From Asterionella formosa (taxonomy: Eukaryota), in the NCBI GenBank assembly GCA_002256025.1, contig NKIB01000495.1:1-32300 (forward strand): 32,300 bases of DNA, written 5' to 3'. Of the stretch, positions 1 through 32,300 are shown piece by piece (within the stretch, counting starts at the first letter, position 1; each line of letters begins with the position of its first letter). The translations under genes were made by a program, and so were the position numbers. Below the pieces are notes generated by a model. That model was given only the letters and a program-made list of their open reading frames with translations, was not told the DNA's origin and ran no database searches.

Positions 1-400
1 TCCCATCTCCTTTGACACTCTCTTCCGATTCATTATACTCCTCAAGTTGATAATCGTCGTATCCATCCGATGCAGGATTGTCTGGTATGGAGTCTGTATC
101 AGACAACGATGCAGAATTGTGTCGATTAGCCCACATGGTGGTGGTTTGGCAAAAGTTAAGTTAACACGTTGTTTGTTAAAACAACAAAATCATTGTGATC
201 TGCTACTAGTGACAGCACTTCTAAGTACTATTGGAGACAATCAATGCTCGTGATGTGTTGATTCACGGCATACCTACCCGGTAGTTATCATAATATTGCT
301 TTTATGAATTTAACTGGCGCGATAATTAGCCAGGCTGACGAGTTACTACCGGTACCAGGTAGTACGTCTACATCTTTTATCATCACCTTTAAGTAGCACC

Positions 401-523
401 TACGGTTATGGTGGTACTATGTTTTTCCCTATTATTTTCTGTCGCAGCTCTGTAGAGGCTGCGATGTACGGTAATAGTGGTACTATGTTTTTCCCTATTA
501 TTTTCTGTCGCAGCTCTGTAGAG
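401..523. repeat. Tandem duplication, two ~57-bp copies (401-457, 467-523), period 66
   Basis: TACGGTWATRGTGGTACTATGTTTTTCCCTATTATTTTCTGTCGCAGCTCTGTAGAG is read twice with 2 mismatches. Confidence 0.95.
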
Positions 524-751
524 AGACTGTGAACGTCAAAGCGCTGGAATCGATTATACCGGAAAAATTTGTTGCATCACCCATTATCGTGCGTTACAAT
601 GGCTCGCGACAGGGTGGCAGTGGTTATGGAGCAGGGGGTAGAACGCCACAACATGACGAATTCCCAAGGATCATGAATGAAAAGAAAACTTTGTTGCATT
701 CTGGTGGTACCATTGAACTTGGGAAACAGCGAGGAAGGTTGTATCCCGCCT

Positions 752-972
752 AATCAAACGGTTTCGAATAAGAGGAGTTGGAACGAAGAGACGTGACAAG
801 AACTGACATGACAATTCTGTCCGACTTGGTCAATGGATGTCTCCCGCCTATTTGTGACTTCCTGCGCAACAAAACTTGCCACAAAGAAGAAAGAAGAATC
901 AAACGGTTTCGAATATGAGGAGTTGGAACGAAGAAACTTGTCAAAAACATGAAGTCCGACTTGGTCGATGGA
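752..972. repeat. Diverged direct duplication (~752-837 and ~897-972), offset 145
   Basis: AATCAAACGGTTTCGAATAWGAGGAGTTGGAACGAAGA...GTCCGACTTGGTCRATGGA is present in both copies, with an indel between the blocks. Confidence 0.9.
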
Positions 973-1957
973 GCAAAAGAAACAACACCAGCGGTTATTT
1001 GCAAATGGCTGTTCTTGATTAAAAACAAATAGCCATTTTTTAGTAACTATTTATGAGTAAATAAAAATTCTTACTTCCATCTTTCCTCATAGGAATCAAG
1101 CAAAAACGAAACTAGTGATGGAGGGATGATATGCTCCGTACCATTTGCTTTTGTGTTAATGGCATTTCCGAATCTTTTGCAAATAGCAACTGAGTTTTGC
1201 TCTGGAGTGGAACCAGGCGACAAATACATGTGAAGTCTCAATGATGCACCATTGGTTTAGGTGATTATCCACAGCACCAGCATGAACCGTATCACCTTGC
1301 ATTAAAAAGATGTACTTGAAGGAAATGCGAAGAAGCATCGCATGTTGGTTGACATGTTCCATAATAACAGGTGTTTCTGACGTTTTTCTTGTAAAAAAAT
1401 TATAAGGATTTGTTCAATGGCTGGGTACATGGTGTATATATCAAGCTATGCTAATGCCTTGATTTTTCTAGTACAGCATGATTGATTTCATTTATTCATC
1501 ATCAACATCTTCATCATAATTATTATTTTGATGGATGTTGACCACATAAATGACATCTCTGTCCCTGATGGTCAGATAGTACTTGGCGTGATAGCAATCA
1601 ATAATGGGCACAGCTGTAACCATGTACAGGGCTGAATGAGTTCCTGTATGAACTGGAGGATTCAATCCAGGTAGGTGATTATTGACTATGGAATGTGACC
1701 TACATCCAGAAGGTCAAAAGTGCAGAGTTGGATAGCTAGCTTTCCAGGAGCATTGCATATGACATATTCGATGCAGTACAGTGTGTTGATCATACTGTTG
1801 TAGCAGCCAGTTGAACTGTTAAAAGGATCTAAGCAGCAAAGTGAAAGATAAATTAATGTGCAATGTTCTTATCAATTCGCACTTTTTGTGCTGTTAGATT
1901 GAAGATGCTGTTAGGGAGGAAATCATCGAAATAGATTATCATTTAGACGATAGTAAT

Positions 1958-2130
1958 TCTACTGCTGTGTAGATAAAATAGTTTATCAACAATTAAAGTT
2001 CTAAACTAGCTAGCTACAAATGTATGAAGAACCATAACGGCCAGTGCTAGTTTATACAATGAAAAACGAGGGAACATCTGTGTTTCCAATGCAGCTAAAT
2101 GACCCCGGAGATGAAAAACCCCTTACCAGC
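1958..2130. repeat. Dispersed repeat copy 1 (family shared with 14263-14440)
   Basis: Colinear blocks TCTACTGCTGTGTAGATAAAATA, AAGAACCAT, CCAGTGCTAG, GGAAC, TCCAAT, CCGGA and CCCCTTACCAG occur in the same order and with similar spacing in both places. Confidence 0.85.
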
Positions 2131-2862
2131 ACACCCTAGGATTGAGGTGAAGAACAAGTCCAAGAAAGCAAGATTCATGAAGCAAGATCAAATAGGTAAG
2201 ACCAAGTAATTTGGCAAGATTGATAGAAAAGTAAACTGAAGTAAACACAAAATTGAAAAAGGCAAATCTAAAAGGAGATTAAAGTGTTGTCGAACTACTA
2301 GCTAGTGAAGAACTAGTAGTACTGGGTACTGGATTTGTAAGGTACTATCAAGAATATCTGGAACATCTCAACAACTATTACTAATACTATAATAAGATTC
2401 GAGCACATGGTTCCGCATAAATTGTACAGCTGTTTTATCAACTTAGAAGGTCTCAGTGTAAAATTATGACAGACACTATAATGAACGATCTACTTTGAGT
2501 AGTTTGAGGTACTACGGAGTACGGATTACCTGGTATGTACATAATGCATTCGTCGATGAATCATTTCGGTTTATGTATACCGGTGGTATGTATTCGTTTG
2601 CTGAAATACTACCCCCATCACACACAGACACGAGCGATGTTTTTCTCGTCGAAGACTAAGGCCTTCGTTGTGGTAAACTATTAGCCCATGATGCTTTTAG
2701 GTAGCGTTTAAGTAGACAAATGTCATATTGGTAGAACGGATGCAGTCTGTGACACCTTATTCTTGAGGGTTGAACCAGAATTGACGAAAGTCAATCTAAC
2801 GGAAGTTTGCTAGTAGCGTGCATGGTGCAGAATCGTTTAGTAAGCAACTGCTACAAGTTAAT

Positions 2863-3459
2863 TTAGAATCCAAAGATGGACTTGACAGCCTTGCCGCTGG
2901 AGGGAGCGGCAGTCTTCTTGACGACGGGTGTTTTTGTGACTTTAGGTGCCTTGGCACCAACCTTCTTTGCTCCGTCAACGGTGGCCCAAAGTGGCTTGTC
3001 GGTGAGACCAGACCAGTCATACTTGGTCTTAGCCATACTGTGTCCAAGATTAATATCGGCCTTCCATTCTGCCTTAGTGTCGGTTCCGCGCTTGATGTAC
3101 CACTCAGTGTAGTCAATGAATTTACCTGCCTTGGCAACGTTCTTCTCGTATCTTGCATTCTTCTTGGCAACCTCCCCAGAACGGACCTTCTCATACTGCT
3201 CCTTGGTCAAACCGGCGGGAATGTAGGATTTCTCGGAGATTGTTCCCAGCTTGACATTCTTGTTCTTGCGAGCGCCATAATCGTTAACACCGGCGTTAGG
3301 GGCGAATAGGTCCATTTCGAAAATGGTTCGGAAGACAGTCTTTTTAGCCGGTTCCTCTGCCTTCTTTGCATCAAGAGATACAGACGAACGGCCCTGCGGT
3401 GCAGGGGCAAACGCAGAAACGGAAATGGCAAGGAGAGCAAGGGTGTAAGCGACCTTCAT
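2863..3459 (-). CDS. Plastid-targeted hypothetical protein (~198 aa), single coding exon, lysine-rich C-terminus
   Basis: ORF 2863..3588; the internal ATG at 3459 begins MKVAYTLALLAISVSAFAPAPQGRSSVSLDAKK, a classic diatom bipartite signal peptide + SAFAP cleavage motif + transit peptide. TAA stop at 2863-2865. Confidence 0.9.
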   Translation of the reverse strand: MKVAYTLALLAISVSAFAPAPQGRSSVSLDAKKAEEPAKKTVFRTIFEMDLFAPNAGVNDYGARKNKNVKLGTISEKSYIPAGLTKEQYEKVRSGEVAKKNARYEKNVAKAGKFIDYTEWYIKRGTDTKAEWKADINLGHSMAKTKYDWSGLTDKPLWATVDGAKKVGAKAPKVTKTPVVKKTAAPSSGKAVKSIFGF

Positions 3460-5251
3460 CTTAGATTCTGTGTTGAGAAAATATGTTACAACCGATGAGT
3501 TTATTTCCAGATAGACAAATAGTGATGACTTGGGTGTGTGATGTGGTCGATAGAGCCTACCACCATCAGTACTACATTTCGTAGCCAAAAGGCGGACAGT
3601 GAGAATACATTTCGATGTCGTCTACTGAACACGAATTCCTCGTGTACTTATCCCCTACAATTTTCAACGTGGGGACAGTCATGGATCATTGCTTCTGCCT
3701 CCGGAAGCGAACAACTGCTTTCGTCGCCACAACTGACAGATCTTTGCTATTGTTTCCGACGTCATTGCAAGAACACAAGCGTACGCACTGATGACGAAAA
3801 CCGATGAAACAAGACGTACTTTTGTGTAGACCACCACCTCTTATCACTCATCCTTTTCACTCCAATCACATCGATGACTCAGTGATACAGAACATCAAAG
3901 GAATTAAGCTGATTGGATGATGTATCTTGTTGATAGCACTATCCTTAATGCTTCAACATGACCCGCCCGATTTCTTGGACCGCACGACAGCAAGGCACAA
4001 CTGTCTGAACAGTTGGCTCTGCAAGGCCGCAGGCAGGCGCGGAGGGAAAATGTGGAGGAACAATGATTAAGTCCATACCGAAGTCCGCAAATAAATTCTA
4101 ACCTTCAAAGACTACTAGTACGGCTATACACAACTTTGGGTGACGGGTCATGCCAGGCAATAATGAGGGTTGCTGTTATCCCTCACTCTGTTGCCAGTTA
4201 AACTTTGTATCTACGAGGAGTGGAAAGGGCTTCATTATAGTACTTGTAATGACATGTTGTTAAGGAGTTAAAAGAAACAGCATAATACATACATGATAAT
4301 ACTATGCATGCATAGTAGTAATAAGTAGTCTAGGGATTATAGGAATAACATATGTAATCTTTTGTTTCCAAATATGTTTGTAGAATCTGAGGGCGAGAGT
4401 TACATTCAAACATAACCAGGAGCAACGCCAAATTCCATTGATTTCTCGCTGCAAGAAAGAAAAACAAAATCCCTCCAAAGTTTCACTGATGTAAGCAAAC
4501 ATGATGGTACTCATATTTTGGGTGTTACAAAATAGTAGGTGAAATAGTTAACTTGTCACAAATTCATTTGTTTTCTGTAGTAATAGGCATGGCGTTAGAT
4601 AGAACCATATTGTTTATGCTCTTTTAGGAGGAAGTATTCCCAAATAGCAATGCTATCATACTCAATATTTATGAAAGATTCATGAATGATTCCAGCACTC
4701 CCTCCTCCTACAAAGTATTGGGGACAAGACTTGATTTAAAAAGCAACTACCATATTACTAATCATTTGTGTATAGTCCTAAGTCAAAACTTGAAACATGA
4801 ATGTAATGAAAGACAAAATGGGATGAAGTAGTGGCAATGTATGCATGATAAATAATATAATCTTCTCTCTGAATTACTTTCATCACCTAGGCAGTTTGAT
4901 CAAGTCGACTTGGAATTGCATAAATTTTACCTATGATATTCGCTGCAACATAATAAACATGCGCATTTCTATGCTTGTCACACAAATTACACACTACCTG
5001 ATAAATCATTGGGGACTTCATATTTTACCTGTACAATTGAAGAGCTGACGTATGCGAACCAACAGTATCAGTACTTTAATGAATGAGAGTATGTAGACTA
5101 TGGCTAAACCAAAGTTCCTTGTGTACAAACAATCGAGATGATCTCCATGAAAAATATGAAAGCATGCAAGTGGGAATTCCTACGCGATGCTTTGGACTCA
5201 AGACAATTCGAAGATTTCCTCAAAATCAATAATTCATGAAATACCATTTCA

Positions 5252-6260
5252 CTATTTTTCTGCATCCGCTCGCATGATTTTATGTGCTTTTTTCAGGAGC
5301 TTCTTAAATTCCTCCTCGTTCAATCCCATACTTGCTAGAAACGTGTCGCATTCTCGCATAAACTTCTTGTCAATTTTTCCCATCAAATTAAACCTAGCAA
5401 AAAATACATCCCATCGCTCTCCAATCAATTCTATAGCATCAAGGAAAGCAATCTTTCCGGAAGAATCAAAGTTACCATACTTCGCTCCCATTTCAATTAG
5501 GTTGGCATGATCTCGACACAACTTAGTATACTCTTCCTTGACAATGGGATTGTCAAAGACACTGTCGTTTTCTGTAAATGGACTCGCCGTGACCTTTTCT
5601 GCTGATGTCATGGCTAAAAAAATGTGGTTAGATGTGATTTTGGGAAGTGTTTGAGTTGTCGCAAAAAAATCGTTATAGCGTACCTGTCATACTCAATCCT
5701 TTGCCTTGCTGCGATTGGGCCATCATTGCGTTCAGATCTATTTCTGAAGGTGGCATGGGTGGTGGTCTATTTAGTGCCATGGCTTTCATGCACCCACTCT
5801 GCCATTTCATCATGCTGGCAATACCTTTGGCTGACAATCCCTGCGTCTGGAGATGAGCCTGGGTCAATTTAGCATATTCATTGGTTTGATAATCACCAGA
5901 TAGTTGAAGACGAGTGAGCAGCGCCTCCCAGAGATCCACCGAATTATCAATTTCATATGCCACTTTCAATAGTCTTTCTTTATCCGGAGTATTTCCCATT
6001 TCCATATCCAACTGAATTCTTGCCAATTCAGTTGCGAATTCTGGTGTCTGTGCATTCAAGGTTTCCATATTTGATGCAACTTCGATAGATGCAGACGATC
6101 GAAAAGGACAGAATGGTCCTACAGGTGTAAGGGCCATATTCAGAGTTTCAGGACACGGTCGCTGGATACGTCGTGCATTAGTATTCCCAATGAATGCCGC
6201 AGTCGATCTGTCAAAGCATATGGCGCAATAGATTGCAACAATCATTCGCTTCGTTGACAT
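5252..6260 (-). CDS. Two-exon DUF1825-like protein, probably plastid-targeted; exons 6260-5684 and 5613-5252
   Basis: Intron 5683-5614 (70 nt): GTACGC donor, CTAAC branch, T-tract+AG acceptor; splicing joins the two ORFs in frame (MT-A-MTSAEK). The C-terminal FDNPIVKEEY..LIEMGAKYGNFDSSGKIAFLDAIELIGERWDVFFARF matches the cyanobacterial DUF1825 pattern from recall. N-terminus is hydrophobic and followed by STAAF. Confidence 0.88.
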
Positions 6261-6320
6261 TCAGTTGAAAAGGTAAAATGGATGGTGCTTGATGTGTTTT
6301 TCGTTGGCCAACTTTGAGTA

Positions 6321-6566
6321 TTGGCGAAGGTGGTGGCGGTATGGATTGCTGAAGGCAATACACGCCCGAGGTGGTCTCTTGCCTGCGAGTATACATGTGT
6401 TCGAGGCTGGGTGGCGCGAGTAGGTTGACCGTACGAGTGGCGCCCCCGGCGCTGCGAGAAGATCACCCTACGAGTGCCATCCCAGTCGAGTACACATGTG
6501 TACGAGAAGGCAAGTAGCCGCCGAGAAGGGTATTGTTGAGGCAATTCCCGCTCTAGCTATCGTCAA
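6321..6566 (+). ncRNA. Putative structured element (RNA or ssDNA): long rod-like hairpin with periodic CGAG/CGAG tandem G.A internal loops
   Basis: CGAG at 6367, 6386, 6402, 6417, 6434 | 6455, 6471, 6487, 6503, 6522, symmetric about a CCC loop at 6445-6447. Intervening segments are complementary with many G.U pairs. The fold is visible in the sequence; transcription is not demonstrated. Confidence 0.6.
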
Positions 6567-6621
6567 GTCATTCGCTTACCTACTGCCCACAAATTTAGCA
6601 TAAATGTCAATTTTAGCCTAC

Positions 6622-6726
6622 TATTGCCCATCATATAAAATACATTTTGTATATTTCCTATCTTCACCTCGAAAATTGCCAAAGGTCCGATATTGCCCAT
6701 CATTAAAATATATTTTATATATTTCA
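6622..6726. repeat. Short AT-rich direct duplication (~35 bp, copies at ~6622 and ~6691)
   Basis: TATTGCCCATCATATAAAATACATTTTGTATATTTC vs TATTGCCCATCATTAAAATATATTTTATATATTTC. Confidence 0.85.
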
Positions 6727-9556
6727 TATGTTCGCATTTTGGCAAGACAACAGACACCAATTGCCCCTCGGTTCTCCAGCCCTGGGATTGCCGAAATCGG
6801 CAAGGGGTCTACTTAAGGAAACCATTTTATATACTATACAGATTCTAATAATTTATATCTAGAATTCACCTCATTTTTGTTCGTCTCCTGAAAAGTGGAC
6901 TCCGGCAATTCACCTTTCACCATGCCAATCGTTGTCCATCATGACCGGTTTGAAGCGAAATCAGTTCCGCGATGACGCCAGTAGTGATTCGTTGTCTAAC
7001 GGATGCGGTTGATTGTTGGATTGCTTGTCTTCTCGAGGTATTCATGTAGTCGCATCGTCCATATTTCGTCGGATGCACGATGATATCGATATATCTGATG
7101 TTGGTGGCAAGTTTTTGCTCCGGTCATGTATGTAATGATGCTTAACGGATATTCTACCGGTACCGGCAGTCATCTAGTCTACATACGTACGTGGTACTAA
7201 AAACAACCATGCATGCTTTAACGCTTACTTTGAACACGTTATAATATTATCTCTGTAGACTCGGTATTATTTCTACGAGACCTAAATGTTAAATTTTATC
7301 GTTCACATATTGATTGATTTTACGTACCGTATGCCCGATTTCGTCCTCACAATTATAGTTCTCACTCTATCTTTCCTGCCTTTGCTCTATTCGGGCTTGC
7401 AATAGGCAACGATCATCTTTCTTGATCCCATCATCTGCTGCTTGTTATGCTAGTTGAAGCGGATTGGTGAGTACAACAGTGAAACACTGAATGTGGATTG
7501 TAGATAGTATTTATCGACTTTCCGATTTGATTGCTTTCATTGTTTGTTTTGATCGCTTCCGTAGTTGTTTGTCGTTCCGCACAGTCGTTTTGTTTCGAAT
7601 GAATATATCTACATAAGAACCAATGTATTTATCAATGACTACTCTTTGAAGATGTGGTATTGTGCCGGTGTTGATCGTATTTGTTGATTTGTAAAGTCGT
7701 TGACAATTATGTCAATATTGCTGTCAAGCAATGCTTTACTTGTACTAACGCGCTTTGCTACATTTCCACTACGAGTTCATATCAGAAGCTACGTATATTC
7801 AGCTAGAAGGGGTCGATAGTGCTGGAGCAGCCTGGCGATTTTCCTTATTCAGAATGGATTGGAATGGAATGATGATCAGGGTTGTTTGGTGGGACAACTT
7901 GTGTCAGGCTCCTTCAGCGATGTGCATGGTTACAGCAAGCAGATCATCTACGCTACATAACGATGCAGGTCAAGATTGGGTTCAGCTTTTTCCCTTCTTA
8001 TTTCGGTCGTTGATTGTGTGGTGATGGAAATTCAATTGCCTGTGTAAGTACTAACAATGTCACAATGCATACATCTCCATTGAAACTCTTATTTTTTACT
8101 TCATTTCTAACCCTAACAATTTTTTCTATTTCTCATTTGACGCTACTTATTACATCGAATATCATACTTTGGCTCCAAACATCATATTCAATTTTCATTG
8201 ATGTTGCATGTTACAATCATTCTCATTTGTTTTACGCTTGTTGTCCCATTTCTATGCATATTACCGTTATTCTGGTTGTCAAGCTAAAATCGGCAATTTT
8301 AATGCCAAAGAAATCGATGTTCCACATATTGCCCCTAAATAAAAATTACTTAGAGCCTAAAAATTGCTTAGAAGTACCCAAATGGCAAGACAATAGCTGG
8401 AGCGGGAATTGCTTCCAGCAACACATTATTTGTTGCTCCGAAATGAGTATCAAAGCGTTCTTCATGAGGGTTTTTATGATTTGTCCAATCAATAACAAGA
8501 AATTTGCGCTGAGTTCTTTTTATGTCACAAAAACGACTTGGAAGGACATTTTAGTGCAGCAACAACCTCTATTATGATGAATTTATTGAAACAATACTAC
8601 ATGTCCAAACATCTACCACAAAAAAAAGAATCCGAATCGACAAAGGCAACCAATCATGGCAAACCGAAATGAAAAGATTGGACATAAAGTCGTCATTTTG
8701 AATACAAGTGGCTGTTGCAGTCAAGAAAGTGATATGCGTTCAGAAGGAGGATGAGGAATTCATAATTTTGTTATCTCTCATGTATTTCTTCTATTAAAAG
8801 TGTTTGTTTTCTCGTCCTTGGTATATGGAGTGGTGGATAGCATCCCCTTGTTTATTTGCTGGGTCTCGGACGATGCTTTTCTTGGGTTTCTAATAATGAC
8901 TTCTCAATTGAAATACTATCGCTGCAGCACTTTCTTTGCGTATTGAGATGTCTGGCATCATTGTAGCTTTCAACCAAGGGTCGCTCGAAAATCATCACTA
9001 TCTCGATAGTTCGACTTGAAACATTGCTAGTCAGCGCTTCCACAAAAATCTCCCAAGATGCAGCCTTCATAAAATCGAACAAAGTACATTTCCAGCCAAG
9101 TCCTCCACCCAAGAAAGAGCCAACTGTGGCAGCGACCCCTCCTCCTGCTGGTAGGCCTATGGTCCATTGTCAAGTGTAATGCAAAAGATGTCCAACTTTT
9201 TGCTGCCGTGACTGTCCTTGGTGCACACTGCAGTTTGCCTTTCGGAGCCACATCTAGACCTATAGCGAAAATGTACAATTTCTGAAGGACCTGTAAGGAT
9301 AGATTTGAAAAAGAGATTTCAAAAACGTCAGCCAATCCCCTTGTCTGAAGAATGGATTGAATGTAAGCATCAACACCAGCCATAAGACAAGAGGCCATTG
9401 ATAACAAAAGCTCTCATTTTCTAATGTACTAGGAGTATATGTTGAGAAAGCCCTTGCGATGGAAATAGTCTTAATCCTTCAATAGCTCAACGTTGGCTGG
9501 GTCTGCAGGCGATTTAGATACATATATAATCTTCAAATAGCATCAGTATATAACTT

Positions 9557-9676
9557 CTGACGAGAAACTGCAGAAAGGAACTTGCTACATATGCAAGATA
9601 AAGTGATTTCCCCCGAAATTTCCAGTCTTTATAGCATAGTAAAGAACCGAAGTTCCTTTCTGCAGTTTCTCGCCAG
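9557..9676. mobile_element. MITE-like foldback: 27-bp inverted repeats with 66-nt spacer
   Basis: 9557-9583 CTGACGAGAAACTGCAGAAAGGAACTT vs reverse complement of 9650-9676 CTGGCGAGAAACTGCAGAAAGGAACTT (26/27). Weaker symmetry extends to ~9541/9692. Confidence 0.65.
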
Positions 9677-10125
9677 TTCCTATATCCTGACGATATATAG
9701 CGTTGACCTATACCCCTCCTATGATCACTGACTGTATCTAAGCATATGGAAAGGGTGAAAGCTCCGTTTAGCGATATACATGTATGTTTTACGTCTAAGA
9801 AGTGTATGTTTGAGTACTCTGACTCAATATTTTTTTAAACCCTACCTCTAAGGGCTGAAATGCAGCAACCTTAATAGCGACAAATTCGAATGCTGAGTCT
9901 GATGCACATGTTTGCAGAGACACAAAACGCGACTAACTGTTTTGCCATTATTGAGACATATTTGTGAAATGTATCTCTGTAAAGATTCATTTTTTTCTGA
10001 AGATACAATCTAAAAATTAAAATAACTATTTTTCTCTCTGTTAAAACCTGCCCTTTCTTGATATAGTATTGAGCCAAGTCTGTTGTCACGAACACCGCAA
10101 ATATCAATAAAAAGAATGTAGCTTA

Positions 10126-11882
10126 GAGCATCTCCACCGCATCGACCAAATACCAAGCCAATTGAAGTTGCGCGTCATTCACATCATGATGCGTTGTGTT
10201 GGTCGAAAAAGCAAAACATTTTTAGCCACCACACATACCAAGACCAAATATCCAAATGCGCTTTGGTCTTGTTCGAGAATGACCCCCTTAGCGACCAAAT
10301 ATCAGCAAGTTGCGGTCATTTTGCTGAAATGGATAACATGATGCAGGACAGGCACTCAAAATGAATAAAGAGAGAACGTCATCAACTCTCTCGTTGAGTC
10401 GACAGTGTCTCACGACTTGTTGGTGAGGTATTTCGTCTTAACACGGAAACGTCAAAACGAGGCAAATGGCTGAAAGAAATGGCAATGACTGGGGAAATAG
10501 AGGGGTGGCACGAAGCAAAAGCAAGCAAATCTTGAAAAGGTTGCTTTATTCTCTCCAAACTCAAAATGGCTCTCCTTTTCCGGCATTAAAGTGATGAAAA
10601 CAACCAATAATGAACGGTTCTATATCAATTATGATTTGAAATATTTGCATGCTAGCGTCATCATAAGTACCGGTAACAACTTGTCGTACCCGATATGACT
10701 ATTGCACAATTCCACCATATGCATGCTGGTGGTTGGACTCATGCTCCTGTTCAGGGTACCGCCTAAAAACTGAAAGTCATTCTTATTTTACCCTATGCTA
10801 CGACTCAAATTATTATAGTCAAATTGCTTGGTAACATTGAAGCAAGTTCGAAGGTTATTGTTGCTCGTCCTCTCAGGTACCTTCTAGATCTATTTATGAC
10901 TAGGGTGAAGTTAAAATTTCTTGAGATATAAAAGTTTCTAATGTCATCATTTCGCCTCATAAGGATGACTCTCAGTATATTGGTTTTTAATGCATACAAG
11001 AGGAAATTTTATATTCTTCCATTTCTTTTCCCGATTACCCTATTCTTGCCACAAAAACTTTTTGATTACAGATTACTGCCCTTTCTTTTTTGTCCCTTTC
11101 GATGCTGAGTGTCTTACTTGCTTGATCCGAGTCGGCAAAAACAAGTCAAGTCGGCACCGCATGACAGTGACGAAAAGTCAGTTTGCGAGATCACTGTCAT
11201 GTCGTCGCCCGCTGCCAGGTTTATTGGAGCTGCAAGTGACAGAGGCAAGAAAGCGATTCAAGCTCTTCTCAAAGAAGGAATAGATGTGAACATTTGAGAC
11301 TGGGACGAACTGAATGTCTTCGCTTCAGCTGCCTCTTCCGGATTCTTGGAAATTGTCAAAGTTTTGCAAAAGTAGACGAGGGCAGATTACAAGAACACAG
11401 CTGACAAGGATGGTTTAAGTTCGTTGATGGAAGCTGCGTCATGGGACTTACAAAAGTTGCAACAAGGAAAACAAACTGTTCAAAAAGAAGAATCAACGCA
11501 CGAATATGTCTCAGCTGCTTTGCCTTCTCGTTTTCTTGCCATATTTTACCAAAGTGGTAGAAGCGGTCATCATTCAATGAGTCAGCCGCTATTGCTTCCC
11601 ATTCTTTCATCATGTGAAAATGTGAAGTATACCCAACAACATGTCAAATATATAATGGTAAGACATCATTTTACAATACACATGTAACTAAACTCTAGTG
11701 CTATTCCTATAAATTAATTTTTGGGCGCGAGATTTGACTATTTTAGGATTTGGTCGACACGGTGGGGAAAAATATGAAAAAAATTGACTATTGATAAGTA
11801 AATCTTCAACCAAGTGATGTGTTTTGATACTTTCAAATGCAATTGGCTTTGGTATTTGGTCGATGCGGTCATGGAGATGCTC
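10126..11882. mobile_element. Non-autonomous PIF/Harbinger (Tourist-like) DNA transposon, ~1.76 kb
   Basis: ~40-bp TIRs: GAGCATCTCCACCGCATCGACCAAATACCAAGCCAATTG (10126-10164) and its inverse at 11840-11882 (two small indels). Flanked by TTA (left) and TAA (right). GACCAAATA subterminal motif is repeated. The GAGCATCTCCA terminus and TWA target are PIF/Harbinger hallmarks. Confidence 0.85.
11199..11460 (+). pseudogene. Ankyrin-repeat gene fragment with in-frame stops, inside the Harbinger-like element
   Basis: Read-through translation MSSPAARFIGAASDRGKKAIQALLKEGIDVNI*DWDELNVFASAASSGFLEIVKVLQK*TRADYKNTADKDGLSSLMEAAS fits the ankyrin consensus (LL..G.DVN..D, AA..G.LEIVK.L, D..G.T.L..A). Stops at 11295 and 11373. 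Confidence 0.8.
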
Positions 11883-12054
11883 TAAGGCCGGTGCTAACCA
11901 TGGACCAAAACCAAAATTTTAGCTTGGTTTTGGTCAGACAGACGAAAAAGCAATGCTAATGGTTTTTGAGAAAACCTGATTGTTGTCAGTCAGCCATAGA
12001 CTGTGACATGGTAGGAAGACAAGAATATAATGCATAAAAGTAAAAATTTTTTGG

Positions 12055-12168
12055 AAAATGATATTTCGTCCCCCTAACCCTAGCCCTAATCCCTAAGCCT
12101 TAACTTCAGTTGCTACCTTGGAAGAGTCTAGGGTTAGGGTTAGGGTTAGGGGGACGAAATATCATTTT
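12055..12168. repeat. Foldback element with interstitial telomeric repeats (CCCTAA)n...(TTAGGG)n
   Basis: 28-bp perfect inverted match AAAATGATATTTCGTCCCCCTAACCCTA / TAGGGTTAGGGGGACGAAATATCATTTT, continuing inward with degenerate CCCTAA units on the left and perfect TTAGGG units on the right. Confidence 0.9.
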
Positions 12169-14262
12169 GCTTTTTTATTACTGCTACTTTTACAAATAAA
12201 ACAGTATGATTCCTATGTGGGAATTAGTTATTTTTCACCGCAATTGTGGGCTCAATTAAAATGTACTCCGAGTATGGCGACTGGTGGTGGAAACAACGAT
12301 ATGACAATGACGATCCAACTTTTCTTGACAGATAAATAGTGCCGGATAGCCCTAATGTGCGCCATCTTAAAAGCTACAGATCTATTTGTAAAATAAATGT
12401 ATTTAATTTAAATAAGGTAACTGTTTCAAAAAACTTTTTTTGCTTTCTCCAATAAGTTACTTTGAAATGACCTAGTAATCAAGATTCGCTAGGAATATGA
12501 TCCGCGATATGAAGTATGTACATGAAAGTCAGTGCTAAAAAATAAGTTGTGGTACTTTCTTGCATTTTGAGCTGTTGCACCCCTTCCAAGATTTCTTTTC
12601 CTCACTGTTTCTCATTAATTTATGCTGTAGATAGAAAAAATCATCTAGGGGCTTAAGTCATCAAGCTAGCTACTACGGTCTCAATTGTGTCTAAACTTTG
12701 GCTATATCTTCAAAATTGAGCAAAGGACGACCAAAACTAATTCTAGTGGCGATTTCAGTTTTTGTGGTCAATATTAATGAAAACAAAAATTTTATTGAAT
12801 GATTACCTAGGTCTATTTTATGCTAGATCTACATGCAAAATTGGAATGATTCATTATAAATTTTCGTGGAGATATTGAGCCCGTTCATTTCATCATGGTC
12901 TAGACAGCCAGAGATGATGAATCATAGACCCCCCTACATTGGCAGAACAAAATCAAATTTACTTATGTATTTGTAGTACCAAGCCGGCATGCACATGGAG
13001 AACTTGTCATCTGCAGATAGGATCCAGATGCCAGGGCAGGTTCATCACGTTTCGGTCTTTAGACTTGATATTCATATCATGCTTATCCCCTAAGTGCTCT
13101 CCATATTATGCAAGCCATGTAATATGCTGGTACATACCGTGGTTGTTTTTCCTACATATGTAGCTATGATACCAATAACTGGTGCCAGTACCAGTATGCT
13201 ATTATTTTCACAACCAGGGACCAATATTTTATTCTATATGACTATCGAGTAGAGTACAAAAACATATGGCTAACTTGTTTACACCTGTTAAACTTAAAAT
13301 ACTGGTACACCGGTAGGCGTGAAGTTGCATATTTTAATCCAAAAGAAATGCACAGTGATACATTATGACCAGATACTTAGATGGGCTTGGCTTTTGTTCA
13401 ATATTATGTACATGCAGTTCGATTGAGACGCCCTACATACTGCTAACTAAAATCCAGTACATATATATTCAGATAATAAGGAAAGTGCATGCATGCGTTG
13501 TCGAGCATGATTGTTTAGTCAGCTGGCAAAAACAGATCCATATAGTTACATATATGTGTACCTGTGACATATGTATGAAATTTGAATGCACAGAAGCATA
13601 CCAGCATGATCTACATGATATTTGTACAATGAAATAATTTATAAATATAAAAATAGATTTTTATTTTTAGTTTATAAAATTGACTGATGGTGGGTTTGGG
13701 GAGCTAATGAAAGCAGACGAAAGCAAAAAAACACTTTTCCAATGAGAGCATTCAAATTTATAATTGCTCTTGTTTGATCAAATTTCGGAGCATGAACAAA
13801 GTTGAGGCACCATTAAAACCGCATCAGCCTGTTTGGTCTACGCGAATTGTAACAATTACATTAGCTCCATTCATTAAAAAGTAAAATATAAGCAATTTTA
13901 GTAATATTTGCTGGTGTTTTTGTTATTGCCGCTATCTATGTATGAAATCTATCTATATATATAGGTAGACTATTGTTTGCTTGTTTGTGTATATACTTCC
14001 TGTTTATCTTCGTCTTTATACTAAGTCACTGTGTTCATTTACAATCACTCTGTTATAATGAAATCTACATAGAAATAGAAATTAGAAACTTACAAGAAAA
14101 ATGACATAAATAATTATTGATTTACTAGATATTTAATCAGAAAAAGTAATGAAACATTCCCTGGAAAAACAACTCATTGTGTATTTTCAGACATTTTGTG
14201 CAAAAAGTGTAATGGACCAGGAAGACATTCTCGACAGAGATGATCAGTTTTGTAATAAAAAC

Positions 14263-14440
14263 TCTACTGCTGTGTAGATAAAATAAAATCCAACAATAAT
14301 TATTCAACTTGAAACTATAAATAGTAGAATACATAAAGAACCATTAACAACCAGTGCTAGCACATAGATATTTAAAAAGGTGGAACGTCTTTGATCCAAT
14401 TCAGCAGTGATGGCACCGGATACAAAATCCCCCTTACCAG
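14263..14440. repeat. Dispersed repeat copy 2 (family shared with 1958-2130)
   Basis: Same colinear conserved blocks as 1958-2130. Confidence 0.85.
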
Positions 14441-16506
14441 TCCACCTTACTATTAAACTTGACCAATAGGAATTTGCGGGTCTACTCAATTGCACCTTCC
14501 CCAGCTGCTGAGCGACCTATTAGGTAGCATCCCTGCCAATTACAAGCAAAGCCGCTTTCCCAATGTGAGGTATCTCATAATTGTTGTCGCCATTTTTTAA
14601 GCAACCCTAAATGATAACCTGTTTTATAGCCCAATCCTAATCCCATTTTTCAAGGCAAGTATTCATTGTTCTGCCTGCTGACAAGACGTGTGCTTCCCTA
14701 CCTGTAGTTTTGTTAGCGTAGCTGAGTCTTCAACCACCCTTCACGAAAGATGATCGTTTTTGCCGCAGCGTTAGGTGAAACTCCGACCGTCTAGGAACAA
14801 GGCGGCAAAAGCTGCTTGTAGGGGAGGCAACTCTCTATTTCTTGCACACCAGGCAACAACGTGCGGGACGGTAAGGAGTGTGGGAGTCGAACCCAACAAA
14901 TAATTCTCAAAAAATTTGCGGGAATCGTTCCTCACAACCTCAGATCAAAGGCAATGTGCTAAACCAACCACCGTAAGCCATTCCCTTTTTCAAGCAACCT
15001 TGTACTGTAAAGAAAGAAAATTTTACACCCATTTCTTTGGTTCTAACAAAATGAATGTTGCCTGCCCTGGCTGCCTCTATCAAACTGTAGACGTTGGAGT
15101 CCCATTGACCTGACTTCAATGCCTTAGAAAAGATAGATTGTCGATATTCAAATCCGGAAGATTCACTGGTTACTAAGTCAATCAAATATCCCATTCTTCA
15201 TCTATTGCCGCGCCTACAAAGGTAGCATTGTCTCTATTACTATCCTTGGCAATCCAAAAAAAACTGTTGACTTGGGAAGGGCAAGAGCAGCTGCTAATTT
15301 ACTATATTGCACGATTGCAATATGGAATATTTCTATTGCTGGAATCATGCTAAGGATACCCAAGGTAGCTCTCATACTAGCTGGAATATAAAAATTTCGC
15401 TGAGATTATGCGATTCTTTTATATTTATAGAAAACGCTAGAGAGAAGTCATTGTGATCAGCTGGAGAATCCTTCGTCATGCCATCGCAGTTGACCATAAC
15501 GAAAAATGTGAATATCTGACACAGTCAATACAATTGTCAATTGATGATTGTAATAACACTAATATTAAAAACGAAAATTGAAGAATTTTTCATGTCATTT
15601 AGAGATGCAAAATTCAAAACAAAGATGATACAAACAGATTTGACACTTTCACAGTAGCTGGAATACGAATAAAATTGAAACTCACTTATAACGCGCTTGC
15701 TAAGACCACGGAGTGATACTATAACGACTAGAACAATATAATGATTAATTAAAGCAAAAGATGAGACATAAATCCTTTATCATCAAAGAATAGATTCTTC
15801 ATAGTGATACTTTCTGTCATTTTTCTCAATTAGACATGTGATGCCAGACAGGAGCTCCTTATGTTCATCACACATCGAGAACATCATCAAGTCACTGTTT
15901 GAATTTGTCTACATATGCATCAGGACTTAGCTAGTAAGTTAGGTTTAGAGATAATTTTCATTCTTCCAAACGAAAAAATTGGTCAAAAAAATTGCAGATG
16001 GCAAAAAGCAAATGACGAAGAAGACTGGTGGTTGTCACGAAGCAAAAGTAAGCAAATCACCTTTGTCTCAATAAACAATGAATTATAAATCAACTATTGT
16101 TTTGGTCATATTTCCTTGTAGAAGATGGTATCTTTTAGGACGGCGCATATGTATGAATAAGACGCGTTATTCTTCATTGAATAAGACAATGAGGCAGGCA
16201 TTGGGATATCATAAGTGGCATTGAGCCTCATCGTGATTTTCCGATTTTTATCTGCTACAACTTAAGAAATATTGTAGCTGAAATAATTCTTTTACTTTAA
16301 GTTTGCGACTATTCGATTCTATCTATTTCACTAGTCTAGTATAGAATAACAAATGAGGGGAGGAAGTACAGAAAAATGTGGAACTTATATAGTTTCTGTA
16401 CGTAAATCTGTGGGGGATTTCGTCCATATTTTTCCTAACAGCCAGTTCTGTCAGCAGCGGTTTTTGCTTGCTTCCGCCGTGATTCATTTTTTCGGCCCCT
16501 GCTTTC

Positions 16507-19300
16507 CGGAAAAATGTGGATGATTTTCACCACAGAAATGTGTAGAAAGTGCGTTCAATTTTTTACCACTGTAGGCCTACATAAATACCGGTAATAGATT
16601 CACTACGAATGTCTAGTACCTGGTAGCGGGTACTCCTGCTAGGTACCAGGTACCACAGGTACCATCAGTACCTGGGACCTGGTAACTGCTGAGAGTTGAG
16701 AGTATGGTACCAGGTACCAGGTACTGGTGGTACCATGTGCTCGTCATCTACATAGCTACCGGTAGCTATGACTAACAGTCGACTGAGCACATGATTTCAT
16801 TTTGCTATAATGAGCTGGACAGTATAGACTATTTGGAAGACCAAAAGTTTGAATCGAACGATCAATGGTTATAAACTTATGATCAATAAGTGTGAGATAG
16901 ACATGGGTCTATCTATGAATTTATGTTCTGACAAATGCAAACAGCATTTGGAAAAATAGTTTGTTTGATTACTCAAACTGAACAAACCTAACTAGTTTGC
17001 TTAGTAACTCACAAAAAGAATAAAGAAACAAAAAAAAGAAAATAATGTCTCGATCTATAGTCTTCTTTGTCTAACGATATATCTATCAACTAAAAGGTAA
17101 TACTTTAACACCATGTAGTATATTAGAGGTTGTGTGGACGAGGTATACCAGGTAGCTCTGTGGGTATTCGCTTCTCTCATATGAAGAATGATCAGGATCG
17201 ATCAAAAAACTACAAGCCCAGACATGTGTATACAAATCCTGAGGATTTTTCTGTGTGTCCAATCACTGCTTTGTTTGAGTACATGTGTGTCAACCCAGAT
17301 ATTATCCAAAACTCTGATGGGCCACTCTTTCCAGGTGCAAATCAAGAGGATCGCTTTAGAAAGATTCTCAAGCAACTTTTCAAGAAGCATGAGGGGAATT
17401 TAGATAGGTATGATGTTGATGAACTTGGCACCCACAGCATAAGCAAAGGTGCAACAACTTATGCTTCCAGTGGATCGACAGCAAGCCCATCAAGTGTTGC
17501 CATTAACAGCCGTGGGGGTTGGACTCTAGGCAGTGTCAGAGATGAAAGCAGGTGACCGTTATGTTGGTCGCATTTTAGCTGGGTTACCATTACTCTCAGT
17601 TAGTTTCTGAGCCAAATTTTTGGATGAAATGCCCATGTAATGACAGTGCCATACAAGACCAGTTGATTCTTGATGGAAAGGTTCTTGCTGGCTTGCGGGC
17701 CTTATTTGGTGAAGTGCTTCGTCGACAAGCAGCTCTCTCCCTCCATTTCTACAAGTGGTCTTGCTTGTGTGTTGCATCACATGGAGAATCTACAAATACT
17801 GAGAAAGGATCAAACATCATCGATGCATTTAACAGGAGTGTATAAATCAAATGAAATTGCAGCAATTTCAGATCAGGTTGTTGTTCGATATCCATTTAAA
17901 GAAAAGGATTTTTTCTCAATTAAATTGACTGGCATTCCTCCACATGTTGCGCACCTTGCTGCCATAGAGCAAATGAGAGGTGAATTTCTCCGCATCATTG
18001 CTTAGTGATTTTGAGAAAATGCTCAATGATCGAACTTATGCTGATGTCATTTCAGAAAATCGAATGGAGGCCATCATGGAAAAATTTATTGGGCAAAAGC
18101 TCCTTGGGTTGACTGAATGACTAGACCAAGCAGCAACAGGGAATTATGCTGCATCAAACAACCCAACAACTCCAAACAACCAGAAATCATCCTCCCATCT
18201 GTTTTTGCATCCTCATGATGGATTGTTCCGGAGAGTTCCAGTTGGATGGCAGTTCCCGCTTTGTGCTGTAGCTGTTGCTTACTGTTTATGGCATATGGGA
18301 GATGACAGGAATAAAATTGGTCCATTACAGTTTTTAGACAATCATGATGTCAGTTTTGAGACTGTCACAAAGGCGAATGCTGATGGTGCCAGTGGTGAGG
18401 AGCAAGTTGTTGTCTGGAAAGGATGCAAAAGGGGGATCAAGTATTTAGATGAGTTCAGGAAGATAATGAAAAGATTGGATGGCAGAGGAAAAAATCGAGG
18501 CTTCCTGCAACCTCCAATTACAAGAGAAAATGTCCTTGTTGCTCTTGAGCAATGCATGGACTGTCTTGGCATTTCACCTGTGACTGCTCAAGGGAGGAAG
18601 AGACGTGTTGCAAGTCTGAAGTGGAACACTGCTTTTAGACAAATGCCTACAGAGAGAAATGTTGTTGTAAGAAGTTGTGGCACTAATGCTCGAAATTGTA
18701 TTCCATACATTGGTGATCCAATGGTTATTGCCATGTTGAAAGATGGTGAAGCATCAGCAAACTTGCAAGAAGTCTAAATGTTCATTCGTCACTTTCTATC
18801 TATTTAATTAAATAATAACCATATACTAGTACATTTGCATATTCTTTATCACTACTGGTAGATTGGTGCTCTACCCTGCTTTATATCATTCAGCCAAATA
18901 CTAGCTAGGAGTAACACTCTGGCTATCTATGACCATATCACCATTGCTTTGTACATAACCGTTAATACAGTATCAGTGCGGTTGTTTTAATACTGCTAGC
19001 TATACTACTACAAGATTTGATTGACAATTTATTAGTATAAAGTACAACTGGTAGTATATTTACTGCAATTCCTCATCGTCCGATGGTACTTGGTACCTGG
19101 TACCTGGTACCAGTAGCGCTAAATCCAGTTGTATATGGACATAAAATTTCGTGTACAGTACAGGTATACCGTGTATCTTTTATGTACATACGTAATTAGT
19201 GTGTCGTACAGTACTCGAAATGATCAACCGTAGAGGACTACTTAGACTAACATAAACCCGACATTTCAAATCTGTGGGGAAAATCATCCACATTTTTCCG
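16507..19300 (+). mobile_element. Decayed Crypton-type (CryptonS-like) tyrosine-recombinase transposon region bracketed by 30-bp inverted repeats
   Basis: Internal YR pseudogene. 16507-16536 CGGAAAAATGTGGATGATTTTCACCACAGA is the inverse of 19271-19300 (29/30). GGTACC-rich tracts lie inside both ends. True element ends are not established. Confidence 0.7.
17157..18777 (+). pseudogene. Crypton tyrosine recombinase (C-terminal half) plus C-terminal putative DNA-binding region; 5'-truncated and frameshifted
   Basis: Motifs KNDQ...PRHVYTNP...CPITAL...LFPG...LGTHSISKGATTYASSGSTASPS...RGGWTLGSVRD, then (frameshift) AGDRYVGRILAGLP, TGIPPHV, and FRRVPVGWQFP...AYCLWHMGD. These match oomycete/diatom Crypton proteins from recall. 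The catalytic HxxR reads HSIS, and the catalytic-Tyr segment appears deleted at ~17545. Confidence 0.85.
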
Positions 19301-19976
19301 TCCAGTTGAGGATGGCATTTTGATTCGATAACTATGTACACTGGTTGAACCGTAGAAAAACATGTACGATTTCATACATGCATTATGTAGCGGTATTCTG
19401 TATTGTGATCATCATCAAACTCTCATCAAGTGAGTCATACATATGGATTCTGGATTCCGTCTTGTCGTATATTGCTGTCTTGAATTCATCGTAACATATG
19501 TACCAAGTCGGTATATGCCCTGCATGTGTGTCCAAATGTCCCATAAAACGATGCATGTGATGCAACTCATCCTCGTCAGTCCCAGCATGGAAGGCGAGCG
19601 AAGTGCCTACCGGTAGTTGGCGAATCTTGGTTAACGTATGTTGATAGTACATATGATGGCTTCACAGTTCGTCATGTCATACATAGAGCGACGTCGTTTT
19701 TCAGTTGTCGTCTCGTTCACCTTGTTTTTTGTTCTTCCACCACGCATTCAACGTGGAGTCATCAAGTTCCTCATAAAAAAAATATGCCAACTATACCATA
19801 ACGTTCTGTGCCAGGTGGATATCATACCAGTAGGGTTAAACTTTGCTTTACCGCCATAAAATTTCACTTCACAACACAAACATTGTGAGATAGCCAGCTG
19901 TGTGTATAGATTTCATATTGTATTTTGTAGTCCTTTTTCTCCTCTATTATCTCCATCGTGATCCGTGTTGTTCGGA

Positions 19977-21611
19977 ATGCCATTTTCCAGAGAGGCCACA
20001 ACCGCACTCGTTCTTGCGATAACTATAAACAGCCGGACTGCAACTGGGTTTACAACACAACGAATCTCGGCACAGAGGAGTCTGTATCGAACCGCTGGAC
20101 ATCACCGCGTGTCCTCCTTCAAGGATGAGGTAACGACAGCCAGCAGGGAAGATGAAAATTTGTCTCTGGTCAAAGAAGGCACTCAAGAAGGAGGAATTTC
20201 TTCCGTGCTGAGCATGCTCCAAGAAAAAATGGGCGTGGTGGACGACGACAGAATTGTCTTTCCAGAAATCGAATCTGGGGAAGTTCCGCGCTTGTTTAGC
20301 TCGCTAAAGTACAGTGTACTGGAAGACGGCAAGCTATCAGCGCGCCATGCTGCCGGGTCCGTTCTTGGAGCTGCTGCGCTGGTGGCCGGAACAACCGTTG
20401 GAGCGGGAGTATTGGCGCTTCCTTCAGCAACTGCTGCCGCTGGTTTCCTCCCTTCCACTGCAGCCATGTGCGTGGCTTGGACTTACATGACCATGTCGGG
20501 TTTGTTCATTGCTGAGCTATCCCTGAATCGATTTGGAGAAACGGGACAACCGGGACTTGGGCTATTGGCACTCTATGAGAGTTCCTTGGGCAAGACATGG
20601 GGACGCGTTGGCAGTGCCGCATACTTCTTTTTGCACTATACTGTCATGGTAGCGTACATTGCGCAGGGTGGAGCAAACTTTGACGGTTTTCTATCCTCGG
20701 TTGGTACGTCGTCGGACTTTCACGGAAGTGGGCAAATAGCCTTTGCAAGTCTTGGAGCCGTGGCACTTTACACGGCCTCTCAACCCATTGTACAAACAGT
20801 CAATAAAGTGCTTGTGGCTGGAGTATTTGCATCTTTCTTGGGGATTGTTGCTCTAGGAGCAGGTTCTGCTGACTTTGGTGCTTTGATTGATCTGTCAAAT
20901 CAACACCCTGAAAATGTTGTTAATGCCTTTCCTATTCTATTTTTATCTCTGGTATACCAAAATATTGTTCCCACCGTTGTGATGCAGTTGGAAGGAGACC
21001 GAAGAAAAATAACAACAGCTATTATTGGAGGTACTCTTGCCCCACTGTTAATGTATATTGCATGGAATGCAGTCATTCTCGGCAACGTTATGGGCATTGA
21101 CCCGTCTTTGTTAGGAAATGTTGATCCCGTCTCAGTCCTTCAAAATAATAACGAGGAAGGAGCTGTTCTTGGTACGCTTGTCGGTATCTTTTCAGAATTG
21201 GCCCTGATTACAAGTTTGATTGGGTTTGTCTACGGACTCATTGACGCGTTGACAGACGTTGCTGCTATCCCCATGAAGGGACCAGTCTTTAAAAAGTACA
21301 AACCCGCCCTGTTTGCTGCAGTGTTTTTGCCTCCACTGGCGCTATCTATTGGGTATCCAGATATATTTTACACGGCTCTTGACTATGGTGGTGCTTTTGG
21401 TGTGTCGACCTTGTTCCTCGTTCTGCCTCCTTTTATGGTGTGGAAGGAGCGATATGGTAAGGAGCAAAAGCAACTGACGACAAAGCCTATTGTCCCGTTC
21501 GGTAAGATAACTCTTGGCAGCATGTGGAAGGCCGCTGGTACTTTGATCTTGGAGCAAGGTGCCGAGAAGCTAGGGATCTTCGACCTTTTCCATGAACACT
21601 TCATGAGCTAG
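19977..21611 (+). CDS. Aromatic amino acid (tyrosine/tryptophan) permease, TyrP/Mtr-like HAAAP family, probably plastid-targeted
   Basis: Intronless 544-aa ORF from ATG 19977. It has the signature AALVAGTTVGAGVLALP, many hydrophobic segments, and an N-terminal hydrophobic stretch followed by ATGF plus a transit-like extension. Confidence 0.9.
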   Translation: MPFSREATTALVLAITINSRTATGFTTQRISAQRSLYRTAGHHRVSSFKDEVTTASREDENLSLVKEGTQEGGISSVLSMLQEKMGVVDDDRIVFPEIESGEVPRLFSSLKYSVLEDGKLSARHAAGSVLGAAALVAGTTVGAGVLALPSATAAAGFLPSTAAMCVAWTYMTMSGLFIAELSLNRFGETGQPGLGLLALYESSLGKTWGRVGSAAYFFLHYTVMVAYIAQGGANFDGFLSSVGTSSDFHGSGQIAFASLGAVALYTASQPIVQTVNKVLVAGVFASFLGIVALGAGSADFGALIDLSNQHPENVVNAFPILFLSLVYQNIVPTVVMQLEGDRRKITTAIIGGTLAPLLMYIAWNAVILGNVMGIDPSLLGNVDPVSVLQNNNEEGAVLGTLVGIFSELALITSLIGFVYGLIDALTDVAAIPMKGPVFKKYKPALFAAVFLPPLALSIGYPDIFYTALDYGGAFGVSTLFLVLPPFMVWKERYGKEQKQLTTKPIVPFGKITLGSMWKAAGTLILEQGAEKLGIFDLFHEHFMS

Positions 21612-21866
21612 TGGTTTTTTGTAATAGAAATAAATACTGAGATTGACTTCAGGACGATTCCACTCCAAGTTTTGTATTCAAGCCGTTCCCACAGTTGTTT
21701 GGAAAAAAATGTAGAACGGTGTGCGATGGCTGGCGGCGAATACTTGAAACAGAATTAAGGAGAATCACTAGGAAAAATACTACATAAATAGGGTAGATCT
21801 TAATTCAAAGGCACACAAAAGGTCATAAGGAGCCAGGGTTTTCATTTTGTGACGCAACAAAGTCGT

Positions 21867-24800
21867 TCAGACAAGTTGTTGTCTCTCATCCTGTGGGTTT
21901 GTCTTCGTAAGATCAAAAACAGTGCTATTCTTTGACGAGTTGGAGGCCACCGATTGGTTTGATGATCGGCCTCGGGAAGAGCGGGATCTAGAACGACTTG
22001 AACTGTTCGTCGGGGGCTGCGGTGTGGTTTCACGCAACGAACGGGAGCTGGTACCGTCGCGGACTTTGGACGTGACTGACTTGCCGTTTCTGGTCCTACT
22101 CTTAGAGCGCGAACGAGAAGTTGAGCGCCGATTCCTAGATTTGGAACGGCGACTAGTAGTTTCATCAGGAAGCATGCTATCCTCAAGGTCAGCTGGACCA
22201 ACCTTTCTGCGCTTTCTTTTCTTCCTTCGTGTAAGGTCACGAAAGAAAAAGCCAAGATAACTCTCACCTCGGCGTCTCTTCTTGCGGGCTCTGGCAAGAA
22301 AGATAGAAACTGATAAGGTGACTGCCATGAAAGCAACCAGCATGACGGAGAATTGTCCAACTGAACCAAGGGCATCCCATGCAACAGCAGAAGCCTTGGG
22401 CTTATACCTTTTGCGGAAACACTTGTCCAAGTGGAAGTTATGGGGTTCGTCGCAACCTCCCTTCCACGTCGGAGCCGGAGAAAAGGTAGGAGGCATCGAT
22501 GCTCCATTGTACTCGACCCACGAACCACCAAGATCTGGCTTGAACACTTCATATAGGTCGTAACGGTTCAAGAAAAGTCCTAGACATCCTCCATCAGGAC
22601 AGAATTTACTGGTTCCAACGGCAACACCTGAAGGATAAAGGGAACGCCAGTAATCGACGTATGAGTTACACCTTTCAAGGTATGCGGCAGCCAAATCGGT
22701 CGACGAGAATCGCGGCGAATAGGCAATTGTCATTGACGGACAGAAACCTCCAACATTTGTATTACCCGGACCACAGCCATAACTTGCGCGGTCTCCGGCA
22801 GCGTGCATAGCACAATTTGTGTAGACTCCGTAGCTGTTGGAAGGTGACTGGTAGTTCCATGAAATTCCCAATTGCTTGCACAAACTATCATACAGGTAGG
22901 CAAGGGCAGACGAGGAATCGACTTCAAACTGCAGCTTCAAGTGACCGTTATCATCCACATACACGAAAGCTGGCTTGATGTAGAGCTTTCCGAAATCAAT
23001 GTTGCGCCCAACTTTGATCATATCTCCAAGCTTCATTCCACCCTAATTAGAAAAAACCATTAGATGAGAGCAAATTCACTTTCCGAGGAGAAAATTGCAT
23101 TTTAAAAACGTACCAGGCTTGGATTAGTCGTTCCAGTGTAAAAAATGGGAATATGTGCTGTGTCCTTGTCAACAATGGAACCAACGGAATTACCAATTTC
23201 TTCCCCAACAAGCCAACCGTGGTTAGTTCCAAATGATTTAATATACGTATAGTTACGGTCGCAAAGATATTCAAAATCAAACTGATTTTGGAATGATGAT
23301 GTACTCTGTAACTTGGAGGAGGAACTGCGAGAAAGAGGAATACCAAAAAATGTTTCTCCCTCTTGCAGACAGTTAGGAGGCAGAGTCCAACCATCTGTCA
23401 TGTCGTGCAGGGCCATCTGTGACTTCCAGTTGTATGCATTATGGGTCCACCCGTTGTTGTTATTGTTCTTATCGTTGTTATAGTTGAAGCTAATCGAGGT
23501 TGTTGATGAGTAATAGCTGGACGTATCCGTCTTCATGTAAAGAGTAGCATAGTACTTTTCATCAGAAGTTACATCACGGTATGGGGCGAAGGCTTTCGTG
23601 ATATTGGCACGGTCAAAGAAAAAGTACAAGTTTCCGTAGCCGACGTACTGTTTTGTTCCGCCGTGGCCAGGTGGGAAAGCAGCATATCCAGCGGACCCAA
23701 TGGTGACACCCTTTGGGTACATTGCTTGCCAAACAGCAACTTCGAGGTTAGCATTATACAAATATTGTGAGGCATGATCTGACGACCAGAACTTAACACC
23801 ACGGGCCATGGACACGTGAGGATCAGTATCATGATCGTCCATGCAAGGGCCACCACCAACGGCATCCAATGAATCAAATAAATCTTCAACAAATTTTTCG
23901 TACGACGAATAAGACGTGCTGTCCTCGTAAGTCTCCACAATAGAAACAATTAATGTAACATCACTCGATGGAACATCGCTACTACTACTACCATCTTTGC
24001 CATGCCCACCACCTCCCTTCAAGTATTCAGGAAATACACTGAATGGGGGGAATGTCAATTTTTTCATAGCGCTATACACCTGAGTAATTGAAGTCCCACT
24101 ACGTAATTTCGGTGAGAGAATGGCTCAGAGTCATTGCAAGTACATTGCATGTCATAACCTTCACTTACCCAGTGCTTGGATCCATGTTACCGATACGAAG
24201 CAACTCAGTATGAGATGAATCTATGTAACTAAGGAATGTTTGTGATAGGTGTTTGAGTTCAACTGGTTCTGAAGCAAGGAGTCACATATTGGAGTCGACA
24301 GCGACAGAAACTTACGGCATCTTTCCCGAATAATCAAACGTTTTGTATCCCCCTCCAACAAGCCATCCATCCTCATCCATGCTCATGACATAATCATAGT
24401 TGCGATCGATAATATTCTCCATAGGAAACTGATCACACAGCTGGTATGAATAAGGATTTCCGTTTGGTCTATTGACGGAGAAGGAAAGTCCAATAAAGGA
24501 GAGTCCTTCATGGGAACAAGAGGAGTCCCCAGAATCGTGCGACTTCGTCTTCCCACTCTGACAATCGTGTCCATACATAGCGCAAAGGCTGTCAGCTCCA
24601 TAACTCTGGTAAGTGTAGCAGCAACCAGTCAGCTGTGATGAAAGTTTGCGCTGGAACTCCTCTGGAGTCTCGTCCATTGTGGCTTCGAGCATGTTTACGT
24701 CGCCGCTAGGTCTGTTCTGTTCTTCCAATTTCCAAGTAGGCTTGCTCATCACTGCTGGTTTGTTCTTTTCTGCTTGAATTCGTTCGTCCGTTTCGCGCTC

Positions 24801-24992
24801 GGCGTCACGGCGCCTGGAGCGGTAGGCAGGACCTTCAAGGGGACGACCATTGTCCAAGTATCGCCCGATCTGACCGGACTCTTGACGCGCCTTGACGACT
24901 CGAGAGCGATCTGCCAATTTCGACTCAACTGGAGCCATTGAGGCTATGCTTGCTAGTACACATAGCGTCAGAAGAGTGCTTGATCTATTCAT
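21867..24992 (-). CDS. Four-exon type I membrane protein (~965 aa): signal peptide, duplicated Cys-containing luminal domain, one TM, basic/RS-rich tail; exons 24992-24316, 24228-24169, 24098-23114, 23042-21867
   Basis: Three GT-AG introns (GTAAG, GTAAGT and GTACG donors) join ORFs 24312..25223, 23102..24079 and 21867..23036 in frame; total 2898 nt. Signal MNRSSTLLTLCVLASIASMAPVES; TM VGQFSVMLVAFMAVTLSVSIFLA followed by RARKKRRR. Confidence 0.85.
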
Positions 24993-25907
24993 GATGCAGG
25001 TTCGGTCTTGTCGATCTGCGGAAACCTGCAACGAATACCAGGCGCTAAACAACAACAAAACTTTCACTTCCGCAACAACCGCTGAATGCAAGCCTGCTAA
25101 GAGTTGTTTACAATGCTTTAGCAACTTATCAATTCGGTAGACTGTTAAACAACGAGACACTGGGACTTTGCTGGTACTCTCGATGTTGTTGTAGTAAGTG
25201 TTTTCTGTATAGAGATGTTGCAACGTACTCCACTAACCATTAGCTACTAAATCATGCGAAGTTTCTTGGACAAAAGCAATTATGTGTAATCTTTTAACAT
25301 TCCGAGCAAGGTGCGCTACAAGAGTGACCGGTGTTCTTACACGGTACCAGTACCAACAGCCGTGTAGATGGGATTAGCGAACGCTGGCGCAAACTTTTAA
25401 ATAACGAATAATTCTATAGTGGAGTAAAAACAGATAGTACTTTCGAGCCAATAACGGACAAGGTTAAATGAAGCGATTCGTGTAGCGATTATTTGACTTC
25501 GCACAGACAAAGCACAACAGCATTGCTGGAATACCGTCCTCCGGGGTACCCAGGTACACTGAGAAATTATCGCTGCCAGTACATGGTACCCTGGTACAAG
25601 CACTCCAGGTAAAAACCAACCAGGTACGCCGAGTACCTACCATCCTTGCTCCACGGGGAGTAAGACAGACAGAAATGAAGCGAGCCTGCGATGCAATCAG
25701 GAGCGACCGTAATTCAATCCTTATGTGCGACAAGAACGATGATCGTTTAAATATTTAAAATACATACATATTCAAAATAGATACACATTTTTCATATCTG
25801 AATACAAAGCAATGCGCTCATTCCCATGATCTGAGTACCGGTAGTTGAGCCGCTGAGCCATTACCGGTATGTGAATTACTTATCGGGTAAAGTACCAGTG
25901 TGTAATT

Positions 25908-26004
25908 AAAAAAAAGAACTTTATTAACGAAGCTCGGACCTCTATCCCATGCATCACGACCCCTTTAAAAGTGCTGATCCTACCATGACTTGGCTAACTC
26001 ACCC
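25908..26004 (-). repeat. Degenerate tRNA-derived sequence (possible SINE head or tRNA pseudogene)
   Basis: Minus strand reads GGGTGAGTTAGCCAAGTCATGGTAGG (A-box-like)...GGGATAGAGGTCC (degenerate B-box)...T8 run. No intact cloverleaf. Confidence 0.35.
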
Positions 26005-26995
26005 TGCTCGCCTTCCAGCATTCAGACTCCACTGATAGCACTGCTGCTTTAGTAGTGCTGGGTTGAATTGGCCAGAGTCAATAATGGCATGATGACATGA
26101 TCATGGTTGGTCAATGATATGTATTGATGAGCTTGCTGTCTAGCAAAAGTTTCTTTCATCTGATAGACATGATCAAACACTTCCCCTTGCTTGTGCCCTT
26201 CATTTATCCTTCAGTTACAGGTTTTGCTCGCTCCGTATGCCTCTTTGGCACACGCATCACATATAGTGCAATATGCAACTCCCTTCCTCTCTCCAAGCAA
26301 TTTCTGCAAGAGTACTACACTTTGGTATAAACATGACCTCAAGGCAACTAACTCAAAGATTGGTCTCAGCCAATGTGCTCATCATTTCTTTGCTACCTTT
26401 CAAGAAGTCAGAACACATTGACATGATGTATCTCAAACTTGAATAAAGGTTGACAATTTCATGTGAATCTTGCCATCCAATTAAAGTGGTATCATATTAA
26501 GCAAGTAAGGTAAGGCTTTGCCATCAATCAACCCTCTTCCACACAAGACTTGCATTACCCCTTTGCCTTGCCTTATCAGCATTCCTTGTCTTGTAGCTAG
26601 TTTTCATTTCATACTACAAAAACATATTCTGAAGCTGGCATTTTCTTAACCTTTGGTGTTATTAGCTCCTCTTGACAAGCAAAGTCAGCAGTCAATTCCG
26701 ACCGAGTACAAGGTGTGTTTTATTGCACTACTAAGTACATCAGGTCGGCATGAACGTTGCTCAATGTCAGTTATTGTCAATAGTGAATTCAAATTTTCAA
26801 AAAATTTCGAATTACTTGAAAGCATCCATGGCATCTGAATTGGCTTCAAAGACTAGTTGGGGCTTATCTTGTTTATTGATTGTTGACTGGCAAAAGTCAT
26901 TTTGTATTTTGTAAGCAAGAATTAAATTCCATTGTCAAAGGGTCATCAATGTGGAGGATGCTTCAATAAGACCTAGATTCTAGAAACTGTTGTTG

Positions 26996-27225
26996 TCGTC
27001 TGCAAATTAAAATTATCATGAAATTAGGATCAAGGGTATCACACACTAAGTGGCACAGGACTTCTCCATCTATGATAGTTCTTCGGTTAAAAAAAATGAT
27101 CAATTAATATTATAAGTATTCGTCTGCAAATAAAAAAAATCATGCATATAGGATCAAGGGTATTGTACGCTAAGTGGCACAGGATTTTCATATATTTGAT
27201 AATATTTGGATCAAAACTATGATCA
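26996..27225. repeat. Diverged tandem duplication, period 124
   Basis: TCGTCTGCAAAT...ATCATG...TAGGATCAAGGGTAT...CTAAGTGGCACAGGA...ATGATCAA starts at 26996 and again at 27120. Confidence 0.9.
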
Positions 27226-28088
27226 AGGTATCCTGTAACTATGATGATTTATTAATATTTTACCGAACTTGAAGTATTATGATAATAAGAACTTTATCAT
27301 CACACAATGTATATCACCTGATCAACAACATTTCTCATCAATATCATAAACCTTCTCATATTATTTTCAATTCTCGTGATTGCCAAATGTAAATTATAAC
27401 TACAATGCATTTAAAATCAGCTAAACTCTACGCTAGTATCATGTGAATTGTTTCATCTTATATCTATCCTAAGCATGATCATAATTCTAATCAGAAGCAT
27501 TGTTCAAAATAGATTGAAATGGATTGTAATTTAACTATCAAATTTAGCAATGCTATCTATGATTCTACAGGCCAGCGACCCAAAGAATGTTTCTCTCCTC
27601 TCCACTTGTCTCAATGTAAATTGTTCCTCCTATCTTGTCCTTTTCTTCCTCTTTTCTGAATCTTGTGCCAAGCAGTGACTACTAATGTTGCGTCTCTCTC
27701 CCTGCTGTTAGTGTCATTCTGAACTCGCCGACTATTCTGTTGTTTGATCGGTTTTATTGTCCTATGCAGTTACAGTAACAATGAGAAGGAATGACTTGTT
27801 AGCTAGACATGTTACACTGACACAACATCACGCTATTCCATCGTATCTTCTTGCTTGCTTCATTTACCACAAATCAAAGCAAGTGATGCATAAGTCTGTA
27901 ATAGGAAATTGTCAGTAAATTCTTGAATAAGCAAAGTTTCAGCAAGTTTCAGGTATCCAATGTTGTCGAATAATGAAAACTTACCGATTCATTTTCGTTA
28001 GCTTAACTTTGAGAGAAGGTTAAGTGGCGTGTCCGTCAGTTATGTTCCATCAGAAGTGAATAAGTCCAATGACAATAGCACTTACCAA

Positions 28089-28112
28089 TTTTGTTTTGTT
28101 TTGTTTTGTTTT
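28089..28112. repeat. (TTTTG)n microsatellite
   Basis: Four full TTTTG units plus TTTT. Confidence 0.9.
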
Positions 28113-28841
28113 ACATTGGTGCTCCCCAACAAGCGAAACGAACTATTGAATCAACTGAGAAGAAAAGAAATGTGCGTTTAGTTAACAATTTGTTGTTGTC
28201 CTGCCTCCCAACGATTTTCACCCAAGTACCACATTGATGGCTTTATTAACTTAAATATACTCCATCCTTCGAAGGCGCAATGTGTCGAAGCCACAAAGTT
28301 TTTCGTTATTGCGTAAACTTTACTTGTCATATACTGTACTACGATTTTTCTTTTCACGAAGCAGGCATTGTTTGTTAACATGACAGAACGATTTCAAATA
28401 TATTTGCCATGTATATAGTAATAAAATTTGTAAAAAAGTAAATATATCAAGTGTCGTACATTTATAAAATTCAAAGGCACTCTCAATCTGGCATGTCTGG
28501 TAGCTATTGTTGAGATGATCATATTTGCATATAGATAATTCGAAAATATTCAATGCACGATAGGTCCATTGTTTTCCACGACTTCGTGTACCGGTACTGT
28601 TTCTGAAATTTGTTTGCATCAATATTTTCTACTTCCGCTGGAACTTATTATTTACCGGCAGACTATTAAATTGGTGTAAGTGATAACCCATTTGCATCAT
28701 TATTTTTATGCAAGAATTTTGGTAGCAAATTGTTTAAGCCCCTTTTTTGGGCGGGAGTTTTTCATGTGTACATCAGATGATCATAACATTTTATCATACA
28801 TATATTAAGAGTATCAGTGGCAGGTTGGAAGTGATATACTG

Positions 28842-29069
28842 GGGGTAGTCGGAGTAGTAAGCAAGCAACAGAATACCATATGGTAAGGACTGTTGCTACT
28901 GCAGCGGGACAGTAAATTATCATAGTTTCAGGATCGTATTATCATAAAATTGAAAGGGGATAGTCGGAGTAGTAAGCGAGCAACAGAACACCGTATGTTC
29001 AGGACTGTTGCTACTAAAGTGGGACAGTAAATCATCATAGTTTCAGGATCGTATGATCGTAAAATTGAA
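28842..29069. repeat. Tandem duplication, period 115
   Basis: TAGTCGGAGTAGTAAGCRAGCAACAGAA...GGACTGTTGCTACT...GGGACAGTAAATYATCATAGTTTCAGGATCGTA...AAAATTGAAA starts at 28846 and 28961. Confidence 0.95.
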
Positions 29070-29280
29070 AACAAGATATGCTATTACTGAAATTCGGTTC
29101 TGATTTTGCATATGATAATGGAAACAGCACCACTGTTGGTCTTATGGTATCATATCTAGACAGTGTAAAATATTATATGTAGTGGCTGATGATTCATTTC
29201 ATTGTAGCTTGCAACACCTGATTCTAAGTTCATCGAAGTTTAAGGAAGAGAACGACAACAGTTATCTAGTAGTACAAGCA

Positions 29281-31190
29281 ATGTCTTCAAAAAACCATAA
29301 AGAGGTGCATGGAAACAAGGGACATGTGGCAAATACTGCCGGTATAGAACAAAGAAGCAAGTGCCAAAATACCAAAATGAGTTAACAAAAAAAGCGAATC
29401 AGCAATTATCCAAAGGAACCCAATTGGCGACAGGAAATTAGTGGGGGTACTACCCCATCATCTATGGGGACACCATTAGCTACACAGGATCCCCTAATTG
29501 ATACTGAAAGTGATGATGACGTTTCTTCTTCAGTTGTTGCTACAAGAAAAATGGCTCCTGTCGATAATATCATTAAAAACTCCCGGATACAGATGGACGA
29601 CATAGTACCATATCATAAATTTTCTAATTGCACAGACCAACAAGTATGTAAGAAACTGAGGGAAAACATTTTGCACTTGCCAAAGGATATTATCAATTGG
29701 TCAATGAACTCAATCAGTACAAAGGTCGTAATTCGGTTCAAAACTCGCTCGTCCATATGAGGTTATCAAGAATCTTCTATTTCAGAAGCCTTATCAGAAC
29801 ATCGTTCCCGCTTAGCTAAAATTGAACCGATCCATCAATTGTCACAAAGGTTGTGAGTTTTATTTGCTTTTTCAAGACCAAGAAGTTTTGTTGTGAACAT
29901 GTAAGTTTGAGGTTATAGTTTGTGAATTGCAGGTACTGTAAAACAGAATATCAATCTAATGTGTATTTTTCTGGTCCCAAAAGAGAATCAAACATCCCGC
30001 CCAATCTGGTCCAAGTAATATGAAAGGCATTTCCAATCACAAACAGTATTGGTTTGCCCAATGTTGCCTAACTTGGCTATGCACAGTGAAACCGGAGTTA
30101 GGCAAAGAAGTGGAGAGTGACCCAGAGCTTGCCGATTTCATATGGAATGGTTCTGATGCACTACTTCCGATGAATCAGAGCATTGAACATACCAACAAGG
30201 CATGTTTAGATTATTTTAAATCAACCTTTTGTGGCATGTGCATTAAAAAGTTGTGAGACTGTCAGAATGTATTGAATAATCAATTTAAAGGTTTCTTAGG
30301 TAAGTTCTTGCAGGGCGGGAGATGCTCCGAAAGCATGATGTTTTGAGTCAGTGATTCTTATATAATTATCAAGTATGTTTGAATTTAAAAATGCTAACAT
30401 AATTCATGACACACCAGCTGGTCTAACAGAATATAGCTAACTTCCAGACAATGGATATTGATGACTTTATTAGGTGGGCGTTCACGCTTTATCGTTTTGC
30501 GCAGTCAAAGGACATTGACAGGGGAAGCCAAAAAGGATACCAAGTCTGGCATGATGTTCTTTCTCCAGTGTTTTTTATAGGCAGGACAAGCCGTGGAAAG
30601 CCATTTCTAACAGGAGACAAATCTGGTGTGACCAAATTTCAACTCAGTGTGCGTTCAGGCACAGTGTGAATTGCAATCACGTTTTGTTGGTTCGCTGATC
30701 AATGCCAGTACAGAAACCTTTTGCTTCTTGGTGCTGAAAGGTAAATTCCGATTGCAACAAAAATATTTGGGTTTCAATCCAGATATCCATGAAATTTCAG
30801 AGAACAATATTCGTCATTCTACTGATTTTGTCGACATTGGTGGGAAACCACTTATCAAAAAAAGTGTGAGGGAAGAAAGTTCAGTTTCAAATGGTCTCAC
30901 TGATCAATGGACTGATGATTTACTCGTTTATTATAAGGAAATCTACACTGGACTTTCACAAAAGAATCGATCTGAATATGAAAGGCAGGATTCCTAGTGG
31001 AATTGCTACTTCCACCACAAATATCAGCCATCTACCCACACTCATACTTCTATTTCTCAACGTAAGTGAAGAGGATATGCATCAATATGTTGAACCACTT
31101 CAACCAAATGTTCCTGAGAAGAATATTGATAAAAATGACCGCATTAATCAACAGGACATTGATGACGATGTTGATTTTGAATGGATCTAA
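29281..31190 (+). pseudogene. Fragmented, intron-containing ORF relic, probably transposon-associated
   Basis: Chain of same-strand protein-like ORF fragments (29464, 30020, 30451, 30647, 30891) broken by stops and frameshifts. Candidate GT..AG introns near 29851-29932 and 30300-30418. Confidence 0.5.
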
Positions 31191-31676
31191 TAGAATCCAA
31201 TGCATACTTAGTTACATAATTGATATAGTTAGTGAGACTTCTACGATGCAAACCATTTCATAGATGTTAAGAAAAGATTCACGCTGCTCTATACTAGTAG
31301 TGCCGCCTGTACTATATGTTTTGGTAATCTTCCATTTATACTACTATGGTGGAGTGATAGTTTCATGACTCTATATTGTCCAGCACAGCGTAATCGGAGT
31401 GATGCTAAATTTATTATTAATAATTAATTTTCATTCCATCCTGTTCATATCCTGAATTGGTCATCATTTGAAGTTCTTTGCAATGTCTTTGCGGACATTG
31501 CAATGGTGTTATCTGTGTTACTACAAATTTCGGATTTCGGAAGAACAAATCACCATCTGAGTCTCACAATCGAAATTGTCCTAGCAACCGTGTTTTTTAT
31601 GCATATGGTCACTGACGACATTGCATGCAAGAACATCGAGTTCCTGGAATACATTATGAAACTATGAATTGCGGTA

Positions 31677-32300
31677 GTGCATCGAATCATTCAAGGAAAA
31701 AAGTTAATGGCAGCCAGTGTAACTGCTGCAGCATTTAGGGAGAGTAGACAACAAGAAGAGATTATGTGTCCTTTCCTTGAATCAAGTTGCCACAATCATC
31801 CATTTCATGACGACTGCGATGATTCAGTTTATAACAATATTCAGTCACAACAAGACGAACAGTTGAGTCTAAAAACTCTCCAAGGATTGAATGCAGAAAC
31901 CATGCAATATTCAGATTTCCAAGATCATACCGGCTTTAAATGCCCCTTCCTCCTCAATTTCAACTTCCAAGTAAACATTCTCTAAGCATGCGCGCATCCA
32001 ATCGATTTAGAACTCATGTTATTCCTTAATGAGAATTACCTTCCACCAGTTTACTTTGATCATCTAATGAAATGGCTGTTCAAGGCCAAAACAAATGAAA
32101 TATTGTGAGGGAAGATATCAAGCTCCATCCTACCAGACTTTGAGAAAACACATGGATATTTCATAGCTGGTGGTCAACTGTTGACCAAACAAATACAGAA
32201 TGATAACAAGCAATTCAAACATGATCATCCCACGCACACTCCATTATTTCGAACCAATACAGCTCATGGCAGGATTGCTACGCGATTCCGATATCATACA
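31677..32300 (+). pseudogene. Possible N-terminus of a decayed DNA transposase (Plavaka/EnSpm-like), running off the window
   Basis: The frame from 31995 reads HPIDLELMLFLNENYLPPVYFDHLMKWLFKAK and, after a frameshift, PSYQTLRKHMD. This resembles N-terminal segments of diatom transposon ORFs by recall only. Confidence 0.35.

Follow-up and report, generated by a model that had tools for sequence, protein, structure and literature searches.

A CGAG-bearing hairpin in Asterionella formosa as the probable fold-back end module of a high-copy DNA repeat

The locus and the fold of its hairpin

The window analysed here is a 32,300-nt stretch of Asterionella formosa DNA (contig NKIB01000495.1 of assembly GCA_002256025.1, positions 1 to 32,300 of the forward strand). 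It contains a single-copy gene with a DUF1825 domain, followed by a long hairpin, which we call module H, and by a larger non-coding body, which we call E (Table 1). RNA contigs of the DUF1825 gene end at 6300-6303 in two runs, which places module H about 45 nt upstream of the start of the gene. The same 10 letters (TCATTCGCTT) are found at 6242-6251, in the first codons of this gene, and at 6568-6577, to the right of the hairpin; because the right-hand occurrence lies inside an inverted terminus of the repeat described below, we take the agreement to be chance.

Table 1. Coordinates of module H, body E and their surroundings in the window.
Feature	Position	Strand	Description
Neighbouring single-copy gene, DUF1825 domain	5200..6303	-	Intron 5614-5683; RNA contigs
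Outer stem of the hairpin as first annotated	6321..6344	+	Local flank, pairing by happenstance with 6547-6566
Fold-back module H, family-wide	6345..6548	+	204 nt; 74-bp rod; CCC loop at 6445-6447
Internal loops of module H	6345..6548	+	Five CGAG/CGAG 2x2 G.A loops, one GAA/GA loop; from fold and energies
Five CGAG of the 5' arm	6367..6437	+	Starts 6367, 6386, 6402, 6417, 6434
Five CGAG of the 3' arm	6455..6525	+	Starts 6455, 6471, 6487, 6503, 6522
Junction palindrome U1	6345..6359	.	ATTGC, 5-nt spacer, GCAAT; marks the left boundary
Junction palindrome U2, between module H and body E	6532..6545	.	ATTGT, 4-nt spacer, GCAAT
Body E	6541..8412	.	1.9 kb, non-coding, inverted termini; depth profile, loose ends, ORF list, translations
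Left inverted terminus of E	6541..6572	+	Pair I3 (42 nt, 79%); 44-column alignment
Right inverted terminus of E	8381..8412	-	Most copies end ...ATTGC(T), at 8412-8414
Five ATTGCC subterminal repeats	6623..6792	+	6623, 6675, 6692, 6760, 6787

Several other repeated arrangements occur elsewhere in the window. In its middle, at 12055-12168, two 38-nt arms that are 95% complementary lie 38 nt apart, and their inner parts are of telomere type, CCCTAA-like in the left arm and three TTAGGG in the right, set head to head. A 30-nt inverted repeat (97%) at 16404-16536 and 19268-19300, with 2.7 kb between its halves, overlaps a 32-nt direct repeat and encloses three ORFs of 111-190 aa without a Pfam match; this arrangement (16404-19300) is possibly another mobile element. 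There are also an inverted repeat at 9537-9696 (47-nt arms, 83%, 66 nt apart), a 115-nt tandem duplication at 28841-29070 (90%) and a 97-nt direct repeat at 26996-27216 (76%, 124 nt apart).

The first-pass annotation described 6321-6566 as a rod-like hairpin in which ten CGAG tetramers mirror one another about the terminal loop. A motif count places all ten starts where they had been reported (Table 1), and the starts of mirror pairs do sum to 12888-12889. Ten of the 57 CGAG in the window fall within the hairpin, which is the richest 250-nt stretch of the window for this motif, and spacing within the arms is 15-19 nt, or about 16 nt. The complement, CTCG, occurs once in 6200-6700 and not at all in the 204-nt module, against ten CGAG there.

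Folded as RNA, the + strand of 6321-6566 forms a single unbranched rod of 92 bp with a minimum free energy (MFE) of -134.1 kcal/mol. The rod is as the annotation had it, and the fold lies far beyond chance: 200 dinucleotide shuffles averaged -87.6 kcal/mol (z -9.06), and none of the 200 was as good. The - strand reaches only -93.4 kcal/mol (z -4.34), which bears out the statement that a good fold is limited to the + strand. With DNA parameters the two strands give -58.9 (z -5.7) and -47.6 kcal/mol (z -4.1), respectively, so that the strand difference is 41 kcal/mol under RNA parameters and 11 kcal/mol under DNA parameters. The module alone, as RNA, gives -110.1 kcal/mol (z -8.9) for the + strand and -81.3 kcal/mol (z -5.0) for the - strand.

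In the MFE structure of the + strand, CGAG faces CGAG five times out of five, always as a 2x2 GA/GA loop with C-G closure, and there is one further loop of GAA against GA. Antiparallel 5'-CGAG-3' duplexes form sheared pairs. The good fold is confined to one strand because both arms carry CGAG on the same strand, at five regular places: every CGAG/CGAG loop of the + strand has an energy of -0.7 kcal/mol, and the MFE structure of the - strand retains two CUCG/CUCG loops at +1.4 kcal/mol each. If 2.1 kcal/mol per site held at all five sites, the motif would contribute about 10 of the 29 kcal/mol by which the strands of the core differ.

How could such loops have arisen? The annotation held that simple inverted duplication would not yield CGAG opposite CGAG, and this argument stands, as two transversions would be needed five times over. 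As all five loops are identical, and a palindrome would differ from each of them by two transversions, we infer that the array is not a product of chance. Nested insertions with CGAG as the target duplication were considered and rejected, as they would require five unrelated 30-nt palindromic elements. The excess of G.U over A.C on the + strand is also present, with 14 G.U in the full rod in place of the roughly 12 first counted; within the module (6345-6548) the tally is 10 G.U to 2-4 A.C oppositions, a weaker excess than the annotation had supposed and not significant alone (binomial p 0.18 for 10 v 4). CpG-methylation decay was rejected as the source of this excess, being a strand-symmetric process, and the changes among copies are themselves symmetric (9 v 12).

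The hairpin had not been recognised as a member of a known family, and Rfam covariance models at the gathering threshold indeed gave no match in the window. The sole sub-threshold match in 6000-6900, to snoZ40 (16.2 bits v 50, E 4.1), lies outside the hairpin.

Module H lies at the left boundary of a high-copy repeat

Four sequencing runs were compared over 5200-8800; the runs in which the stretch occurs carry the label of algae, freshwater or lake-water metagenomes. In DNA run X6 the summed depth is 3.9-5.3 over 5200-6288 and 4.0 over 8467-8587, and over 6289-8466 it is 1,148-6,756. In all, 2,531 contigs, most of them 85-99% alike, contribute to it. Such a sum is not a copy number, and it is the several-hundred-fold step on both sides that marks a high-copy repeat. 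This repeat spans about 6345-8414, with module H at its left boundary. Unrelated sequence is found as loose ends on both sides, in 6 RNA contigs before 6345 and in 10 behind 8412-8414. Self-comparison detected no second copy in the window, only a 35-nt inverted match of 6538-6572 with 8381-8415.

These observations change the standing of the hairpin. It had been put forward as an undescribed structured RNA locus standing alone, and it is one copy among very many, the older of which decay without compensation. A terminus of a mobile element had been offered as another option, and it is partly borne out, as module H starts exactly at the left boundary of the high-copy repeat.

The left boundary can be placed at 6345-6347, where the translations of four copies (P0005, P0006, P0007 and P0010) follow the module and then, at 6344-6347, pass into four unrelated flanks. 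The translation of P0001 is 95% identical from 6703 to 6332, yet differs at 6341-6346 and past 6331. Since the match of the copy translations ends at 6345-6347, 6321-6344 is local flank and the family-wide module comprises about 6345-6548. At 6306-6321, in the flank of the outer stem, DNA run X6 has a total depth of only 4.7. Thus the outer stem, which had been drawn as part of the hairpin, is by depth profile and diverging copies outside the repeat. In the same flank, three linked differences (6306 G>T, 6320 A>T and 6321 T>A) account for about half the depth in run X6 (2 of 4.7), and the same three are present in an RNA contig of run X8; they probably represent a second allele or strain of the flank.

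Body E contains no ORF longer than 91 aa wholly inside it. Its inverted termini extend over about 30-44 nt (6530-6572 against 8424-8381, 44 alignment columns), and 7 of the 11 ATTGCC in the window fall in 6289-8466, namely the five subterminal ones and two further inside. The first ~38 nt of the 5' arm of the module (6346-6383) resemble the terminus of the body, so module and body make up one family. Small palindromes are carried by the unit junctions, U1 and U2 and a third of the form ATTGC-5 nt-GCAAC at 8408-8422, hence ATTGCT stands at both outer boundaries (6345-6350 and 8408-8413). Reading the sequence for a target-site duplication revealed no direct flank repeat at 6345/8414 or at 6541/8412, where the boundaries are uncertain by 1-2 nt and the right end of this copy is without a module.

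Shortened forms of the repeat also occur. Two shortened hairpins have joints (6387>6489 and 6392>6492) that fall between two copies of a 12-nt near-palindromic unit, and a further one has the joint 6397>6553. In a derivative of about 100 nt, 6345-6382 is joined to 8354-8414 (joint 6382>8354); contigs with this joint have depths of 1,547 and 3,170, the highest in two RNA runs, and are unlisted for DNA run X6. The derivative resembles a MITE carried within abundant transcripts. Four loose-end consensuses after 8413-8414, from three RNA runs, start with GATG and then diverge, which could reflect start codons of genes beside different copies, or a subfamily that extends further.

Additional copies of the repeat were found as spurious predicted proteins that run through it in metagenomes, and are thus seen as translations only, not as DNA; all were placed on the window by tblastn. 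There are 68 related translations: 6 plus 2 from the query 6245-6556 (- strand), 38 from 8014-8574 (+ strand) and 22 from 6566-6808 (- strand). A second, exhaustive search with the 6245-6556 query gave 9 hits, from which P0008, P0009 and P0011, long repetitive proteins that are unrelated, were dropped. Most left-end translations stop at a common stop codon near 6557-6559 and are uninformative on the module, while P0001, P0010 and P0065 read through and contain it, P0065 in shortened form.

At the right end, drawing on the 38 proteins of the 8014-8574 query plus P0002 and P0004, 28 translations have at least 5 residues past 8412. Unrelated sequence follows in 22 of them, the module in inverted orientation in five (P0002, P0004, P0027, P0038 and P0039), and the module in direct orientation in one (P0025), via an ATTGC-TGGAG-GCAAT junction as in the U1 arrangement. 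This count leaves out P0013 and P0015, whose translations go no further than the end, and P0035, P0037, P0040-P0043 and P0045-P0048, in which the end is not reached in the mapped frame. P0003 and P0049 were rejected as further cases of a direct module at the right end, their alignments being weak (E 0.2 in one mapping, none in another). One flank is common to P0030 and P0044 among the 22 unrelated right flanks, and at least four left flanks are different. With 22 of 28 right ends lacking the module, copies need not have it at both ends. In P0003 the inverted module is read twice (6513>6367, then 6472>6338), a partial internal duplication of the hairpin.

P0045 is 72% identical to the ORF at 8434-8574, to the right of the repeat. 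Its upstream part has no counterpart in the window, and it is probably a paralogue or from a related species. P0045 was rejected as an empty site: only the right flank, 8434-8574, matched, and it hence has no bearing on insertion. Pattern searches were also carried out. A motif-only pattern of four CGAG at 16-nt intervals found unrelated sequences among the matches listed in viral contigs, and is therefore useless as a descriptor. Three exact patterns derived from the window had no match in viral contigs; one exact pattern had a single chance match in metagenome contigs (L121, an AT-rich bacterial contig), and one had two chance matches in prokaryote genomes (L122 and L123, both in bacterial coding sequence). 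No relatives of P0025 were found in viral contigs.

Do the copies preserve the fold? Translations were read back by parsimony in 11 copy segments of at least 65% identity, a procedure that registers non-synonymous changes only. At paired positions, 9 changes turned Watson-Crick pairs into G.U, 12 into A.C and 18 into other mismatches, and 5 turned G.U into Watson-Crick pairs. Compensation among homologues, on which the first-pass annotation would have relied, does not appear: the 11 segments contain no double, compensatory change. Changes affect 13 of 296 covered positions in CGAG, mostly as CpG transitions, and 64 of 1,122 elsewhere. Given equal rates of change in and outside CGAG and no compensation, the older copies decay neutrally, like dead transposon copies, and selection is therefore visible only in how the consensus is designed and not as covariation. 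P0001 (6703-6332) and P0025 (91% amino-acid identity, 6344-6514) have no amino-acid change at the CGAG sites that they cover. As CGAG is intact in these near-identical copies, the motif belongs to the recently active sequence and not to this locus. Individual pairs differ among copies. At position 6500, 4 of 6 other copies have A, so that at least one G.U pair is private to this copy; 6486 is inferred to be C in three copies, one of them from a weak alignment, and the G.U there may likewise be private; A6462, opposite C6429, is G in 6 of 6 other copies.

Competing explanations and known systems

The hairpin is likely, in our view, to be a palindromic, fold-back module at the end of a high-copy DNA repeat of this freshwater alga, a repeat that is non-autonomous and unclassified. 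We found no gene for a transposase, a recombinase or a Rep protein in the window, and saw no autonomous partner there. The main alternative, to which we assign a clearly smaller probability, is a role as RNA: + strand transcripts, whether read-through or element-borne, would fold, the rod would be a small-RNA precursor, decoy or regulator, and G.A loops every ~16 nt would set processing or blunt the recognition of dsRNA. Such a role is suggested by the larger strand gap with RNA than with DNA parameters, by the excess of G.U pairs over A.C oppositions, and by the fact that three RNA libraries have contigs with the module in them (X8 records 24 and 25; X14 record 2; X18 record 9). Furthermore, the ends of the repeat in run X8 have summed depths of ~1,560-2,830 against 0-360 for the interior, unlike in DNA run X6. 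However, that end depth comes largely from the 6382>8354 derivative, which is without the CGAG array past its first site, contigs reveal neither strand nor RNA ends, and RNA libraries can contain DNA. Stretches of the repeat that lack RNA cover in some runs carry no evidential weight. The neutral decay of copies also argues against an RNA role, and against the far less probable idea of a stand-alone structured non-coding RNA gene. The strong + strand fold and the lack of a match to a known family would suit such a gene, but very many copies, varied flanks, truncations and both orientations beside the repeat body make it very improbable.

Rather than acting as a single strand, module H could simply be the long arm of an ordinary MITE or fold-back repeat, with CGAG as duplex binding sites or as an accident of one founder. 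The high copy number, the non-coding body, the inverted termini and the subterminal repeats are all as expected of such an element. Neither covariation nor motif conservation is seen among copies, and all copies seen may stem from one recent founder, P0001 and P0025 being 91-95% identical as protein. What makes this explanation doubtful in our view, somewhat more so than a role as RNA, is the array itself: all five symmetric 2x2 loops are the same favoured GA/GA with C-G closure, two transversions each, and one strand of the 204-nt module has ten CGAG and no CTCG. A unidirectional 4-bp site on both arms would also seem to misfit the two-fold symmetry of binding to a double-stranded end.

Compared with MITEs and fold-back transposons in general, the repeat is similar in being short, non-coding and high-copy, in its inverted termini and subterminal short repeats, in its internal-deletion derivatives, in the rod formed by a single strand and in its location near the 5' end of a gene. 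It differs in that the arms are not true inverted copies, with CGAG on the same strand at five regular places, in that no target-site duplication was found, and in that a small palindrome links the module to a longer body, at one end or at both.

Two systems in which a folded strand is a substrate offer partial parallels. In integrons, the folded bottom strand of attC is recombined by a tyrosine recombinase (PMC5027507). An attC site is an imperfect palindrome in which unpaired features tell the strands apart, and it lies at cassette boundaries, much as here; it is bacterial, ~60-140 nt long, and has extrahelical bases, not periodic tandem G.A. No recombinase was found in our analysis, and a functional resemblance to attC is speculation. 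In the minute virus of mice, a parvovirus, the bubble of the terminal hairpin is GA against GAA. More generally, the parvoviral terminal palindromes are 100-200 nt long, combine paired with deliberately mismatched nucleotides (the 'bubble') and form the end of a replicon (PMC8242256). Like them, the module can occur at either end, with the opposite orientation in one copy; unlike them, the repeat has no viral genes, is integrated, high-copy and non-coding, and lacks the module at 22 of 28 right ends.

Among eukaryotic elements, Helitrons have 5' TC and 3' CTRR termini and a short 3' hairpin and insert into AT. We rejected a Helitron, as the termini here are ATTGC... and ...ATTGC(T) on either strand. 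Replitrons are HUH/Rep transposons of algae and plants, present in several algal lineages, with short direct repeats at or near both termini and mostly no target duplications (PMC10288648, in part). The only hairpin described in that part is an 11-bp palindrome at the right end; it makes no mention of long inverted termini, and gives no Replitron as detected in diatoms (PMC10288648). Similar here are ATTGCT at 6345-6350 and 8408-8413 and the lack of an evident target-site duplication, and different is that no Rep gene is seen in this window; since ATTGCT makes up one half of the junction palindrome as well, its occurrence at both boundaries may be a consequence of the inverted termini. Cryptons are tyrosine-recombinase transposons described as having no terminal inverted repeats and 4-6 bp terminal direct repeats (PMC3212892, in part), and are excluded by the inverted termini of ~30-44 nt. 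TATGG, which the same excerpt gives as a common terminus of CryptonS in oomycetes and a diatom (PMC3212892), stands at 6340-6344, directly left of the repeat boundary, and is absent at the right end and in the back-read flanks of other copies.

Tandem sheared G.A motifs of RNA, such as kink-turns, are alike in having tandem G.A flanked by C-G. A kink-turn was rejected, as the five loops are all symmetric 2x2, without a 3-nt bulge. In the literature, with Repbase and Dfam outside the comparison, we came across no transposon end reported to have tandem G.A loops at regular intervals.

A folded single strand as the proposed substrate

Loops that cannot come from inverted duplication, and that stabilise one strand only, suggest that the active lineage may have been selected for the fold of that strand, the one with its 5' end at the terminus of the element. 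As the end of a mobile repeat, module H would most likely fold in single-stranded or extruded DNA during mobilisation, where it could give a mobilising enzyme a strand-marked, regularly spaced scaffold. Strand-marking by mismatches would then be analogous to what is seen in parvoviral terminal hairpins and integron attC sites. A single-strand function of the module, as DNA or as RNA, would accord with how the consensus is built, and the G.U excess would suit RNA better than DNA.

A bolder reading, which we regard as a long shot, combines several features of the repeat. The junction palindromes that bound module and body (arms ...GGAATTGC / GCAATTCC..., with a 4-5-nt spacer) could serve a eukaryotic element as sites of recombination. 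That element would move, or be rearranged, by site-specific or single-strand chemistry, with either an HUH enzyme or a tyrosine recombinase at work. Its folded, strand-selective substrate would be the 200-nt module, with the five tandem G.A loops as strand markers and ruler. If true, this would be a eukaryotic counterpart of attC, CTX-phage attP or parvoviral hairpins, and such a mechanism would account for the finding that either end of the body can have the module next to it, in one orientation or the other.

The analysis also holds a lesson, in that candidates for 'structured RNA' in eukaryotic windows deserve a copy-number test first. If the loops are an accident of the founder, the repeat is one more MITE-like repeat. 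If they are functional, it would be a eukaryotic mobile element with an end that is read as a folded single strand. Ends of this kind are well documented in bacteria and small DNA viruses; in eukaryotes, to our knowledge, the short hairpins of Helitrons and Replitrons are the main examples. As an abundant family with recent copies and a position adjacent to a gene start, the repeat would make the role of strand-specific structure in mobilisation or silencing tractable.
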